A DNA stretch of 64,000 nucleotides from Candidatus Bathyarchaeia archaeon. Its GTDB lineage: Archaea; Thermoproteota; Bathyarchaeia; Bathyarchaeales; Bathycorpusculaceae. The position numbers and the translations under genes are program-made. How positions within the stretch are numbered: the first letter of the stretch is position 1; each line of letters starts with the position of its first letter. The notes below the pieces were generated by a model. It was not told where the DNA came from. It saw only the letters and a list, made by a program, of their open reading frames with translations, and searched no databases. This document shows positions 1 through 64,000 of this stretch, piece after piece. The stretch covers positions 1 to 64,000 of the forward strand of contig JAVZLH010000001.1 in assembly GCA_038883855.1 (NCBI GenBank). The letters run 5' to 3'.

Positions 1-111
1 GTTGCGATGAAAGATACAGAGTTCGTTGACGGTTTGCCTATATCATGGCTTAAAGATTGCCTTAAAAGGGCATATGAGTTCATGGAAAAGCTGCCATTGG
101 ACGTTAAATAA
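1..111 (+). CDS. 3' end of a CDS entering from the left edge (VAMKDTEFVDGLPISWLKDCLKRAYEFMEKLPLDVK*), product unknown
   Basis: Frame 1 is open from base 1 to TAA at 109-111; same orientation as the downstream glycosyltransferases. Confidence 0.5.
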   Translation, partial: VAMKDTEFVDGLPISWLKDCLKRAYEFMEKLPLDVK

Positions 112-220
112 CGGCTTCACCTATAAGAGCTAATCATTGCTACATGAGGCTTTTAATAAAACAGTTTAAGAACGCGTATGCAGTAGATGCATACAGAAAA
201 ATTGTGCAAGGAGACTATTT

Positions 221-1072
221 ATGATAGGGAAAGTTGATTTGGTGATGTGGACTAAGAATGGTGCAGAAACCTTACCCATAGTTCTTAAAAGAATTAATAA
301 AACGATACCCAGCGAATTTGTTAATAACAAAGTAATTGTAGATGATAGAAGCACAGACGACACAAGGAAAATAGCAAAGTCTTTTGGATGGAACGTTGTT
401 TTTAACGAGGGGACAGGAATAAGCGACGGAGCCAACACTGCACTCAAATATGTAAAGTCAGATTTTTTTATTAGTTTTGAACAAGATTTGCTTTTGACTT
501 CTAATTGGTGGCAAAGAGTACCAAGACTTTTGAGTAACCCAAAGGTTGCAGTAGCCTCTGGCATAAGATTACCAGATCAGCCACTAATGCTTAGGAAAAT
601 ACAACAATATACTTATGAAAAGCATAGGGCGAGGGAAAGGAAAGGGGAATTTATTCTATACACACGGACCATTGATAATACAATCTACAAAACAAAAATA
701 ATTCGTCAAATAGGAGGTTTCCCAAAACTCTCTGGCTCGGCTGGCGTAGATCAAATTTTAGCCCAACGTATTCATTCAGCTGGATTCAAATGGGAAGTCG
801 ATTATGAGGTAATATCAATCCATCTTAGAAAGGGATTTCAAAATGAAATGGCACATAGCTATTGGTATGGCACATGTTTAGACGAATTAGAACACGCATT
901 ATTCAAAAGAAATGCAAATATTCGGAGACTATTATTACGCTTCGTGTTTAGTCCATTAAGAGGTTTGCATATAGCCTTAAAAGTGAGAGAACCGCGGTCT
1001 ATTTACATATATCCACTCGTCAGGTTAGCTGTTATAAGAGGTGTTGTTGACAAGAGAAAAGGGACAGTTTAA
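221..1072 (+). CDS. Glycosyltransferase family 2
   Basis: N-terminal VDLVMWTKNGAETL, IVDDRSTDDT and DxD-like EQD motifs. Confidence 0.85.
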   Translation: MIGKVDLVMWTKNGAETLPIVLKRINKTIPSEFVNNKVIVDDRSTDDTRKIAKSFGWNVVFNEGTGISDGANTALKYVKSDFFISFEQDLLLTSNWWQRVPRLLSNPKVAVASGIRLPDQPLMLRKIQQYTYEKHRARERKGEFILYTRTIDNTIYKTKIIRQIGGFPKLSGSAGVDQILAQRIHSAGFKWEVDYEVISIHLRKGFQNEMAHSYWYGTCLDELEHALFKRNANIRRLLLRFVFSPLRGLHIALKVREPRSIYIYPLVRLAVIRGVVDKRKGTV

Positions 1073-1177
1073 TCAATTAATTTTATAAATTAAAGAGGTA
1101 TGTATTAGTGCCTAAAGTTTTTACGAATAATTTGAAAACAGTATAAACAAAATACACAATGTTAGGAGAGAGCCAAA

Positions 1178-1948
1178 ATTAATCGACCAATAATTTCGGT
1201 AGTAGTTTGCGCACATAACGAGGAAAACTACATCGGCAAATGCTTAACTGCTTTAATGCTTGCATTAAAGGAATTAGAAAGTGAAGTAGTGCTTATTGCA
1301 GATAGATGTACAGACAAAACAGTGGAAAAAGCTAAGAAATATCCTATTAAAATTATTGAAAAAACATGGAGGCGCTGGCAAAACAGCTATTCTGAATCGT
1401 TACAGATGGGATACTTGAACGCAAAGGGTTATTACCTAAGCATAGTTGACGCGGACATTGTTGTGCCATCAAACTTTTTTAAAAAGATGATTATGCTTAT
1501 TGATGAAAAGACAGTGTCTGTTGCTGCGCATGTGATAACATATCCCGATGGTTTTTTAAACAGACTAATGAATTCTTGGGAGAGGACTTACAAATTTGCA
1601 CCATTAGGTCAAACACCTTACGGAGCCGCAAGAATAATTCGAAGGGGGGCATTAAACGAAATAGGTGGATTCAGAGATGTCCCTACACCAGACACAGACA
1701 TAGACATTAGGTTTACAAAGCATGGATACAAAAGCATCTTCAGCAGGGACATAACGGTTTATCACATAAGGCATATAACGTTGAAGTCAATAATAAATGG
1801 GCAGATTAACTGCGGAAGAGGACGCTACGACCTCGGAATTAGTCTCGCAAAAACTATGGGTCATGCATTATTACGTGTTAGACCATTTACTGTTTACGGA
1901 TGGATCTTGGAGAGACAGCGGCGGATGGCAGCTTGTAATCGTTCTTAA
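1178..1948 (+). CDS. Glycosyltransferase family 2; start extended upstream of the ORF-track ATG at 1256
   Basis: In-frame upstream sequence encodes the GT2 signature IISVVVCAHNEENYIGKCL; ADRCTDKT and VDAD motifs; in-frame TAG at 1163; candidate ATT start at 1178 after AGGAG. Confidence 0.8.
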   Translation: MNRPIISVVVCAHNEENYIGKCLTALMLALKELESEVVLIADRCTDKTVEKAKKYPIKIIEKTWRRWQNSYSESLQMGYLNAKGYYLSIVDADIVVPSNFFKKMIMLIDEKTVSVAAHVITYPDGFLNRLMNSWERTYKFAPLGQTPYGAARIIRRGALNEIGGFRDVPTPDTDIDIRFTKHGYKSIFSRDITVYHIRHITLKSIINGQINCGRGRYDLGISLAKTMGHALLRVRPFTVYGWILERQRRMAACNRS

Positions 1949-2868
1949 AATATACTTTGTCTCGCCAATCTGCCTAAAACATCGTTTAAGGTGAAGTTTG
2001 GTTTGTATCCAAGTTCATGCTTAGCTTTTTCTATGTTCGCCCAGCTTCTTTTGATGTCTCCTTCCCTCGGCTTTGTATAGACTGGTTCAACGTTTTTTAA
2101 ACCAAATTTTTCGATTAGAATCTTTGCAAGTTCTTTTATGGAAGTTTCTTTTCCAGAACCTACGTTAATCTCACCTATGCACTGCTTGGCATCCATAGCT
2201 TTGTAGAAGGCGTCAACAACATCTAAAACGTAAACGAAGTCCCTTGTTTGTGAACCGTCGCCGAAAATTATTGGTGGTTTACTAGACCTTAATTGGCGGA
2301 TGAACTGCGAAATAACACCGCTGTATGAATTGCCTTCTTGTCTTGGACCGTAAACATTGAAAAGTCTAAGGGAAACTGTTTTTAAGCCATAAAGTTTGTT
2401 GAAGACTTGACAATATTTTTCCGTTGTGAGTTTTGAAACGGCGTATGGCGATAAGGGGTTTGTTGGGTGTTCCTCGTTTATTGGCAAATATTGCGGTTCG
2501 CCATAGACAGCGCATGAGGATGCGTAAATGAACTTTGCAACATTGTTTTTGATGCTTTCCTCTAAAATGTTCAAGGAGCCACAAACATTCACTTGGTTAA
2601 CAAGCAGCGGGTTTTTGACGGAAAATTGGACATCGACAAGCGCCGCCAAATGAAAAACAACTTTAACACCTTTTAGAGCCTTTTTAACAAGTTTTTTATC
2701 GCGAATGTCACCTTTAAGAAAGAGTAGTCTTCGATTTTTCAAGTCGAGATTCTCGGTTTTCCCCGAAGACAGGTCATCAAGAACAACCACATTATAATCT
2801 TCCTTCAAAAGCCTCTCCACCAAGTAGCTTCCAATGAAACCAGCACCACCAGTTACTAGCACGCTCAT
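1945..2868 (-). CDS. NAD-dependent nucleotide-sugar epimerase/dehydratase (UDP-glucose 4-epimerase-like, extended SDR)
   Basis: VLVTGGAGFIG, YAVSK (YxxxK), LRLFNVYGP and RDFVYV motifs. Confidence 0.9.
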   Translation of the reverse strand: MSVLVTGGAGFIGSYLVERLLKEDYNVVVLDDLSSGKTENLDLKNRRLLFLKGDIRDKKLVKKALKGVKVVFHLAALVDVQFSVKNPLLVNQVNVCGSLNILEESIKNNVAKFIYASSCAVYGEPQYLPINEEHPTNPLSPYAVSKLTTEKYCQVFNKLYGLKTVSLRLFNVYGPRQEGNSYSGVISQFIRQLRSSKPPIIFGDGSQTRDFVYVLDVVDAFYKAMDAKQCIGEINVGSGKETSIKELAKILIEKFGLKNVEPVYTKPREGDIKRSWANIEKAKHELGYKPNFTLNDVLGRLARQSIF

Positions 2869-2879
2869 AAATTTTCCCT

Positions 2880-3839
2880 TCAAAGTTCAAGAATTAGGTT
2901 AGCTAAGTTTTCAGCTCCGTCGGGAAAGTTTGGTCTTGGCATTCCCTTCGATTTCTCTATTGCACTTAACAAATTATCTAGATTAATTTCTGAAACCAGC
3001 ACTGCATTTACTTTTTTCACCAAATGCTTTGCGTCTTCAGCACCCGCGGTTCTCGTCCATTCGGGGTTAGGAACAACAACCGTAGGTTTCTTGTATACCA
3101 GCGCTTCTAAAATTGTTGAGCCGAAATGTGTAATCACTATACCGGCGCCAGCAACAAGCTCATAAAACCGTGTAGAATACTCGATAATTTTCCATTCAGG
3201 ATGCCGCTTTTTATAAGGCTCTGGATTTACTTTTCCAGTTTGTAAAACCACATTTTCTAAGTTGCTTTGGGAAATTACGTCAAAAAGCTGTCTATGACCC
3301 AGCGTGCCGCCTGTTACGAGAATATACCCGCCGTTCCATGGTTTCACTTCAGGTTTTGGAAGCAGAGGCCCAACAACCACTCCCCTTTTTAAAAGTCTTT
3401 TTTGCTCTTCCCAATGCAATGCAGTGACGGTTGAAAAGGGCTGTAGTAAAAGCGCGGTTTTTGAAGCTTTTGTAAATCGAACGGAGCTTTCGATGTTAAT
3501 TAATGGTATGCCTTTCATCCAAGCAAAAAAACTTGGCGGTATACAAAAGTTACTGCCGGTGCTTACAACTGCATCAAAGTCGCTGGAGACTTGCCTAAAA
3601 GATTCGAGAAAAGCTTTTGTTAGTTTCGGAATGAATTCGCTTGTTGGGGTTTTAGCTTCCCGTGGCTTCAAAAGAAAGTCAACTGTGCCAAACTTGCTGA
3701 GTCTTTTTTGGCTTAAAATGTCTCCTTTAGGGACGAGAAAATGCATTTTAGCTCTGCCCTGAAGCCTCTGCGCTAATGCGCAACCGTATCCTGTGTGTCC
3801 GCCGCCGCCTGCCAGAATCACCACATTTTTAGTTGCCAA
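2880..3839 (-). CDS. Fused Alg14-Alg13 / MurG-like GT-B UDP-GlcNAc transferase (Agl24-like)
   Basis: GGGGHT N-terminal motif, STGSNFC and IESSVR in the Alg14-like half; LVTGGTLG, LQTG and ITHFGST in the Alg13-like half. Confidence 0.8.
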   Translation of the reverse strand: MATKNVVILAGGGGHTGYGCALAQRLQGRAKMHFLVPKGDILSQKRLSKFGTVDFLLKPREAKTPTSEFIPKLTKAFLESFRQVSSDFDAVVSTGSNFCIPPSFFAWMKGIPLINIESSVRFTKASKTALLLQPFSTVTALHWEEQKRLLKRGVVVGPLLPKPEVKPWNGGYILVTGGTLGHRQLFDVISQSNLENVVLQTGKVNPEPYKKRHPEWKIIEYSTRFYELVAGAGIVITHFGSTILEALVYKKPTVVVPNPEWTRTAGAEDAKHLVKKVNAVLVSEINLDNLLSAIEKSKGMPRPNFPDGAENLANLILEL

Positions 3840-3958
3840 TCACAGTCATCTCTCTTTTCTAGCGTGGTTTTTCTTTCGCAACTACATAATCAACAATAAG
3901 TATTTTAAAAACGTTAAGTGCTCTTAAGGTTTAAAAGAAATAAACTTGGTGCAACTCT

Positions 3959-5440
3959 TTGGCAAAGAACGAGATTAGACTGCAATATTCCGGTTTTATA
4001 ATTTTTGCAGCTAAACTATTTAGTGTAGTATCTGGCTTGGCTTTTCAGTTTATGATTGCACGAAATACGACAACGGATGAGTATGGCTTATGGTTTAACA
4101 TAAGCGACATACTAGGATATTTTACTTTGTTAGCTGGAGTTCTTCCTTTTTGGTCCATGAGGTTCGTAGCGAGAGGAAAAATGGGGGCGGCTAAAACTGG
4201 TATTGTTGCAAATTTAGTTATTTCTATAGTGGCTACAGCTTTTTATCTTTCCATTGTGCCTTTTATAACCTCCTCACTCAATATACCTGAGCGGTATATT
4301 CTGCTTTATTTTCTGATTTCAGTGCAAATAGTGGAACTTTACTTTATCAACGCTTTACAAGCTTGTTTGCAAGCAAAAATTCCACACACCATAGGATACG
4401 GGTTAATTATTGTAGAAGCGTGCAAAGTTGCTTTAGGCTACATTCTTATAATCTGTTTTAACCAACCTCTCCTCGGCGCTGTAACAAGCGTAATTGTAGC
4501 TTTTGCCCTTCAAATAATCTATTTTTTTAAGCTTTTAAGCGGAGAATTTAAGGCAAAAGTTGAGTGGAAGTATGTGCGAGAATGGCTTAAAGGTTCTGTT
4601 GCAAACATTTACAATGTTATAGGGAACCAAATTGCAGCTTTCATATTCATCTTATTATACGCTTACGGTGGTGGAGACGCCAGAGGGTATTATGGTGCAG
4701 CAGCACAGATCGCGACAGTAATCACGTATTCTTCTTTTCTCGCTTTTGCCTTATACCCAAAACTGTTGACGGAAAGGAAAGCGGAAGATGTGGAGACCGC
4801 GTTAAGAATGGTTTTACTTTTTGCAATCCCCATGACTGCCGGCGCATTAGCATTACCGGACTCATATCTGACCCTTTTGGAAGCGACTTACGTTGATGCA
4901 GTGCCGGTTCTAATAGTGCTAGCGCTAGACTCTTTCATAGCGACACTTTCTTCTCTCCTCGGTTTTGTTCTTTATGGTTTAGAAAAAGTAGATGAGAAAG
5001 CCACAATATCGTTTAGAGAATTAATCAGAAGCAAATTGTTCTTTTCTTTTTCATTGCCGTATTTCCATTCTTTAATAACCCTGCCTACAACGTTTTTTGT
5101 CTTATCCGTTTACACACAAAACCAGCCGTTACCATCAGCATTATGTGTCAGTAGTGTTAATTCAGCAGCTCGTTTCATAATGTTCATAATTTTATGCGTT
5201 ATTGTCCGAAAAATGACTAATGTAAAGATTCCTTGGGAAAATATTGTTAAATACTTGTTTGCTTCAATCGTCATGGCTGTAATTTTGTTCCTATTGCCTC
5301 ACCCTACGAGAATAATTACAACTTTAGCTATGACTGCAGCTGGTGGGGCGATTTACTTTATGTTGCTGATGGTTATAGACAAAGAAACGCGGTCCCTAAT
5401 TGGTTCGATGTGGCAGGAGATAACGTCAAAAATTGCATGA
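3959..5440 (+). CDS. Polysaccharide/oligosaccharide flippase (MOP/Wzx-like)
   Basis: 493 aa with about 13-14 hydrophobic segments; adjacent to the glycosyltransferase cluster. Confidence 0.75.
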   Translation: MAKNEIRLQYSGFIIFAAKLFSVVSGLAFQFMIARNTTTDEYGLWFNISDILGYFTLLAGVLPFWSMRFVARGKMGAAKTGIVANLVISIVATAFYLSIVPFITSSLNIPERYILLYFLISVQIVELYFINALQACLQAKIPHTIGYGLIIVEACKVALGYILIICFNQPLLGAVTSVIVAFALQIIYFFKLLSGEFKAKVEWKYVREWLKGSVANIYNVIGNQIAAFIFILLYAYGGGDARGYYGAAAQIATVITYSSFLAFALYPKLLTERKAEDVETALRMVLLFAIPMTAGALALPDSYLTLLEATYVDAVPVLIVLALDSFIATLSSLLGFVLYGLEKVDEKATISFRELIRSKLFFSFSLPYFHSLITLPTTFFVLSVYTQNQPLPSALCVSSVNSAARFIMFIILCVIVRKMTNVKIPWENIVKYLFASIVMAVILFLLPHPTRIITTLAMTAAGGAIYFMLLMVIDKETRSLIGSMWQEITSKIA

Positions 5441-5449
5441 AGACTTTAA

Positions 5450-5780
5450 GCACCGTTTTATCCCATAGCTGAATGAAAAGCATTTTTAAGGCTTTTACGA
5501 AAGCTTCATAGTTCGTCCATAATGCTGCCACTCGCTTTTTACCATTGTCTTTTCTTATTAGTAGAAGGAGTTGCTCGTTGTACTTTTACGCAGGTCACTG
5601 CGGGATGTGGACTCAACGCTGGCGGTTTTGTAATTGAGATAATCGTGTGTCTTTGACTTCGGTTGTTATTTGTTCTGCCACGAAATATTCAGAGTCTCGC
5701 TGTTTCTTCTTTCCGCCTTGGAATCCGAAAGCGACTACTTCTGCCGTTATTAGGTTTTCTGTCAACTTCTGCTTTACAGG
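5450..5780 (-). pseudogene. Degraded remnant resembling the C-terminus of a TrmB-family regulator
   Basis: Minus-strand frame reads NEQLLLLIRKDNGKKRVAALWTNYEAFVKALKMLFIQLWD without a start; upstream frame is broken. Confidence 0.4.
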
Positions 5781-5875
5781 TGACAAAATGATTCCTCGTC
5801 TCTGATAGAGAATGGTGGAAGAGCTGATTTAAATATTACTTCTAGCGATTCAATACGATTGTTTAGTCGAGACAA

Positions 5876-6145
5876 TTACAATAAAAGATCAGCCAAAACA
5901 TTTTGTAGTGTAGTTTTGTCTTTTAAGTTTCGGAAGATGGCTTTTCCTGTCCTGTAGAGGCGGAAGGATGCGTCTTTGAAGGATAGTTCGAAGATTATGG
6001 ATGCCATTGATGTTTTGGTTTGTGCTTTTTTCAGTATTTTGGTTATGGCTTCGTCTTTCTTTTCGTATTTAAATATTACGATGAACTCTTTTTCTTTTCC
6101 GCATGTTTCTTCTATTCTTGCCACGTAATCCTCGATGGTTGTCAT
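5876..6145 (-). CDS. Small hypothetical protein, last gene of the Fe-S operon
   Basis: 89 aa; ATGA overlap with the sufS stop; single Cys (ETCG). Confidence 0.7.
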   Translation of the reverse strand: MTTIEDYVARIEETCGKEKEFIVIFKYEKKDEAITKILKKAQTKTSMASIIFELSFKDASFRLYRTGKAIFRNLKDKTTLQNVLADLLL

Positions 6146-7383
6146 GAGATTTGCTCGATCTCCTTTAAGACTTCTAGGAATTTGTCGATTTCTTCGCGGG
6201 TGTTGTATATGTAAAAGCTTATTCTAACAGAGGATTTCAGCCCGAAAATTTCGTGTAATGGTTGGGCGCAGTGGAAGCCGCTTCGAACCATTATTCCATA
6301 ATTGTCAAGAAAGAGGGCAACATCATGGGAACTTAAGTCGCCAACATTGAAGGGAATTATTCCACACTTAATTGATTGGTCCTTTGGACCATAAATCTTA
6401 ACATTTTCATATTCTTGCATAAGGCGAAATGCGTATTTAGTCAACGTTTCTTCATGTGCCTTAACGTTTTCCATGCCTATCTTTTTAAGATATTTTATTG
6501 CTTCCATTAATCCAACGCCGCCGCAGACATTTGGGGTTCCCGCTTCAAACTTCCAAGGCAAATCATTCCATGTAATTGTGCACTGCTTTTTCTCCGAGTT
6601 AAAGGATACATTGCGTATCATTTCTCCTCCGCCTTGAAAAGGCTCCATTTTCTCAAGAATCTCGCGTTTGCCGTAAAGAACTCCTATGCCCGTTGGACCT
6701 AGCATTTTGTGTCCTGAAAAGGCGAGGAAATCCGCGTCTAAATCTTTAACGTTAACTGGCATGTGTGGAACTGATTGGGCGCCGTCTACAAGGATTAAGG
6801 CGTCATGTTCGTGGGCAGTTTTGGCGAGCTTTTTTATGTCGTTTATCACTCCGCTGACGTTTGAAACATGGCTTATGCACACCATTTTGGTTTTGTTTGA
6901 AATTTTGTTTTCGAAATCTTTGTAGTTTAGGGTGCCGTCATTGTTTACTTCTATGTATTTGATGTTGAAGCCTTTTATTTTGGAGAGGATTTCCCACGGG
7001 ACAATGTTGCTATGGTGTTCCATTGAAGAGACTAAAACTTCGTCGTTTTCCCGTAGGTTGTGGAGACCCCAGCTATACGCTACTAGGTTTATGGCTTCAG
7101 TTGCGCCTCTTACAAAGATTATTTCCTCTATGCTGTTAGCGTTTATGAACTTTGCAACTTCTTCATGCGCGTTTTCGTAAAGTTCCGTTGCCTCTTGGGA
7201 AAGCGTGTGAACTGCTCTGTGGACGTTGGCGTTGTGGTTTTCGTAGAAGTTCTTTATGGCTTCAATCACTTGCTTTGGCTTTTGGGATGTTGCAGCATTG
7301 TCGAAGTATATTAGTGGATGGTTGTTTATTTTCCGTTTTAGGATTGGGAAGTCTTCTCTGATTTTGTAAGGGTCAAAGGTCAT
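6142..7383 (-). CDS. sufS: Group II cysteine desulfurase SufS
   Basis: YFDNAATSQKP, MEHHSN, DGAQS, SGHKMLGPTG and RSGFHCAQP motifs. Confidence 0.93.
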   Translation of the reverse strand: MTFDPYKIREDFPILKRKINNHPLIYFDNAATSQKPKQVIEAIKNFYENHNANVHRAVHTLSQEATELYENAHEEVAKFINANSIEEIIFVRGATEAINLVAYSWGLHNLRENDEVLVSSMEHHSNIVPWEILSKIKGFNIKYIEVNNDGTLNYKDFENKISNKTKMVCISHVSNVSGVINDIKKLAKTAHEHDALILVDGAQSVPHMPVNVKDLDADFLAFSGHKMLGPTGIGVLYGKREILEKMEPFQGGGEMIRNVSFNSEKKQCTITWNDLPWKFEAGTPNVCGGVGLMEAIKYLKKIGMENVKAHEETLTKYAFRLMQEYENVKIYGPKDQSIKCGIIPFNVGDLSSHDVALFLDNYGIMVRSGFHCAQPLHEIFGLKSSVRISFYIYNTREEIDKFLEVLKEIEQIS

Positions 7384-7885
7384 TGCTGTCTACTCTCTTC
7401 CTCGTCATTCTCTTTTCCAGCATTTTAGCCAATTCCTCTTCTTCCAAAGCTTGTTTTTCCTCGAAGCTCAGCGCCTCTGGAAGCCATGAGGGCGATAAGC
7501 CTTTGTCTTTGTAGTATTTCCGAATTGCTCTTTTTAGTGCGCCAACTGCCAAGATGCCGCAGTGGAATTTCACTGTTGGCAGTCCGCCGACCTCTTCTGT
7601 TACGCTTTTCCAGCTTAGTTTCCAAGCGTCTTCAAGCTTCATGCCCTTAATCATTTCTGTGACTATGCTGGAGGTTGCTATGTTTGCCGCGCAACCGTAA
7701 CTTTCAAAGGTTGCCCGTTCGATAACGTCTTGTTCGTTGATTTTTAGGTAGAAGGTTATCATGTCCCCGCACATGGGGTTTCCAGCCACTGCTGTAACGG
7801 TTGCGTCTTCCATTTTTCCGAGGTTTTTGGGGTTGCGGAACAGTTCAAGCACTTTCGGATTGTAGGGTAAAGGTGCCCGCGACAT
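7373..7885 (-). CDS. iscU: Fe-S cluster scaffold IscU/NifU-N
   Basis: GNPMCGD, SYGCAA and LPTVKFHC: three Cys ligands plus an LPPVK-like motif. Confidence 0.9.
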   Translation of the reverse strand: MSRAPLPYNPKVLELFRNPKNLGKMEDATVTAVAGNPMCGDMITFYLKINEQDVIERATFESYGCAANIATSSIVTEMIKGMKLEDAWKLSWKSVTEEVGGLPTVKFHCGILAVGALKRAIRKYYKDKGLSPSWLPEALSFEEKQALEEEELAKMLEKRMTRKRVDSNDL

Positions 7886-7887
7886 TC

Positions 7888-9117
7888 TTATTCCACCTCA
7901 GTTGGGGTTTCGCCCACAATACCCCTTATTCTCTCAACAGCTTTCGGGAACACCTCTAAGACATAATCAATGTCTTCTTGAGTGTGGTTTCTTGTCACTT
8001 TCATAAGTATGCTGCCGTGGGCCTCGTCAAACTTTCTACCTATGGCAATCAAAACGTGGCTTGGCTGAAGCAGTCGCCTAGTGCAGGCGCTTCCGCTTGA
8101 AACATAAACGCCATTTAAGCTTAGTTCAATTGTCAATGCTTCACCCTCACATCTTAGGAAGCTAATGTTTGCGTTGTCTGGGGCCCTTTTCTCTCCTCGC
8201 GGTCCGTTAAGCCTAACATCAGGTATTCCTTCTATTATTCCGTTGATTAGTTTATCCCTAAGCCTCCGCATAAGCCCCACGTTTTCTTCAAAGTTTTGGA
8301 AAGTTAACTCAGAGGCTTTTGTGAATCCAACTATGAGGGGTGTGTTTTCGATTCCAGGCCAAAGTTTTTGCGTTCCTATTTGGCCTTCTAAAATTCTTTC
8401 TATGTTGACGCCTTCTTTTACGTATAGGGCGCCTATGCCTCTTGGTCCCAAAATTTTGTAGCTGCTTATGGTTGCCAAATCTATGCCTAACTCTTTTACG
8501 TTGAAGCGGATTTTTCCGTAGGCGTCTGAGGCGTCTGTGTGGAAAAGGGCTTCAGGGTTTTTGTCTTTGACTATTTCTTTTGCTTCTTTAACTGGCTGTA
8601 TTGTGCCTATCTCGTGGTTTACTGTGGATATGCTGACGAGAACTGTTTCCTTGTCTACGGTTTCTTTCAGCTTTTCTAAGTTTATGAAACCCTCAGCGTC
8701 AACGGACACTTTTGCCACGGTAAAGCCGTATTTTTGCAGCATGTCAGCAACATGTAGCACGCTTATCGGCTCGATTTCTGATATTACTATTTTTTTGCCT
8801 TTGCTCTTCATTGCGAAAGCCGCTCCCATCAGTGCGAGGTTGTTGGCTTCTGTTTCTCCAGGGGTGAAGTTTATTTCTTCAAGGGTTTTGCAGCCTAAAA
8901 AGCCAGCTATTTTTTGGGCTGACTCCATTATGGCTTCGAAGGCTTCCCAGCCTGGTTTATGGGTTAGGGTTGGGTTGCCGTAAGCCCGCTGGTTAAAGTA
9001 TGGGAGCATAGCCTCAACCACTTCTTTTGGAACTATTCCTGCGTTTTCGATGTCTAGGTAAACTTCTCGCTTGATTACTTCATGGGCTTTAAGCAGTTCC
9101 CTAACATTCTCAACCAT
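7888..9117 (-). CDS. iscS: IscS/NifS-like (group I) cysteine desulfurase homolog with degenerate active site
   Basis: SSGSACT loop and YKILGPRGIGALYV retained; several canonical residues substituted (see findings). Confidence 0.8.
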   Translation of the reverse strand: MVENVRELLKAHEVIKREVYLDIENAGIVPKEVVEAMLPYFNQRAYGNPTLTHKPGWEAFEAIMESAQKIAGFLGCKTLEEINFTPGETEANNLALMGAAFAMKSKGKKIVISEIEPISVLHVADMLQKYGFTVAKVSVDAEGFINLEKLKETVDKETVLVSISTVNHEIGTIQPVKEAKEIVKDKNPEALFHTDASDAYGKIRFNVKELGIDLATISSYKILGPRGIGALYVKEGVNIERILEGQIGTQKLWPGIENTPLIVGFTKASELTFQNFEENVGLMRRLRDKLINGIIEGIPDVRLNGPRGEKRAPDNANISFLRCEGEALTIELSLNGVYVSSGSACTRRLLQPSHVLIAIGRKFDEAHGSILMKVTRNHTQEDIDYVLEVFPKAVERIRGIVGETPTEVE

Positions 9118-9412
9118 AAACTTTCAAGTCCCTTTTTTCTTCAACATTTTAATAGGTTTTAGCTTATAGAAAAGGCATTTGGCTTTAAAGGCTTAGACGT
9201 TATAGTTGTAGCTGAATTTTCCTACATATTTTGGTCAGAAAAACAACCAATAGCAACCCCCCTCTAGATTTCCCATAAGAAAATTTGGTAATACTTGAAG
9301 TGTTTGTTTTTAGATTGCCATGTTGCAGTTTGATTACCACTACAGATTGTTGTTTCAAAATTTTTAAAAAACAGTTAAAGTAAATCCGTAAACCGCTTGG
9401 AAGGGGTTTCAG

Positions 9413-12400
9413 ATGCGGAAAATATTCAAACAAGTCCTTTGTTCATTTATGGCAGTCTTTCCGGTGTTCTTAGTCTGCAATCAAGACCTACCAAGATTCA
9501 AGAATGTTCTTAACGTAACAAAATTAGCTAGTGATGTTGGGGACTTGAGTTATTCTGAGGAAGTTTCGCTTCTCGATGCCGACAATAACAAGATTGTTGA
9601 TTTTCTGGAAAGAGAAGCCTTCGCAAGTCATGCGAGTTATAATTCAGTATCGCGCTGATGTAGGTTTCAGCAGTTTTGTTAGTGGTTTAAACAGCTTATT
9701 CCCCACGGTTAACGTTAGATATAGGTATACGTTGGTAAGCGCTGTTGCTGTTGATCTGCCCGCGGAAGCTATTCCCCAAATAGCAAAGCTTTCTAGTATA
9801 TCACGTATTGAACCAGATATCAAAGTCCAAATTACTTTAGACACTGCTGTGCCAGTGATTAACGCGGATAGGGTTTGGTCTGATTATGGCTTTCATGGCG
9901 AAAACCAGACAATAGAATATTGGACACGGGCATTTGGCCTGAACATCCCGACTTTCAAGGCAAAATTGTTGGGTGGGCTGACTTTGTAAACGTGCAGCCT
10001 GACCCATATGATGACAATGGGCATGGAACTATGGTTGCCAGCATAGCGGCTGGAACAGGCGCTGGATCTAACGGCACATATAAGGGTGTTGCTTACATGG
10101 CGAACATAGTTGCTGTTAAAGTTTTGGATGCCAAAGGTAGAGGATACTCGAGCACAATCATTATGGGGCTTGAATGGGTCTTAGCGAACAAAAACACCTA
10201 CAACATTACAGCCACTAATCTCAGCCTCGGTTCTATTGGGCCGTCAGATGGCAAGGATGTCCTAAGCTTGGCATGCAATCAGCTTGTTGATGAAGGCATA
10301 GTGGTTGTGGTCGCAGCTGGCAACTTCGGACCAAAACCCTACACGGTTGGCTCTCCAGCCGCAGCGGAAAAAGTCATAGCGGTTGGGGCAGTTGACAGAT
10401 CCTCAAATATAGCGAGCTTCTCTAGCAGAGGGCCAACATTGAACGATAGGTTTAAGCCAGACATATGTGCCGTAGGCGTAGCCGTAACAGCGGGATCGCT
10501 GCCATACCTAAAATATCCGGAGATGCAATGGCAAATTTACCGGTCCGTGAGTGGGACATCGGCAGCGGCGCCCATGATAGCCGGAGCTGCAGCACTACTA
10601 AGACAAGCTCACCCAGACTGGACTCCGGAAAAAGTTAAGGCGGCTTTGCTGACACGGGCTGTTCAAAAGGGAGGCGGCCTAAACAATGACTATGGCTACG
10701 GAATTGCAGACGTATTCGAAGCCTTAAAAGGGCCTAAGCCAACTTTGACGATAAACACGTGGAAGTTTATTAGCGGTGTGCCAACATTTCCAGAGGCAAG
10801 AGCCTATGCGCAAAGAAGCCCAGAGCCATATGTCCTGGTGAGGGGAGCATGGTTTGCGCCGAATTCGCTGCTTACTTTAAAATGGGACAATACAACGATT
10901 CTCGCGGATAACGTTCAAGTAGATGAAAATGGAGTCTTTGCGGTGAACGTTACAATTCTCCGTTCAACATGGGGCGTTCACTATATAAACGTTTGGGAAT
11001 CAGAAAACTTCATAACACAGCACGCCTACGAAATCCTCAGACCAACCCTCACATTTTCAGCCTCAGAACTTTTCCAGACAACCATAGACTTCGGAAGACC
11101 GGGAGTAACAATATGGGCAAAGGGCGAATACTATGACCCAAATAACTTTGTAACATAAAATGGGATAACACAAAAATCCTTGCACTGGCGTCCCAACAGA
11201 CTCTAGCGGGGTATTCAAAACACCGATAACTATTCCGCTGGATGCAAGCGCGGGCATACACTATGTTAGTGTATGGAATGAAACAGAATTCGCAACCCAA
11301 AAAATAATTCACATATTGACGGTTACACCAGTAAGCGGAGTAATAAGCGAAAACACCACATGGACAAAATACGGCAGCCCATATAATCTAACAGGACACT
11401 TAATTATCGACGAGTTTGCATCATTAACCATAGAGCCAGGAGTTGAAATAAAGGCAAACGGTTATAGAATATGGGTCAATTCAAACGCCAAACTCAACGC
11501 AACTGGAACACCGTCCGAACCAATAATCTTCAACGGAACAGGAATTCAACTTCGAGATAGCACGGAAAACGCCAGTATAACTGTTAAGAATTGTATTATT
11601 ACCAATGCTCCCTACGGATTTTACGTCCCAGACCTGGGTTATTTTAAAAATGTAACAATTTCCTTTGAAAACTGTGTCTTTACTAGAAATGGCGAAGCGA
11701 TATCCATGAAACACCTTACAGTGCCATTCACTGAGTCTTCCATATACATAGTTGGCAATAAGATAGTGGAGAACAGCGGCGACGCAATAAACATAGGATC
11801 TGGTGGGGGGGTCATGTTTTAAGGAACTTCGCATCGTGAACAATACTATTGTTTCAAATGCTGGCAACGGCATTATACTTCGGGTTTATAATTATGTAAT
11901 AGACAGCGTGTTTGAAATAACGGATAATACAATAAGATCCAATAGAGGGGATGGCTTACATATTACTTGGTCTGGTTTTCCGCCTATGCCGATAACTAGA
12001 AATAACATAGCTTATAACACCGGGGCAGGAATATACATGGCGATACCTGGAACGACTTATGGAAACGCAACACCCCTAATAACCCAAAACTACATAGCAC
12101 GAAACGCTTACGGCATTTTAGTTTATAGATATGAATTCTCATCAGATGTCCCAGAAGGCATTCCAACAATCTTCTTTAATGACATCCACTCCAACATAAA
12201 CTACGACCTCAAAGTATTAAACACTGGACAACGAAGATATAACGCCACTTATAATTATTGGGGAACTCTAAGTGCTAATGAAATAAGCCAAAAATATATG
12301 ACTTCTATGATGACTTCAGTTTGGAAAAAGTTGAATATACACCGTTTCTTAACATGTCGACTAGGGCTTCGTGTTCGGATATTTAACAGATTATACAACA

Positions 12401-13027
12401 GGGTTTTCAATAGTGAACGCCACCGTAGAAGCAGAAGGACCACTCTACGTCTACAGTTATAGTAACGAAACTGGCTACTTTATGATAGAGGGTCTCTTAC
12501 CTGGCGAATATTTGATCAAAATATCAAAAGAGGGCTATGAAACCGTTACATGGTTTGAGAGTGTTGGGGCGGCGCAGGCCTTTGAATCAAGCATAAGTAT
12601 GAGAAGACTTGAAAGTTATGCTGGTGAAGCCACAGTCGTTTTCGACGTTATTGTGGATGGAGAAACTTACCCTGTTGCTGTAACAACAAATTCCACTGTT
12701 TCAGACTTCAACTTCAGCCAGGGAAATATGCAAATAAGCTTTAAGGTTGCTGGCATTGATGGGACAACTGGTTTCTGCGACGTGACAATTCCAAACATAC
12801 TTCTAGGAGGACCCTACACGGTGCTTGTCAACGACGCTCCAATAACACCCACAACAACAAGCAACAGCACCCACTTATTCATATACTTCACCTACAACCA
12901 CAACAACGAACAAACTGTCAAAATCATAGGAACATCGGTAATCCCAGAATTCCCCATCACGCTATACCTAACAATTTTCATAGCGCTGGCATTAACAACC
13001 ATAACACTCAGCAAAAACCGTAAATGA
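9413..13027 (+). pseudogene. Frameshifted multidomain surface subtilase: signal peptide, I9 propeptide, S8 peptidase, two Ig-like repeats, parallel beta-helix, carboxypeptidase-regulatory-like domain, PEF-type C-terminal sorting signal
   Basis: Triad motifs LDTGI, NGHGT and SGTSAAAP; C-terminal VIPEFP + TM helix + KNRK; the ORF pieces join through about 7 single-base indels. Confidence 0.85.
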
Positions 13028-13160
13028 GCCCCCATTTTAAAAATTTAACTAAACCTTACTTCCCTGTAATAAAAGGAAATATTGTTAGTCATTGTTTCAC
13101 GTAACACTTTAAATTGCCGTTAGCTTATTGTGCTGTAGGAGAAGAGACAGGCGTATTCAA

Positions 13161-15392
13161 GTGAAAGTTACAGATTTGCCAGTTCCAGAATCCGTAAAAG
13201 AAGTGCTTATCAAATCTGGAATTGTTGAGCTTTATCCGCCGCAGGAAGAAGCCGTAAAAGCTGGAGCCCTTGAAGGGCGGAACCTTGTCTTGGCTAGTCC
13301 AACGGCTTCTGGAAAGACTTTGGTTGCCGAATTATGCGCCCTCAAACACGTTTTAGAAAGGGACGGAAAAGTTCTTTACTTAACGCCTTTACGGGCTTTA
13401 GCCAGCGAAAAATATGAGGAGTTTAGGAAATATTCGGCTATAACAAAGAAGGACGGCAGAAGAGTAAGTGTGGGCATTTCCACCGGCGATTATGACAGTT
13501 CTGACCCGTGGCTGGAACGCTACGACATCATTGTGGCAACAAACGAAAAGGTGGATTCGCTTCTTAGGCACAGAGCCAAGTGGATGGATGAAATCTCGCT
13601 GGTAATAGCCGACGAAGTGCACTTGCTAAATGAGGCGGAGCGGGGACCAACCCTTGAAGTTGTTTTGGCAAGGCTTATGCAGACAAACCCAGACATACAA
13701 ATTTTGGCTTTAAGCGCAACCATAAACAACGTAGAAGAAATCGGAGGCTGGCTCAAAGCAGACTACATAACAACAGAGTGGCGCCCCATCCTCTTAAAGG
13801 AAGGCGTCCTGCTCCACAACGAAATCCAATACAAAGACGGAGACGCCAGAAAAATAGAGGGTAAAATCAAAAATCCGGCAATAAACCTAGCCCTAAACAC
13901 CGTAAAAACAGGCGGGCAAGCCCTCATATTCGCCTCTACAAGAAAAAACGCTGTTACACTAGCGCGAAAAGCAGCCCCAATAATTGGAGAAAACCTCTCC
14001 AAACCAATAAAACGCGCCCTAGAGCGAGAAGCCGAAAGGATTTTGGCAACTGGCGAAAAGACGAGAATAAGCGAGTTGCTGGCTGAACTCGTCAAAAATG
14101 GAGTGGCATTTCACCATGCGGGTTTGGGCGGCGGACACAGAAAATTAATAGAAGACTCTTTTAGGCAGGGGAAAATTAAGGTTTTAACCGCAACGCCCAC
14201 CTTGGCTTTCGGCGTCAACCTCCCAGCAAGAACCGTAATAATACACGATTATAGGCGCTATGAACCGGGCTACGGCTATTACCCAATAAGCGTTTTAGAG
14301 TATAAGCAGATAGCTGGAAGGGCTGGAAGACCAAAATACGACAAAGTCGGCGAAGCTATCCTTATTGGCAAAACTGCTGACGAAGCAGACTACCTAATGG
14401 AAAGCTACATTCTCGCGAACCCAGAGCGGATTTGGTCAAGGCTTGCCGTCGAAAAAATCTTGAGGTCTCATGTGCTGGCGACGATAGCGGCGGACTACGC
14501 CCACACAGAACGGGGCATATACGACTTTTTCGGCAAAACCTTCTACGCCTATCAGTATGACATAGCCGCTATAAGAAGGCTCATAGCAAAAATCCTCAAG
14601 TACCTATATGACGAAGAAATGATAGACGTAAGCGGAGAAAACATTTACGCCACAAGATTCGGCAAAAGAGTAAGCGAGCTTTACATAGACCCAGTTTCAG
14701 CCGTCATAATCCGCGATGCTTTGAGGCAAAAACCTACGCAACTAACAGACTTAAGCCTTCTTCACATGATTGCCCATACGCCTGATATGAGCCCTATACT
14801 GCGTCCGACAATGAGAGAAGCGGATGAGATAGCGGTTTTCATGGAAGAACACAAAGAAGAATTCTTAGTGAATTTGCCAAACGAGTGGGAAGACCGTGTA
14901 ACCTACGAGCAGTTCCTAGGCGAAGTGAAAACCGCCATGGTTCTGGAGGCGTGGATAGAGGAAAAGAGCGAAGATGAAATAATTGAAAGGTTCAGAACGC
15001 AACCAGGAGACCTTTACAGGATAATCGAAAACGCCAAGTGGCTACTTTACGCAACCCACGAATTAGCGGTGCTCTTCGAAAACAAACAAGTCCTGGCGCC
15101 GACTCTTGAACTCATGGAAAGAGTTGAGAAGGGCGTAAAAAAAGAACTTTTGCCAATCGTTAGGCTCGAAGGAATAGGCAGAGTGCGCGGACGTATACTA
15201 TACAACGCTGGATTTAAAACAATCGAAGACATAAAACACGCGCAACTAGAGGAACTAATGAATCTACCTCTGATAGGGCCAAAGCTGGCAAAGAAAATTA
15301 AGGAGCAAGTCGGCGGTTTTATAAGAAAGGAAAATTGGGAAAGGCTTGAGAAAGAAGATGTGTGGAAGCAGAAGGCGATAACAGAATACTAA
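13161..15392 (+). CDS. hel308: Hel308/Hjm Ski2-like SF2 DNA helicase
   Basis: SPTASGKT, DEVH, LSAT and QIAGRAGRP motifs; C-terminal HhH; likely GTG start at 13161. Confidence 0.93.
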   Translation: MKVTDLPVPESVKEVLIKSGIVELYPPQEEAVKAGALEGRNLVLASPTASGKTLVAELCALKHVLERDGKVLYLTPLRALASEKYEEFRKYSAITKKDGRRVSVGISTGDYDSSDPWLERYDIIVATNEKVDSLLRHRAKWMDEISLVIADEVHLLNEAERGPTLEVVLARLMQTNPDIQILALSATINNVEEIGGWLKADYITTEWRPILLKEGVLLHNEIQYKDGDARKIEGKIKNPAINLALNTVKTGGQALIFASTRKNAVTLARKAAPIIGENLSKPIKRALEREAERILATGEKTRISELLAELVKNGVAFHHAGLGGGHRKLIEDSFRQGKIKVLTATPTLAFGVNLPARTVIIHDYRRYEPGYGYYPISVLEYKQIAGRAGRPKYDKVGEAILIGKTADEADYLMESYILANPERIWSRLAVEKILRSHVLATIAADYAHTERGIYDFFGKTFYAYQYDIAAIRRLIAKILKYLYDEEMIDVSGENIYATRFGKRVSELYIDPVSAVIIRDALRQKPTQLTDLSLLHMIAHTPDMSPILRPTMREADEIAVFMEEHKEEFLVNLPNEWEDRVTYEQFLGEVKTAMVLEAWIEEKSEDEIIERFRTQPGDLYRIIENAKWLLYATHELAVLFENKQVLAPTLELMERVEKGVKKELLPIVRLEGIGRVRGRILYNAGFKTIEDIKHAQLEELMNLPLIGPKLAKKIKEQVGGFIRKENWERLEKEDVWKQKAITEY

Positions 15393-16894
15393 ACAGTTTG
15401 CGACTCTTTTCTTCTCTTGGAAAAGTTTTCCATGTACTCTTTGAAGCTTCCAGCCCTCTTAAGGTATAAGCCGTATCTTACTAGCGCATTCATAGCCCTA
15501 GCCGCATCCTCCGGCGATGGATAAGCTGGAATGCCTAATTTGTCGAATCTAAAGCGCGTGTATAAGGCCATTTCCGTCTCACCGATGTCACATGCAACAA
15601 TTGGTTTGTTGTATTTGCTTGCAACTTTTGCAACTCTGTCTACATAATCCTCCTGTAACGCTGGCAAATGGTGCAGTCCAAGCAATATTATTCCATCAAT
15701 TTCCGGATCTTGGAAAAGCACCTCTGCTGCAAACTCAAACATTTCAGATGTGGCGGAACCAGTGATGTCCACAGGGTTAACATTGGTTGCAAACTTCGGA
15801 AGCTTTCCTTCCTTCTTCAACTGCTCAAACTTCTGAATCGTCTCTTTGGAAAAGGGTTTAACCTTCAGTCCTCTCAATTCACATTCATCAACGGCCATTA
15901 TGCCTGGCCCACCTGCATCTGTAATTACCCCGATGTTTTTACCTGATGCTGGCGGTTGCATGGCTAACGCTTTTCCCATGTCGAAAAATTCCTCCATGTC
16001 CATTGCCCTTATCACTCCAGCCTGTTCAAAGGCGGCATCGTAAATCGCATCGGAGCCCGCGATAGCGCCTGTATGTGAAGCTGCGGCTCTAGCCCCAGCG
16101 GATGTTCTACCAGCCTTGAGAGCTACAACTGGTTTTTTCTTTGTCACCATCTTCGTTATTTCGAGAAACTTTCTTCCAGACTTTATGTCTTCAACGTATA
16201 ACAATATGGCTTTGGTTTCATCGTCATAGAGCAGATAATGCAGCATCTCCGCTTCGTCTACGTCGCTTTTATTTCCAAAACTTGCAAATTTGCTTATCCC
16301 TATTTGACGCCCAGCTAAATAGTCAAGTGCTGCAGCCCCGAAAGCCCCGCTCTGTGTGACTACCGCAATGCCCCCAGGCATGGGTCGCGGAGTTGCAACA
16401 ATTTCATCGCCTGTTGTCAGAATTTTTGTTTCAGGAAGGAAAAGCATGTCAACGCCCGTCCGCGAGTCGTAAACTCCTAGGCAGTTTGGACCGAGAACTC
16501 GTATTCCAGCTTTCTTGGCTATTTCCACAATCTGGTTTTCAAGCTCATGATTTCCAATTTCGCTGAAGCCAGAAGTTATTATGACGACTGCCTTAGCTCC
16601 TTTTGAGGCTGCATCCTTCATTATCTGTGGGACAACATTAGCGGGAACCACGACCACAACTAAATCTAGTTTTCCAGGAATTTTAGTTAGAGAGGGATAG
16701 CATTGGAAGCCCAAAATTGAGTTTTCATGCGGATTAACTGGGTAAATTTCTCCCTTAAAAATTCCTCTCCGTACGTTTTCAACAAAATTTTTAAAAATTA
16801 CGTGGCCCGCCTTACTACTTTTTTTTGTGGCTCCGACAATGGCAACTGAAGCGGGATTGAAAAACGCGTCTAACTGTTTGGTTTCCGACTCCAT
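15389..16894 (-). CDS. acdA: Acetate-CoA ligase (ADP-forming) alpha subunit
   Basis: FFNPASVAIVGA, GPNCLG, TQSGAFG, AAASHTGA (phospho-His) and NPVDITG motifs. Confidence 0.88.
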   Translation of the reverse strand: MESETKQLDAFFNPASVAIVGATKKSSKAGHVIFKNFVENVRRGIFKGEIYPVNPHENSILGFQCYPSLTKIPGKLDLVVVVVPANVVPQIMKDAASKGAKAVVIITSGFSEIGNHELENQIVEIAKKAGIRVLGPNCLGVYDSRTGVDMLFLPETKILTTGDEIVATPRPMPGGIAVVTQSGAFGAAALDYLAGRQIGISKFASFGNKSDVDEAEMLHYLLYDDETKAILLYVEDIKSGRKFLEITKMVTKKKPVVALKAGRTSAGARAAASHTGAIAGSDAIYDAAFEQAGVIRAMDMEEFFDMGKALAMQPPASGKNIGVITDAGGPGIMAVDECELRGLKVKPFSKETIQKFEQLKKEGKLPKFATNVNPVDITGSATSEMFEFAAEVLFQDPEIDGIILLGLHHLPALQEDYVDRVAKVASKYNKPIVACDIGETEMALYTRFRFDKLGIPAYPSPEDAARAMNALVRYGLYLKRAGSFKEYMENFSKRRKESQTV

Positions 16895-16902
16895 TGCACA
16901 CT

Positions 16903-17745
16903 TCACCTTTTGCTTCTAATAATAACTATGGGTTTATGCTTTACTGTCTCAAGCATCTCCCAAGTTACATCAGCTAGTTTCACTTTAAACTTTTCAGCCA
17001 TATCCCACACGGTTCTTCCAGCCCCGTGACCCCTCGTGCGATTCGCGATTTCAGCTATTTCCAAAGCGTTTTCCGCATCGAGTTTACAGCCAGCCACAGC
17101 TATAGGTGTTGCTCTCCGCCTAAGTTTAAACATCCTACCGACAACATAAGCAAAAAAACCTCCGAAGGAGTGAATGCCGCAAATTGGTTTAGGGCGTGGT
17201 GTAAAATGGAAGCTTCTAAGAGAGTAAGTTTTGTCTGTGTCTGTAATCATAACGCAAACATTTCTATGCAGTTTCATAATAATTTGATTACGTATTTTTT
17301 GAGCTATTTCATCAGCATTGTTTAAGGGTAAACTGACATAGGAATAGGCCAAATTGCTTCCGTCAATGCCGCCCTCAGAACCGAACATTAAGGCTTGCAG
17401 AAAACCCGCATATTGAATGGCAACTTGTTTATGGCGACACCCTTCATCCAACGGGTATTCACGTAGATTAAGAAGAAGTTTAGGTCTTAGATGGCATAGA
17501 GGACCGAGAAAGTATCCCCAAAATATGCGCATCCAAAATCTGCAAATCAGCTTTGCGCTTAAACCGGGTTTGACAGAGCTCTCATCTACAATATTACCTA
17601 TGGCGGTTGAAATCGCCTTTTCAGACACAATCACAAAATCTCCATCAACCACTTTATCACTAATTTCTTCAACGATCTCTTTGATGAAATTTGTTTTAGG
17701 CCTCCAATAGCGCGTAGCAACAGCTAACGCCTTATAATGTGACAT
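16903..17745 (-). CDS. CofE-family gamma-glutamyl ligase homolog
   Basis: DFVIVSEKAIS, EGGIDGSN and VMITDTD motifs typical of the F420:gamma-glutamyl ligase family. Confidence 0.75.
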   Translation of the reverse strand: MSHYKALAVATRYWRPKTNFIKEIVEEISDKVVDGDFVIVSEKAISTAIGNIVDESSVKPGLSAKLICRFWMRIFWGYFLGPLCHLRPKLLLNLREYPLDEGCRHKQVAIQYAGFLQALMFGSEGGIDGSNLAYSYVSLPLNNADEIAQKIRNQIIMKLHRNVCVMITDTDKTYSLRSFHFTPRPKPICGIHSFGGFFAYVVGRMFKLRRRATPIAVAGCKLDAENALEIAEIANRTRGHGAGRTVWDMAEKFKVKLADVTWEMLETVKHKPIVIIRSKR

Positions 17746-17773
17746 TGTAACCCTTTCAAGCGCATAAAGCCTT

Positions 17774-18472
17774 TCATAGATTTTGAAATCTCTTTTTTAT
17801 CTCTTCCACATCACATTCGGGCGGTTTTATCTTCCCCTCTGGGCAATAGCCCAACTTCACACAAGAGGGCCCAGCGTTTTCAAAAAGGGCAGGGGCGACC
17901 TTTTTGACTTGTCTGAGCATTTCCGTTGCAACCTCTCTTATCTCCCATTGTGAGCGCGCGCAGCAGCGGAGGTTAAAGAAGTGGTTCAGTTCGCGGGCGT
18001 TCATCGTCACGATTATGTTGGTTTTTGCAGCGTTTGGAAGGACAAATCTTGCGTCTTCCTTTGGGATGCCAAGTTGCAAAAGCCTTTTGTAAGCTTCTGA
18101 AATTTTCTCCAAAGTCTCTTCAAAGACTCTTTTTGCCTCCGCGTTTTCAGCGATGCTTTTTGGCGTTACATATTTTTCCAAAGTGTCATAGGTAACATAT
18201 CGTTGGCTTTGCTGCGTGTATGAGGCAATGCGGTGCCTTACAAGCTGGTGGGTCATGGCTCTAGAAACGCCTTCAAGGCTAAATGTGAAAGAAGCATGTT
18301 CAATAACTGATGTGTGCCCGTAACCAGTAACCCGCTTAATTATTCGCCTCGCCTGTTCAATATCCATTTTTTCAAAAGTTTCGGACGGGCTCCCACTCTT
18401 TGACGATGTCAACGCTGCTGCTCCACACAAAATTTCCGGGTCTGTCGTGTAGCGTAGAAGCTTGACCTTCAT
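17774..18472 (-). CDS. thyX: FAD-dependent thymidylate synthase
   Basis: GHTSVIEH and HQLVRHRIASYTQQSQRY (RHRx7S) motifs; QWEIR. Confidence 0.95.
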   Translation of the reverse strand: MKVKLLRYTTDPEILCGAAALTSSKSGSPSETFEKMDIEQARRIIKRVTGYGHTSVIEHASFTFSLEGVSRAMTHQLVRHRIASYTQQSQRYVTYDTLEKYVTPKSIAENAEAKRVFEETLEKISEAYKRLLQLGIPKEDARFVLPNAAKTNIIVTMNARELNHFFNLRCCARSQWEIREVATEMLRQVKKVAPALFENAGPSCVKLGYCPEGKIKPPECDVEEIKKRFQNL

Positions 18473-18549
18473 TTGTTTAGCCTCACTCCACCTTTAGAAA
18501 GAAAGTCATAAATTTGCTTTGCGTAAAGGTTTTTGGAAAAGGGATAAGG

Positions 18550-19188
18550 ATGCCGAGGTTGAAAACAGCCTTAGTATACATAAACCAGCTTTGCTCAAGT
18601 CCAAACATACAGAAACATCGGTTGGGGTTTAAACTAAAAGCACAGTACACCACATGGATGAGAACGCTTAATCTTCAAGATTTTGTAACTTTCAACGAAA
18701 CAATAGAAAGGAACAAAGAGCAAATTGGAGCCGCCCAGTTCTTTGGAAAATTTCGCGCCTACTCTTTTGAAGAGTATGTTTACCGCCTCTTACAATCAAA
18801 GGTTTATGTTCCAAAAGATTTGCAGTTGTTTTGGGGTGAAAAGTGTCTTGTCTGGCAAAAGGGCGGGAAAGAGTATGCTATGGAATTTGACGTTTCCATA
18901 GGTGAAAGGAGAGGCGGGTTCGTTGAGCCAAAAATTGTCTTGGACGCTAAAATAGAGCTTGACTCCGCCCGCTTGAAAACTGCCCTAGCTTCTTTTGCGA
19001 TTTTAAAAGAGTGGAGTAAGAAGTCAAAATGCGTTTTAGTTTACGCCTTCAAAGAGCTAGACTCTGTGCTTTTAGAGCTAGCTACACGGTGGACTGACGG
19101 CATTTTCCAGTTCAGCCTCGAAAACGATGAGACATCAGCGTTTCTCAAATTTGTCGAAGAAAGTTTAGAAGAGGAAAAAGCCCCTTAG
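18550..19188 (+). CDS. Hypothetical protein with putative PD-(D/E)xK nuclease fold
   Basis: FEEYVY...MEFDVSIG...VLDAKIELD pattern. Confidence 0.55.
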   Translation: MPRLKTALVYINQLCSSPNIQKHRLGFKLKAQYTTWMRTLNLQDFVTFNETIERNKEQIGAAQFFGKFRAYSFEEYVYRLLQSKVYVPKDLQLFWGEKCLVWQKGGKEYAMEFDVSIGERRGGFVEPKIVLDAKIELDSARLKTALASFAILKEWSKKSKCVLVYAFKELDSVLLELATRWTDGIFQFSLENDETSAFLKFVEESLEEEKAP

Positions 19189-20240
19189 ATATGGGCATAT
19201 ATGCGGTCGCTTGTGTAATTGCCGCTCTGCATCTCCTCTTCTATCTCACGCAACAACAGTATGCGCTTAAACGTCGGCGGGTGAGTTGCAAACCACATGT
19301 TAATCTTCGCCCACGTCGTTTTGGCTTCTTTCTCCATAGCAAGCTCTAACTCCCTTTCATCTAAAACACCGTCTTTATCTAAGTCATAGTCTTGTTTCTT
19401 CTCCATTATTTGCTGAATCTCTTGCTTAGCCATGGCAGGGTCTCCGATATAGAAGGCTCTTGCTCCAGAGGGCGGCTTCGGCGAAAGCGACAGCCCATAC
19501 GTGATTTTTGCCAGTGCACTTTGCAAGCTTCGAGGCGAACCAGTAACATACGCTGAATAGGCGTCTGCATAATGCTCCCGCAACCGGCTAAGATACATCA
19601 CACATAAGAGCGAAATTATGTAAACTATGTAGGAGATAACTCCAATAACCAAGAAAGCTGCCTTGATACTTCCCTCCTCCTTCCGCGAAGAGCCACCAGA
19701 CCATCTTGCAGCCTCCCATGTTCCCCGCGCAATCAAATATGCCAATAAGGGCAGGGCTGAAAGCACCGTCATAACAACATAATCCTTATGTTTAATGTGC
19801 CCCAACTCGTGCCCAATAACACCCTTAACCTCATCCTTATTCAAGTTCCTCAAAAGCCCTTCATGCACAGCCAAAGTGGCGCCGCTGGCTGTTCTGCCAA
19901 AAACAAAAGCGTTCGGAGTATCATCTGGCACTATAGCCAATTTAGGCATCGGTAACCCGCTCTTATCAGCTAACTCCTTAACTGCGGATTCGAGCCACGG
20001 GTTTTCTCCAGCTTCCAAATACCGCAACCGCGTCGAAGCCCTAACAACCGCTGGACCTATAAGATACTGGAAGAGTATGAAGAGAATTGTTAGGATTATG
20101 GAGTAGAAAATGTTGAGCCCTATAATGAGCATTATAGCTGATAGAAACATGGCAAATATTAAGGCGACTAAGAAAATTGACATTGACATCGTAAGCTTTA
20201 GTTCAGCTAGCCTAGCCAACGGTTTCCCAGCAAAGCACAT
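19185..20240 (-). CDS. htpX: HtpX-family membrane zinc protease (M48)
   Basis: PNAFVFG, HELGH, SRLREHYAD and THPP motifs. Confidence 0.9.
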   Translation of the reverse strand: MCFAGKPLARLAELKLTMSMSIFLVALIFAMFLSAIMLIIGLNIFYSIILTILFILFQYLIGPAVVRASTRLRYLEAGENPWLESAVKELADKSGLPMPKLAIVPDDTPNAFVFGRTASGATLAVHEGLLRNLNKDEVKGVIGHELGHIKHKDYVVMTVLSALPLLAYLIARGTWEAARWSGGSSRKEEGSIKAAFLVIGVISYIVYIISLLCVMYLSRLREHYADAYSAYVTGSPRSLQSALAKITYGLSLSPKPPSGARAFYIGDPAMAKQEIQQIMEKKQDYDLDKDGVLDERELELAMEKEAKTTWAKINMWFATHPPTFKRILLLREIEEEMQSGNYTSDRIYAHI

Positions 20241-20334
20241 AGAGAAAGAATAAAAGAATAAAGTTTCCTATAAGCACAAACTTTTCCATTTTAAATTACC
20301 CTTGAAATCTCTTCTTTGGAGACCGGCGAAGTAG

Positions 20335-20448
20335 CGCCGGGGAAGGGATTTGAACCCTTGCGAGCCCGAAGGCCCACTGGCTTACTTGTCTGGCTCCGTT
20401 TAAATGTTGATCTCGAGGCCAGCGCGTTAACCACTCCGCCACCCCGGC
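20335..20448 (-). tRNA. tRNA-Ser(CGA) with a 29-nt intron at position 37/38 (intron 20383-20411)
   Basis: GCCGGGG/CCCCGGC acceptor stem, discriminator G, CTGGC/GCCAG anticodon stem, long variable arm, GTTCAAAT T-loop; 85 nt after splicing; CCA not encoded. Confidence 0.93.
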
Positions 20449-20464
20449 ACATCGTGAATAGAGA

Positions 20465-21271
20465 CTAAGGTTGCAGTAGGGATGGGAAAAACCACCGCTT
20501 ATTTCTTTTTCTCTTAACCTTATCCCACTCATGCAGTATTTTTGTGGCTTCGTTTGCAACTTTTATAGCGTTTTCTTCACCAGCACCCTCTTCAAATTGA
20601 TCGTAGCATCGATTAGCGTAAACCGCACAGACGGACCCAGCCCGCAACCCATACAAGCTTGCTAGCGTGAAGAGCGTTGCGGTTTCCATCTCAAAGTTAA
20701 GGACGCCAGCCTTCTGCAGTGTAGAGAGCAAATCTTCTGTTTGATGCGTTTTTGATGGTCGGTTTTGCCCAGCATAGAAGTCGGCTGTTGTAGCTGTTAC
20801 GCCCACGTGATAATTGGTTATGCCTAGTTTTTCAGCAGCTTCAACCAAAGCCAAAAGAACCTCAGTGTGAGCTACCGCAGGATATTCCGGCATGATATAG
20901 CAGTTGCTGGTGTAGTCAAGGCGCACAGCCGCCGAAGATATAACTATGTCACCACAGTTTATGTCCTCTTGTATGGCGCCGGTGCTTCCAACACGAATAA
21001 AAGTGTGCACGCCTACTCGTGCGGCTTCATTGACAACAATAGCCATGCAGGCGGGACCAATGCCGCTTGACAAAGCTGAAATACGAACTCCTTTATACAC
21101 ACCTGTAAAACTGCGGAATTCTCGGCGGCAAGAAACTTCCTTTGCAAAATCCCAGAAGCGCGTAATCTTTACAACCCTGTCAGGATCGCCTGGAACAAGC
21201 AAGTATTCGGCTAAGTCGCCTTTTGCACAGGCAATATGATACTGCTTCTCCGCGGAGTTTATTCTATGCAA
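20465..21271 (-). CDS. udp: Uridine/nucleoside phosphorylase
   Basis: LVPGDPDRV, SGIGP, IRVGSTG, FYAGQNR and NFEME motifs. Confidence 0.88.
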   Translation of the reverse strand: MHRINSAEKQYHIACAKGDLAEYLLVPGDPDRVVKITRFWDFAKEVSCRREFRSFTGVYKGVRISALSSGIGPACMAIVVNEAARVGVHTFIRVGSTGAIQEDINCGDIVISSAAVRLDYTSNCYIMPEYPAVAHTEVLLALVEAAEKLGITNYHVGVTATTADFYAGQNRPSKTHQTEDLLSTLQKAGVLNFEMETATLFTLASLYGLRAGSVCAVYANRCYDQFEEGAGEENAIKVANEATKILHEWDKVKRKRNKRWFFPSLLQP

Positions 21272-21346
21272 AGGTTATCCCGTTGAAATCTAGTGTTTTC
21301 CTACATTTAAAACGAGTGATAAAAGGGGATGCAGGAAAAGTTGGTG

Positions 21347-22330
21347 CTAACCCCTTTTTGGTCTAGCCAGATCCGCTATGTCTACGCTGTGTTCATAAAT
21401 TTGCCTCAGAAAGGAGGCCCCTGCTAGAATTTGCGGCACAACATCGGTTGAATGTGCTCTAACAACTTTTTCTATGTTAGCGAAATCTTTCTCCATTTTT
21501 CCCCGCATTTCCCGCACGCTTTCCGCTGCAGCTATGTCACCACTAAAGAAGGCTTTAATGGCGGTTTCATGCGCTTCAAAACATGCCCTATGAAAATCGA
21601 CAAGTAATTTCCTTATTTCCTCGGGTGGTTTCACGCCCTTCAACGCAATGGTTTTGAACGCTATTCTCACGCATTCATCGCCAATAGCTTCCACTAGGCT
21701 TGCTGCCAAGCGGTAATCCAAACAATCTATGGGGCTTACACCCAATTTCTCGCTTAAGCTGGGGTTTTGAATTATCGTACGCAAAATGCGGACAAGGAGA
21801 AAGTAAAGCCTATTACTTTCATCGTCTCGGGCAATGACACTTTGGGCTAAGTGCCCATCCCCATCAACAAAGGAGTTTACAACATCACGGTGCATGCTGG
21901 CAACAATTGCGTAGTTTCTCCGTAAAATCTTATCAGGGGGAAAACTTGCCGGTTCAAGCAGGCACTGCAGCACAATGCTAGAGTAATCCTCCTCAACGAT
22001 CTCCAAACCGATTAACTGGTTAGCAACCTTCTTAACGGTGTCACGCACTTCAAGGCTTATGCGCTCCTTAGCCTCAACACGGATGATGTCAAAGCCAAGA
22101 AGGTATTTGCCTAAAATCTCACGGCTTAAATATGGACCAGGTTTAATGCTAACAACACGAGGAGTAGGCTCAACGTTATATTGGGGGTCTATGAGAAGTT
22201 TACCATCGCTAGTTTCAAGGATCGCTACAACAGAGCCTTTTTGCAAACCGTGGCGGCCCGCCCATTCTCTAGGCAAGCACACAAAGAATGTTCCTGTTGG
22301 AGTGCGTTGGACTTTACGCAGTTCGTCCAT
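21347..22330 (-). CDS. AbrB-domain / PhoU-repeat phosphate uptake regulator
   Basis: RKVQRTPTGTFFVCLPREW AbrB-like N-terminus; DDESNRLY and EAIGD PhoU motifs. Confidence 0.85.
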   Translation of the reverse strand: MDELRKVQRTPTGTFFVCLPREWAGRHGLQKGSVVAILETSDGKLLIDPQYNVEPTPRVVSIKPGPYLSREILGKYLLGFDIIRVEAKERISLEVRDTVKKVANQLIGLEIVEEDYSSIVLQCLLEPASFPPDKILRRNYAIVASMHRDVVNSFVDGDGHLAQSVIARDDESNRLYFLLVRILRTIIQNPSLSEKLGVSPIDCLDYRLAASLVEAIGDECVRIAFKTIALKGVKPPEEIRKLLVDFHRACFEAHETAIKAFFSGDIAAAESVREMRGKMEKDFANIEKVVRAHSTDVVPQILAGASFLRQIYEHSVDIADLARPKRG

Positions 22331-22410
22331 GTCATCACCACATGAATATTCGAAGTTGGAATATTAACACCTATAAATAAAAATCGTATATATAAATCTA
22401 GACGTGTGTA

Positions 22411-23067
22411 TTGAAATTGAAAAAGAAAGGTATAATTGGTATAGACTTGGCTGGGAAACCAGAAAATCCTACTGGTTGGGCTTTGCTGCTGGGTAACAAT
22501 GCGAAAACAGGAGTTATTTATACGGATGGCGAAATTCTGGAGTTTATAGTCAGAAACAGCCCAGCGTTAGTTGCCATCGACGCCCCTTTTAGCCTACCAA
22601 AGACTGGTCTTTTGAGAAAGGCGGATAAGGAGATGATAAAGATGGGATATAGAGTTTTTCCGCCAAACCTTCCTTCAATGAGAGCCCTTACATTGCGGGC
22701 AATGAAGCTAAACAAGTTAATGGCAAAAAGCGGATACAAAACAATAGAGGTGCATCCAACTTCAACGCGAAAAGCCTTAAACATGCCCGCAAGAGATTTA
22801 GAGGCTATACAAGGAATCTTGAAAAGCATGGGGTTGAAAGGAGATATAGAAGTGCGCCCTTTAACAGCACATGAAATCGACGCGGTCACTGCAGCATTAA
22901 CGGGTTACCTCTACACAAAAAATAAAACGGAGTCCATAGGGGATGTGGAAGAGGGTTACATAACTGTTCCAATAAGGTGCGACTGGAGGGTGTTAAAATT
23001 TGAGTGTGATGGAAAAACTTCAGAAAGCTGTAGAAACGACAATTGCCGCAGGGTACCAGCTAGATAA
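22411..23067 (+). CDS. DUF429-family predicted RNase H-fold nuclease
   Basis: GIDLAG, AIDAP, IEVHP and HEIDAV motifs. Confidence 0.8.
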   Translation: MKLKKKGIIGIDLAGKPENPTGWALLLGNNAKTGVIYTDGEILEFIVRNSPALVAIDAPFSLPKTGLLRKADKEMIKMGYRVFPPNLPSMRALTLRAMKLNKLMAKSGYKTIEVHPTSTRKALNMPARDLEAIQGILKSMGLKGDIEVRPLTAHEIDAVTAALTGYLYTKNKTESIGDVEEGYITVPIRCDWRVLKFECDGKTSESCRNDNCRRVPAR

Positions 23068-24547
23068 AGAAGCCTTTGAGTTCCTCAAAACCGCTGCTGT
23101 AACAGGAGACCCTCTAGAAATCGTGAACAAAGCTCTGGCAAAGATGGAAAATCAAAAGGAAAAAGCGTTTTTCATTGACAGAAACTTTTTGGAATCGTTA
23201 ATGAAGGATTTTGAAAAACCAGAGGGGAACCTGCCCTCCCAAAAAGAAATCCCTCAACAACTTCCCGAACTGCAGATAACTGAGGGGAAAAAAGTTTTCC
23301 ACCCATACGCAAAGGGTGTTGACGCAAAAATCAGCGTAATCGAAGACCCGAGCACCGAAATAGGTTCTGAGGGTGCCATTGAAGACTACTTAAAGTATTT
23401 CTGCGACCGGTTTAAGCGTATGGAAAAGTTGCTGAGGCAGAGAATGGACGCTAAAGCTGCTGCCTCAATTGTGGACGCTCTAAAATCGCCAGCCAACACA
23501 AAGTTAAAAATAGTTTGCATGATTACGGATAAGAGAGAATCAAAACAGCGAATTATATTAACAGTAGAGGATTTACAAGCAAACGCCATCGCACTTGTGC
23601 CGCAAAACGCCTCACAAGAACTTTTGGCGAAAGCGCGGTCGCTTCTGCTTGACCAGGTTGTCTGTTTAGCTGTCACAAAAACGAGAAGCGACCTCCTCAT
23701 AGTGGAAGACATAATTTTGCCAGACATAAGCCAGAGACAACAGCACAAAGCACCGCTGCCAGTTTACGCCGTTTTAACTTCCGACCTTCACGTTGGCAGC
23801 ACAAAATTTCAGAAGAAGATGTTTGACCGTTTTGTGGCTTGGCTTAACGGTAATTATGGAAACGAAAAAATGAGAGAAATGGCAAGCCATGTCAAATACG
23901 TGTTGGTTGCAGGCGACATAGTTGATGGAATAGGCGTTTATCCAAACCAAATAAAGGAGTTGGCGGTGAAAGACATCCACAAGCAGTATATGCTTGCGTC
24001 AAAATACATGGAAGATATACCAGAATATATAGAGGTAGTGGTGATACCTGGAAACCACGATGCTCCGAGGAAAGCCTTGCCTCAACCAGCAATAGCAAGC
24101 GAATTCCTCAAGACACTGCAAGAAACAAGAAAAGTCCACTCCTTTGGAAACCCTTGTATGCTCAGCCTCCACGGTGTAGAAATTTTGCTATACCACGGGC
24201 GAAGCCTAGACGACCTTCTCCACACAATCCCGAAAGTGGACACCCCAGAGCAAGCTATGAAATTGCTACTGCAAAGCCGCCATTTAGCACCAATATATGG
24301 CGGAAAAACCATGGTTTCGCCCGAAAACAAGGACTTCTTAGTGATTGAACGTGTTCCAGACATTTTCCACGCGGGGCACGTGCACATACTTGGTCATACA
24401 AACTATCGCGGAACATTAATTGTGAATTCGGGCTGCTGGCAGGAACAGACTGAATACATGAAGAGAATGGGACTTACCCCAACCCCTGGAAAGGTCCCGG
24501 TGATTAACTTACAAACTTTGGAACTTATGGTGGTATCCTTTGATTAA
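23000..24547 (+). CDS. polD1: DNA polymerase D small (proofreading) subunit DP1
   Basis: OB fold followed by SDLHVGS, GDIVDG, PGNHD, YHG and HAGHVH calcineurin-like motifs. Confidence 0.95.
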   Translation: MSVMEKLQKAVETTIAAGYQLDKEAFEFLKTAAVTGDPLEIVNKALAKMENQKEKAFFIDRNFLESLMKDFEKPEGNLPSQKEIPQQLPELQITEGKKVFHPYAKGVDAKISVIEDPSTEIGSEGAIEDYLKYFCDRFKRMEKLLRQRMDAKAAASIVDALKSPANTKLKIVCMITDKRESKQRIILTVEDLQANAIALVPQNASQELLAKARSLLLDQVVCLAVTKTRSDLLIVEDIILPDISQRQQHKAPLPVYAVLTSDLHVGSTKFQKKMFDRFVAWLNGNYGNEKMREMASHVKYVLVAGDIVDGIGVYPNQIKELAVKDIHKQYMLASKYMEDIPEYIEVVVIPGNHDAPRKALPQPAIASEFLKTLQETRKVHSFGNPCMLSLHGVEILLYHGRSLDDLLHTIPKVDTPEQAMKLLLQSRHLAPIYGGKTMVSPENKDFLVIERVPDIFHAGHVHILGHTNYRGTLIVNSGCWQEQTEYMKRMGLTPTPGKVPVINLQTLELMVVSFD

Positions 24548-25074
24548 GAGAGCCCACGTGCTACTAACCTTGCAACTCGTAATGGTTCTGGAATTCTGCT
24601 CTTTATAGATAAAGCTTGCAAAAGTTTTTCAGTTGTCCTAAAATCAAGAGCTATGGTTTCGACATATATTGGTGTCTCGCCGGTTACAACGACACAGCGT
24701 GCGGTTTCCAGTTTTTCAAAAATTTGCCAGCGTACTTTCCAGTCCTTAAAGTGTTTCTGGAGAGCTTGTTTGACCGCCTTGTTGTTGGGTTTTTTCCGTG
24801 ACACAATGAGTATTGGCTTCTGAAATTTCTCATAAACGGCTGTGGGGTCAATTATGTTAAACCCAGCGAAGGATACTCCAGCAAGCAGAACCGCTACAAA
24901 GTCCCATCCGATCAACATTTCGGTTAGTTTATCTGTCGCGTCTAAACCGTCAACCGTTATTCTTGCAACTTTAATATCCTCAATTTCAACGCCTTTAGAT
25001 AAGACTGCCGCCAAAATGGCTTTTTTAGTTATGCCTTTCTGGAAACTGCCATCTTCAACTCCCACAACGGGCAT
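24544..25074 (-). CDS. DUF99-family (endonuclease V-like) protein
   Basis: VGVEDGSF, VDGLDAT, FAGFNIID and IPEPLRVA motifs; likely ATG at 25074 overlapping the cdc6 stop. Confidence 0.8.
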   Translation of the reverse strand: MPVVGVEDGSFQKGITKKAILAAVLSKGVEIEDIKVARITVDGLDATDKLTEMLIGWDFVAVLLAGVSFAGFNIIDPTAVYEKFQKPILIVSRKKPNNKAVKQALQKHFKDWKVRWQIFEKLETARCVVVTGETPIYVETIALDFRTTEKLLQALSIKSRIPEPLRVARLVARGLS

Positions 25075-26335
25075 TTTTCGAAAGGCATTTTGGCTCATAC
25101 TCAACCAGTCTCTCAAGCCTAACGTCATCCTTGAAAACTTCTCTGATAAGAGTACGTGGTATTTCCAGCCTAATCTTTTTTGTGCGCCCATAGCGCCCCA
25201 TACTTACAACTTTAGCGTTCAGCAGCCCCATCGCGTCAAGCTCGTTCACTAAAGTTCCCAACCGACGCTGAGTTAATGGTACAACGCCCATTTCGCCGCA
25301 GAGTTCCGAATAGATTTCGTAAATTTCCCCGGTAACAGAACTCTTAGCATCTACTTTATTCAAGTGATATACGCTGAAAAGCACTAGTTTGGAATGCAAC
25401 GTTAGATTTTTGAGGGCTTCTACAACTCTGTTTCGTTCAATGTGTTTTTCGGCTTCCCTAACATGGTCTTCAGATACAACATTCGCTCCGTTCCGTTCAG
25501 CAATTTCACCAGCAACCCGCAGTAAATCCAAAGCTCGCCTTGCATCGCCATGTTCCGCAGCCGCTAAAGCTGCACAAATACTTAAGGCACCCTCTGACAG
25601 CGCACCTTCGTGAAATGCTAATTTTGCTCGTTCAAGAAGAATGTTGCGAAGCTCGCTTGCGTCATAGGGTCTGAAAACCATTTCCTCCTCACTAAGCGAG
25701 CTTAAAACACGGGGATCTAGAAATTCTTTGAAGCGGAGGTCGTTTGAGATGCCTATTAGAGAGACTTTGCTATTATGGAGTGTCTCGTTTACTCTTGTTA
25801 ATTCATAGAGAAGCTCATCTCCACGAGTTTTCACAAGTGAATCCACTTCATCCAATGCCACAATTAACATCGTCTTCCCCGCGTCAAGCCTCTTCCTGAA
25901 TCGGTCAAAAACTTCTCCTACAGAAAGACCTGTAAACGGTATATGAAGCCCTATGCTTTGGCATAGACTTGCAAACACACGATACTCGGAGCCGACCATA
26001 CGACAGTTTACATAACAGAATTTAACTGGAGCGTTATACTCTTTTGCAGTTGCCTCTAGATACCCCAGCACATATTTTGTAACGGCTGTCTTCCCTGTAC
26101 CTGTTTTTCCATAAATGAAGATATTAGAGCACCGTGCGGCTTTGAGGACAGGGGCAACTATTTCGCCAAGCAACTTTATCTGTTCCTCTCTATGAGGTAA
26201 TTTTTCTGGAAGGTAATCGTGGCGCAAGACTTCTCTATCCTTGAAAATCTTGGAGTTATTAACAAATCTGCGAAACACGTTGACTAATACATCGTCGTCC
26301 AACTGAAACCCCCTCAATCTCTCCAAAGGTAGCAC
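25055..26335 (-). CDS. cdc6: Orc1/Cdc6 replication initiator
   Basis: LPHREEQ, GKTGTGKT, LDEVD, HGDARRALDLL and C-terminal wHTH with GRYGRT. Confidence 0.96.
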   Translation of the reverse strand: MLPLERLRGFQLDDDVLVNVFRRFVNNSKIFKDREVLRHDYLPEKLPHREEQIKLLGEIVAPVLKAARCSNIFIYGKTGTGKTAVTKYVLGYLEATAKEYNAPVKFCYVNCRMVGSEYRVFASLCQSIGLHIPFTGLSVGEVFDRFRKRLDAGKTMLIVALDEVDSLVKTRGDELLYELTRVNETLHNSKVSLIGISNDLRFKEFLDPRVLSSLSEEEMVFRPYDASELRNILLERAKLAFHEGALSEGALSICAALAAAEHGDARRALDLLRVAGEIAERNGANVVSEDHVREAEKHIERNRVVEALKNLTLHSKLVLFSVYHLNKVDAKSSVTGEIYEIYSELCGEMGVVPLTQRRLGTLVNELDAMGLLNAKVVSMGRYGRTKKIRLEIPRTLIREVFKDDVRLERLVEYEPKCLSKNARCGS

Positions 26336-26437
26336 CTCTTTTTCTTATGGATAAGATAAGCTATGCCGTATAGAAAACTAAATTTTTGACACTACATTCC
26401 TAAAGAGAAAGAAAATTGTTTTGAGGGACAGAGAGCG

Positions 26438-26461
26438 CACCCCCGAATTTCCACTGGAAAC
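26438..26461 (-). promoter_or_regulatory. Origin recognition box ORB1
   Basis: Minus strand GTTTCCAGTGGAAATTCGGGGGTG: ORB core plus G-string. Confidence 0.88.
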
Positions 26462-26614
26462 TCTAAAAGCACCTTTCACAAGATGCTGTTTTCCTTTTAA
26501 AAAGGAAAAATACTCTGAAAGGTAAAGCATTAAAAACCATAATAATAATTATTATTAAAAAAATTAGACAATTATTTAAAACAGCTTGCATATACTTTGC
26601 CAGAAGTTCTAACT

Positions 26615-26637
26615 TTTCCAGAGGAAACTAAGGGGTG
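26615..26637 (+). promoter_or_regulatory. Origin recognition box ORB2
   Basis: TTTCCAGAGGAAACTAAGGGGTG, inverted relative to ORB1. Confidence 0.88.
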
Positions 26638-26857
26638 AGCTTCACATCATGAACTCCAAACTGTTTCCCATTTTCTCTATTCTTTTCATTTTTCTTAAAT
26701 ATTCCCAAAACATACAATTTCAATTATTCCCCTTTAACCGTCACCTTTAAACTTCACAAAAATGTGAAAAGATTGTGAAATAAACTCAAGAATGTTTCTT
26801 TTTCAACCTTTTTATTCCAATAATTTAACTTTTTATGTCTCTTTACTGTAAAAAAGA

Positions 26858-26881
26858 CACCCCTTTATTTCTACTGGAAAC
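26858..26881 (-). promoter_or_regulatory. Origin recognition box ORB3
   Basis: Minus strand GTTTCCAGTAGAAATAAAGGGGTG. Confidence 0.85.
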
Positions 26882-27079
26882 AAATGCTTAACTCTATCCT
26901 ATTCTCTTTTGAATTATGGAAAAATTCTGTGAAGTCCGTAAGCATGAAAAGGTGGAAAAAAAGGGTCTTTTTGTGTTTTCGTAAAAAAATAACCTTTTTA
27001 TCAATTGTTTCTTTCACCGTAATAGCTATAACTAGTTAACTGTAAAATTGTACACTCGGGCAATGGTGTACTCTTAGGG

Positions 27080-27508
27080 ATGCCAGCGAGAAAGATGCGT
27101 GTTGAACTATTCGATAATGAGGGGAATCGATACACGATAGTTTTTGAAGGGCAAGTTACAAGAGATAAAGCCCTACGCTTATTAGACCTTGTAGAGTTAC
27201 TCGGGGGGATACCAGCTAATGAGAGCAATCCAAACACCATTACCGCAAGCAACACTGACGTTCCAAAATGTGAAAAAGTTCACATTTGCGTCCAAAAGAA
27301 CTTTCCAGTTGTCTGGTTCTCTTCAAGGGATGTGCAAGCAGCTTATGAGCAAGAGTTTAAAGAACCTATAAGCTTAAGCACCGTAGCCACATACCTTGCA
27401 AGGATGGCTAACAAAGGATACCTCTTAAAGACTGGAGCCTCCAACAAGTTAAAGTATAGACTCGCTTCCCATATTCCGCAAGTTGTTCCAAAACATAAAA
27501 TTCCTTAA
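27080..27508 (+). CDS. Uncharacterised two-domain protein with C-terminal winged helix
   Basis: Short N-terminal beta-beta-alpha-like segment, polar linker, then WFSSRDVQ...ISLSTVATYLARMANKGYL wHTH pattern. Confidence 0.75.
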   Translation: MPARKMRVELFDNEGNRYTIVFEGQVTRDKALRLLDLVELLGGIPANESNPNTITASNTDVPKCEKVHICVQKNFPVVWFSSRDVQAAYEQEFKEPISLSTVATYLARMANKGYLLKTGASNKLKYRLASHIPQVVPKHKIP

Positions 27509-27523
27509 TTAAACTTACATTAA

Positions 27524-28228
27524 CTATGCATTTTTACTTTCTGTCTTCTTTAAGATATCCTCCATTTCCTTTTTAACACTATACTTAAACGGAATCTTTT
27601 TTATATCCCTCTCTAAATAACCCGCCTCATAAAGCTTCTTCATCAACCTCGCCGTATGCTCCCTACTAAGCTTAATTCTCTCCTTAATCTCAGGAGCAGT
27701 CTTAGGTCCCTCAAGAGCCAACATCCTTAACACTGCCACCTCTGTTTCGGTCAAGGGGGCCAAGGCCTTCTCCTTCTTTATTGGGATTACCGCTTCAGCT
27801 CTGATCTCAGGGGCCTCTGAAAAATGACGCAGCTGTTCTTCTATGGCCGAAACCTTTGCAACTAAAATTTCATGTGACGCAACAGTATCACGCATTCTCT
27901 TATCCACGTCCTCAACTTTCGTTACTGCTTCTGTTTCAACTTTTGCAATTTTATCCTCTAAGATGCGCATTTTTCCTTCAACCTTCTCAGCCTTGCTTAA
28001 CGCCTTTTCACTTTTTGAAGAAAGAGCCTCAACTTTAAACGCTAAAGTTTCAAGCTTTTCGCCTTCGCGTTTAAGTTGCCTGTTAAAGCTTAGAACGACA
28101 TCTTCAACGACCTCTTTCGCTTTGCTATATTCTCTGCAAATTTTGCGAATTTGACGGTAATATTCAATCGCAGCACCGACTGTTGCGGTAAGCAGAACAC
28201 CAAGAAGAATTAACGAAAAATCAAGCAT
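27524..28228 (-). CDS. Membrane-anchored coiled-coil protein with C-terminal winged helix
   Basis: N-terminal TM (FSLILLGVLLTATVGAAI), about 110 aa of heptad-rich K/E helix, then LTETEVAVL...KTAPEIK...SREHTARLMKKL wHTH. Confidence 0.8.
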   Translation of the reverse strand: MLDFSLILLGVLLTATVGAAIEYYRQIRKICREYSKAKEVVEDVVLSFNRQLKREGEKLETLAFKVEALSSKSEKALSKAEKVEGKMRILEDKIAKVETEAVTKVEDVDKRMRDTVASHEILVAKVSAIEEQLRHFSEAPEIRAEAVIPIKKEKALAPLTETEVAVLRMLALEGPKTAPEIKERIKLSREHTARLMKKLYEAGYLERDIKKIPFKYSVKKEMEDILKKTESKNA

Positions 28229-28241
28229 ACTTTCACCCCTA

Positions 28242-28529
28242 CGTGATTCCTATGTGATAACGCTTGACTCAAACATGTTACATCACAAATCACAATTCCA
28301 CGCACTTATGATTTAAAAGTTACGGTTATCAAGGTGTATGACATCACACATCACAAGATAACTGAAGCAATATTTGAATAAACGCTTTTGAATAAAAGCT
28401 CTATTTATTCTGTTTGAGAATATTTTAGAGTTTTTTCTGATTTTTGTTTTCTTAACTGCTTTATTTAGGTGTTGACGCGTGTTTTGCGTTTTGTATTCCA
28501 AAATTTAATGTGACTTGTGACGTCACAAG
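28242..28529. repeat. Array of TGTGA(T/C)/(A/G)TCACA motifs, including three 19-bp tripartite units and a perfect 16-bp palindrome
   Basis: Units at 28276-28294, 28337-28355 and 28509-28527; palindrome CTTGTGACGTCACAAG at 28514-28529. Confidence 0.8.
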
Positions 28530-28990
28530 CTTTCCTCGGATGAATTTGCAAACTTTTTCAGTTGAATTTCAAGCTCTTCCCTGAGAATTTCGATGATTTT
28601 AAGCTGTTCAGTTTTGTTGGGCATGTTTTTGAATGCTTCTACATATTCCCGTAGTTTGTTACCTATTTCAAGATAAGGGTCTAAAGTTGTGGTCTCAAAG
28701 ATTCCCAAGTACCCTAAAAGAAGCACAGTGTAAATAGCTTTTATGACGTTTTGCTTTGCTTGTTTTAAAGTCCTATTGAAGGCTCCGCGGCTTATTTTAG
28801 CATTTGTTAGTCGTAATTTGGCTTTTTCATCGTATTTTAGCGGTTTACCCGCAGCGTTTTCGGATAAAATGTCAATTAGTAATGTTTCTAGCTGCGTTTT
28901 CGTTAAATTGCTATTTTTAGCGAGAATTTTAGCAACAGGGTCATTTAATGAGCTTATTATTAAAGATTGAACGCTTTCTTTAAGCTTCAA
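28523..28990 (-). CDS. Uncharacterised helical protein with HTH-like segment
   Basis: SNLTKTQLETL...KYDEKAKLR...ISRGAFNRTLKQAK pattern; TTG start. Confidence 0.7.
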   Translation of the reverse strand: MKLKESVQSLIISSLNDPVAKILAKNSNLTKTQLETLLIDILSENAAGKPLKYDEKAKLRLTNAKISRGAFNRTLKQAKQNVIKAIYTVLLLGYLGIFETTTLDPYLEIGNKLREYVEAFKNMPNKTEQLKIIEILREELEIQLKKFANSSEESL

Positions 28991-29418
28991 AGTCTACACC
29001 ACACGAGCACTCCCTGTGGATACAATTTTGTATACAGCCTACGCTTTTAAAACCATCGATGACGGATAAAAACTTTAATGCTTTTGAATTACCTTCCAAG
29101 AATGGCTAAAAACAATAAAGCCTTATGAAATATGGCGATTTTTTGTTTTAGACAAATAAAATCGCCGATTAAGCGCGCCCCATTTCTCCATCAAGCACGA
29201 TCTCTTGAAGTTAAGAGATATTCCGCCTTGGGCTACGCAAGCCTATAGCTAAAAGTACGCCATAGTCAGAAAAGTAATATTGTCCAAGAGTTAACGGAAC
29301 AAAACACCTTCTCGACCGCTGTTGATTGAACTGGTAATGCGGGTGCAAGAATCGTTCACTATGAGATGAGCATTTCCTATCCTATCTTATTACCTAAGGA
29401 AAATAATTTAATCCTCTT

Positions 29419-29520
29419 TGTGAATACTGTGATGTCACTTGTCACGGAAAAGTCACGTGTGATGCCTCTCTTTCATGTAGAGTGTTGCCATAAATGTGAT
29501 TTTATTGTGATTTGCGTGAT
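29419..29520. repeat. Second dense array of GTGA/TCAC motifs (9 copies in 102 bp)
   Basis: Hexamers start at 29419, 29428, 29434, 29441, 29452, 29458, 29495, 29506 and 29515. Confidence 0.8.
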
Positions 29521-29523
29521 TTA

Positions 29524-30357
29524 TTAAAGGCTTTCTGCATGTCCTTTTAATTCGTCAAAAAGTTCAGGTCGTAGATCTTTCAAAGTTGGGACGAAAGTTT
29601 CAGTTGGCTTTATGTCCGCGTAGTCAATAGCACCAATTACAAGGTCTTCCTCGTCATACTTTGCGCAAGCAATAAGTTTTCCTTGAGGGCCTACAAGTCT
29701 GCTTCCTCCCCAAAATTGTAGGCCGTTTTCTATACCTACTAGATTAACGTATGCTAGGAAAGTGGTGTTTTCTATCGCTCTTGCCAATGTCAAAGTTTCG
29801 AAAAATGTCTTTCGAACAGATGGTGAGGCTGAAATGCAAACAATTAACTGGGCGCCTTTAAGGCGAGTTAGACGACATATTTCTGGAAAGAAGATGTCGT
29901 AACAGATTATCAACCCTATTCTCCCGATTTCTGTTTCGAAAGTTGCTGCTTGATATCCGGGTCGGAAATACCTTTTTTCTTCAAAAACACTGTGTGTTGG
30001 AAGGTGTATCTTCCGGTATTTTCCAACAAAACCTTCCGGCCCAACAAGAATTGCTGTGTTGTAAACCACGGCTTGAGTTTTCTCGCTTAATTCTGGCATA
30101 CCGAAAATTATATGCGTTTTATGTTTCTTCGCAACGTTTTCTATAGCCTTTGTTGAAGGTCCCGGTATTGTTTCCGCTAACTCGTAAATTTGGTCTCGAA
30201 TGACGTAGCCCGTTAGCGAAAGTTCTGGGAAAATTACGAGATGTGCATCTTGTTCTTTAGCTTTTGCGACGTATTTTTCCATTTTCCTAATGTTTTCTTT
30301 TTTGTTTCCTCTGTTGCAGCTTATTTGGGCTAGGGCAATCTTAAACTTACTTATCAT
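29524..30357 (-). CDS. Carbon-nitrogen hydrolase (nitrilase superfamily)
   Basis: E-K-C triad in FPELSLTGY, YRKIHLP and ICYDIFFPE. Confidence 0.9.
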   Translation of the reverse strand: MISKFKIALAQISCNRGNKKENIRKMEKYVAKAKEQDAHLVIFPELSLTGYVIRDQIYELAETIPGPSTKAIENVAKKHKTHIIFGMPELSEKTQAVVYNTAILVGPEGFVGKYRKIHLPTHSVFEEKRYFRPGYQAATFETEIGRIGLIICYDIFFPEICRLTRLKGAQLIVCISASPSVRKTFFETLTLARAIENTTFLAYVNLVGIENGLQFWGGSRLVGPQGKLIACAKYDEEDLVIGAIDYADIKPTETFVPTLKDLRPELFDELKGHAESL

Positions 30358-30378
30358 GCCTAATCTTACCCGAACAGC

Positions 30379-31221
30379 TTACATGAAATCCCGTGGGAGC
30401 CTCAAATCCATTCCCACGGTTCTATATCCAAGCTTGATGGTTAATAGCGTTTGCCTTTTGTGTTCTGTGGAAAGCCACCTTTTCTTCACTCTCTCCACCA
30501 AATCTTTTTCTATCCCCAGCTGCTGCGCTATTTCCTCTGTTTCCATAAAATGTTCAAGCCCGTAGAGGATGAGATCAAGCTGTTCATATTTTATACCTAA
30601 CTCGTTTTCAGCGAGTTGCCCTGGCCACAAGGCTGGTGATGGAGGCTTTTCTACAATCTCGCTGGGGACGCCTATGTGCTGGGCCAGTTTTCGGACTTGT
30701 GTCTTGTATAGGTCGAGGAGCGGCCAAATGTCTGCTGCTGCGTCTCCCCATTTTGTGAAATATCCCATCATGGCTTCTGATTTGTCTGAACTGCCGCACA
30801 CAAGCATGTTGAGCTTGTTAGCGTAGTAATAAATGCAAATCATCCGTGTTCTAGCCTTTATGTTACCCTTAGAGACCTTCTCAGCTGGGTCAAAGACGGG
30901 TATGGTATTGTAAAAAGCGCGCAAAACTGCTGTGATATCACAAATGTGGGTTTTAAACCCAAACTTTTTTGCCAAAAGCTGTGCGTGTTCAATGTCCCGC
31001 TCATTACGCGTTTCCCCTTCTGGAAGTATAAGTCCTAAAACTTTGTCTCCCCCTATAGCCAAGGCGGAAAGCGCCGCCGCTGTGCTGCTGTCTACTCCTC
31101 CTGATGCGCCCAATACTATACCGTTTGCCCCAGACTTTTCTACGTAATCCTTAATGAAGCGCTTAATTTTCCCCTCAACTTCAACCCAGTTCATATCTAG
31201 AACGGACGGAGTTAACTCCAA
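30379..31221 (-). CDS. nadE: NAD+ synthetase (single domain)
   Basis: SGGVDS, NIKARTRM, GYFTKWGD and KPPSPALWPGQ motifs. Confidence 0.93.
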   Translation of the reverse strand: MELTPSVLDMNWVEVEGKIKRFIKDYVEKSGANGIVLGASGGVDSSTAAALSALAIGGDKVLGLILPEGETRNERDIEHAQLLAKKFGFKTHICDITAVLRAFYNTIPVFDPAEKVSKGNIKARTRMICIYYYANKLNMLVCGSSDKSEAMMGYFTKWGDAAADIWPLLDLYKTQVRKLAQHIGVPSEIVEKPPSPALWPGQLAENELGIKYEQLDLILYGLEHFMETEEIAQQLGIEKDLVERVKKRWLSTEHKRQTLLTIKLGYRTVGMDLRLPRDFM

Positions 31222-31412
31222 CCTAATCCCAACCGTTTAGGTGTAAGGCAAATATTTAAAGACAAATATAAATACTGAAAGGTTATAAATTTAAGGCATA
31301 GAAGGCCTTTATATGAGGCGAAATATGCGCGAACTACGGGATACATCAAAAGGCGTGTATGAGGGGCGACCTTCTGAGGTTAGTGTTAGAAAGGTTTATT
31401 GAGGCTGGGTTT

Positions 31413-32165
31413 ATGGTCGGTCCTATTGAAAAATATTTGCTCGAAAAGATAGAGGCTGAAAGTGCTATCCACATCACGCTTATAGACCCTGAAGAGGTTA
31501 CGCCTCCGCAAGCCTCAACAATAGCAAGCAAAGCGGAAAAGAGCGGGACATCGGCCATAATGGTAGGAGGCTCAACTTTTATTTCATCTGCCCATTTGGA
31601 TAAAGTGGTCAAAGCTGTGAAAAAGGTTGTTGAGTTACCAGTAATTCTTTTCCCGAACAACGTTACTGGAATAACCCGTTATGCTGATGCCATATGGTTT
31701 ATGTCTCTGCTAAACTCTACCGACCCCTACTTCTTGATGGGAGCCCAAGTGCTAGGAGCCCCCTTAGTTAAAAAGTACCGTTTGGAGCCAATCCCCCTTG
31801 GATACATAATTGTGGGTGACGGTGGCACAGCTGGCATTGTTGGTAAAGCTGTTCCCATACCGTATAATAAGCCAGAACTTGCGGCAGCTCATGCCTTAGC
31901 GGGACAATATTTGGGAATGCGATTCATTTATTTGGAGGCGGGGTCAGGAGCGAAAAAACCTGTTCCTGCGAGTATGATTAGCGCTGTTAAACGTTGCATT
32001 GATGTTCCTCTAATAGTTGGGGGCGGTATTAGAACTAGGGAAGAAGCGTTGGCAGCGGCATCTGCAGGGGCGAATATTATTGTTACAGGCAACGTTGTTG
32101 AAAATTCAGGGGTTAGGAAGAAGGTTTCCGAAATTGTCGGCGGCATAAGGCATAACCGACGTTGA
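31413..32165 (+). CDS. Geranylgeranylglyceryl phosphate synthase
   Basis: LIDPE, MVGGS, YLEAGSG and VGGGIR motifs; likely ATG at 31413. Confidence 0.92.
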   Translation: MVGPIEKYLLEKIEAESAIHITLIDPEEVTPPQASTIASKAEKSGTSAIMVGGSTFISSAHLDKVVKAVKKVVELPVILFPNNVTGITRYADAIWFMSLLNSTDPYFLMGAQVLGAPLVKKYRLEPIPLGYIIVGDGGTAGIVGKAVPIPYNKPELAAAHALAGQYLGMRFIYLEAGSGAKKPVPASMISAVKRCIDVPLIVGGGIRTREEALAAASAGANIIVTGNVVENSGVRKKVSEIVGGIRHNRR

Positions 32166-32285
32166 ATTGCACCTTTTCTGTGAATTTTACCTTGCAATAA
32201 AAAACTTAGGTTGGAAGCTTTTTGACTTCTTCTTGTTAGAAAGCCAAAATAGAGAATGGTGTGCATCAAGTTTGGGAGGTAAAGC

Positions 32286-35200
32286 TTGAACGGTCCAATA
32301 AGTGAAACATATCGCCAATACGTAACTGCATTGGAAAGCGAGTTTAAACGGTTATACGCTTTAAGTGAAAAAGCGAGAGAAAAAGGGTTCGACCCTGCGC
32401 TAAAGCCAGAATCCAAAATTGCAAGAGATCTAGCAGACCTTGTAGAGGGTCTTGTAGGTCCAAAAGGCGTGGCCGAAAGCATTAGGGAATTAAGCGAGAA
32501 ACTTTCGCGCGAAGAATTAGCCTTTAAAATAGTTGAAGAAATAATTTATGGAAAATTTGGCCACATGGAACCCGAGGCGGCGGCGGAACAAGCGATACGA
32601 ACTGCCCTTGCAATTTTCACTGAGGGGCTCACCGCAGCGCCGATACAGGGAGTGGCGAAGGTTAAAATTAAAACAAACCGTGACCGCACTCGCTATCTTG
32701 CCATTTACTTTGCTGGTCCAATAAGGTCTGCGGGCGGAACAGACCAGGCGCTGACGCTTGTTGTAGGAGATTTCGTGCGACGTCTTCTCGGCTTAGACCG
32801 TTACAAGCCTTTGGACGATGAGGTTTCACGCTTTATTGAAGAAGTAAGGCTTTATGAACGTTCAGTAAGCCGTTTTCAATACCATGTTTCTGATGAGGAA
32901 TTGCGGAGAGCTCTCCAATGGCTGCCAGTGGAAGTTACAGGCACGGAATCCGACCCCATAGAAGTTTCTGCTTTTCGGAATCTTCCCCGAATTGAAACCA
33001 ACCGTTTGAGGGGCGGAGCCCTCCGCGTTGTTAATGATGGCATTGTTGGGCGCGCGCCAAAAGTTTGGGCTATTATAGAGAAGCTTGGTTTTCAAGGATG
33101 GGATTGGCTGAAGGAGTTTCAAAAGAAGTCTGAGAAAAAATCCGGAGGCTTTATGGATGATGTAATTGCTGGACGCCCGATATTCTCTTTTCCGTCTGCC
33201 CGTGGCGGTTTTAGGTTAAGGTATGGTAGGGCGAGAAACACGGGCTTAGCCGCCGTTGGAATGCACCCGGCAAGCATGCAAGTGCTCGGCGGCTTTTTGG
33301 CGGCTGGAACACAACTACGTTTGGAGCTTCCAGGCAAGGGTGGCATTGCGGTTCCAGTTGACGCTTTAGAACCGCCAATTGTCAAGCTGAAAGATGGTTC
33401 TGTTGTTCGTGTTTCCACTGAAAACTATGCTAGGATAAAGGGTGATGTTGAGAAAATTCTCTTTTTGGGAGACATTTTAATCAGTTTTGGGGATTTTCTT
33501 TACAACAGTAAAGTTCTCGTGCCTTCTGGGTATGTTGAAGAGTGGTGGGCTGAAGATCTGAAAAGGGCTTTGGCTGAAAAATTCAATGGTAACCTTGAAA
33601 AGGCTGCGGAAGCTGCAAAAATTCCAGTGGAGAAAATTAAGGGTTTCTTGGAAAATCCATTTGGCAAAAAGCCAAATGTTAAAGAAGCTATAGCCTTGTC
33701 GTTTGCAATTGGTGTTCCTCTTCACCCGGCTTTCACGTTTTTCTGGTCGAATCTTGTTTCGCTTGAAGAGCTTGCCCTTTTAAGGAAATGGCTCTCTGCT
33801 TCCGTAGTTGATTATGGTAATGGAGTCTGCAAAATTTCTGGAGAGATAGACGCAAAGGTCAAGCATGCCCTAGAGGCTATTTATTTGCCGCACAAGGTTT
33901 TAGATGGAAAAATAGTTGTCGAAAACGAGGAAGCCTATGCCTTTGCCTTTTCCCTTGGCTATGGAACTACGCGGAACACTGATATTTCAGCGGCAAAATC
34001 TGTTTTGGAAGCTGTCAGTTTGCTTTCCGGCGTGCAAATTAGGGATAAGGCTCCTACGCTTGTTGGCGCCAGAATGGGAAGACCTGAAAAGGCAAAGCGG
34101 CGGGAAATGAAGCCCCCTGTTCATGTTCTTTTCCCCGTTGGCTTGGCTGGAGGTGCCCAAAGAGACATTGTAGAGGCGGCGAAGGGAGGGCCAGTTTTTG
34201 TGGAGGTTGTTAAGCGTAAATGCCCAACGTGTAAGACGTTTACCTTTGGCATAAGATGTCCTGTTTGTGGCTCTGAAACTGTCACTGAAAATGTTTGTCC
34301 TATATGCGGGAAGAGTGTGAAGAATGATAAATGTCCAATTTGTAAAGTGCCGGCAAAACCCTTCCAAACGCAAGTTGTTAACTTTAAGGAACTGTTGGAG
34401 ACGGCTTGTGCGCGTTTGGGTTTTTCTTTGCCTAAGGTTTTGAAAGGCGTTAGAGGGTTAACAAATGAGACAAAGACTCCGGAGATTATTGAGAAGGGTG
34501 TTCTCCGCGCTAAATATGACTTGTCTGTTTACAAGGATGGCACAATTCGTTTTGACGCGACAAATGCTCCCTTAACGCATTTTAAACCGTCTGAAATTGG
34601 AGTGTCTGTTGAGAAACTGAAGGAGCTTGGCTATGCCTATGATGTTTATGGCGCGCCGTTAACTAACCCAGATCAAGTTTGTGAATTAAAGATTCAAGAC
34701 ATCATCATTCCCGTGAAATGCGCGGAATATTTTGTTCATGTTGCAAATTTCCTAGATGACCTTTTAACCAAGGTTTATGGGCTCGCTACCTACTATAACG
34801 TTAGGAAGCCGGAAGATCTTGTGGGGCATCTTGTTTTTGGCTTAGCTCCTCATACATCTGTGGGTATTCTGGGGCGGATTGTTGGCTTCACCAGTTTAAA
34901 TGTTTGTTATGCTCATCCAGTTTGGCATTCTGCTAAACGCAGAGATTGTGATGGCGACGAGGATGCGTTGATGCTTGCTTTGGACACTTTGCTTAACTTT
35001 TCAACTGAGTATTTGCCCGCGCAAATAGGCGGGATAATGGATGCTCCGCTGCTTGTGATTCCTGTTGTCAACACTAAGGAAGTGCAGAGGCAAGCCCATG
35101 ATTTTGATGTCGCAGAGGCTTATCCTCTCGAGTTTTACGAGAAAACATGGGAAAAAGTGGAAGCCAAACGCGTAAGTTCCCTCATAGACCTTATCGAATA

Positions 35201-35699
35201 CAGACTCGGCACCGAGGCACAGTTCGAGGGCTTCAAGTTTACTGTGCCAGTCACGAATGTCAACATGGGGAATCCTGAAAGCGCCTATAAACGGCTTACA
35301 ACGATGATTGATAAACTTAACAGCCAGTTGGAGTTGGCTGAGAAAATAGAGGCTGTGGACGCGAGAAGGGTTGCCCTTAAGGTTTTAACAACGCATTTCA
35401 TAAGGGACATTGCTGGTAATTTGCGGGCTTACTCCACTCAAGGTTTTAGGTGCAAAGCATGCAACAAACGTTTTCGCCGTTTACCTCTTTGCGGAAAATG
35501 CCCGTCATGCGGTGGGCAACTAACTTTAACGGTTTACCGTGGGGGCATCGAAAAATATTTGGAGGCAGCTCAGCGGTTGGTTGAAAGGTATGGTTTGCCG
35601 CAGTATTATGCTCAGAGGATTTTGTTAATGAAAGAGGAGATTAAGGCGTTGTTTGAGGGGAAAAAGCGGAAGCAAATCAGCCTAATTGATTTTGCCTAA
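32286..35699 (+). CDS. polD2: DNA polymerase D large subunit DP2, no intein
   Basis: FAGPIRSAGGT, GGFRLRYGR, RMGRPEK, catalytic RRDCDGDED and zinc-finger Cys clusters. Confidence 0.97.
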   Translation: MNGPISETYRQYVTALESEFKRLYALSEKAREKGFDPALKPESKIARDLADLVEGLVGPKGVAESIRELSEKLSREELAFKIVEEIIYGKFGHMEPEAAAEQAIRTALAIFTEGLTAAPIQGVAKVKIKTNRDRTRYLAIYFAGPIRSAGGTDQALTLVVGDFVRRLLGLDRYKPLDDEVSRFIEEVRLYERSVSRFQYHVSDEELRRALQWLPVEVTGTESDPIEVSAFRNLPRIETNRLRGGALRVVNDGIVGRAPKVWAIIEKLGFQGWDWLKEFQKKSEKKSGGFMDDVIAGRPIFSFPSARGGFRLRYGRARNTGLAAVGMHPASMQVLGGFLAAGTQLRLELPGKGGIAVPVDALEPPIVKLKDGSVVRVSTENYARIKGDVEKILFLGDILISFGDFLYNSKVLVPSGYVEEWWAEDLKRALAEKFNGNLEKAAEAAKIPVEKIKGFLENPFGKKPNVKEAIALSFAIGVPLHPAFTFFWSNLVSLEELALLRKWLSASVVDYGNGVCKISGEIDAKVKHALEAIYLPHKVLDGKIVVENEEAYAFAFSLGYGTTRNTDISAAKSVLEAVSLLSGVQIRDKAPTLVGARMGRPEKAKRREMKPPVHVLFPVGLAGGAQRDIVEAAKGGPVFVEVVKRKCPTCKTFTFGIRCPVCGSETVTENVCPICGKSVKNDKCPICKVPAKPFQTQVVNFKELLETACARLGFSLPKVLKGVRGLTNETKTPEIIEKGVLRAKYDLSVYKDGTIRFDATNAPLTHFKPSEIGVSVEKLKELGYAYDVYGAPLTNPDQVCELKIQDIIIPVKCAEYFVHVANFLDDLLTKVYGLATYYNVRKPEDLVGHLVFGLAPHTSVGILGRIVGFTSLNVCYAHPVWHSAKRRDCDGDEDALMLALDTLLNFSTEYLPAQIGGIMDAPLLVIPVVNTKEVQRQAHDFDVAEAYPLEFYEKTWEKVEAKRVSSLIDLIEYRLGTEAQFEGFKFTVPVTNVNMGNPESAYKRLTTMIDKLNSQLELAEKIEAVDARRVALKVLTTHFIRDIAGNLRAYSTQGFRCKACNKRFRRLPLCGKCPSCGGQLTLTVYRGGIEKYLEAAQRLVERYGLPQYYAQRILLMKEEIKALFEGKKRKQISLIDFA

Positions 35700-35745
35700 G
35701 AAAACTTTTCTATGTAAACGGCGAATTTATTCTCGGTGAACTCCC

Positions 35746-36018
35746 ATCAAAGAAGTTTACCATCCCAACGCCTACTTAACGAAAATTAGGAACGTTAAAC
35801 TTGGGTTAAGGGCGAGAACCCAAATACTAAACGTGTTAGAGAAAAAGAGTTTAAGCGACGCCAAAAACGTCGCCAAAGAAGCAAAACTGCTGTATAATGT
35901 TGTTATTCACCATTTAAGGCTTTTAGAAATGGAGGGGATGGTTGAAAGAAGGGGACACCGACCCTACACTTGGGGGCTTACTGGTTTGGGACAGAAGCGC
36001 CTAAATAATCTAGTCTAA
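35746..36018 (+). CDS. Small ArsR-like winged-helix protein; start extended upstream of the ORF-track GTG at 35833
   Basis: In-frame IKEVYHPNAYLTKIRNVKLGLRARTQIL precedes the wHTH (YNVVIHHLRLLEMEGMV); GGTGA SD before ATC at 35746. Confidence 0.65.
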   Translation: MKEVYHPNAYLTKIRNVKLGLRARTQILNVLEKKSLSDAKNVAKEAKLLYNVVIHHLRLLEMEGMVERRGHRPYTWGLTGLGQKRLNNLV

Positions 36019-36302
36019 AAAGGGCATTGGCAAGGCATCCGCCCGCACTTTGGACATTTGTTGTCATATTTGGCGAGGGCAGCTTTCTCAAGGTCTATGT
36101 TGGCGATGTTTGCAAGCGAAGCCAGCCACGCGATGACATCTGCAAATTCGTTTTCTATGGCTTTTTTGTCTGCGCTTTCTAATGCCTCTTTCAATTCTTC
36201 AACTTCTTCTACAAGCCAATTATAGGTTTTAGTTAAGCCCCGTTCAGAATCCCTATGGAAGTAAAGGCGCCGCATCAACTCTTGAAACTCGTGTATGTGC
36301 AT
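36015..36302 (-). CDS. MazG-like NTP pyrophosphohydrolase
   Basis: WLVEEVEEL...NEFADV motifs; C-terminal CPKC..CQC. Confidence 0.88.
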   Translation of the reverse strand: MHIHEFQELMRRLYFHRDSERGLTKTYNWLVEEVEELKEALESADKKAIENEFADVIAWLASLANIANIDLEKAALAKYDNKCPKCGRMPCQCPF

Positions 36303-36351
36303 GATGTTCCTACCCGTTTTCTAAATTATGTGCGTGTTCCTCGTTAAGACT

Positions 36352-36783
36352 TTAATGTTGGAATTGGGCTAGGTTTTTCTGTCCTTTTGCGGTTATGTGG
36401 AATACTTTTACGCCTTTCCGTTCCAAGTGTGCAGAGATAAACCTTCTATGGCAGTATTTTGGGTTCGGTTCCATGCACATTATACATGTTCGCTTTTGAG
36501 AGGCAATTGCCAGCAACTTCTGGACTCCTTCCCTAAAGAGTTTTGTTCGCATATGCGCCTTATATCCTCCCCTTCGGTATCCTCCAAGTTCTTTTCCCAG
36601 CCAAACATATTCTATGCCGTGTTCTGGAAGCCACTTTTCCATTTGCTCCCTTTTAAAATGGTCAACTTTTGACGTTGGAAAACTGCGGACATCGACAAGA
36701 ACCTGGATTCCATGTTCGCTTAGCAACCCTAAGAACTTATCTTTTGGGTGATTGCTGTGCCCAACAGTCCATATTATAATCAA
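36352..36783 (-). CDS. DUF488-family protein
   Basis: WTVGHS, LVDVRSFP and MCME...CHRR motifs. Confidence 0.85.
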   Translation of the reverse strand: MIIIWTVGHSNHPKDKFLGLLSEHGIQVLVDVRSFPTSKVDHFKREQMEKWLPEHGIEYVWLGKELGGYRRGGYKAHMRTKLFREGVQKLLAIASQKRTCIMCMEPNPKYCHRRFISAHLERKGVKVFHITAKGQKNLAQFQH

Positions 36784-36812
36784 AGGTTGTCACTGAAGAT
36801 TCTAAACTTATT

Positions 36813-38129
36813 TTAACGAATTTTTATGTATTCGTATGCCTCTGTTGCGTTTTCAAAACAATAGTGCACTTTTTGGTATTCCTTTCTGAACTCCGCCACG
36901 TCCGTTTTCACTTTTTCTGGCGGTTCCCTGTCTATTACCACACGCTTTATTAACTCAGCTATTTCCACCATTTCAGACTCTCTCATTCCAAGCCTTGTAA
37001 CCTCTGAAACGCCCAACCTTATCCCGCCAGGATGCTGGAAATGTCTTCCTTCCTTAATATCCCATGGCAAAAGGTTCCTGTTTATTATTATGTTTGCTTT
37101 TTCCAAAGTCGCTTCGATTGTGCCGCCGTCGCCTTGTTTTGTTACGTCTATTAGGATTACATGTGACTGGGTGAAGCCCTTATGCTCCGCCAAAACATTC
37201 AATCCCCTTTCGTAAAGAGCTTGAGCCAAAGCCTTAGCGTTCTTCACCACTTGACTTGCATATTCCCTTCCAAACTCCAACATCTCAGCACATGCAACTG
37301 CGACACCAGCCACCGCATGCAAATGATGATTACTCACCATCCCCGGGAAAGTGGCGCGTTTTATTTTGTCCGCGTACTTTTCCCATGACAATACCCCGCC
37401 GTGTTGCGGTCCAAAAAATGTTTTGTGGGTGCTCAAGCTTACGACATCCGCTCCCTCTTTAAGGGGGTCTTGGAATTGTTTTCCAGCAATTAATCCCGCC
37501 ACATGGGCTGCGTCGTATCCAACTGTTCCGCCAACCGCCCGCACTGTGTCTGCTAATTCCTTTATTGGATGTGGAAATGGAAAGACGCTGGCGCCGAACA
37601 TAACGAGTTTTGGCGGTCGCCCTTCCGCTGCAAGCTTATCAATCCTCTCTTTAGCCTTATCCACATCAATGTTTAACTCCTTATAGTCTAAGGGCAAATA
37701 TTCAACAACTAAGCCATGAACAGCTCCAGCCGTGCCACCGAGCTCCTTTTTGCCCATTGTGATGTGGCCCCCGCATGGAATTGACAGCGCCATCATAGTG
37801 TCGCCCGGTTCTGTGAAAGCCGTGTAGACAACTAAGTTTGCCACAACACCTGAAATCGGTCTAACATCGACAAATTCTGCAGAAAACAGTTTTTTCATTA
37901 GTTCGATGCATTTAAACTCCACCTGGTCTATGTAGCAGCAACCAGCGTAAACACGTTCTCCAGGCCAGCCTTCGGCGTAACGATTTCCGAAATCTGTTGT
38001 TAGGGCTTCGCGAACTGCTGGGCTTGGGATGTTTTCGCTTGCTATGAGAGGGATGCATTCTCGGAACCATTTATGATGTTGTTCCAGAAGGCTAAATATG
38101 TGGTTGTACTCTTCTCGAGGATTTGCCAT
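36813..38129 (-). CDS. glyA: Serine hydroxymethyltransferase
   Basis: LIASEN, YAEG, YDAAHV and STHKTFFGP motifs. Confidence 0.95.
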   Translation of the reverse strand: MANPREEYNHIFSLLEQHHKWFRECIPLIASENIPSPAVREALTTDFGNRYAEGWPGERVYAGCCYIDQVEFKCIELMKKLFSAEFVDVRPISGVVANLVVYTAFTEPGDTMMALSIPCGGHITMGKKELGGTAGAVHGLVVEYLPLDYKELNIDVDKAKERIDKLAAEGRPPKLVMFGASVFPFPHPIKELADTVRAVGGTVGYDAAHVAGLIAGKQFQDPLKEGADVVSLSTHKTFFGPQHGGVLSWEKYADKIKRATFPGMVSNHHLHAVAGVAVACAEMLEFGREYASQVVKNAKALAQALYERGLNVLAEHKGFTQSHVILIDVTKQGDGGTIEATLEKANIIINRNLLPWDIKEGRHFQHPGGIRLGVSEVTRLGMRESEMVEIAELIKRVVIDREPPEKVKTDVAEFRKEYQKVHYCFENATEAYEYIKIR

Positions 38130-38253
38130 CGTAAGACACCTATTTTAGCCATACTATCGTTTGCGCCAGAATAAAAAGTGTTTGAGATGGCGTAACGTTA
38201 ATTAGTGAAGGAACAACCATAATTTACCGCCTAACCGTGGAAGAGGTTTGAAC

Positions 38254-38424
38254 ATGAGTAAGAAAAAGAGGAAGGAGTCGGCGCCAATGCCTGCGGCAAG
38301 TGCTGGTCTATTAAGGTTCTTTGAAGAGGAAACGGAAGGCGTTAAAGTTAGACCTGAGATTCTTATCGGTTTTGCAATAGCGCTGATTATCGTATGCGCT
38401 CTAGCGAAGTTGTTCTTTGGGTGA
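38254..38424 (+). CDS. secG: Preprotein translocase subunit Sec61beta (56 aa, below the ORF-track cutoff)
   Basis: MSKKKRKESAPMPAASAGLLRFFEEETEGVKVRPE followed by a C-terminal TM helix. Confidence 0.9.
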   Translation: MSKKKRKESAPMPAASAGLLRFFEEETEGVKVRPEILIGFAIALIIVCALAKLFFG

Positions 38425-38709
38425 CCTTAGCGGCGTGGTGTGCAAAACTTCTATGCGTTGAACAGAGTTAAGGTGGATGAAAATTTCGCTTCTTTCTTCT
38501 CTGCTTACAACTTGTGGTACTGGCTGAGCGATTGTTGCCCGCAAAGTAATTAACTCAGCGTCTGAAAGCCATATTCCTGCTGGTTCCCGCGTTATAGCCG
38601 CGAGCGTCCCCTCAAAGCCATAAGAAGGTTCCAGAATCACACGTACCTTTTTCCCATAATTCTTCTCAAGCATGTGAAATATGGTTAGGGGTATTTCTTG
38701 CTCTGGCAT
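38401..38709 (-). CDS. Small Sm/LSm-like fold hypothetical protein
   Basis: GKKVRVIL...FEGTL...IWLSDAE...EIFIHLNSVQRIEV resembles Sm1/Sm2 motifs. Confidence 0.55.
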   Translation of the reverse strand: MPEQEIPLTIFHMLEKNYGKKVRVILEPSYGFEGTLAAITREPAGIWLSDAELITLRATIAQPVPQVVSREERSEIFIHLNSVQRIEVLHTTPLRSPKEQLR

Positions 38710-38963
38710 TAAGTTTCGCAAAACATCTAATTGGAAGTTGGTAAATAAAACAGTTACCCTTCGCTGTTCTGCATACCTCTATCAATACAAGTGGTAGCCG
38801 TATAGGTGTTCTCCTTGCTGACTTTGACTACTTCATTTAAAATTCACGCTTAGTCTACAATACAATTATATTTTAGGCGTGTTTTAACCTTCACGAGTGT
38901 CTTTTCACGGAGAGTTGCGACATTTTTTAATATGCCCACTCCCTTTTAGAATCCGCGCTCAGG

Positions 38964-40799
38964 ATGGTAAACATGGCTTCCGCTGGCAAGTCAAGTTCAG
39001 AACCGCCTATAGAGAAGGCAGTTAAACGTTATTCCTCGCTTTTTTGGCTTCCTTCACTCAGGAAAGTGATAATTCTCCTAGGGTTGATATGCGTATTCAA
39101 CGGGTTGCTTTCGACGGTTGCGCTTTTTAATCAACTGGAAGGAGTTTTTAATGGCTTGATTTTGGGGTTTTCCCTTTTTTCCATCAGTTTAATATCTGAT
39201 TATTTCACTGCAAAAATTCTTCTGCAGCGAAATCCCATTTATACTTTTAGGAGAACTGTTGCAGTTTCCCTTTTTTGCTGGTTTTTCTGGCTAATTTTTA
39301 TTGTAGCTGGTGTTTTCTGCATTTCTGTGTTTGGCGCGCAGTTGTGGCTGATTAAGCTCTGCGTCTTCGGGTTTTACGCCGTCTTAATTTTCCGTTTAAC
39401 AGTTGTAAACGCAACTTTGTCAGCTGGTTATACACGGTGCTTTGCTGTCTCTTTTCTTTCTCCATACCTTTGCATAGTTCCGTTCGTGGTGTTATGGGTG
39501 AAAAGCAGCTACATCACATTTTTGTGGATTTTGCCCTTTCTCCTTCTATCACCAATAATCAGTTTTTCCATAGTTCACGTTTTCCTTTCTCTGATTAACC
39601 GTGTAGGCAAGCAAATGCTGGGTATTCCTTCAATAACTTTTTTCAAGGCTTTTCTGCTGAATTGGGTAGCAGATTTGAATGCTCCTTTTGAAGACTTACT
39701 TGAAAGGCTAAGCGAAGAACAAAGCATAAACGTATCCATAATAAAATTTGCCTCTTCAAAACCTAAAGCCGCTATAATAGTTCCCATGGTTCACCCCGGT
39801 CCTTTCAAAAACATTGGCAGCAGTCTTCTCCCATCGATGTTGAAGAGTGCATTCGAAAAAAACGTCGGTGGTGTTGCGTGTGTTCCTCTTGGTTTGCTTG
39901 GACATGAGCTTGATTTAGCTTCGCAACTTCAGAACCAAAAGATAATCCGCGAGGTTGTGGAGTCTGCGAATTTTAAGACAAAAGAGGTGGGAGCGACACC
40001 CTTCGTTAAAATTAGTATCGGCTTTGCAACTGCGTGCTGTCAAATTTTCGGCAAAACAGCCTTTCTCGCTTTTACTCTTGCACCCAAAACCACGGAAGAC
40101 TTGCCACAAGAACTGGGGCAGTTCATGCGCCAAGAAGCTGAAAAACATGGTCTTTCATGTGTTGTTGTCAACGCCCACAACAGTATTGATAGCGCATTGG
40201 ACATGCAGGAGGTTTTAGGTAGATTAAAGGATGTTGGAGCAAAGTGTTTGGAAAAGGCAGCTTCTTTGAAGCGTTCACCCGTCAGAGTTGGGGCTGCAAC
40301 AATAATTCCTGACGAGTTCAGCCTAAAAGACGGTATGGGTCCAGGCGGCATAACAGCAATTGTAACAGAAGTTGAAGGGATGAAGACAGTTTACGTTGTT
40401 ATTGACGGTAACAACATGCAATCTGGGCTTCGCGAAAAAATCTTGCTTGCACTACGCTCTATTGGTTTTGATGAAGGAGAAATCTTAACAACAGACACGC
40501 ATGCCGTAAGCGCCGTAGTGTTAAAGGGTCGCGGATACCATCCAATCGGCGAAGTAATGGACCATGAAAAACTAATTGATTACATTAAAAAGGCTTCTCT
40601 TTTAGCAATGGAGAATTTAGAAGATTGCAAGACGGGAAGCCGTTTCATAACTGTTGAAAATGTAAAGGTTATTGGGCAATCGAAACTTGATTTATTAGTT
40701 CTAATGCTGGATAGATCTTTTCAAAAAGCGAAAAAGGCAAGTGTCCCGCTTTTTGCTCTCAGCGGTCTTCTTTTTACGTTAATTTTGACAGTGTTTTAA
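38964..40799 (+). CDS. DUF2070-family membrane protein
   Basis: N-terminal TM bundle; VHPGPF, NAHN, IDGNN and TTDTH motifs. Confidence 0.85.
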   Translation: MVNMASAGKSSSEPPIEKAVKRYSSLFWLPSLRKVIILLGLICVFNGLLSTVALFNQLEGVFNGLILGFSLFSISLISDYFTAKILLQRNPIYTFRRTVAVSLFCWFFWLIFIVAGVFCISVFGAQLWLIKLCVFGFYAVLIFRLTVVNATLSAGYTRCFAVSFLSPYLCIVPFVVLWVKSSYITFLWILPFLLLSPIISFSIVHVFLSLINRVGKQMLGIPSITFFKAFLLNWVADLNAPFEDLLERLSEEQSINVSIIKFASSKPKAAIIVPMVHPGPFKNIGSSLLPSMLKSAFEKNVGGVACVPLGLLGHELDLASQLQNQKIIREVVESANFKTKEVGATPFVKISIGFATACCQIFGKTAFLAFTLAPKTTEDLPQELGQFMRQEAEKHGLSCVVVNAHNSIDSALDMQEVLGRLKDVGAKCLEKAASLKRSPVRVGAATIIPDEFSLKDGMGPGGITAIVTEVEGMKTVYVVIDGNNMQSGLREKILLALRSIGFDEGEILTTDTHAVSAVVLKGRGYHPIGEVMDHEKLIDYIKKASLLAMENLEDCKTGSRFITVENVKVIGQSKLDLLVLMLDRSFQKAKKASVPLFALSGLLFTLILTVF

Positions 40800-40853
40800 G
40801 TCAACACTAATAAAGGTTGAATCCCTCAACTTCATTCCTAGTGGAAGTGGAGA

Positions 40854-41414
40854 ATGGTGCTAAGAGAAATCCGAATACATGGCCGCGGCGGTCAGGGAAG
40901 TGTGACAGCAGCGCAGATTTTGGCTCACGCCGCTTTTCTTGAGGGCAAATGGGTTCAAGCGTTTCCTTACTTTGGGGCTGAGCGCCGAGGAGCACCAGTT
41001 AAAGCCTTTGCAAGAATAGATGATAAGCCGATTGTCTTACACAGCCAAATCTATCATCCAGATTATGTGATTGTTCTTGACCCAGTTATTTACGAAGTTG
41101 TTGATGTTACTGAGGGTTTAAAGGAGGATGGAATGGTTTTGATAAATACTGCAAAAAGGCCGTCGGAAATAGGGATTAAGGGTTATAAAGTTGCCACCGT
41201 CGACGCAACCGGGATAGCGCTTGAATTGAACCTCGTTGTTGCGGGCATTCCTATTGTGAACACGTCAATTTTGGGAGCTTTTGCCAAGGCAACGGGTGAA
41301 ATTAAGTTGGAAAGCATTTTAAAAGCCATAAAAGAAACTTTTTTAGGAAGTGCCGGCGAGAAAAACGCAAGGGCAGCCGAACTAGCTTACGAAAGAATGG
41401 TGAAGGGATGGTAA
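40854..41414 (+). CDS. porG: 2-oxoacid:ferredoxin oxidoreductase gamma subunit
   Basis: [11 protein letters not shown] and FGAERRGAP motifs. Confidence 0.92.
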
Positions 41415-41701
41415 TTTTGGCGGATATTACCATAAAATCCGGAAGAGAAATGCCTTTGACACCGCTTTCAACTCCGACACATGGAAGCATGGGTAAAACA
41501 GGTTTTTGGAGAACCTTCCGTCCAGAAATTGATTACTCCAAATGCACAAAATGCACACTTTGCTGGGTTTATTGCCCCGACGCGGCTATAGAACGTCAAC
41601 AAGATGACTCGCCCAAAATAGATTATGACTACTGCAAGGGGTGTGGAATATGCGCCAACGAATGCCCAGTTAAAGCAATAACAATGAAACGGGAGGAATA
41701 G
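41408..41701 (+). CDS. porD: 2-oxoacid:ferredoxin oxidoreductase delta subunit, 2x[4Fe-4S]
   Basis: [10 protein letters not shown]; [12 protein letters not shown] and [12 protein letters not shown]. Confidence 0.92.
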
Positions 41702-41703
41702 TA

Positions 41704-42882
41704 ATGGTGCAGACTCTTGTCGATACAGCAAATCACATAGCTGGATACGCTGCAAAAGCAGCTAGAGTTAAGGTTATTGCAGCCTACCCTATAACACCCC
41801 AAACAACAATTGTGGAGAAAATAGCTGAGTTTGTTGAAAACGGCGAGTTGGACGCTGAATATATTTGTGTGGAATCCGAGCACAGCGCCATGGTCGCTTG
41901 CATAGGCGCTGCAGCGGCTGGAGTTAGAACCTTTACTGCAACTTCATCTCACGGGTTAGCGCTTATGCACGAGGCCTTACATTGGGCCTCTGGATCGCGC
42001 CTGCCAATAGTCATGGCCGTCGTCAATAGAGCAATGGGAGCGCCATGGAGTATATGGCCAGACTTTAGCGACTCTCTTTCTCAAAGAGACACTGGGTGGA
42101 TTCAGTTTTATTGTGCTGACAATCAAGAAGTGTTTGACACAATAATCCAAGCTTACAAGCTTTGTGAAGATGAAAAAGTTTTCTTGCCGGCCATGGTTTG
42201 CCTTGAGGGCTTTATTCTTTCGCATACATATTCTCCTGTGAAAATTCCAGATCAAAAAGAGATTGACGATTTTCTGCCTCCCTACAAGTCTGGGTGGATT
42301 TTAGATGTTAACCGTCCGTTGTCTCATGCAAACGGTGTTTCCCCTGAATATTATATGGAGTTTCGCTACATGATTCAAGAAGCGATGGAAAACGCACAGA
42401 GGCTTATTCCCCAAATTGACAAGGAATACGGCAGCCGTTTTGGCTTTGAATATGGAGGCTTAGTTGAAAAATACAGGTGTGAAGACGCCGATTTGCTGCT
42501 CGTTACTATGGGAACTATGGCTGGTGACGCGAAAATAGCTGTAGACAAAATGCGGAAGGAAGGATTGAAAGTTGGGCTGGCTAGAATCCGAGTTTTCCGC
42601 CCATTTCCAGCAGAAGAAATAAGAAAACTTGCCGAGCATGCGCGAATGCTTGTAACAATCGACCGCCACATATCCTTCGGAGGTGAAGGCTTCCTCGCCG
42701 CAGAAACCAAAGCTTCAATCTTCTCCCAAAAAGACCATCTACTGTTTGCAAGCTTCATTGCAGGCTTAGGGGGTAGAGACGTGACTTTTGAAACAATTGA
42801 AAAAATCGCTAGAAAATCGGCAAAGTGGATGCGTGCAGGAAAGGTGGAAAAAGAAACTTCATGGGTTGATTTGAGAAGGTGA
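41704..42882 (+). CDS. porA: 2-oxoacid:ferredoxin oxidoreductase alpha subunit
   Basis: AYPITPQT, ESEHSA and GLGGRD motifs. Confidence 0.92.
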   Translation: MVQTLVDTANHIAGYAAKAARVKVIAAYPITPQTTIVEKIAEFVENGELDAEYICVESEHSAMVACIGAAAAGVRTFTATSSHGLALMHEALHWASGSRLPIVMAVVNRAMGAPWSIWPDFSDSLSQRDTGWIQFYCADNQEVFDTIIQAYKLCEDEKVFLPAMVCLEGFILSHTYSPVKIPDQKEIDDFLPPYKSGWILDVNRPLSHANGVSPEYYMEFRYMIQEAMENAQRLIPQIDKEYGSRFGFEYGGLVEKYRCEDADLLLVTMGTMAGDAKIAVDKMRKEGLKVGLARIRVFRPFPAEEIRKLAEHARMLVTIDRHISFGGEGFLAAETKASIFSQKDHLLFASFIAGLGGRDVTFETIEKIARKSAKWMRAGKVEKETSWVDLRR

Positions 42883-43787
42883 AGAAAATGGTGACAGTAA
42901 AAGATTTTCCTCGAGAGGAATACTTGCTTAAGGGGCACGCTGCATGCGCTGGTTGCGGTCCATCAATTGCCTTAAGATTGCTTTTCAAGGCTTTGGGAAA
43001 CAAAATTATCTTAGTTGTGCCGGCATGTTGCACAACGGTTATTCAAGGACAATATCCCTACACTTCAATCGCTGTGCCTCTTCAGAATATACTGTTTGAA
43101 TCTGCTGCTGCGGCGGCTTCTGGAATAGTTGCGGCGTTACGCAAGAGGGAAATTTGTGATGTAACTGTTGTTGGGTGGGCTGGAGATGGCGGAACCGTTG
43201 ATATCGGTATTCAAGCTTTGTCTGGGGCTGCTGAAAGAGAAACAGACTTCATTTACATATGCTATGATAACGAAGCCTACGGAAATACTGGGATGCAGAG
43301 AAGCGGAGCGACGCCTTATGGCGCTTGGACAACAACCACGCCCTTAGGTAAAAAGGAACGTAAAAAGAATATGCCCATGATTATGGCAGCCCATAAAATA
43401 CCATATGTTGCAACAGCGTGCCCCTCCTATCCAACAGATTTAGTTGCCAAACTGAGGAAAGCCAAAGAAATAAGGGGTACAAAATACATTCACATACTGG
43501 CGCCTTGCCCAACTGGTTGGCGATATGACCCGAGCAAAACGGTTGAAGTTGGACGGCTGGCTGTGCAGACTGGCTTGTGGGCTCTTTACGAAATTGAATA
43601 TGGAAAATTTAGGCTTAATCCCCCAAGCGACCAGCTGCTTGATAAGGTAAAACGTAAACCAGTTGAAGATTACTTTACGTTGCAAGGTAGATTTAGAGGC
43701 TTAACTAAGGAAGACATTGAGCGGATTCAGTATTGGCTTGATGAAGACTGGGAGATGTATCGAAATCTTGCCTTAAGCCAGCGATAA
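42879..43787 (+). CDS. porB: 2-oxoacid:ferredoxin oxidoreductase beta subunit
   Basis: CAGCG; TPP motif GDGG...YDNEAY; PCPTGW. Confidence 0.92.
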   Translation: MKKMVTVKDFPREEYLLKGHAACAGCGPSIALRLLFKALGNKIILVVPACCTTVIQGQYPYTSIAVPLQNILFESAAAAASGIVAALRKREICDVTVVGWAGDGGTVDIGIQALSGAAERETDFIYICYDNEAYGNTGMQRSGATPYGAWTTTTPLGKKERKKNMPMIMAAHKIPYVATACPSYPTDLVAKLRKAKEIRGTKYIHILAPCPTGWRYDPSKTVEVGRLAVQTGLWALYEIEYGKFRLNPPSDQLLDKVKRKPVEDYFTLQGRFRGLTKEDIERIQYWLDEDWEMYRNLALSQR

Positions 43788-43898
43788 CGTGCGTCTAATT
43801 TGTTGTTGCACGGAAAAATATAAGAAGCTAAAAACAGATGATATAACCTACTTAGCAATGCCTGTCTGTCGTTCAATCAAGGAAAAAGGAGGTAGAAT

Positions 43899-44228
43899 AT
43901 GACAGAAGAAAAACCGAAAGAGGGAAGGTCAGCCAAAAATGTACAGCAAGCTCAAGTCGGCGAAACAACAGTGCTTGTCGGCAAAAAGCCAGTGATGAAC
44001 TACGTGATTGCCTGCCTAACATTCTTCAATTCTGGAGCGAAAAAAGTTGTTGTCAAAGCAAGAGGGCGGGCAATCAGCAGAGCCGTTGACACGGTTGAAC
44101 TCTTAAGGAGAGCTTTTCTAAAAGACTTGCAATTACAAGAAATCAACATCTATACAGAAGAAGTCACCCGAAGCGAAGGACAAAAAACCAATGTCTCAGC
44201 AATCGAGATAACTTTAACGCGACCATAG
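43899..44228 (+). CDS. albA: Chromatin protein Alba
   Basis: VLVGKKPVMNYV, KARGRAISRAVD and VSAIEI motifs. Confidence 0.95.
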   Translation: MTEEKPKEGRSAKNVQQAQVGETTVLVGKKPVMNYVIACLTFFNSGAKKVVVKARGRAISRAVDTVELLRRAFLKDLQLQEINIYTEEVTRSEGQKTNVSAIEITLTRP

Positions 44229-44374
44229 ACTTTCACTTTCAACTGACTCCATTCGTAATTCGTTGTCCGTGGTATCTTTGATTATTGAAGTCTCTATATT
44301 CCTATAAGGATTGAGACACAAGCAGTTATATAAAACGTTTCTTGATAACCATTAACTTCATCAAGTGATACAAA

Positions 44375-45712
44375 ATGAGCGCGCACCCAAAAATTGTGGT
44401 TACTCCGCCAGGTCCGAAGGCGAGAGAACTTGTCAGAAAGGACGAGAGTTTGATTTCTCCTTCTTACATAAGATTTTATCCGCTCGTGGTTGAGTCAGGA
44501 AGCGGGTGCATCGTGAAAGATGTGGATGGTAATGAATACATAGACTTTAATTCTGGACTAGCATGTTTAAATGTTGGTCACAACCATCCAAAAGTGATTG
44601 CTGCTATAAAAAGCCAATGTGATCGTTTTTTACATTATTCAAATACAGACTTCTATTATCGCGAGGTCGTCGACCTTGCGGAAAAACTTGTCGAAATAAC
44701 TCCTGGAAAAGTGCAGAAAAAAGTTTTTTTCAGTAACAGCGGGGCTGAAGCCGTTGAAGCAGCAATTAAGTTAGCGAAGTGGCATACCCGCAGACAACTT
44801 TTTATTAGCTTTATCAATGCTTTTCATGGAAGAACTACAGGGGCGTTATCCCTTACTGCGAGTAAACTGGCTCAAAGGCGCTATTTCTTCCCGTTAATGC
44901 CAGGCGTGGTTCATGTTCCATACGCCTATTGTTACCGTTGCCCCTTCAAATTAACTTACCCAGATTGCAACTACTGGTGCGTTGACTTTATCGACGAGTT
45001 TGTTCTGCAAAAGTATACACCTCCAGAAGATGTTGCAGCCTTGATTTTCGAGCCAATTCAAGGTGAAGGCGGGTATGTTGTTCCGCCACCAGAATACTTC
45101 CAGCGGATAAAGAAACTGGCTGACAAATATGGTTTTTTGCTTGTTGATGATGAAGTGCAAGCTGGCATTGGGCGAACGGGGAAGTGGTTTGCAATCGAAT
45201 ATTGGAATGTTGAACCAGATATTTTGTGCAGTGCAAAGGCGTTGGCGTCTGGATTGCCGTTGGGTGCAACTATTGCCAAGGCAAAAATAATGGACTGGAT
45301 TGGTGGTTCCCACGCAAGCACGTTCGGTGGAAACCCCCTATCGTGTGTCGCGGCAAACACAGTTATTGATATCATTAAAGAAGATAAGCTCCTTGAGAAT
45401 GCGACTAAACAGGGAACCTATATTCTCAAGAGGCTTGAAGAATTGAAGGAAGAAAGCGAAATCGTCGGCGACGTTAGGGGGAAGGGCTTAATGATAGGCA
45501 TCGAAATGGTTGAAGACAAGGAAAGCAAAAAACCTGCAGTTAAAAAGGCAAATGAGATAATAATTCGCTCTTGGAAGCGCGGGGTGGTCGTGGTAACCTG
45601 TGGAGTTTCCACAATAAGAATAGCACCACCACTTAATATCACGAGACAGCTTGTCGATACAGCACTGGACATAATAATAGACTGTGTGAAAGAGGTTGAA
45701 AAAGAAACGTAA
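44375..45712 (+). CDS. Class III PLP aminotransferase (4-aminobutyrate/acetylornithine aminotransferase-like)
   Basis: NSGAEAVE, FHGRT, EPIQGEGG, DEVQAG, SAKAL and STFGGNP motifs. Confidence 0.9.
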   Translation: MSAHPKIVVTPPGPKARELVRKDESLISPSYIRFYPLVVESGSGCIVKDVDGNEYIDFNSGLACLNVGHNHPKVIAAIKSQCDRFLHYSNTDFYYREVVDLAEKLVEITPGKVQKKVFFSNSGAEAVEAAIKLAKWHTRRQLFISFINAFHGRTTGALSLTASKLAQRRYFFPLMPGVVHVPYAYCYRCPFKLTYPDCNYWCVDFIDEFVLQKYTPPEDVAALIFEPIQGEGGYVVPPPEYFQRIKKLADKYGFLLVDDEVQAGIGRTGKWFAIEYWNVEPDILCSAKALASGLPLGATIAKAKIMDWIGGSHASTFGGNPLSCVAANTVIDIIKEDKLLENATKQGTYILKRLEELKEESEIVGDVRGKGLMIGIEMVEDKESKKPAVKKANEIIIRSWKRGVVVVTCGVSTIRIAPPLNITRQLVDTALDIIIDCVKEVEKET

Positions 45713-45731
45713 CACTAAATTATGAAGTTAG

Positions 45732-47747
45732 CTACGAAATCTGATGTTCTAAAACGGGATAAATTACTTTTCCAGTTTCCTCTGTTGGAACTAAACCTGG
45801 AGCGCGTTTTTTCAATTCTTCCTTGAATTTTTCAGACCTTAATATTGTCAGGAAGGCTTGTATGGGTTGTTTTTGTAAGCGGTTTTTTTGGATTACAAAA
45901 TCGTATTTCTCGTCTGCTATAGGTATAAAGTCTAATCCGTATCGTTCGGCAACTGCCTTTATCCCTAAACCTACATCTGCTTTCTCATGTAAAACAGCTA
46001 AGGCAACTGACGTGTGAGATTTTGCCTCAAACTGGTATCCATTAATTTTTGCAACAATCTCATTGAAGCTAACTTTCCTTTCTTTCGCTATTTTTTTAAG
46101 GTTCATATCCAACAGTATTCTGGTTCCAGAACCAGGGTTTCTGTTTATGAAGGAGATGTCATTTCGGATTATGTCTTGTAGTTGCGTTATGTCTTTCGGG
46201 TTTCCTTTTGCGACTATTAGGCCTTGCTGGCGGTTATAACCTCGCACTAAAACTGCCTTTTCGTTGACGCCATACCTTTTGAGGAATGGTATGTTGTATT
46301 CTGCTGTCTCCTCATCTAACAAGTGTATCCCCGCGATGTCGGTTTCTCCTCGTCTTATAGCTGCTAAACCTCCTGAAGAACCAACATTGATAACCTTTGA
46401 GGTGATGTTTGGGTTTTCGCTTCGCAGTAACTCTAAAAGTATGTCTATTCCAACGCAGTGGCTTCCAATAATCATAAGGTCCGCTGGCTTCAACTCTGAA
46501 CTAAAAAGCTTAACCCGAACGAGTTCGCCGCTCTCAAGAAATGTTCTGTTTTCCGGTATCTCTATAAACCCATCGGCTTCAGCTAATGTTGTTATTGCCC
46601 CGGACCCGCTGAGAATCGGGTAAGCAGTGTACTCGCCTGTCTCTCCTAAAATAACGTTTACTGGCAAATACTCCCTTCTTCCTTCTTGAAGATAGATTTT
46701 TTCTGCAGTTTTAGCGTGTATAACCACGTTCTCCAACTGCGGTTTCAGCCCAGCCATTTCCCGCAAAACAGGCATGGCAAATATTTGAAATATCGTTAAA
46801 GCAGAGGTCGGGTAGCCGGGAAGCCCAAAAAGAGGCTTTCCATCCACAACGGCTATGATGAGAGGTTTTCCTGGTTTAACTGAAACTCCGTGAACAAGAA
46901 TTCCCGGTTTTCCCAAGTTGTCTATTATCTGGTATAAAAGATCGCCCACCCCGGCGGATGTGCCTCCAGAAGTTATAACCATATCTGCCTTTTGAAGCCC
47001 CTCCCTAAGTTTTCGAGTTATTAATTCTGCGTTATCTTGTACTATGCCTAGAAGAACAGGCTGGCCTCCGTTCTCGATTACAGAGGCATAAATTGAATAA
47101 GAGTTAATGTCGTAGATTTTTCCATATTCCAGAGGCTTACCAGGCTGAACAATCTCGTTTCCAGTTGAGATTATGGCGACAGTCGGTTTTCTAAAGACTT
47201 TAACTTCAGTCACGCCCATAGAAGCTAGAACGCCAATTTCTCTAGGGGTCAAAACAGTTCCTTTTCTGAGGATAAGTTCCCCCGCCATAATGTCTGATCC
47301 GCCGGCCATTATGTTTTCTCCCGGAGAAACAGGCTTAAAAACCCTTAATGTTTTTCCGTCTTGCCAAGTGTGCTCCACCATGACAACGGCGTTTGCGCCT
47401 TTAGGTATGGGTGCGCCTGTCGAAGTTTCTACAGCTTGTCCCTTTTCCACATCGATTTCTGGGCGTTCTCCAGCTCCAACTTTACCCACAATTTCTAAAA
47501 TTACTGGTTTCTCTTCTTCGGCCCCAAAAGTATCTTCTGCGTGCACTGCAAACCCGTCCATTGTTGCTCTGTCAAAGGGCGGTACATCAATTTGTGCTTG
47601 TACGTCTTCTGCTAAAACTCTCCCGTAAGCTTGAGTCAAAGGTATAGATTCTATGCCCACAGGTTTGGGAGTGAACTGCGCATAGAATATTCTTTTTGCC
47701 TCTTCAACGGAAACAAGTTTCCTGAAAACTTTTCTCTTCATTTTCAC
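45732..47747 (-). CDS. moeA: Molybdopterin molybdo/tungstotransferase MoeA fused to a PBP-like domain
   Basis: PPFDRATMDGFA, SGGTSAG and GLPGYP; C-terminal GSHC...GSSGGL...NRNPGSGTR domain. Confidence 0.92.
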   Translation of the reverse strand: MKMKRKVFRKLVSVEEAKRIFYAQFTPKPVGIESIPLTQAYGRVLAEDVQAQIDVPPFDRATMDGFAVHAEDTFGAEEEKPVILEIVGKVGAGERPEIDVEKGQAVETSTGAPIPKGANAVVMVEHTWQDGKTLRVFKPVSPGENIMAGGSDIMAGELILRKGTVLTPREIGVLASMGVTEVKVFRKPTVAIISTGNEIVQPGKPLEYGKIYDINSYSIYASVIENGGQPVLLGIVQDNAELITRKLREGLQKADMVITSGGTSAGVGDLLYQIIDNLGKPGILVHGVSVKPGKPLIIAVVDGKPLFGLPGYPTSALTIFQIFAMPVLREMAGLKPQLENVVIHAKTAEKIYLQEGRREYLPVNVILGETGEYTAYPILSGSGAITTLAEADGFIEIPENRTFLESGELVRVKLFSSELKPADLMIIGSHCVGIDILLELLRSENPNITSKVINVGSSGGLAAIRRGETDIAGIHLLDEETAEYNIPFLKRYGVNEKAVLVRGYNRQQGLIVAKGNPKDITQLQDIIRNDISFINRNPGSGTRILLDMNLKKIAKERKVSFNEIVAKINGYQFEAKSHTSVALAVLHEKADVGLGIKAVAERYGLDFIPIADEKYDFVIQKNRLQKQPIQAFLTILRSEKFKEELKKRAPGLVPTEETGKVIYPVLEHQIS

Positions 47748-49015
47748 TCCTCCAAAGTTCTTAAAAGAATCACCTCAACTTCTTCGCCTTCTTCGATCCC
47801 TTCCTTTTCTTCCGGGATTACCACCAGACCGTTGGCTTTAACCATTGATGATATAATCCCCGCGCCTCTAGTCCTAACAAGGTCTGCGACATACCCCTCA
47901 TCCATCTTTTTAACGATAACCCTTACAAAATCCCTCACTCCAGGACTTGAGAGCACTCTTCTAGCCATTACCGCCTTAACAACATGTCCTGGAGGCTTTC
48001 CCACGGACGTGCCGAGCATCTTTGATATGAGCGGCTTGGCGAAAGTGTTGAAAGCCATCATGTTTGACACGGGATATCCAGGTAAAAGAATGACTGGTTT
48101 GCCGTTGACTGCTGCGAGCGCTGTTGGCTTTCCAGGTCTCATAGCTATTCCATGAATTACTACACCTGGTTTTCCAAGGGAGTTAACTACTTCAGGAGCG
48201 AGGTCTCTTTCACCCACGGATGTGCCGCCGCTCACTAACACTAAATCCGCTTTTGCCAATCCCTCAGATATTCGGGATTTTATTTCAGTTATATCGTCTT
48301 TAGCTATGCCTAGATCTAAAGGTTCTCCGCCTGCGTCTTTTACAGCGGCAAAGAGGAAAAATCGATTTGAGTCTATTGTTTTGCTCATGGCGACTTCATG
48401 TTTTGGTTCGACAAGCTCGTTTCCAGTAGATAATATGGCGACTCTTGGTTTACGCACAACCTTAACATCGACTTTTCCTATCGCTGCAAGTATCGCGATA
48501 TCTTGCGGCTGAAGAACTGTTCCCTTGCTTAACACTTTTTCACCTTTTTTAACATCTTCCCCCTTTTGTGAAACATTCTCTCCAGGCGTTGTTGGTCGAT
48601 AAATCTCAATCTTGTTGTCGCCGATGATCTCCGTGTACTCGAGCATTACAACAGAATCTGCACCCTTTGGAATCGGTGCTCCCGTGGCGACTCTGGCAGC
48701 CTTCTGCCCATCAACGATGACTGCTGGTGTTTGTCCAACTTCCACAGCGCCTACTATGTCAAAAACTATGGGGTTCGTCGGCGAAGCCCCAAAAGTGTCG
48801 TGAGACCTTACAGCGTAACCATCCACGGCGGATCTATCAAAGTGTGGGATGTCGGTTTCAGACACGACATCTTCAGCTAAAACTCTGCCTAAAGCTTCGG
48901 TTATGTGGGTTTTTTCCGCTTGAAGAACTTCTATCTTAACCTCTTTAAGGTATTTCCTCAGCGCTTCCTCAACCGATGTCTGTTCACTAAATCCTCTTGC
49001 TTTGACCTCTTTCAT
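47744..49015 (-). CDS. moeA: Molybdopterin molybdotransferase MoeA, second paralog
   Basis: FDRSAVDGYA, ATGAPIP, SGGTSVG and LPGYP motifs; likely ATG at 49015. Confidence 0.92.
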   Translation of the reverse strand: MKEVKARGFSEQTSVEEALRKYLKEVKIEVLQAEKTHITEALGRVLAEDVVSETDIPHFDRSAVDGYAVRSHDTFGASPTNPIVFDIVGAVEVGQTPAVIVDGQKAARVATGAPIPKGADSVVMLEYTEIIGDNKIEIYRPTTPGENVSQKGEDVKKGEKVLSKGTVLQPQDIAILAAIGKVDVKVVRKPRVAILSTGNELVEPKHEVAMSKTIDSNRFFLFAAVKDAGGEPLDLGIAKDDITEIKSRISEGLAKADLVLVSGGTSVGERDLAPEVVNSLGKPGVVIHGIAMRPGKPTALAAVNGKPVILLPGYPVSNMMAFNTFAKPLISKMLGTSVGKPPGHVVKAVMARRVLSSPGVRDFVRVIVKKMDEGYVADLVRTRGAGIISSMVKANGLVVIPEEKEGIEEGEEVEVILLRTLEE

Positions 49016-49419
49016 GTTTTCCCTCCATAATTTGTCTGAATCGCTTTCAGAAATTCCTTGTAATCCGTTGGTTCCTCCCAGGTGCCTGTCCACTCTTCAG
49101 TTGGAATTAAAGTGATTGTCACCCTTTCTGGGAGTTCATTTTTCAAATTTTCTCTTACACTGAATATTTTACCATTTTGCTCATAATCTGTTGCTGTCAC
49201 TTGCTGGTAAAACCTCTTTTTGGTAGGGTTATAAATCGCATGAAGAAAACTTCCACAATCGTATACAAAAAAGTTTTCTATATCCCATATTGCCTTGTTT
49301 ACCGCTATGATTGCGTCTAGAATGTTTGCCTTATTGTTTAACATTAAATTCGGTTCATGACTTATGAGCTTGTTAATCATGGTTGATGAAGAACCAGTTT
49401 TATCTTTTTCACTAGTCAT
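49012..49419 (-). CDS. Hypothetical protein coupled to moeA
   Basis: 135-aa ORF whose stop overlaps the moeA start (ATGA). Confidence 0.6.
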   Translation of the reverse strand: MTSEKDKTGSSSTMINKLISHEPNLMLNNKANILDAIIAVNKAIWDIENFFVYDCGSFLHAIYNPTKKRFYQQVTATDYEQNGKIFSVRENLKNELPERVTITLIPTEEWTGTWEEPTDYKEFLKAIQTNYGGKT

Positions 49420-49499
49420 CTAGTAAAATCTTACAGGTCTAAAATATATGCGTTATTAGGGGCAAAAGAGAACCACTTCTCTTCTTTTTTGGGCTCTTA

Positions 49500-49800
49500 T
49501 ACCTAGAACACTACTAACATTATGGATAAAAGCTGCCGTCAGAAAGAAGACTGTGGCAATGAATAAGCTATTCGCATACCCATTTCTGGTCACATAGTTT
49601 ATAACGAGCAAAAAGGCATCGACTGGAGCCAGAGTTGTGCGATGCTTAAAATTTTAGGTATGGCGAACCATATTCTTCGCTTTTCATACGAGGCTGAATC
49701 TGTTATAAGTGCCGTAAGTACTGGCCTTATAAGAGGCATAGGTTTTGTATCACGGCACAAACAATGTGAAGCCATAAAACCATAGGAAATTGCCACGCCA
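49500..49800 (-). pseudogene. Degraded MFS transporter fragment
   Basis: Broken frames read RPVLTALITDSASYEKR..WFAI, then TTLAPV, MGMRIAYS and VFFLTAA, resembling the TM4-TM6 region of MFS transporters. Confidence 0.5.
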
Positions 49801-49862
49801 CTCTTGGAGTTGAAGCAAGCTAATGTCTTCCATACTTGTCTGCTCAGTAAATAAAAATAATG

Positions 49863-50438
49863 TTAGAAGCTACTTGGCTTCGCTATGATTTCCCTTATTT
49901 TTAGGTCGAAGAATCTGGCGGCGTTTGCTGGGCGTATTCGTAGTGCGGTGTCCGCACCTTTGCTAGTTCCAGCGATGGCGACGATATCCTTATCAATGGG
50001 AATTAGTCCAGCGTCTGCAGCCATCAGCGTAATTTCTACACAAACTTTAGTTCCTTGACCCATAAGCCTGAGCACGCTTGCAATTAGTTCTAATGGTTGA
50101 ATTGTGCCGAAATCTTTGCGTACAGCTCTTTCCGCACTGCTCAATGCGTGAGTGCCTGTGAAGATTTTTGCGCCGTTTTCAAGAATTTGTTTTTTGTAGT
50201 TCTCCTGTAACTCGTTTTTTCCAGGTTCTTTAAATCCGCAGTGATGAGTAACGATCACGACGTTTTTACCCTTAAAAATGTTTGACGCTTTGGCTCCTGT
50301 TTCACCTGTTGTTGATGCAACAACAATGTCTGTTATATTTTCTTTATCCACGTATTCTTTAGCAAATTTTAGAAGGTTGTCTGTGTTTTGTTCGCCGGCT
50401 TCTTTGAAGTAAACTGTTTTTTTCTCCACGAAGCTCAT
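49863..50438 (-). CDS. Conserved archaeal protein with pyruvate-kinase C-terminal-like fold
   Basis: YFKEAGEQNT, VVASTTGETG, GQGTKVCVEI..MAADAG and GADTA motifs. Confidence 0.8.
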   Translation of the reverse strand: MSFVEKKTVYFKEAGEQNTDNLLKFAKEYVDKENITDIVVASTTGETGAKASNIFKGKNVVIVTHHCGFKEPGKNELQENYKKQILENGAKIFTGTHALSSAERAVRKDFGTIQPLELIASVLRLMGQGTKVCVEITLMAADAGLIPIDKDIVAIAGTSKGADTALRIRPANAARFFDLKIREIIAKPSSF

Positions 50439-50461
50439 TCGTGTTTCCTCATTTCAAAATC

Positions 50462-50998
50462 CTAAGTTTCTACGTTCTTAATTTGCTTTCCCCTTACTGG
50501 TTTCCGTTTTAGTTCGGTTCCGCATATTCTGCATTTTGTAGAATTGTAGTCTGCTGGGTATCTCTTGCGGCACGCTGGGCAATATCGCAACCATTGCAAG
50601 CGTCTTCGTATGCCTAATGTGGCAAGGGAAGCAAATTCTATCCCCATTTGGTTTGCAACATTCTGTATGGAGTAATCGTCCGTAATTATTAGTGGGTGAT
50701 AATTCATTGACTTCAGTTCAGAAGCTAAAGCCAAAAGTTGCATGTCTGTTTCTGAAAGAAAAAAAGCATCTCCCAAAGAGGTTGCAGAAGCCATAACTTT
50801 GTTCAAAAAAGCTTCTGCTGGCTTCCTAACTTTTAATCTTCCATTTTCAACCGCGGTTTTGAATCTAACCCACGGCATGGAGCTTTCCGCTATCTCCTCC
50901 TTAACGTTTGGAACAGTAAATTGTTCTTCGTTTATTGAAAAGGGGTCGTAGCCAACCAGAAAAGCGGAAGTATCCAAAATTATGGCTTTTTTTTGAAT
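50462..50998 (-). CDS. nob1: Nob1-like PIN-domain rRNA endonuclease with zinc ribbon; start extended
   Basis: AIILDTSAF, LSETD, TDDYSIQNVA and CPAC...CRICG motifs. Confidence 0.85.
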   Translation of the reverse strand: MQKKAIILDTSAFLVGYDPFSINEEQFTVPNVKEEIAESSMPWVRFKTAVENGRLKVRKPAEAFLNKVMASATSLGDAFFLSETDMQLLALASELKSMNYHPLIITDDYSIQNVANQMGIEFASLATLGIRRRLQWLRYCPACRKRYPADYNSTKCRICGTELKRKPVRGKQIKNVET

Positions 50999-51001
50999 TT
51001 T

Positions 51002-51856
51002 TTATCCCATTCCCTTAAATAATAATCTATTCCGCAGTCTATCATAAAAGTTTTCTTTAAACCTTATGAAGCTTGTTTCATATTTTGAACGCGTAACAGC
51101 TACGCTTGGTCGTTTGGATGCTACTAATTGGCTATATTGCCCATCAATTAAAACACGGATTTTTTGGGGTCTCTTAACCTCGATTTTTATCGTGTAGTTT
51201 GAAGGGAACACTATTGACCTAAAAATGGTTAAAGCGCAGATTGGGGTCAAAACAAAAGCGTTCATTTCCGGGTCTAAAACCGGTCCCCCTGCAGCCAACG
51301 AATAACCTGTAGACCCTGTTTGTGTGGACACCATTAGCCCGTCTGTTTGGCATCGTAGTATTGGTTGCCCGTTTTTTAAAATTTCCGTGTAGAGTATTTT
51401 TGCCTGTTCTTCTGCTGATATTACAACCTCGTTTAGGGCGTCTGGAAAACGTGTTCCATCTGCTGTAACAGAAAGTTTCTCACACTTTTCAACTTTGAAC
51501 TCACCCTTTAAGCATTTATCAACTGCACTTAGGGCATCTTTCGGATCAACCTCTGTTAGAAAACCTCTGATACCCATGTTAATTGCCAGTAGAGGCGGCT
51601 CTGGCTTCGGAATTGAAACACATGTTCTTAAAATAGTTCCATCTCCGCCTACAGTTATTATGAAGTCGGTTTTCATTTCGTTTAAGGGCACAATTTTTCC
51701 ACCGCTTACTTTCCCCGATAATGTCTCTTCCATATAAACATCCAAACCTTTCTCTTTCAAGTAGTTGACTAGGTCTTGCGCGAGTTTGATGGCTTTTTTC
51801 TTGTCGTATCGGGCTACCAAGCCGACGCTTTTAAACAATTTTTTCACCGTTCTCAA
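51002..51856 (-). CDS. nadK: NAD kinase
   Basis: GGDGT, LNE and TGSTGYSLAAGG motifs. Confidence 0.93.
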   Translation of the reverse strand: MRTVKKLFKSVGLVARYDKKKAIKLAQDLVNYLKEKGLDVYMEETLSGKVSGGKIVPLNEMKTDFIITVGGDGTILRTCVSIPKPEPPLLAINMGIRGFLTEVDPKDALSAVDKCLKGEFKVEKCEKLSVTADGTRFPDALNEVVISAEEQAKILYTEILKNGQPILRCQTDGLMVSTQTGSTGYSLAAGGPVLDPEMNAFVLTPICALTIFRSIVFPSNYTIKIEVKRPQKIRVLIDGQYSQLVASKRPSVAVTRSKYETSFIRFKENFYDRLRNRLLFKGMG

Positions 51857-51932
51857 CTATTTAGCGATAGCTTAATCTATATATGAGTGTTGTTTAAAAT
51901 TGCTGGTTAAGAATACTTAGGTTGGTGCGGGC

Positions 51933-52325
51933 GTGAGCAAACCTGTTGATGTCGGAAGTTTACGTGTTGGAGGCTACATGATAGTTGATAACGAACCGTG
52001 CCGAATAGTCGACATTACAAAATCCAAGCCTGGAAAACATGGCTCAGCCAAAGCTAGAATAGTAGCCATAGGCGTTTTCGACGGCGTCAAAAGAAGCATA
52101 GTCAAACCAGTAGACTCTAACGTTGAAGTTCCAATAATTGACAAAAGAAGTGGACAGATTTTCGCGGTTACGCCTTCCGGTGTTCAAATAATGGATTTAG
52201 AAACCTATGAATACTTGGATGCGCCTTATCCAGAAGAGGAGGATTTAAAGGCGAAGCTTACTCCAGGCGTTGAAGTCGAGTATTGGCGAATAATGGGAAG
52301 AGTAAAAATAGTTAGAACAAAATAA
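51933..52325 (+). CDS. eif5a: Translation factor aIF5A
   Basis: SKPGKHGSAK hypusine motif. Confidence 0.96.
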   Translation: MSKPVDVGSLRVGGYMIVDNEPCRIVDITKSKPGKHGSAKARIVAIGVFDGVKRSIVKPVDSNVEVPIIDKRSGQIFAVTPSGVQIMDLETYEYLDAPYPEEEDLKAKLTPGVEVEYWRIMGRVKIVRTK

Positions 52326-52351
52326 TTTAAGACTAGTTTAGGTTTCCTAAG

Positions 52352-52561
52352 TTAACTCCACCAGTCCCAGTTGAGCTTCTTAAAACTTACATAAAGGACC
52401 AGCAGAATTATTCCCCAACTCAGCGCTAAGCCCGCAATCTCCAAAATCAAAGTTTCGCTTAGATAAGTGTAGCTTGCCCACGTGCTTATTGCGCATAAAC
52501 CGACCAGTAAAAGGAGAAAAACTGCGAAGTGGATTGCCCGTTCTGTTCCCATTTTAACCAA
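52352..52561 (-). CDS. Small two-TM membrane protein
   Basis: 69 aa with two hydrophobic segments. Confidence 0.55.
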   Translation of the reverse strand: MVKMGTERAIHFAVFLLLLVGLCAISTWASYTYLSETLILEIAGLALSWGIILLVLYVSFKKLNWDWWS

Positions 52562-52638
52562 CCGCTTTCATAAGAGTTTATTTTGTGTTAAATAATTTTT
52601 CATCAAAACTTATCTCGCAGCTTTTTCTAATATGTTTT

Positions 52639-52699
52639 GAAGCCGATGATGCGAGAAGAGCCGTCCGATTTGTGACGACAGCTAAATGTCTGAGGCTTC
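52639..52699 (+). ncRNA. Box C/D methylation guide sRNA
   Basis: Terminal stem GAAGCC/GGCTTC; C box ATGATGC (52646), D' CCGA (52665), C' GTGACGA (52672), D CTGA (52690); 12- and 11-nt guides; intergenic. Confidence 0.75.
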
Positions 52700-52703
52700 G
52701 CAC

Positions 52704-53147
52704 CTATTCTACTGGTATCTCATATTCATGTTTTCGTGGTAGACGAATTTCCAGAATTCCTTTTTTAAAGCGGACTTCCATTTTATCCATATACACTGGC
52801 ACTGGTATGCGTGTTTGACAGTGGAATGTTTGGAACTCGCCTTTGTAATGAGTTATGCCGAAGTCATCAAACCGTATTTTCCTCTTCATTTCAGCCGTTA
52901 TTTCGAGGGTGTCCTTGCTTATTGGCTTAACCTGTATAGTGTTTTCTTCAGTGTAAGGTAAATCAACGGTCACTATAACTTCTGTAGGAGTTACCACAAC
53001 ATTGCGCAAAGGTTCCATTGTGCAAGTTCGGCAGTTCCAACTTGGTCTCTCAATTAATGCTTCGCTTAGGCGCTCGGCATACTCTTCTAGGCTTTCAAAG
53101 TACTCATCTATTATGTCAAAGATTGTCCGCCTCTTTCTTGTTGACAT
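52704..53147 (-). CDS. Small heat shock protein (Hsp20/alpha-crystallin)
   Basis: VIVTVDLP...FKKGILEIRLPR; C-terminal IPVE (IxI motif). Confidence 0.85.
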   Translation of the reverse strand: MSTRKRRTIFDIIDEYFESLEEYAERLSEALIERPSWNCRTCTMEPLRNVVVTPTEVIVTVDLPYTEENTIQVKPISKDTLEITAEMKRKIRFDDFGITHYKGEFQTFHCQTRIPVPVYMDKMEVRFKKGILEIRLPRKHEYEIPVE

Positions 53148-53158
53148 TTTTCTCCCTC

Positions 53159-53908
53159 CTAAGACACGTACAATGGTATGTCGTATTCCTGTGTCTTCTT
53201 CATCCTCGTTAGCTCTTGCTGGGTCCTCTTCATTATATCTCTTGCCCTTAATCGAATTTCTTCGCCCTTCTCTAGAAGTTTAGAAGTATCCACTTTTATC
53301 CCGATGATGCTCGATAACGCCTTTAGTACTTCCGCGGCGGCTTCAGGGTCGGGATAGTTAAAGAAGCATTGAGCCAATAAAGTTATAGCGGGCAATCCAA
53401 GGTTGGCGCAGCGTTGCAGCATAATTGCTTGCGGTCCAACCATGTAGCCTTCCACTAAAATTTCTATACCCTTCTCTTGAACCATTTTTAGCATTTCTGA
53501 GTTTGAGGCTGCGGCAAAAACTTTTGGTTTTTCAATGTCTTGTCTTTCTTGAATTGGGATGCCGCTTAAGGAAATCATCATTTTAACACCCTTCTCTTTT
53601 CCCCAATTAATTAACGTGTTCATTATTGGGTAAATTGTGTCTGCAGAAATGGCGATTTCCGAAACTGCCAAGAGAAGCCCGTGATTTCCGAAAATTCTTA
53701 TTGGCGAGTGTGGCAGCCCTTCATGCAAGACGATCAGCGGAGGAAGCAGTTTAGAATCTATGTATGCCGCCTCCTCCAGATTTTTCAGTTCTGATATCAA
53801 ATGCGAAGCCGCTATAACGCCCACCAAACCAACATCTGGGAAGCCAAAAAGCATTATGGCGCCTGGCGCTATTTCCTTTTTCTCTACAATCTTAACTTCT
53901 CCACTCAA
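53159..53908 (-). CDS. PAC2-family proteasome assembly chaperone
   Basis: GFPDVGLVGVIAA and PDPEAAA motifs. Confidence 0.88.
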   Translation of the reverse strand: MSGEVKIVEKKEIAPGAIMLFGFPDVGLVGVIAASHLISELKNLEEAAYIDSKLLPPLIVLHEGLPHSPIRIFGNHGLLLAVSEIAISADTIYPIMNTLINWGKEKGVKMMISLSGIPIQERQDIEKPKVFAAASNSEMLKMVQEKGIEILVEGYMVGPQAIMLQRCANLGLPAITLLAQCFFNYPDPEAAAEVLKALSSIIGIKVDTSKLLEKGEEIRLRARDIMKRTQQELTRMKKTQEYDIPLYVS

Positions 53909-54026
53909 ATTTAACCCTCAATACTTCTAGGCTTATGAGATGTAAAAATCTTTTGCAAGCCTTTAGGGGCTGAAGAGGACGGGATACCTATTTAAAGACG
54001 TGAATAGTTTTAAATTTGGAGAAACC

Positions 54027-55361
54027 ATGGCTTTGGAACATTTAGGCTCATCCCTTTACGAAGCTATAAAGAAAATATTCAGAGCCTCAGTTGTGGACGA
54101 GGCTGCAGTTAAAGAACTCATCCGCGACATACAAAGGGCTCTCCTCCAAGCGGATGTTAACGTGCAACTTGTCTTTGACATATCAAAGCGCATAGAGGAA
54201 AAGGCGTTAAAGGAGAAAGTTCCTCCAGGAATTTCGAGGCGTGAGCATGTAATAAAAGTTGTTTATGAAGAGCTGACCCGCTTCCTCGGAGACAAGCCTG
54301 TTCCATTAAAAGTCGAGCCAGGGGCAAGAAAAGTGATAATGCTTGTCGGCATTCAAGGCTCTGGAAAGACAACAGCCGCCGCCAAACTTGCAAGATACTT
54401 CCAGAAAAGAGGGTTAAAGCCCGCCTTGATCTGCGCCGACACATACCGCCCAGGCGCCTATGCGCAACTTCAGCAGTTGGCAACGAGAATAAATGTGCCA
54501 GTATATGGCGAGTTAAACGCGAAGGACCCTGTGAAAACAGCCCTCAATGGTCTTAAACACTTCAGTAATAGAGATTTAATAATCATTGATACTGCTGGGC
54601 GTCACAAGGAGGAACAAGAACTAATTAAAGAGATGAAAATGCTTGAGAAAAGCATTAAGCCAGATGAAGTAATGCTTGTCATTGATGGGACAATAGGCCA
54701 ACAAGCAATGGTTCAAGCAAAGGCCTTCAACGAAGCCACCCCAATAGGGTCTATTCTCGTAACAAAACTGGATGGGTCGGCAAGAGGCGGAGGAGCCTTA
54801 TCCGCTGTTGCGGCGACAGGCGCACCAATAAAGTTTGTTGGCACGGGCGAAAAAATAGAGGATATAGAACCTTTTATTCCATCACGCTTTGTTGGTCGAC
54901 TGCTGGGGATGGGCGACCTTGAAACGTTGCTTGAGAAAGTTCGCGAAGCAGAAGTGAAAGTTCCAGAGAAAAAGGCTAAGGCTATCCTAAGCGGTAAGTT
55001 CACGCTAACAGACATGTATGAACAGTTCGAAGCCATGAAGGGAATGGGTGCATTAAAGAAGCTTTTGAAAATGATGCCGGGTATGTCATACAACGTGCCA
55101 GAGGAAATGTTAGATACGGCTGAAGACCGCTTGGAAAAGTGGCGTGTGATGATTCAATCTATGACGACAGAAGAGAGAGAAAACCCCAAGATTTTCAACG
55201 CATCGAGAATTAGGCGTGTTGCCAGGGGTTCGGGAACAAGCGAAAAAGAAGTGAAGGAGCTTCTGAAGCAGTATGTGCTAATGCGGAGAATGATGAAGAC
55301 GCTGCGGAGGAAAAAGAAACTGCCCTTCTTAGGAAAAGGGTTACAATTAGATTTTAAGTAG
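54027..55361 (+). CDS. srp54: Signal recognition particle protein SRP54
   Basis: GIQGSGKTT, DTAGRH and TKLDG motifs; M domain with RVARGSG. Confidence 0.97.
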   Translation: MALEHLGSSLYEAIKKIFRASVVDEAAVKELIRDIQRALLQADVNVQLVFDISKRIEEKALKEKVPPGISRREHVIKVVYEELTRFLGDKPVPLKVEPGARKVIMLVGIQGSGKTTAAAKLARYFQKRGLKPALICADTYRPGAYAQLQQLATRINVPVYGELNAKDPVKTALNGLKHFSNRDLIIIDTAGRHKEEQELIKEMKMLEKSIKPDEVMLVIDGTIGQQAMVQAKAFNEATPIGSILVTKLDGSARGGGALSAVAATGAPIKFVGTGEKIEDIEPFIPSRFVGRLLGMGDLETLLEKVREAEVKVPEKKAKAILSGKFTLTDMYEQFEAMKGMGALKKLLKMMPGMSYNVPEEMLDTAEDRLEKWRVMIQSMTTEERENPKIFNASRIRRVARGSGTSEKEVKELLKQYVLMRRMMKTLRRKKKLPFLGKGLQLDFK

Positions 55362-55368
55362 CCCTCCA

Positions 55369-56724
55369 GTGAAGATGGGAAAGGTTCCAATGGAAATCTT
55401 GGCGAAAGCGTTGGAAATGCTTGAAAAATACCCTTTATGCGACCATTGTCTTGGACGGCAATTTGCAATGCTAGGCCATAACATGGAAAACAGCGAGAGA
55501 GGCGAATCAATAAAATTAGCCTTAGTGCTTAAAGCTCATGCGCTAGCCTTATCAAAAGACAAACAAGGCATAAAAGAACTTAAAATTCTTGCAACAAACG
55601 GTTTCTCCAAAATAGCAAAAGAGATTCTTCTCAAAATGAAGAAACCTATTTCAGACAAAGCAACTCCTGAAAAATGTTTTTTGTGCGCGAACAAGTTTGA
55701 AGCCATCGATAATTTGGTTCAAAAAGCCATAGAAAAGCTTGAGGGATATGAATTTAGAAATTTTCTTGTTGGCATAGAGCTTCCCGTAGTGGTCGCGGAA
55801 CGCGAAGACGAGTTTAAGGCAGAGTTTGAGGTGAACTATGGTGAAAGTATAAAAAACGAGTTTGGAAGGGTCATAGGGCGAAAAATCGCGGAAAAAACAG
55901 GCAAAGAAGTTGAATTTAAAAAACCGGATATGGTAGTGCTGATAAACCCCTTCACAGAGGAAGTTCGGCTCCAAGTAAACCCCCTATACATTGGGGGGCG
56001 ATATAAGAAACTTGCAAGAGGAATTCCTCAATCCAAGTGGTTCTGTCAGAACTGCCGCGGAAAAGGCTGTGAGAAATGTAACTGGACGGGAAAGATGTAT
56101 CCAGAATCAGTAGAGGAATTGATTGCAAAACCCTTATTGGATCTAACGGGCAGCGTCAAAAGCGCTTTCCACGCTTCTGGAAGGGAGGATATTGATGCCA
56201 GAATGCTTGGCGAAGGACGCCCTTTTGTAATCGAGTTGACAAAACCGCGAAAAAGGTTTCTCGACCTTAAGGAAGTTGAAGAAAAGATTAACGCTCACGC
56301 CAAAGGCAAAGTCGAGGTTTCGAATCTTCATTTTACAGACAAAGATGTTGTCAGAAAGTTAAAGAAAGCGGAGTCAGCGCAGAAGGAATATCGTGTCTTG
56401 ATAGAATTTGAAAAAGAAATTAAAGCAAGTGATATGCGCTTGTTGGAGGAAAAATTAACAGGGTTAACCGTGAAACAACGCACCCCCCTGCGAGTTTTAC
56501 ATAGGCGAGCTGACATGACACGAGAAAAGCACATATATGAGGTAAAGGTAAAGATGTTGTCGCCAAAAAGGGCTGAGATGAAAATACGATGTCAAGGGGG
56601 GCTTTACGTTAAAGAATTGGTTACAGGTGATAAAGGAAGAACAACCCCCAGTGTTTCAGAAATCCTCGGTGTCCAAGCGAAGTCTCTAAAACTTGATGTT
56701 TTAAACGTTATTATGGAGGATTAG
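55369..56724 (+). CDS. pus10: tRNA pseudouridine(54/55) synthase Pus10
   Basis: LCDHCLGR, GREDIDARML, QRTP and GGLYVKEL motifs. Confidence 0.93.
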   Translation: MKMGKVPMEILAKALEMLEKYPLCDHCLGRQFAMLGHNMENSERGESIKLALVLKAHALALSKDKQGIKELKILATNGFSKIAKEILLKMKKPISDKATPEKCFLCANKFEAIDNLVQKAIEKLEGYEFRNFLVGIELPVVVAEREDEFKAEFEVNYGESIKNEFGRVIGRKIAEKTGKEVEFKKPDMVVLINPFTEEVRLQVNPLYIGGRYKKLARGIPQSKWFCQNCRGKGCEKCNWTGKMYPESVEELIAKPLLDLTGSVKSAFHASGREDIDARMLGEGRPFVIELTKPRKRFLDLKEVEEKINAHAKGKVEVSNLHFTDKDVVRKLKKAESAQKEYRVLIEFEKEIKASDMRLLEEKLTGLTVKQRTPLRVLHRRADMTREKHIYEVKVKMLSPKRAEMKIRCQGGLYVKELVTGDKGRTTPSVSEILGVQAKSLKLDVLNVIMED

Positions 56725-56737
56725 AGAGGTAAGGAAA

Positions 56738-57031
56738 ATGAGGAAGTCAAAAGGGTACCGCGCTGGAACACGCCGTCTCCTCAAAAAGAAGCCTCGAGAA
56801 CGGGGAAAAATCAAACTAAGTAAACTCCTCTACGAATACCAACCCGGAACGCGAGTGGTTATTAAAATAGACCCTAGCGTGCATAAGGGGATGCCTCACA
56901 GACGTTATCATGGAAAGGTGGCCACGGTAATCGACAAAAGAGGACGAAGTTATGTTTTAAGTGTCACTCAAGGAGACGCAAATAAAGAAATTGTTGTCAG
57001 ACCCGAACACTTAGAGCCATATGAAGGATGA
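56738..57031 (+). CDS. rpl21e: 50S ribosomal protein L21e
   Basis: SKGYRAGTR, GMPHRRYHGK and RPEHL motifs. Confidence 0.96.
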   Translation: MRKSKGYRAGTRRLLKKKPRERGKIKLSKLLYEYQPGTRVVIKIDPSVHKGMPHRRYHGKVATVIDKRGRSYVLSVTQGDANKEIVVRPEHLEPYEG

Positions 57032-57375
57032 TTAAAATGGCGAAGAAGGCTGTGTCAGAAAAAAATCTTACCCTTCCCGAGGTTAAAAAGATACTTGAAT
57101 CCATAGGTGAAGAAAACCTAGACCAGTTCCAGCGGCGAACTTACGACTATGTTTCTAAATTTTCAAAAGTGGAGGCTGAAGACGCCGTAAAACTTGTTGA
57201 AACTCTCGTAAGCGAATTTGGCTTAGAGGAGGATGAGGCGGTTCAAATAGTTAATTGCATGCCGAAAAGCGTTGAAGAATTAAGGGTTTTTCTTGCTGGC
57301 GGCCGCAAAATTATTGAAACTTCTAAATTGGAGGCTATGGTTAAACTTTTGAATGAACATCGAAAATTGAAATAG
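57028..57375 (+). CDS. rpo4: RNA polymerase subunit Rpo4 (F)
   Basis: LTLPEVKKIL...YVSKFSK...IVNCMP; conserved position after rpl21e. Confidence 0.9.
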   Translation: MIKMAKKAVSEKNLTLPEVKKILESIGEENLDQFQRRTYDYVSKFSKVEAEDAVKLVETLVSEFGLEEDEAVQIVNCMPKSVEELRVFLAGGRKIIETSKLEAMVKLLNEHRKLK

Positions 57376-57435
57376 GCAAAGTTGCTATTATTTTTAAACA
57401 ATAACTGAGATAAGTAAAGGATAATAAAGGCGAAT

Positions 57436-58011
57436 ATGGCTATGACTGAAAAGCGGTACGAAGAGTATGCGTACGTCCTAGACTTTCTGCCTCATGGGCG
57501 CCCTGGAGTGCGCCCTTCGGGTAGGGCTGGTTATCGAGCTGGTGCCCTTGTCCAGTTGGTCGGTGAGGATTTCTTCACTCTTTTGGAGGCGTTAGCCAAA
57601 GAGGGAGTAACGTTAAAACCGCATGACCGCGTTTATGTTGGGAAGGAAGCGCGAGAGGAAATAACCTACATTATAGGGCGGATAGGTTATGAGGAGTTAA
57701 CCGCAGCGGCGAAGATGGAGCTTCCGGCCGTTATTAGCCGGATAGTGTTGAACCGTGAAAAGTGGTTTATAGATTTCTTCAATAATGCAAGGGCGATTAC
57801 GCCGCGGATGCACGCTTTGGAGCTTATTCCTGGAATAGGGAAAAAGTACATGTGGCAAGTTATAAATGAGCGGGAGAAAAAGCCTTTTGAAAGCTTTGAA
57901 GATTTGCAAAAACGCACGGAACTGCCTAACCCAGTTAAGTTGATTACTAAGCGAATTTTGGAGGAGTTAGCTGGCGAAAGCAAATACCGCTTGTTTACAC
58001 GTGCTCAGTAG
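57436..58011 (+). CDS. DUF655-family putative RNA-binding protein
   Basis: EEYAYVLDFL, FTLLE and RMHALELIPGIGKK motifs. Confidence 0.9.
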   Translation: MAMTEKRYEEYAYVLDFLPHGRPGVRPSGRAGYRAGALVQLVGEDFFTLLEALAKEGVTLKPHDRVYVGKEAREEITYIIGRIGYEELTAAAKMELPAVISRIVLNREKWFIDFFNNARAITPRMHALELIPGIGKKYMWQVINEREKKPFESFEDLQKRTELPNPVKLITKRILEELAGESKYRLFTRAQ

Positions 58012-58031
58012 TGCTTTTCCAGTGAAGCTTT

Positions 58032-58829
58032 ATGAGTCTTTTAGAAGCTACGAAGTTTTTACTTCGAAAACATCGATTTCTTCCGAAGAAGCGTTTGGGA
58101 CAGAACTTCATGGTCGATGCCGCAACTATTGAGCGTATGTGCACCTATGCCTCCCTTTGTAAAGACGATGTGGTTTTAGATGTTGGTGCTGGCTTAGGCT
58201 TTTTGGCGCGTGCCTTGGCGAAAAAGTGTAAAAGTGTTTTGGCTGTTGAACTTGACAAAAAGCTTGTATGGATCTTACGTGAACAGACTAGCGATGTGCC
58301 AAACATTAAAGTAATCGGAGGGGACGTGTTAAAGGTTCACATTCCTGAATTTAACAAAGCGGTTTCTATTCCGCCTTATGGAATTTCTTCTCGCCTACTT
58401 TTGTGGCTTTTTGAGAGAAATTTCGATTGTGCAGTTCTAGTTCTTCAAAAGGAATTTGCAAACCGCCTCATAGCTGATGTTGGAAGCGATGACTATGGGT
58501 GGCTTACAGTCTTCACGTATTACCATGCGAATGTTGAACTTTTGGATGAGGTTCCAAAATGGATGTTTTACCCCCCTCCCAAAGTTGACTCCATCATCGT
58601 CAGATTAAAACCGCGAAAACCGCCTCCATTCAAGCTGAAAAACGAGGAGCTTTTTAGGCATTTGGTACGGTTGCTTTTTACTCAGCGGAACAGGAAGGTT
58701 AAAAATGTCTTTAAATTAATGGCAGAAGAAACGGTTAGACCCGCTGTGGTTCTTCCATTTCGTGATAGACGTGTCAGAGAGTTAGCCCCAGAAGATTTTG
58801 GAGCGCTGGCAAATGCCCTTTCAAGTTAA
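58032..58829 (+). CDS. rsmA: 16S rRNA dimethyladenosine transferase KsgA/Dim1
   Basis: KRLGQNF, DVGAGLG, QKEFA and FYPPPKVDS motifs. Confidence 0.92.
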   Translation: MSLLEATKFLLRKHRFLPKKRLGQNFMVDAATIERMCTYASLCKDDVVLDVGAGLGFLARALAKKCKSVLAVELDKKLVWILREQTSDVPNIKVIGGDVLKVHIPEFNKAVSIPPYGISSRLLLWLFERNFDCAVLVLQKEFANRLIADVGSDDYGWLTVFTYYHANVELLDEVPKWMFYPPPKVDSIIVRLKPRKPPPFKLKNEELFRHLVRLLFTQRNRKVKNVFKLMAEETVRPAVVLPFRDRRVRELAPEDFGALANALSS

Positions 58830-59430
58830 AAAAGTGTTTTTCGCGGACTACGTCTTTCACGTTTGGGAAAATGTTTACGAACCAGCGGAAGACTCCTTCC
58901 TTTTTGCGGAAAACCTAACTATAAAAGAGGGTGAGAAGGTTTTGGACATAGGTACGGGCTGTGGCATACTTGGCATAATTGCAGCGGAAAAAGCCTCCGA
59001 AGTTGTGGCTGTGGACATAAACCCGTACGCTGTAAAATGTGCAATGGAAAATGCCAAACTAAACAATGTTGCGGACAAGATTTCCTTCATACAAGGCGAC
59101 TTATTCATGCCTTTAAGGCAAGGGACAAAGTTTGATGTTATCCTTTTCAATGCCCCCTATCTTCCTTCTACACGCGAAGAGGAAAATTCTTGGATTGCTC
59201 GCGCTTGGGCTGGTGGAAGTGGTGGCAGAGATCTCATAGACCGCTTTATTCATGAAGCACCAAAGTTTCTTGAGCGAAACGGGCGGATATTGCTGTTGCA
59301 ATCCACTTTGTCTGATGTAAGTAAGACGTTAACGGGTTTTTCGCAGCATGGTCTTAAAACAAGTGTTTTAGCGAAGCGTAATTTGCCTTTCTTTGAGACC
59401 ATCTTGCTTGTTAAAGCGGAGCTTAAATGA
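58813..59430 (+). CDS. HemK2/Mtq2-like methyltransferase
   Basis: VYEPAEDSFL, LDIGTGCG, FNAPY and WAGG motifs. Confidence 0.88.
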   Translation: MPFQVKKVFFADYVFHVWENVYEPAEDSFLFAENLTIKEGEKVLDIGTGCGILGIIAAEKASEVVAVDINPYAVKCAMENAKLNNVADKISFIQGDLFMPLRQGTKFDVILFNAPYLPSTREEENSWIARAWAGGSGGRDLIDRFIHEAPKFLERNGRILLLQSTLSDVSKTLTGFSQHGLKTSVLAKRNLPFFETILLVKAELK

Positions 59431-59524
59431 TACTATATGTGAAGTATAGCGCATGAGTTTTTCATCAAAAAATATATAACGTAAACGTTAGAATTGCTAG
59501 AAAACAGTTTGAGGTGCTTGTACG

Positions 59525-60040
59525 ATGTGCATCCTTGGTAAAGATAGGCTTAAAGAGCTTATTGAAAAGTATAAGTGCATATATCCCTATGACTATAATC
59601 TGCTCGATGGGGACAGTTACATTCTGACAGTTAAGGAGGAAACAACTCTGCACTATTTAGAACATAAAAACCTAATATCCTATGAGATAGTGTTTACTCC
59701 ACCAAACTATGTTGCCCATCTGACAGCCAAAAGCAAATACGGGCGCATGGGTTTATCCTTCCTAAACGCGGCCAAAGTCCATAGCGGGTTTGTCGGGAGA
59801 CTTGCCTTAGAACTAGTGAACTTAAGCAATGACCGTTGCCCGATCACAATTAAACGTGGAGACCCCTTTATGCACATTGAATTCGTGACGAGGGAAGGGG
59901 AACCTTCACCTTACATGGGGGAGTACCAGTTCCAATATCTGACAAACGAAGAAATGCAGATGTACATACCAATCTTAAAAAAGGTTTTTCCAAACTACGA
60001 TGAACTTGCTAAAGTCTGGCTCAAAAACAAGCGACTTTAA
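59525..60040 (+). CDS. Divergent dCTP deaminase/dUTPase-family protein
   Basis: KSKYGRMGL...GFVGRLALELVN...YMGEYQ motifs. Confidence 0.7.
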   Translation: MCILGKDRLKELIEKYKCIYPYDYNLLDGDSYILTVKEETTLHYLEHKNLISYEIVFTPPNYVAHLTAKSKYGRMGLSFLNAAKVHSGFVGRLALELVNLSNDRCPITIKRGDPFMHIEFVTREGEPSPYMGEYQFQYLTNEEMQMYIPILKKVFPNYDELAKVWLKNKRL

Positions 60041-60168
60041 GCATATATAAAACTTTACTCCTCATAATTATTGCTGGTAATAACTTGAAATTCATAACTT
60101 TAATCAAAAAAGTTAACTCTACAAATCGTTTAAATATCACCGTAATCGTATGCTGAAGAGGATGTCTC

Positions 60169-60687
60169 ATGCGCGCAAAAAATTACCGAGCTGTAAAAGG
60201 GCAGCCCTACACTAGGAGAGAGTTTGTAAAAGGCTTTCCCCCTCCGAAAATAACTAAATTTACTATGGGAGATACTAAGGCAAAATTTGAATTTGAAGTT
60301 AAACTTATAGCCACGGAAAGGGCTCAAGTGCGTCACAATGCTCTAGAGGCAGCGCGGGTTGCGGCAAACCGTCTGTTGATGGATAAACTTGTAAACAACT
60401 ACCGCTTACAAGTTCGCCCTTACCCGCACGTAATCCTTAGAGAAAACAAAATGATTTTTGGCGCACATGCCGACCGCCTCCAAGATGGCATGCGAAGAGC
60501 TTTTGGAAAACCTATTGGAACCGCAGCCCGAATTGAACCGAATCAAGCGATAATAACGGTTAACGTGAATGCTGACGGAATCGAAGTAGCCAAAGAAGCC
60601 TTGAAACGTGGAAGCGCCAAACTTCCAATTCCATGCAAAATAGTTGTTGAAAAAGCGTTAAAAGAAGAGGTGAAGAGTGTTGAGTGA
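60169..60687 (+). CDS. rpl10e: 50S ribosomal protein L10e (uL16)
   Basis: ALEAARV and RENKM...ADRLQDGMRRAFGKP motifs. Confidence 0.96.
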   Translation: MRAKNYRAVKGQPYTRREFVKGFPPPKITKFTMGDTKAKFEFEVKLIATERAQVRHNALEAARVAANRLLMDKLVNNYRLQVRPYPHVILRENKMIFGAHADRLQDGMRRAFGKPIGTAARIEPNQAIITVNVNADGIEVAKEALKRGSAKLPIPCKIVVEKALKEEVKSVE

Positions 60688-63136
60688 AGCAAGGAGTGAC
60701 CTTATCATTTGGTTTGAAAATTTAAGAAAGACCGACATCCCTATTGTTGGCGGGAAGAACGCTAACTTAGGCGAAATGATAAGTGCTGGCATACCGGTTC
60801 CACCTGGCTTTGCTATCACAGTATACTCCTACAAAAAATTCATCGAGGAAACAGGGATAGCAGCAAAAATTTATGAAATAATTAAGGAAACTATGAGCAA
60901 CCCAAGCGATCCCGCACAGTATGGGATAGCTTCTAAAAAAATTCGCCAATTGATAGAATCAACACCAATGCCGAAAGAAATTGTCGATGCAATAAAGTCC
61001 GCTTACGAAGAATTAAGCAGGGGGGTCGGCATTAAAGATGTTTATGTTGCTGTAAGGTCAAGCGCAACAGCTGAAGACTTGGTCGACGCCTCCTTTGCTG
61101 GGCAACAAGAAACATACTTGAACGTGAAAGGTGTGGATGAAGTTTTAGAGAAAACCGTGAAATGCTGGTCAAGCCTCTTCAGTCCACGCGCGATATTTTA
61201 CCGTACTGAGAAGGGATTTGCCCATGAGAAAGTTTTCATAAGTGTTGGTGTTCAGAAGATGGTGAATTCAAAAGCAGCTGGAGTTATGTTCACAATAAAC
61301 CCTGTTACCGGGGATCCAAATCAGATTGTTATTGAGGGTAACTATGGTTTAGGTGAATCCGTTGTTTCTGGGGCAGTCACTCCAGATGATTTTGTTGTTG
61401 ACAAAAGAACTTTGAAGATAATTAGGAAAAAAGTTTCAAGAAAAACAGTGCAGTACATTCGCGACCCGAAAACGGGGAAAACCGTCCATTTGGCAGTTCC
61501 TGCGGAGAAGCAAGAACAGCCATGTATAAGTGACGAAGAAATTTTGAAACTTGCCGAATTGGCAATACGCATCGAAAAACATTATGGGACAGCCCAAGAC
61601 ATTGAATGGGCTATTGACAGTGACATACCTTTCCCAAACAACATATTTATATTGCAATCGAGACCAGAAACGGTTTGGAGCTTAAAACCTGCAGAGGCTC
61701 CGAAGGCTGAAGCTCTTGAAATTAAGCCTGCAGAAACGGTTAAAGTTGTAGTTAAGGGAATTGCAGCTGGCAAAAGAGACATTGGCGTTGGAAAGGCAAA
61801 GGTAATTCTGAATCCAGCAGAAGTCGCTAAGGTCATGCAGAAAGGCGACATACTAGTCACTGACATGACGAACCCAGACTATGTGCCCTTCATGAAATTA
61901 GCCAGCGCCATAGTTACGGATAAAGGTGGAGTGACATGTCATGCTGCAATTGTGAGTCGGGAACTTGGTGTACCCTGCGTAGTTGGAACAGAAAACGCGA
62001 CCAAAATCATGGTTACAGGTAAAGATTACACTGTGGATGCGAGAAGCGGAGTAGTCTACGAGGGGGTAGTGGCGACGTTGATAGATCAACCGAAAAAGGT
62101 GACTTCTGTAACCCCCGTGTCTTCATCATTGTTTGGGATTATTGAGTCTGTTCCTGTGACAGCAACGAAAATTTACATGAACTTAGGCGTGCCTGAAAAA
62201 ATCGAGGAGTATAAGGATCTACCTTTTGAGGGTATAGGGCTTATGCGCATAGAATTCATTTTGACAAGCCACATAGGCGAACATCCGCTTTATCTAATTG
62301 AAACTGGCCAAAGCCAAAAGTTTGTGGACAAACTCGCCGGTGGAATAGCCACAGTGGCAAGGGCGATTCAACCACGTCCAGTTGTTGTCCGTTTCAGCGA
62401 CTTCAAAACAAACGAGTATAGAGAGTTAAAGGGCGGAGAAAAATATGAGATTGTTGAAGCCAACCCTATGCTTGGGTGGAGAGGGTGCAGTCGCTACATA
62501 AGCCAATGGTACGAAAAAGCCTTCAGACTCGAGTGCCAAGCCATAGTGAAATGCCGCAAAGAATGGGGTTTAAAGAACGTTTGGGTCATGTTGCCAGTGG
62601 TCAGAACCGTTTGGGAAGCCAAAAAATGCTTAGAAATCATGAAAGAAGAAGGGCTGGAAAGAACAAAAGACTTTAAGATATGGTTTATGGCTGAAACGCC
62701 ATCCATAGCAATTCTTGCAGACGAGTTTTCCAAGCTATGTGATGGTTTCTCAATAGGCTCCAACGACATGACGCAAGGAATACTCATGATTGACAGAGAC
62801 TCCGAACGCTTGGGGCAAATGGGCTACTTCGACGAAAGAGACCCTGCAGTAAAACGCATAATAGCACATCTAATTAAAGTCGCTCATGAAAACGGATGCA
62901 CAGTCTCAATATGTGGAGAAGGGCCATCAAACCTGCCAGATTTTACAGAGTTTCTCGTAAGGGCTGGTATTGACAGCATATCTGTGAACAACGACGCGGT
63001 AATAGCCACCAAAAAGCTTGTGGCAAGCATAGAACAGAAAATAATTCTTGAGCGGCTTGCTGAACAGCGCGAAAGAGCCTTAGGGCGCCCAATCCAGACG
63101 CCGAAGCAAGATTGGGAATGGACGCCGCGATGGTAA
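60677..63136 (+). CDS. ppsA: Phosphoenolpyruvate synthase
   Basis: VGGKNANLGE, RSSA.AED...SFAGQ, TCHAAIVSRE and SIGSND motifs. Confidence 0.95.
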   Translation: MLSEARSDLIIWFENLRKTDIPIVGGKNANLGEMISAGIPVPPGFAITVYSYKKFIEETGIAAKIYEIIKETMSNPSDPAQYGIASKKIRQLIESTPMPKEIVDAIKSAYEELSRGVGIKDVYVAVRSSATAEDLVDASFAGQQETYLNVKGVDEVLEKTVKCWSSLFSPRAIFYRTEKGFAHEKVFISVGVQKMVNSKAAGVMFTINPVTGDPNQIVIEGNYGLGESVVSGAVTPDDFVVDKRTLKIIRKKVSRKTVQYIRDPKTGKTVHLAVPAEKQEQPCISDEEILKLAELAIRIEKHYGTAQDIEWAIDSDIPFPNNIFILQSRPETVWSLKPAEAPKAEALEIKPAETVKVVVKGIAAGKRDIGVGKAKVILNPAEVAKVMQKGDILVTDMTNPDYVPFMKLASAIVTDKGGVTCHAAIVSRELGVPCVVGTENATKIMVTGKDYTVDARSGVVYEGVVATLIDQPKKVTSVTPVSSSLFGIIESVPVTATKIYMNLGVPEKIEEYKDLPFEGIGLMRIEFILTSHIGEHPLYLIETGQSQKFVDKLAGGIATVARAIQPRPVVVRFSDFKTNEYRELKGGEKYEIVEANPMLGWRGCSRYISQWYEKAFRLECQAIVKCRKEWGLKNVWVMLPVVRTVWEAKKCLEIMKEEGLERTKDFKIWFMAETPSIAILADEFSKLCDGFSIGSNDMTQGILMIDRDSERLGQMGYFDERDPAVKRIIAHLIKVAHENGCTVSICGEGPSNLPDFTEFLVRAGIDSISVNNDAVIATKKLVASIEQKIILERLAEQRERALGRPIQTPKQDWEWTPRW

Positions 63137-63201
63137 GAATAAGCAAAGCAAATTCTGAACCGATTTCCCTTTAACGATACCGAAAATTTGGATGTATAAA
63201 C

Positions 63202-64000
63202 ATGAAGCATTTCGATTTTGAAGAGGAAAGGGTTAAACAAAAAATACTGGAGATTGGGGCAAAAAGAGTTTTAATTCAGCTTCCCGAGGGATTGAAAAAC
63301 GAGGCTATTCGCCTTTCAAAAATCGTTGAAAAGGCGGGAGCTTTGCCAATAATTTCCGCAGACCCTTGTTATGGCGCGTGTGACTTAGCAACTGCGGAAG
63401 CCGAAAGTTTAGATGCAGACTTAATAGTTCATTACGGTCATGCTAAAATGATAAAATATGAAAAAGTGCCTACACTTTACGTTGAAGCAAGGGCAACAAT
63501 CTCAGTAGAAGACGTTGTTAAGGAAGCTTTACCTCTTATGGAAAAATGGCGAAAAATAGGGCTAGCCACAACAGTGCAACACGTGCAAACCATCGATGTT
63601 GCCAAAGAAATTTTACTCCATGCTGGCAAAACCGTCGTCGTTGGCGATGCCGGACGGATGCATTACCCTGGGCAAGTGATTGGATGCGACTATAGCAACG
63701 CGAGGTCGGTGGCTGGAGACGTTGACGCTTTCCTCTTTGTTGGAGGCGGGCGCTTTCATGCTCTGGGCGTGGGGGTTTCCACATTTAAACCTACAATAAT
63801 CGCAGACCCCTACGAAAAAAGGGCCTATTCGATAGATGAGGCTGTTCAAAAAGTTCTTAAGCAAAGGTGGGCATGCGTCGAAGAAGTGTTGGAAGCAAAG
63901 ATTTTTGCGGTTTTAATAGGGTTGAAAACCGGGCAGAAGAGGCTTGATATAGCCTTTAACGTAAAGGAAAAACTTGAAAAAAGCGGCAAAACTGTTTATC
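63202..64000 (+). CDS. dph2: Diphthamide biosynthesis enzyme Dph2, partial (runs off the window)
   Basis: QLPEGLK, DPCYGACD, HYGH, GQVIGCD and GGRFHA motifs. Confidence 0.92.
   Translation, partial: MKHFDFEEERVKQKILEIGAKRVLIQLPEGLKNEAIRLSKIVEKAGALPIISADPCYGACDLATAEAESLDADLIVHYGHAKMIKYEKVPTLYVEARATISVEDVVKEALPLMEKWRKIGLATTVQHVQTIDVAKEILLHAGKTVVVGDAGRMHYPGQVIGCDYSNARSVAGDVDAFLFVGGGRFHALGVGVSTFKPTIIADPYEKRAYSIDEAVQKVLKQRWACVEEVLEAKIFAVLIGLKTGQKRLDIAFNVKEKLEKSGKTVY

Follow-up and report, generated by a model that had tools for sequence, protein, structure and literature searches.

Gene content of the origin region

The window, meaning the whole 64-kb stretch of DNA analyzed here, comes from a hot-spring archaeon and carries cdc6, three ORB repeats and three genes, here called A, B and C, side by side. 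The ORF list places A, B and C where the original prediction had put them. The main features are:

25055..26335, minus strand: cdc6/orc1 initiator (Pfam Cdc6_C 9e-27, Cdc6_lid 1.3e-26, AAA domains)
26438..26461: ORB1 (C-string and TTCCA..GGAAAC dyad), a direct repeat with ORB3 (83% identity)
26615..26637: ORB2, in the opposite orientation to ORB1 and ORB3 (inverted repeat, 83% complementary to ORB3)
26858..26881: ORB3 (repeat analysis and sequence)
27080..27508, plus strand: gene A, 142 aa, with an N-terminal strand-strand-helix domain, disordered linker and winged helix (ORF call, structure prediction, fold search)
27524..28228, minus strand: gene B, 234 aa, with a membrane helix (3-21), amphipathic/coiled-coil region (~25-140), conserved IPIK linker and winged helix (159-218)
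28523..28990, minus strand: gene C, 155 aa, TTG start, with a conserved helical N-terminal part (1-95) and a helical hairpin (~100-155)
28991..29523, plus strand: relic of a class-I aminotransferase gene (~390 aa, intact in relatives), divergent from C

The three ORB-like repeats are 23-24 nt long each, one of them is inverted, and ORB1 begins 103 bp from the end of cdc6, placing the initiator gene directly beside the repeats. The cdc6-A spacer that contains them is 744 bp long and has a GC content of 0.30-0.34, versus ~0.44 in the surrounding DNA. The initiator gene, the ORBs and the AT-rich stretch fit an archaeal origin of the Orc1/Cdc6-ORB type, and the spacer is referred to below as the predicted origin. 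Between two and five Cdc6 paralogs are encoded per genome.

The linkage to cdc6 on which the original prediction depended was recovered in relatives. Among 61 genomes of the same order, the distance to the cdc6 ortholog is at most 10 kb for A in 49 of the 54 genomes that have it, for B in 46 of 53 and for C in 44 of 55, and the three are never far apart on one contig. The trio is also found near cdc6 in other Bathyarchaeia and in amoA-bearing genomes, with an identical cdc6-A-B-C order in three amoA-positive genomes of another class. In two lineages (f44 and f49) the genes have moved: C and B form an operon 14 kb to >100 kb from cdc6, translationally coupled with a 1-bp gap or overlap, and the distance of gene A from the origin is 18 kb to 500 kb. 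Three genomes in which A, B and C were not found (G045, G046 and G047) were considered as natural knock-outs and rejected. They look like assembly gaps rather than losses, because the G045 contig stops 255 bp past cdc6 and no cdc6 ortholog was found in G046.

Across the class, the block from the small to the large PolD subunit gene is syntenic as a whole, and also includes genes for nitrilase, NadE and GGGP synthase. It accepts unrelated inserts (HypF, PPDK). Therefore, adjacency alone is weak evidence of a shared function. An insert with NurA-like and HerA-like genes was considered as a defence island and set aside, as it gave generic HerA matches only. PADLOC defence models did not match A or C, and in B only the winged helix is similar to Csa3/CARF_TM models (E 1.4e-6). 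In the loci of relatives, neither a protease gene nor a partner gene recurs near B. The original prediction stated that a ParA/SegA ATPase is absent from the window; this holds for Pfam AAA_31 and CbiA, which have no match over cut-off there and the nearest ones at C1:107-116 kb, outside it. Inspection of ORFs against a reference set in 20 + 20 loci of relatives also found no ParA-type ATPase. Two runs labelled as metatranscriptomic yielded short contigs only and are probably DNA.

Predicted proteins and three classes of DNA motif

Gene A encodes a small protein with the linker and winged helix originally described. The predicted fold comprises two strands and a helix, a linker with pLDDT <50 at residues 43-58, and a winged helix whose best structural match is the DNA-binding domain of Fur (Z 11.0, rmsd 2.6 A over 70 residues). 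The N-terminal domain falls outside every fold match in the structure searches. Penicillinase_R scores below cut-off in 20 of the 21 A members.

The single hydrophobic stretch of B is N-terminal (residues 3-21, KD19 2.0) and leaves 2-3 residues outside the membrane, so there is no sensor domain. Residues 25-140 are 44% charged, with one Pro and a hydrophobic period of 3.55. The winged helix exceeds the Pfam cut-offs for both MarR (31.6 bits; cut-off 24.6) and TrmB (27.6 bits; cut-off 25.6). These values bear out the earlier description of B as an N-terminal TM helix, a ~110-aa coiled coil and a C-terminal wHTH. MarR-type regulators are soluble dimers with N- and C-terminal helices around the winged helix; the similarity of B to MarR and TrmB is confined to residues 159-218, the remainder being the membrane helix and the long helix. 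In public records, B is annotated simply as a MarR-family or HTH protein. Of 21 aligned members, 20 keep the anchor (KD19 >1.6), the odd one being an ORF called from an internal start; the anchor is also kept in lineages f37, f44, f49, f48 and f54. In f41 the ORF as called here lacks the membrane helix. The length of the coiled coil varies, and it is nearly absent in forms of 143-146 aa.

Protein C is predicted to be all-helical, which agrees with the helical part of its earlier description as an HTH-like helical protein. It has 35 invariant positions across the order and was found in 126 of the 151 genomes from the class and in 97 of the 201 from the phylum. Roughly 500 genomes are counted as carrying C. 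Neither Pfam nor NCBIfam has a family that matches it, the best Foldseek match to the PDB has E 0.41, and PDB sequence profiles gave chance-level matches (E 1.5). A wide structure search, in which only the C-terminal hairpin (residues 96-155) was queried, reached Z 7.7. In the ESM Atlas, C falls with Bathyarchaeota clusters; one distant cluster (score 0.80), in which 14% of members have Sigma70_r4, is a lead only.

The original prediction reported a single repeated motif around these genes. Instead we find three classes: TGTGAA, GTGAY and a GGATACA-N4-TGTATAC dyad. Their positions, conservation and co-occurrence with the genes can be seen directly in the genomes, and motifs and genes travel together. 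None of the three clusters occurs a second time in the 1.1-Mb assembly, which gives no sign of a regulon. A comparable motif density in unrelated promoters, named at the outset as an observation that would count against the idea, was not seen in the assembly. The TGTGAA features are:

26753..26779: TTCACA-N4-TGTGAA-N5-TGTGAA cluster between ORB2 and ORB3, at positions conserved in relatives
26475, 26641, 26928: single TGTGAA copies among the ORBs
27024..27055, plus strand: candidate promoter of A (sequence), with TATA-like ctataac and degenerate heptads TAGTTAAC / TGTAAAA / TTGTACAC

The TGTGAA class is a feature of the predicted origin: no other 6-mer is as enriched in the cdc6-A spacer (98 copies versus 6.7 expected over 21 loci), and 26753-26779 is the sole place in the assembly with three copies in 60 bp. 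TGTGAY, by comparison, occurs 0-2 times per locus in the ORB spacer. Lineages f44 and f49 keep TGTGAA copies among their ORBs (9 in 1238 bp and 11 in 1301 bp, respectively), and the DNA upstream of A in these two lineages has none. In four f44/f49 origins a (T)GTGAA copy was placed by eye ~18-23 bp from the ORB G-string. Aligned regions upstream of A (21 loci) share cTATAACtTGTGAAnTGTAAAnnTGTGAAC, of which the copy in the window is degenerate. Order-wide, TGTGAA heptads lie between the TATA box and the start site of A, which ties TGTGAA to A expression. The A promoter of the window has degenerate heptads only, an observation against reading A as self-regulated.

In amoA-positive genomes TGTTAA replaces TGTGAA (30 copies versus 1.1 expected), and the recognition helix of A reads LSIISTYL, versus LST[VAI]STYL elsewhere. 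Lineage f41 has an A with LSTVATYL yet few copies of either motif (2 TGTGAA and 4 TGTTAA in 1120 bp). The covariation of helix and motif amounts to a single evolutionary event.

GTGAY half-sites surround B and C:

28243..28258: candidate B operator O3 in the 5' leader, ATCAC-N6-ATCAC (minus strand), layout conserved in relatives
28282..28294: candidate B operator O2, tandem GTGAT-tt-GTGAT (minus strand), ~27 bp downstream of the TATA centre
28311..28319, minus strand: TATA-like box of B, cTTTTAAATc (ccataatctttaaat in relatives), by eye
28338..28355: candidate B operator O1, GTGATgtGTGATgtcat (minus strand), ~34 bp upstream of the TATA centre
28509..28527: TGTGACtTGTGAC|GTCACA over the C stop codon (sequence, 21-locus comparison)
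29429..29463: 35-bp element GTGATGTCAC-tt-GTCAC-ggaaaa-GTCAC-gt-GTGAT, 0.45 kb upstream of C
29496..29520: three GTGAT copies, 11 and 9 bp apart (sequence)

Operator O2 covers the expected start site of B, and the GTGAY layout around the B TATA box is conserved in relatives. Over the full window, TGTGAY is about as frequent as expected (49 copies versus 45.4 +/- 6.6); 12 of the 49 lie in 28253-29511. Scanned in 120-bp stretches, the assembly (1,109,576 bp) has six with at least three TGTGAY copies. Three of these six are in this region, namely the top two, with 5 and 4 copies, and one of the four that have 3. Across 21 loci, the B-C spacers contain TGTGAT 84 times versus 4.6 expected and TGTGAC 37 times versus 2.3. 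A tandem pair (cGTCACaaATCACa or a close variant) opens the B-C spacer in 17 of 21 loci; at this position L024, L025, L027 and L030 have another GTGAY arrangement and L028 and L032 have none. Tandem GTGAT occurs 8 times genome-wide, versus 6.7 +/- 2.1 in shuffles. The copies at C2:108852 and C10:16569, intergenic and beside TATA-like DNA, were rejected as further targets at this chance frequency, and a 130-aa ORF downstream of such lone tandem sites matches no Pfam family.

Fourteen loci with B have 3-9 TGTGAY in the densest 150 bp. Five genomes (94-100% complete) that lack a full match to the B profile A3 (fragmentary in two, with E 0.001-0.008 and <120 of 236 positions, and none in three) have at most 2, and their 16-kb loci around C show no clustering of GTGAY; A and C are kept. 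In f44 and f49, GTGAY sites precede the relocated C-B operons, which are also accompanied by the C dyad.

The two most distal groups of sites lie in the aminotransferase relic. In blastx searches of the spacer against the genes of relatives, 29366-29464 matched at E 2e-5 and 29100-29189 at E 0.015 with an in-frame stop; the intact gene of relatives has Pfam Aminotran_1_2 at 1.6e-71. Rfam searches of 26000-30000 (E up to 1) and two other loci matched no RNA family, so the 533-bp spacer is not a known RNA gene and is best read as a pseudogene relic. The original prediction described centromere-like arrays; the repeats are real, and the array at 29428-29520 falls within this relic. In relatives with an intact gene, the 35-bp element is inside the coding sequence, where it encodes V-M/T-S-L-V/I-T-x-K-S-R-V-M/I, and a GTGAY-N6-GTGAT pair encodes RD-x-IVISD. 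Four genera with a decayed gene keep the element, at an identity of 0.76-0.82 versus 0.54-0.66 in the flanks (6 of 6 pairs), and the contigs of relatives match the window solely across 29428-29464. In eight intact genes, codon identity at invariant residues is 0.79 in the two GTGAY-bearing segments versus 0.60 elsewhere, and these two tie for the top value in 115 windows. Judged from these comparisons, the distal element is under constraint at the DNA level.

The third motif lies upstream of C:

29018..29035: dyad GGATACA-ATTT-TGTATAC, 28 nt upstream of the C start
29044-29052: TATA-like ttttaaaag of C, upstream of the dyad relative to C (sequence)

The strict dyad pattern is unique in the assembly. 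It adjoins C in 20 of 21 Bathyarchaeia loci, and in other lineages 8 of 9 loci have the dyad or a TACA-N5-TGTA variant no more than 40 nt upstream of C.

Comparison with described systems

The locus was compared with other systems from the available portions of their published accounts. Closest to the TGTGAA sites is ucm of Sulfolobus oriC1, a motif midway between ORBs that is described as essential and bound by a small non-initiator protein, UBP (Dhanaraju et al. 2025, PMC12141716). This 111-aa protein folds as a beta-rich saddle, has hundreds of sites across the genome and is encoded away from the origin; it is reported as restricted to Sulfolobales and Desulfurococcales, and its authors ask about analogues in other lineages (PMC12141716). 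Here, too, a non-ORB motif lies between inverted ORBs, with 26753-26779 ~18 bp from the ORB2-ORB3 midpoint. However, A is a winged helix encoded beside oriC and did not show the UBP fold, and TGTGAA, to which binding of A is predicted, is repeated 4-7 times with no other genomic cluster.

The GTGAY sites recall the parS heptads (WATCACW) of pSM19035, which are operator and centromere at once and are bound by omega, a 71-aa ribbon-helix-helix protein with 7-10 contiguous heptads and a ParA ATPase partner (PMC3074150). Shared are the ATCAC core, the 7-bp spacing, the direct or inverted orientation and the overlap with promoters (PMC3074150). In contrast, the sites here are mostly half-site pairs, the proteins proposed to bind them are of winged-helix or HTH-like type, and a ParA gene is lacking nearby. 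SegAB of Sulfolobus includes a site-specific binder with sites by its own operon and a proposed role in segregation (PMC12139799, 10.1101/2025.02.07.637068). The likeness is of an archaeal candidate DNA binder with sites next to its own genes; SegAB is set apart by gene content, as it has the ParA-type ATPase SegA and none is linked here. Among the traits of ParABS, SegAB and type Ib systems, the cluster of repeated sites near the genes is present and the linked ParA-type ATPase is not.

Bacillus RacA is a soluble protein with an N-terminal MerR-type domain that reaches the pole via DivIVA, and its ram sites are origin-proximal repeats. Compared by description, B resembles RacA in combining a DNA-binding domain with a coiled coil that would link origin-proximal repeats to the envelope, but B is itself a predicted membrane protein and its MarR-type domain is C-terminal. 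Finally, oapABC/arvABC is a highly conserved haloarchaeal three-gene cluster, divergent from an Orc gene across the main origin; its products, which vesicle formation requires, are a small GTPase, a DUF2073 protein and a zinc-ribbon protein of the DUF2072 family (PMC7002104, PMC10927574). Both are conserved origin-side trios, but A, B and C match none of those families. Because oapABC acts in vesicle formation, adjacency to an origin need not mean origin function. The original prediction did not recognize a described archaeal system, and our literature search, which covered the main texts of openly available papers, found no printed description of these genes or motifs.

Proposed roles and meaning

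We consider the chances about even that this stretch comprises a cdc6-proximal origin and an old module of three self-regulated DNA binders with their own operators. Each gene would have an operator over its own promoter. C, probably a dimer, would most likely repress itself via the dyad between its TATA box and start site. B, predicted to be held in the membrane by one N-terminal helix that is followed by the amphipathic helix and the MarR-type winged helix, most likely binds GTGAY half-sites as 7-bp tandems, head-to-head palindromes and 11-bp pairs. Its candidate sites bracket the B TATA box and start site, lie on the C stop and make up the 35-bp distal element. B would thereby repress its own gene, enclose C, and probably keep at the membrane the 1.3-kb stretch that contains its site cluster, 2-3 kb away from oriC. 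A most likely binds TGTGAA on its own promoter and among the ORBs; it would probably be an accessory origin-binding factor whose level is tied to the occupancy of its sites. From the sequence we infer the pairing of proteins with motifs, the repression and any effect on initiation or on the place of the origin in the cell. The pairing draws on co-occurrence, and an operator vanishes with its gene whoever binds it. Purely self-regulating proteins make little biological sense, so a further target or function is to be expected.

We think it unlikely, although worth weighing, that A, B and C are three ordinary transcription factors whose place at oriC is inherited gene order, with TGTGAA bound by an Orc1/Cdc6 paralog or a chromatin protein, or forming part of an extended ORB. 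The syntenic PolD block with its unrelated inserts, the broken linkage in f44 and f49, the several Cdc6 paralogs that could read a second motif, the (T)GTGAA copies near ORB G-strings and the public naming of B are consistent with this. It accounts poorly for the lack of a visible regulon, the order-wide heptads in the A promoter and the coincident changes of motif and helix in ammonia oxidizers, and C is unusually conserved for a small regulator. The probability that B is instead a membrane-state sensor, released or switched by membrane stress or proteolysis and controlling C, with the arrays as operators and no link to replication, seems to us very low. One-pass membrane regulators such as ToxR and CadC are known in bacteria, C and B are coupled in f44 and f49, and GTGAY sites occur on both sides of C. 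But B has almost nothing outside the membrane with which to sense, no conserved protease or partner gene is nearby, and the TGTGAA class in oriC is left unexplained.

The original prediction was of a dedicated origin tether or segregation device that works without a ParA-type motor, B anchoring the GTGAY array and A and C serving as adaptors. It gains from the build of B, in which a widely kept anchor that exposes almost nothing outside the membrane is joined to a long amphipathic helix and a DNA-binding end; from GTGAY clusters that are the densest in the assembly and found only here; from the resemblance of the direct 7-bp, inverted and 11-bp half-sites over promoters to omega/parS heptads; from the linkage to cdc6 across the order, the class and the ammonia oxidizers; and from the absence of a ParA-type gene in the window. 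The arrays of f44 and f49, however, go with B and C rather than with oriC, and the five genomes that lack a full B match and the GTGAY cluster keep A and C. In addition, coiled-coil length is not conserved, metabolic genes share the synteny, oapABC offers a cautionary precedent, and the sites, flanking the B TATA box and covering the start site, are laid out as in an archaeal promoter operator. Synteny, motif rarity and the anchor thus speak for a tether, while promoter placement and the unlinking in f44 and f49 speak against it, and overall we regard it as quite improbable. Similarly speculative is an extension of the module of self-regulated binders into one ParA-independent origin-organizing system common to Bathyarchaeia and ammonia-oxidizing archaea. 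In such a system A would mark oriC via TGTGAA/TGTTAA and modulate initiation, B would clamp the GTGAY cluster to the membrane, holding newly replicated origins at the envelope, and C would set the level of the system. The cis sites would matter enough to become embedded in neighboring coding genes and to survive them.

Apart from Orc1/Cdc6, few factors that act at archaeal origins are known, and how most archaea segregate their chromosomes is unexplained. In the published accounts available to us, the sole accessory origin factor described is UBP (PMC12141716). The genomes analyzed here offer a second conserved motif that recurs inside origins in Bathyarchaeia and in several lineages related to them, and in a shifted form in ammonia oxidizers, with a conserved winged-helix gene beside it. 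They also offer a membrane-anchored candidate DNA binder with a site cluster unique in the genome, and a clean example of putative protein-binding sites that are embedded in coding sequence and persist after the gene has decayed. If cultured ammonia oxidizers carry the trio too, the question would become open to bench work.

Gene trio beside cdc6 and its distribution

The predicted origin lies between the two PolD genes. The spacer separating cdc6 from the winged-helix gene A has a GC content of 0.30-0.34 and carries three ORB-like repeats of 23-24 nt, one of them inverted.

Gene layout around the origin (window coordinates, strand in brackets)
23000-24547 (+), PolD small subunit
24544-25191 (-), Endo_dU gene
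25055-26335 (-), cdc6/orc1
744 bp, AT-rich spacer between cdc6 and A
27080-27508 (+), gene A
27524-28228 (-), gene B, with a membrane helix and a winged helix
294 bp, spacer between B and C
28523-28990 (-), gene C, all-helical
533 bp, spacer beyond C
between this spacer and the PolD large subunit, genes for nitrilase, NadE and GGGP synthase
32286-35699 (+), PolD large subunit

With ORFs called from their first start codons, cdc6 and Endo_dU (both -) share 137 nt (25055-25191); the true Endo_dU start is probably further downstream. Also present in the assembly (G000:C1:107156-116486), 80-90 kb from the origin, are three ParA/MinD-superfamily genes with CbiA or AAA_31 matches above cut-off, two of them in tandem.

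The three proteins had been taken as helix-turn-helix proteins, which stands for A (by fold) and B (by Pfam); in C the motif is read by eye only. The model of A (21-row alignment, mean pLDDT 72) has two strands and a helix at residues 3-41, then a disordered linker and a winged helix that resembles Fur-type DNA-binding domains (Z 11.0, rmsd 2.6 Å over 70 residues; Foldseek probability near 1, E 0.004-0.03). B has a single hydrophobic stretch at residues 3-21 (KD19 2.0; 20 of 21 aligned members exceed 1.6). Of residues 25-140, 44% are charged and one is a proline; the hydrophobic period there is 3.55 residues. Next come a conserved IPIK linker and a winged helix that clears the MarR and TrmB cut-offs of Pfam, with a near-invariant recognition region SREHTARLMKKLY..GYLER. 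Among the best 120 of 4325 relatives of B, public-record names are MarR-family or HTH only. C is modelled as all-helical (mean pLDDT 73), has no family in Pfam or NCBIfam and no clear match in structure searches; the Atlas gave a weak lead to Sigma70_r4, and the segment LT..Q.E...(20)..SRGAFNR.L.QA..N is a putative helix-turn-helix.

The predicted linkage of the trio to cdc6 in relatives was borne out. Searches of the 61 genomes of the window's own order recovered A from 54, B from 53, C from 55 and cdc6 from 59. The distance to the cdc6 ortholog is at most 10 kb for A in 49 genomes, for B in 46 and for C in 44; in the rest, genes are on separate contigs or a partner is missing, and none has them far apart on one contig. 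C occurs in 126 of 151 genomes of the class and 97 of 201 of the phylum. Of 20 loci from other orders of the class, 15 have C no more than 8 kb from cdc6; unrelated inserts (HypF, PPDK) occur. Three amoA-positive genomes have the order PolD-small, cdc6, A, B, C, GGGP synthase, PolD-large, and their B retains the membrane helix, a short helix and an unchanged recognition region. The block is likewise retained in three other lineages (f41, f48, f54). Two more (f44, f49) have C joined to a short B (143-146 aa) in an operon apart from cdc6, where the two genes overlap or abut, and A lies 18 kb to ~500 kb from cdc6. One genome (G045, contig C6, locus L163) seemingly lacks A, B and C, on a contig that stops 255 bp past cdc6; another (G046) seemingly lacks them too, and its cdc6 ortholog was likewise not found. 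The AT-rich, repeat-bearing origin locus may frequently break assemblies.

Among 50 genomes of the order, 22 have two genes inserted between A and B, co-directional with A: one NurA-like (~340 aa; Pfam NurA E 0.00094, below cut-off), the other HerA-like (~520 aa; DUF87 E 1e-11 to 1e-12). The window has neither, and a NurA-like gene was sought without success in its assembly (G000), G001 and G015. A DNA-pumping ATPase in the operon of A could be relevant to segregation. In f41, f48 and f54, a ~200-aa protein with an XRE-like HTH and an apparent CBS pair (read by eye) is encoded between B and C. Two Bathyarchaeia families (L127, L128) have a CBS-like gene (read by eye) directly upstream of B, and there the GTGAY array is absent.

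Genes inserted in relatives (locus and position)
L015:3054-5637, also L016-L018, L025, L026, L029 and L031, NurA/HerA-like pair
L148:8300-8896, L150:6927-7562 and L152:8487-9077, XRE-like/CBS protein

Three motif classes at the origin and promoters

The repeats originally predicted as one motif are present, but they fall into three classes: TGTGAA, GTGAY and a dyad at C. In the cdc6-A spacers of 21 loci, TGTGAA occurs 98 times against 6.7 expected, an enrichment exceeding that of the ORB G-string, and TGTGAY only 0-2 times per locus. TGTGAA positions are kept across loci: a TTCACA-TGTGAA-TGTGAA cluster, two singles and, between the TATA box and start of A, a pair that is degenerate in the window. 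The window's cluster (26753-26779), about midway between ORB2 and ORB3, is the only site in the assembly with three TGTGAA copies in 60 bp. In f44 and f49, where gene A is relocated, the ORB spacers have 9 and 11 copies; none was found upstream of A in these lineages. In ammonia oxidisers, TGTTAA/GTTAAC replace TGTGAA (30 observed against 1.1 expected; 14 against 0.06), and the recognition helix of A reads LSIISTYL rather than LST[VAI]STYL. The paired shift is consistent with A reading the TGTGAA/TGTTAA class; as a single event of covariation, it fits this reading and falls short of proof. Within gene A, a near-perfect palindrome AAATGTGAA-AAAG-TTCACATTT of the origin's motif class (27266-27287, encoding PKCEKVHIC) seems restricted to the window's genus.

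Elements upstream of B and C (those of B in the direction of its start codon)
28509-28527, tandem pair and palindrome over the stop of C
28338-28355, GTGAY site GTGATgtGTGATgtcat
28311-28319, TATA-like box of B
28282-28294, GTGATttGTGAT, ~27 bp downstream of the TATA-like box
28243-28258, ATCAC-N6-ATCAC in the B leader
after the leader sites, ribosome-binding site GGGGTGA of B
29018-29035, dyad GGATACA-ATTT-TGTATAC, 28 nt upstream of the TTG start of C, beside a TATA-like box

Most of 20 relatives, which represent 12 families of the order, repeat this arrangement of elements before B; L028 has a reduced version, and the sites of L032 are contained in a B ORF that was called over-long. TGTGAT is the top-enriched 6-mer of the B-C spacers (84 observed against 4.6 expected), and in f44 and f49 GTGAY sites also occur upstream of the C-B operon. 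Five genomes with no or fragmentary matches to the B search profile (A3) have GTGAY at background, at most two per 150 bp. Judged by its distribution across loci, GTGAY appears to go with B, as would be expected if the sites are the promoter of B, regardless of binder. The dyad accompanies C at 20 of 21 loci, and at 8 of 9 in other lineages; its strict form is present at a single place in the assembly.

Over the whole window TGTGAY is at chance level, with 12 of 49 copies within 28253-29511, and the two densest clusters of the 1.11-Mb assembly are both in this region. As anticipated, similar density is not reached elsewhere: no cluster recurs in the assembly. Lone intergenic tandem sites at G000:C2:108852 and G000:C10:16569 (GTGATgtGTGAT, GTGATttGTGAT), one right after a TATA-like ctttaaata, could be further targets; their count does not exceed chance.

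A GTGAY element within coding sequence

The supposed third intergenic array, beyond C, proved by blastx to be the relic of a class-I aminotransferase gene (29366-29464, E 2e-5; 29100-29189, E 0.015, with a stop codon); relatives have this gene (~390 aa) between C and the nitrilase gene. Intact genes contain the element GTGAYGTCAC-tt-GTCAC-N6-RTCAC-gt-GTGAT, which encodes V-M/T-S-L-V/I-T-x-K-S-R-V-M/I. In four genera with a decayed gene the element is kept and its flanks are unrecognisable; in one, an altered spacer disrupts the reading frame. All six pairs of these genera have higher identity in the element (0.76-0.82) than in the flanks (0.54-0.66), and public-run contigs of relatives match the window only at 29428-29464. 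At invariant residues of eight intact genes, the element and a second GTGAY-bearing segment (encoding RD-x-IVISDEVY) tie for top codon identity among 115 windows (0.79 in both, 0.60 elsewhere). This codon comparison, from a small sample and with a second segment that is itself a strongly conserved protein motif, is taken as suggestive of selection on the DNA. GTGAY clusters within a neighbouring gene occur a second time, in other orders, in the HypF gene inserted between B and C (L117:8980-9260, seven TGTGAY; L128:9440-9720, four TGTGAY per 150 bp; the segment encodes ..ITR.PDVIACD.HP..).

Proposed roles at the origin

We favour, at about even confidence, three self-regulated binders, of which A would act at the origin and B would bind while anchored in the membrane. 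A, B and C would each repress their own gene from an operator covering its start site. Two features would exceed simple autoregulation. A is a candidate accessory origin factor, since its motif class belongs to oriC. B would be fixed in the membrane; its candidate sites flank gene C across 1.3 kb, 2-3 kb from the ORBs, and if B binds them this stretch would be held at the membrane. It is rather doubtful that these are ordinary regulators with TGTGAA bound by a different factor. A dedicated tether or segregation device, as originally predicted, would suit motif clusters that recur nowhere in the genome, but we consider it unlikely: site placement is operator-like, the C-B unit moves away from cdc6, some genomes have only fragmentary B matches, and plainly unrelated neighbours are equally syntenic. 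A precedent also speaks against it, as the haloarchaeal origin-flanking trio oapABC was found to function in vesicle formation (PMC7002104, PMC10927574). A sensor of membrane state is more improbable still.

The individual parts are known in kind (winged-helix regulators, operators, accessory origin motifs). Sulfolobus UBP on ucm is like A in logic and unlike it in fold (PMC12141716). For genes A, B and C, the TGTGAA origin motif and the embedded element, no description was found in openly available main texts of the published literature, and the combination, with its spread over Bathyarchaeia and ammonia oxidisers, appears to be undescribed. The uniqueness of the clusters in the genome favours a local, architectural role over a regulon, and to that extent the original idea of origin tethering or segregation survives.

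Follow-up and report, generated by a model that had tools for sequence, protein, structure and literature searches.

We confirmed that four copies of a tripartite motif near the replication origin (oriC) of a Bathyarchaeia chromosome are real, exceed chance expectation by far, and recur with hardly a letter changed in 80 related archaeal genomes. Since these motifs defy chance and are conserved around the genes of two putative DNA-binding proteins, ORF155 and ORF234, their most likely role is to dock one of the two products. The reading toward which we lean is that the RTCAC/GTGAY sequences would form a cooperative operator array of the ORF155-ORF234 pair, most likely bound by ORF234 and controlling its own promoter.

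The four units and their conservation

The window, i.e., the whole 64-kb stretch of DNA analyzed, lies close to oriC/cdc6. All four 19-bp tripartite sites were found by direct reading where the original prediction had placed them, namely, TGTTACATCACAAATCACA at 28276-28294 (plus strand; E1), TATGACATCACACATCACA at 28337-28355 (plus strand; E2), TGTGACGTCACAAGTCACA on the minus strand of 28509-28527 (E3), and TGTGATGTCACTTGTCACG at 29428-29446 (plus strand; the core of E4). The units and the half-site clusters beside them are as follows.

28276..28294, minus strand: E1, TGTGATT-TGTGATG-TAACA (minus strand), over the predicted ORF234 transcription start
28337..28355, minus strand: E2, TGTGATG-TGTGATG-TCATA (minus strand), upstream of the ORF234 BRE/TATA
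28509..28527, minus strand: E3, a perfect unit, TGTGAC-GTCACA-A-GTCACA, in the opposite orientation to E1, E2, and E4
29428..29463, plus strand: extended E4, GTGAT-GTCAC-tt-GTCAC-N6-GTCAC-gt-GTGAT, five half-sites in a decayed aminotransferase remnant
28243..28258, minus strand: a pair of ATCAC half-sites with an 11-bp period, within the predicted ORF234 5' UTR
29496..29520, plus strand: three GTGAT half-sites (29496, 29507, and 29516; periods of 11 and 9 bp), just past the stop of a CN-hydrolase gene

A search of the window with the 19-mer TGTGAYRTCACANRTCACA, allowing up to three mismatches, returned four matches, precisely E1 to E4, versus 0.16 expected, and none of 100 dinucleotide shuffles attained this number. 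The 7-bp direct pair RTCAC-NN-RTCAC likewise occurred four times, in E1 to E4 only (0.24 expected; 0 of 100 shuffles attained 4), so that base composition, which the original prediction had raised as a possible explanation, does not account for the counts. The 10-bp palindrome GTGAYRTCAC alone, with up to one mismatch, was not significant (6 matches versus 2.99 expected; 10 of 100 shuffles attained 6). The basic unit is 17 bp long, GTGAY-NN-GTGAY-RTCAY: two half-sites form a direct repeat with a 7-bp period, and the third, in inverted orientation, abuts the second at a 5-bp offset. Four such units plus accessory half-sites at 7- or 11-bp spacing make up the array, which includes sequences beyond those originally described (GTGAT at 28243, 28254, 29496, 29507, and 29516 and GTCAC-GT-GTGAT at 29452-29463). 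The 11-bp period, RTCAC-N6-RTCAC, had three matches versus 0.17 expected, every one inside these clusters, and 17 RTCAC/GTGAY pentamers fall within 28243-29520, whereas the window as a whole has 141 in its 64 kb (2.2 per kb). A single perfect 22-bp CRP-like palindrome, TGTGA-N6-TCACA, at 27266-27287 inside ORF142 was dropped because it was present in none of the 80 loci, and it is either lineage specific or due to chance.

We then determined the distribution of the exact unit in 80 species loci of related Bathyarchaeia (888,474 bp, about 12 kb per relative), with 229 more distant ORF155 loci left out of the comparison; its distribution is thus known over 64 kb of the source genome and about 12 kb of each relative. 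As many as 282 of the 284 matches coincided with the orthologous positions of the four units (E3 and E2 in all 80 loci, E1 in 69, and E4 in 47), while 20 mononucleotide shuffles gave 0 or 1 match each. The half-site cores were invariant in 81 of 81 sequences, with drifting flanks, and the conservation of the motif at the orthologous locus, on which the original prediction had made its case depend, was borne out in all 80 species. No covariation between the R and Y positions of the half-sites was found in the 81 sequences, which gives no clue to half-site pairing or to the reader.

The ORF234 promoter and the candidate readers

The genes, promoter elements, and origin repeats that bear on the reading of these sites are listed below.

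27524..28228, minus strand: ORF234, composed of a transmembrane helix at the N terminus, a coiled coil of about 130 aa, and a winged helix at the C terminus (aa 159-218)
28311..28318, minus strand: predicted ORF234 TATA box, minus-strand TTTTAAAT, its role assigned from sequence and position
28523..28990, minus strand: ORF155, a highly conserved all-alpha protein with a possible sigma-region-4-like HTH (ISRGAFNRTLKQAK)
29045-29052: ORF155 TATA box, TTTTAAAA
29017..29035, minus strand: second, different operator-like element lying immediately downstream of the ORF155 TATA box, GTATACAAAATTGTATCCA
29106..29464, plus strand: decayed class I/II aminotransferase remnant (fragments 29106-29156 and 29381-29464)
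26438-26881: ORB-like repeats (CACCCC...TTTCnACTGGAAAC), with no resemblance to the RTCAC units

The densest half-site cluster is the ORF234 promoter, where the sites overlap the gene's own core promoter and its transcription start, as predicted from the position of the TATA box. The TTAAAT block of that box was at least 90% conserved (81 sequences). An E1 orthologue with at most one mismatch was present in 78 of the 80 loci; the exact pattern was missed in 11 of 80, and the third half-site is kept in the imperfect form GYAAC. Where both units of this promoter were present (78 loci), E1 in the great majority of cases started 20 to 23 bp after the TTAAA. This tight coupling points to transcription control. 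In most loci, the start of E2 preceded the TATA box by 38 to 51 bp, and its third half-site is conserved as RTCAT, with T as the last position in 81 of 81 sequences; an extra ATCAC half-site lies, like E2, just upstream of the BRE/TATA. The 5'-UTR half-sites directly precede a Shine-Dalgarno-like GGGTGA and the ORF234 ATG at 28228, and their consensus, AATCAC...TCACA...AATCACAG-AGGTG, was conserved across the 81 sequences. A scan for sigma-70 promoters and terminators gave counts at or below those in shuffles, the sigma-70 model not being applicable to archaeal promoters.

We propose that a multimeric DNA-binding protein encoded at the locus, ORF234 being the likeliest candidate, would occupy the half-sites cooperatively. 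As E1 covers the predicted ORF234 transcription start, its occupancy would block RNA polymerase there and thereby exert negative autoregulation, while E2 and the 5'-UTR half-sites may add cooperativity or activation. E3 and E4 would serve as auxiliary operators that could increase local occupancy or make the DNA loop around ORF155. Of the original claim of cooperative, polarized binding sites, the oriented multi-half-site units beside winged-helix genes stood up, as they fit an oligomeric protein; protein binding, the identity of the binder, and the sign of regulation are what we infer from the sequence.

ORF234 appears to be the most likely reader in view of its winged helix, its near-invariant recognition helix, and the concentration of half-sites in its own promoter. 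It matched MarR (1.5e-7; 31.6 bits versus a cut-off of 24.6) and TrmB (PF01978; 2.6e-6; 27.6 versus 25.6) in Pfam, and Lrs14 (2.3e-6) and Sta1 (4.3e-5) in NCBIfam, the latter two below the curated cut-offs. All 35 homologues in the alignment shared the recognition-helix stretch LSREHTARLM unchanged, KKLYE directly after it was nearly invariant, and ORF234 adjoined ORF155 in 79 of the 80 loci. No effector or sugar-binding domain was found in Pfam, only the membrane helix, coiled coil, and winged helix; about 3 residues lie outside the membrane, with no external or sensor domain. Two features count against ORF234 or against the autoregulatory reading. Winged-helix dimers normally use half-site centers 10 to 12 bp apart, so that the 5-bp abutting and 7-bp repeats are unusual for them and better fit beta-ribbon (RHH) readers. 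Moreover, E3 and E4 are remote from the ORF234 promoter, and their conservation is stricter than is usual for auxiliary operators.

An element of the same kind could instead be read by ORF155, ORF142, or a factor encoded elsewhere, controlling ORF234 and/or ORF155, in which case ORF234 would bind something else, e.g., a GTATAC operator; we regard this as possible, though clearly less probable than reading by ORF234. E3 and E4 bracket ORF155 rather than ORF234, and ORF155 was as conserved as Cdc6 over the loci (67 to 94% versus 68 to 95% identity; 72 to 92% among the 120 homologues listed), with an invariant helix, SRGxFNRTL.Q, and a weak resemblance to DUF134/sigma region 4 (Pfam E of 0.019 in 3 of 60 members). 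ORF142, next to oriC and syntenic in 73 of 80 loci, had a weak winged-helix match (Penicillinase_R; E of 0.0029, below the curated cut-off). The densest cluster, however, is at the ORF234 promoter, and the ORF155 promoter has a different conserved element, without an RTCAC site: GTATACAAAATTGTATCCA was at least 90% conserved, and with up to 4 mismatches allowed 79 of the 80 loci had it here, matches elsewhere in the loci being single and scattered. The HTH call for ORF155 also comes from sub-threshold matches alone. The protein belonged to no Pfam or NCBIfam family, with 33 and 60 family members giving scattered sub-threshold matches in Pfam; its AF2 model (pLDDT of 91.8 with the deeper alignment; the shallow-alignment model, with a pLDDT of 56, was unusable) had no Foldseek match in the PDB below an E of 1, the best local one being SigD region 4 (probability of 0.72 over 61 columns); and sequence searches of the PDB with both profiles gave nothing below an E of 0.1. 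The Atlas links ORF155 to a Sigma70_r4-bearing cluster (score of 0.80), a lead only. A complex prediction for ORF234 (aa 30 to 234) with ORF155 scored 0.00, which is no verdict either way. Since ORF234, ORF155, and ORF142 are three conserved putative DNA binders with near-invariant helices, covariation cannot pick the reader among them.

E3 and E4 in and beside neighboring genes

The first GTGA of E3 supplies the TGA stop codon of ORF155, and E3 lay on that stop in 80 of 80 loci, its G, T, G, A and T, C, A, C being invariant in 81 of 81 sequences. E4 lies about 440 bp upstream of the ORF155 start in the window and 400 to 650 bp upstream across the loci. The remnant in which it resides was recognized in the window with the intact L007, L013, and L072 proteins as tblastn queries (E of 0.021 and 3e-4, in a small database), and the intact aminotransferase of L007 matched PF00155 at 5.2e-71. 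E4 with at most one mismatch was present in 32 of the 35 loci having the aminotransferase gene and in 33 of the 45 lacking it; it was thus absent from 3 and 12 loci, respectively.

We then analyzed codon use in the 34 intact aminotransferase genes. A single codon was used in at least 90% of the sequences at only 6 of 128 degenerate columns with a conserved residue. Four of these six lie in E4 (Val GTG, 100%; Ser TCA, 100%; Arg CGT, 91%; Val GTG, 97%), while the gene-wide use of the same codons was only 22 to 27%. The fifth is another GTGAT half-site, and the GTGAT corresponding to the cluster at 29496-29520 is a Val GTG codon in 100% of the 34 sequences (column 265). The codons of the invariant NPNNPTG motif, by contrast, were used freely. 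E4 is under selection at the DNA level, as seen from the constraint on synonymous codons in the coding loci and from its persistence after decay of the gene, as in the window.

Known systems and remaining alternatives

Small archaeal winged-helix regulators of the Lrs14/Sta1/MarR type are autoregulated. ORF234 is like them in its C-terminal domain and in having putative operators that cover its own core promoter, but its locus differs in the membrane anchor, the long coiled coil, the triple half-site units, the class-wide conservation, and the auxiliary sites on a neighbor's stop codon and in or beside another gene. The TrmB-family regulators TrmBL1/Tgr recognize TATCAC-N5-GTGATA, the Thermococcales glycolytic motif (TGM), upstream of the BRE/TATA or at +1, the position deciding between activation and repression (PMC4158304). 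The ATCAC/GTGAT half-site is common to both systems, and ORF234 has a TrmB-type winged helix suiting it as a candidate reader. The TGM, however, consists of one inverted repeat whose convergent halves are separated by a 5-bp spacer, and neither RTCAC-N5-GTGAY nor its divergent form had a match in the window. TrmBL1 is also soluble, with a sugar-binding domain and a regulon, whereas ORF234 combines a membrane helix with a coiled coil, and all sites seen belong to a single locus. Membrane-bound one-component factors include ToxR/CadC in bacteria and ArnR in Sulfolobus. They share with ORF234 the single-helix membrane tether of a DNA-binding domain acting on a promoter, but carry this domain N-terminally together with an external or sensor part, whereas in ORF234 the winged helix is C-terminal and there is no sensor.

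The original prediction had likened the sites to the parS arrays of omega, the ParB of plasmid pSM19035. According to PMC9499535, these consist of 7 to 10 contiguous 5'-WATCACW-3' heptads in one 7-bp register, of which at least 4 are needed to activate ParA. The likeness held for the ATCAC core (AATCACA at 28288-28294 is an exact WATCACW), the 7-bp direct repeat present in all four units, the mixture of direct and inverted copies, the overlap with the locus's own promoters, and the expectation of high affinity only with two or more adjacent repeats. It failed for array length, register, type of reader, and a ParA partner: at most two half-sites per unit are in the 7-bp register, the five of E4 are broken by a 6-bp gap, and an omega-like ATCAC-NN-GTGAY pair occurs in E4 alone. 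Omega is an RHH protein of a Firmicute plasmid, whereas here the chromosome is archaeal and the reader probably a winged-helix protein. No RHH family was found in the flanking ORFs (Pfam, E up to 0.01) or in five small intergenic ORFs (E up to 1), ORF155 is modeled by AF2 as all alpha, and a scan of the window's 51 ORFs of at least 150 aa revealed no ParA-type ATPase. Nothing tested showed a centromere role.

The sites could nevertheless organize the chromosome near oriC as centromere-like or anchoring sites, with the membrane-anchored ORF234 tethering or marking the region and promoter control a by-product, which we judge unlikely. Because of its membrane helix, any DNA bound by ORF234 would be held at the membrane, and the likely reader has no external domain. 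The extreme invariance of the sites, their presence in coding DNA under synonymous constraint, their outliving of the host gene, and their confinement to the four places (the unit occurs nowhere else in the window) fit such a role, as do the core and period shared with omega (PMC9499535). So does the constant location within a few kilobases of oriC/cdc6, the Cdc6 gene being syntenic with the sites, within the flanks of each locus, in 67 of 80 loci. Bacterial parS/ParB sites near origins and RacA-ram offer comparisons: chromosomal parS sites are likewise origin proximal, few, strictly conserved, and may lie in coding DNA. Their motif differs, however, and no ParA/MinD/SegA-type ATPase, ParB, SegB, or RHH gene was found among the 51 ORFs and five small ORFs of the window. 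The 3 to 5 half-sites per cluster compare with the at least 4 contiguous heptads that omega needs (PMC9499535), the locking of E1 to the TATA box is not needed by a pure anchor, and insertion of a HerA-like gene plus a neighboring gene changes the distance to oriC by about 2.7 kb. In its boldest form, with the arrays as the sole high-affinity targets of ORF234, this would be an unrecognized archaeal oriC-membrane anchor without ParA/ParB or SegAB, with ORF155 as a co-evolved partner and autoregulation a by-product, as with omega and many ParB proteins; we consider that slightly less likely again.

E3 and E2 are mutually inverted around an AT-rich, poorly conserved spacer of 120 to 200 bp, their distance varying from 118 to 207 bp across the loci. 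Like ORBs flanking an unwinding element, they might form a second origin-like module with a locus-encoded initiator. Sulfolobus oriC3, with its winged-helix initiator WhiP, is a precedent, and the canonical oriC adjoins the locus (RTCAC sites 1.4 to 2.6 kb from the nearest ORB-like repeat in the window). We find this very improbable: the spacer is the ordinary terminator/promoter gap separating two genes, in which the TATA box is conserved and E1 keeps a constant distance to the promoter, a canonical ORB-bearing origin is already present 1.3 kb away, no module-specific helicase-loader gene is present, and the units do not match the ORB consensus, the Orc1/Cdc6 binding site that flanks an unwinding element. 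Least credible of all is an RNA element in which GUGAU pairs with AUCAC, giving an ORF155 3'-end hairpin or terminator at E3 and an ORF234 5'-UTR hairpin masking the ribosome-binding site; a terminator scan does mark E3 as a 6-bp stem followed by TTAAATTTTG, and the 5' UTR in the window can fold into a 13-pair hairpin (-15.4 kcal/mol), but C would face A in the E3 stem in 60 of 81 sequences, compensatory changes being absent and R and Y varying independently, 24 of 200 shuffles fold as well as the 5' UTR (z of -1.29), the TATA box has E2 on its upstream side, the orientation of the units is mixed (E3 inverted relative to E1, E2, and E4), E4 is antisense inside another gene, and Rfam gave no match at an E up to 1. 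That scan covered 26000-30000 and leaves the 530-bp gap unexplained by a known RNA, and a tRNA scan of the whole window found none.

Bathyarchaeia are abundant uncultured archaea of sediments, and to our knowledge their gene regulation and chromosome biology are essentially unstudied; we found no report of an origin-adjacent regulator or an ORB study in Bathyarchaeia or of a membrane-bound archaeal winged-helix regulator, which does not prove absence from print. The present locus offers a sharply defined cis element, with 17-bp units, invariant cores, and two or three candidate readers that can be tested in vitro without culture. E4 provides a clear example from nature of a DNA signal held within a coding gene under synonymous constraint and then outliving that gene, and the membrane-anchored winged-helix protein beside oriC raises a testable link between membrane and origin. 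Even if the sites are only an autoregulatory operator array, they would still constitute a regulatory module conserved across the class and a marker of the origin region in metagenome-assembled genomes.

Triple half-site units around ORF155 and ORF234

The four tripartite sites of the original prediction, at 28276-28294 (E1), 28337-28355 (E2), 28509-28527 on the minus strand (E3), and 29428-29446 (E4, extended here to 29463), matched a direct reading of 27600-30200 letter for letter. When the 64-kb window was scanned with the 19-mer consensus, allowing up to three mismatches, these places alone were found, and the tripartite motif also withstood shuffling (4 matches against 0.16 expected, a count reached by none of 100 dinucleotide shuffles). 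The 7-bp direct pair RTCAC-NN-RTCAC turned out to occupy the same places (0.24 expected in the window), while the palindrome without a third half-site was not significant (6 in the window versus 2.99 expected; 10 of 100 shuffles reached 6), so the signal is carried by the tripartite arrangement and the clustering. Half-sites additional to the four sites were also present, 17 RTCAC/GTGAY pentamers lying within 28243-29520 versus 2.2 per kb window-wide; among the extra ones are a convergent, omega-like pair at 29452-29463 and three pairs in direct repeat at an 11-bp period.

The window is part of a Bathyarchaeia chromosome, with these features around the units:
23000-24547, plus strand, PolD small subunit
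24544-25191, minus strand, Endo_dU
25055-26335, minus strand, Orc1/Cdc6
26336-27079, AT-rich probable origin region with three ORB-like repeats (26438-26461; 26615-26637, inverted; 26858-26881)
27080-27508, plus strand, ORF142, weak winged-helix match
27524-28228, minus strand, ORF234
28523-28990, minus strand, ORF155
28991-29523, 530-bp gap
29524-30357, minus strand, CN hydrolase
30379-31221, minus strand, presumably NadE
31359-32165, plus strand, taken to be GGGP synthase
32286-35699, plus strand, PolD large subunit by our assumption

Judged from its sequence, the region 26336-27079 beside cdc6 is probably oriC; its GC content is 0.34, and its repeats, named by what we take to be the ORB consensus, read CACCCC...TTTCCACTGGAAAC. 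On the same strand, the listed Endo_dU ORF, which starts at 25191, overlaps the Cdc6 ORF, which stops at 25055, by 137 bp; the true Endo_dU start probably lies downstream of the first listed start codon.

Conservation was determined in 80 species loci retrieved with an alignment of ORF155 homologues, the top-ranking ones among 309 relatives. They keep the gene order PolD-L, GGGPS, NadE, CN hydrolase, gap, ORF155, ORF234, ORF142, oriC, Cdc6; within the flanks covered, ORF234 was present in 79, ORF142 in 73, and Cdc6 in 67 of the 80. A 2.7-kb insertion separates ORF234 from ORF142 in about half of the loci, among them L007 (7475-10061), and the window is free of it. In L007 it encodes a HerA-like ATPase (DUF87, 4e-9) and a 350-aa ORF that gave no match in a Pfam search and is possibly, at a guess, NurA-like.

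The exact unit pattern, GTGAY-NN-GTGAY-R[Y][C/A]A[Y], occurred 284 times in the 888,474 bp of these loci versus 0 to 1 times in shuffled loci; 282 occurrences fell at the four orthologous places, and the other two in the E4 zone in reverse orientation. The motif is thus conserved at the orthologous locus: E2 was found in 80/80 loci, as was E3, carried on the ORF155 stop codon, and E1 and E4 were found in most (E1 exact in 69/80, and in 78/80 with at most one mismatch; E4 exact in 47/80, and in 65/80 with at most one mismatch of the strict unit). In the alignment of 81 ORF155-ORF234 spacers, every sequence (81/81) keeps G, T, G, A and T, C, A, C unchanged while the flanking DNA drifts, and even the "imperfect" third half-sites are kept as such (RTCAT in E2, GYAAC in E1). 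We conclude that the RTCAC element is real, functionally constrained, and conserved class-wide.

E4 and the aminotransferase gene

A class I/II aminotransferase gene (PF00155 at 5.2e-71 in L007) sits in the gap upstream of ORF155, on the opposite strand, in 35 of the 80 loci, and there E4 lies within its coding sequence, encoding V-x-S-L-(I/V)-T-x-K-S-R-V immediately before NPNNPTG. Conserved residues with degenerate codons occupied 128 columns in the alignment of 34 aminotransferase sequences, and only 6 of these columns used one codon in at least 90% of the sequences; four of the six lie inside the 11 codons of E4, and the fifth is another GTGAT half-site, while the synonymous sites of the invariant NPNNPTG motif vary freely. 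The strict unit with at most one mismatch was present at E4 in 32 of the 35 loci with the gene and in 33 of the 45 that lack it (a single locus among these 45 being too short to judge). In the window, the aminotransferase survives as two recognisable plus-strand fragments, 29106-29156 and 29381-29464, with E4 still intact; E4 is a DNA signal outlasting its host gene. The listed 53-aa ORF at 29366-29527 belongs to this decayed remnant.

Promoters and candidate readers

Between E2 and E1 lies a TTAAAT block that is at least 90% conserved. Both units occur in 78 loci, and in the great majority of these E1 starts 20 to 23 bp after TTAAA; E2 starts 38 to 51 bp ahead of TTAAA, and the E3-E2 distance varies from 118 to 207 bp. 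Since archaeal TATA boxes are centred near -26, E1 would cover the predicted ORF234 transcription start and E2 would lie upstream of BRE/TATA. The predicted 5' UTR of ORF234 contains two or three ATCAC half-sites, then a Shine-Dalgarno-like AGGTG. ORF155 has a separate conserved TATA box (29045-29052), followed by a second conserved element, GTATACAAAANTGTATCCA, unrelated to the RTCAC units; this element (29017-29035, minus strand, GTATACAAAATTGTATCCA) lies at the predicted ORF155 transcription start and holds the same position in 79/80 loci, with scattered single matches only elsewhere.

It is very likely that the units are bound by protein, and we lean slightly towards a cooperative operator array read by a locus-encoded multimer, inferring both the binder and its effect on transcription. 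ORF234 is the best candidate because most half-sites lie on its promoter and it has a TrmB/MarR/Lrs14-type winged helix (MarR, 1.5e-7; Lrs14, 2.3e-6; TrmB, 2.6e-6) with a near-invariant recognition helix; this C-terminal domain follows a hydrophobic N-terminal helix and about 130 residues of heptad-rich helix. According to passages of PMC4158304, TrmB-family proteins recognise half-sites of the ATCAC/GTGAT type, acting either from upstream of BRE/TATA or from +1. In such an array, E1 would mediate repression, E2 and the UTR half-sites would add cooperativity or activation, and E3 and E4 would serve as auxiliary operators, possibly looping DNA around ORF155.

The reader could instead be ORF155 or ORF142, which are conserved equally to ORF234, and winged-helix dimers suit half-site spacings of 5 and 7 bp less well than beta-ribbon readers do. 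ORF155 matched no family in Pfam and NCBIfam searches; its identity is 72 to 92% among the 120 homologues listed, and its family comprises at least 275 representative clusters at 50% identity. Its model, from a 60-sequence alignment, is all-alpha with seven helices (pLDDT 91.8) and suggests a new family deserving a name; Foldseek against the PDB gave nothing below E = 1. The best local fold resemblance is to sigma-factor region 4 (3vep_D, probability 0.72, 61 columns); a weak DUF134 match in 3 of the 60 members points the same way, as does the "UPF0251" label given by one source. We treat these relations as leads only. ORF142 is a conserved protein of 142 aa whose C-terminal part weakly resembles a winged helix; as its start faces oriC, it may be a factor associated with the origin. 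Inside ORF142 lies a perfect 22-bp palindrome, AAATGTGAAAAAGTTCACATTT (27266-27287), of CRP-like TGTGA-N6-TCACA geometry, which recurred in 0/80 related loci and is lineage-specific or due to chance.

Hairpins in transcripts would be an alternative to protein binding at the DNA, but the units are found in either orientation, and also ahead of a TATA box and on the antisense strand of another gene; variation at their R positions is independent of that at their Y positions, a hairpin at E3 would have to close with C opposite A in 60/81 sequences, the ORF234 5' UTR of the window folds no better than shuffles (z = -1.29; 24/200 fold as well), and an Rfam search gave no match. The boldest reading, which would make the units a membrane anchor near the origin or a centromere-like site, is improbable.

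Relation to known systems

The proposed analogy to omega, the ParB-like protein of pSM19035, held in part. Omega parS sites and operators, according to passages of PMC9499535, comprise 7 to 10 WATCACW heptads in an unbroken series; RHH dimers read these arrays, which are coupled to a ParA. The locus has the same core and 7-bp direct period, and its sites likewise overlap promoters, but it has no long single-register array, and neither an RHH reader nor a ParA partner was found in the window. Since these omega features fail and the geometry of the Thermococcales glycolytic motif, searched for in the window, was absent, the RTCAC element falls outside both families. It may still function as an array of operators bound cooperatively at several sites. 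It is unusual in its triple half-site units, in having one unit on a stop codon and another embedded in a neighbouring gene that it outlives, and in a probable membrane-anchored reader beside oriC.
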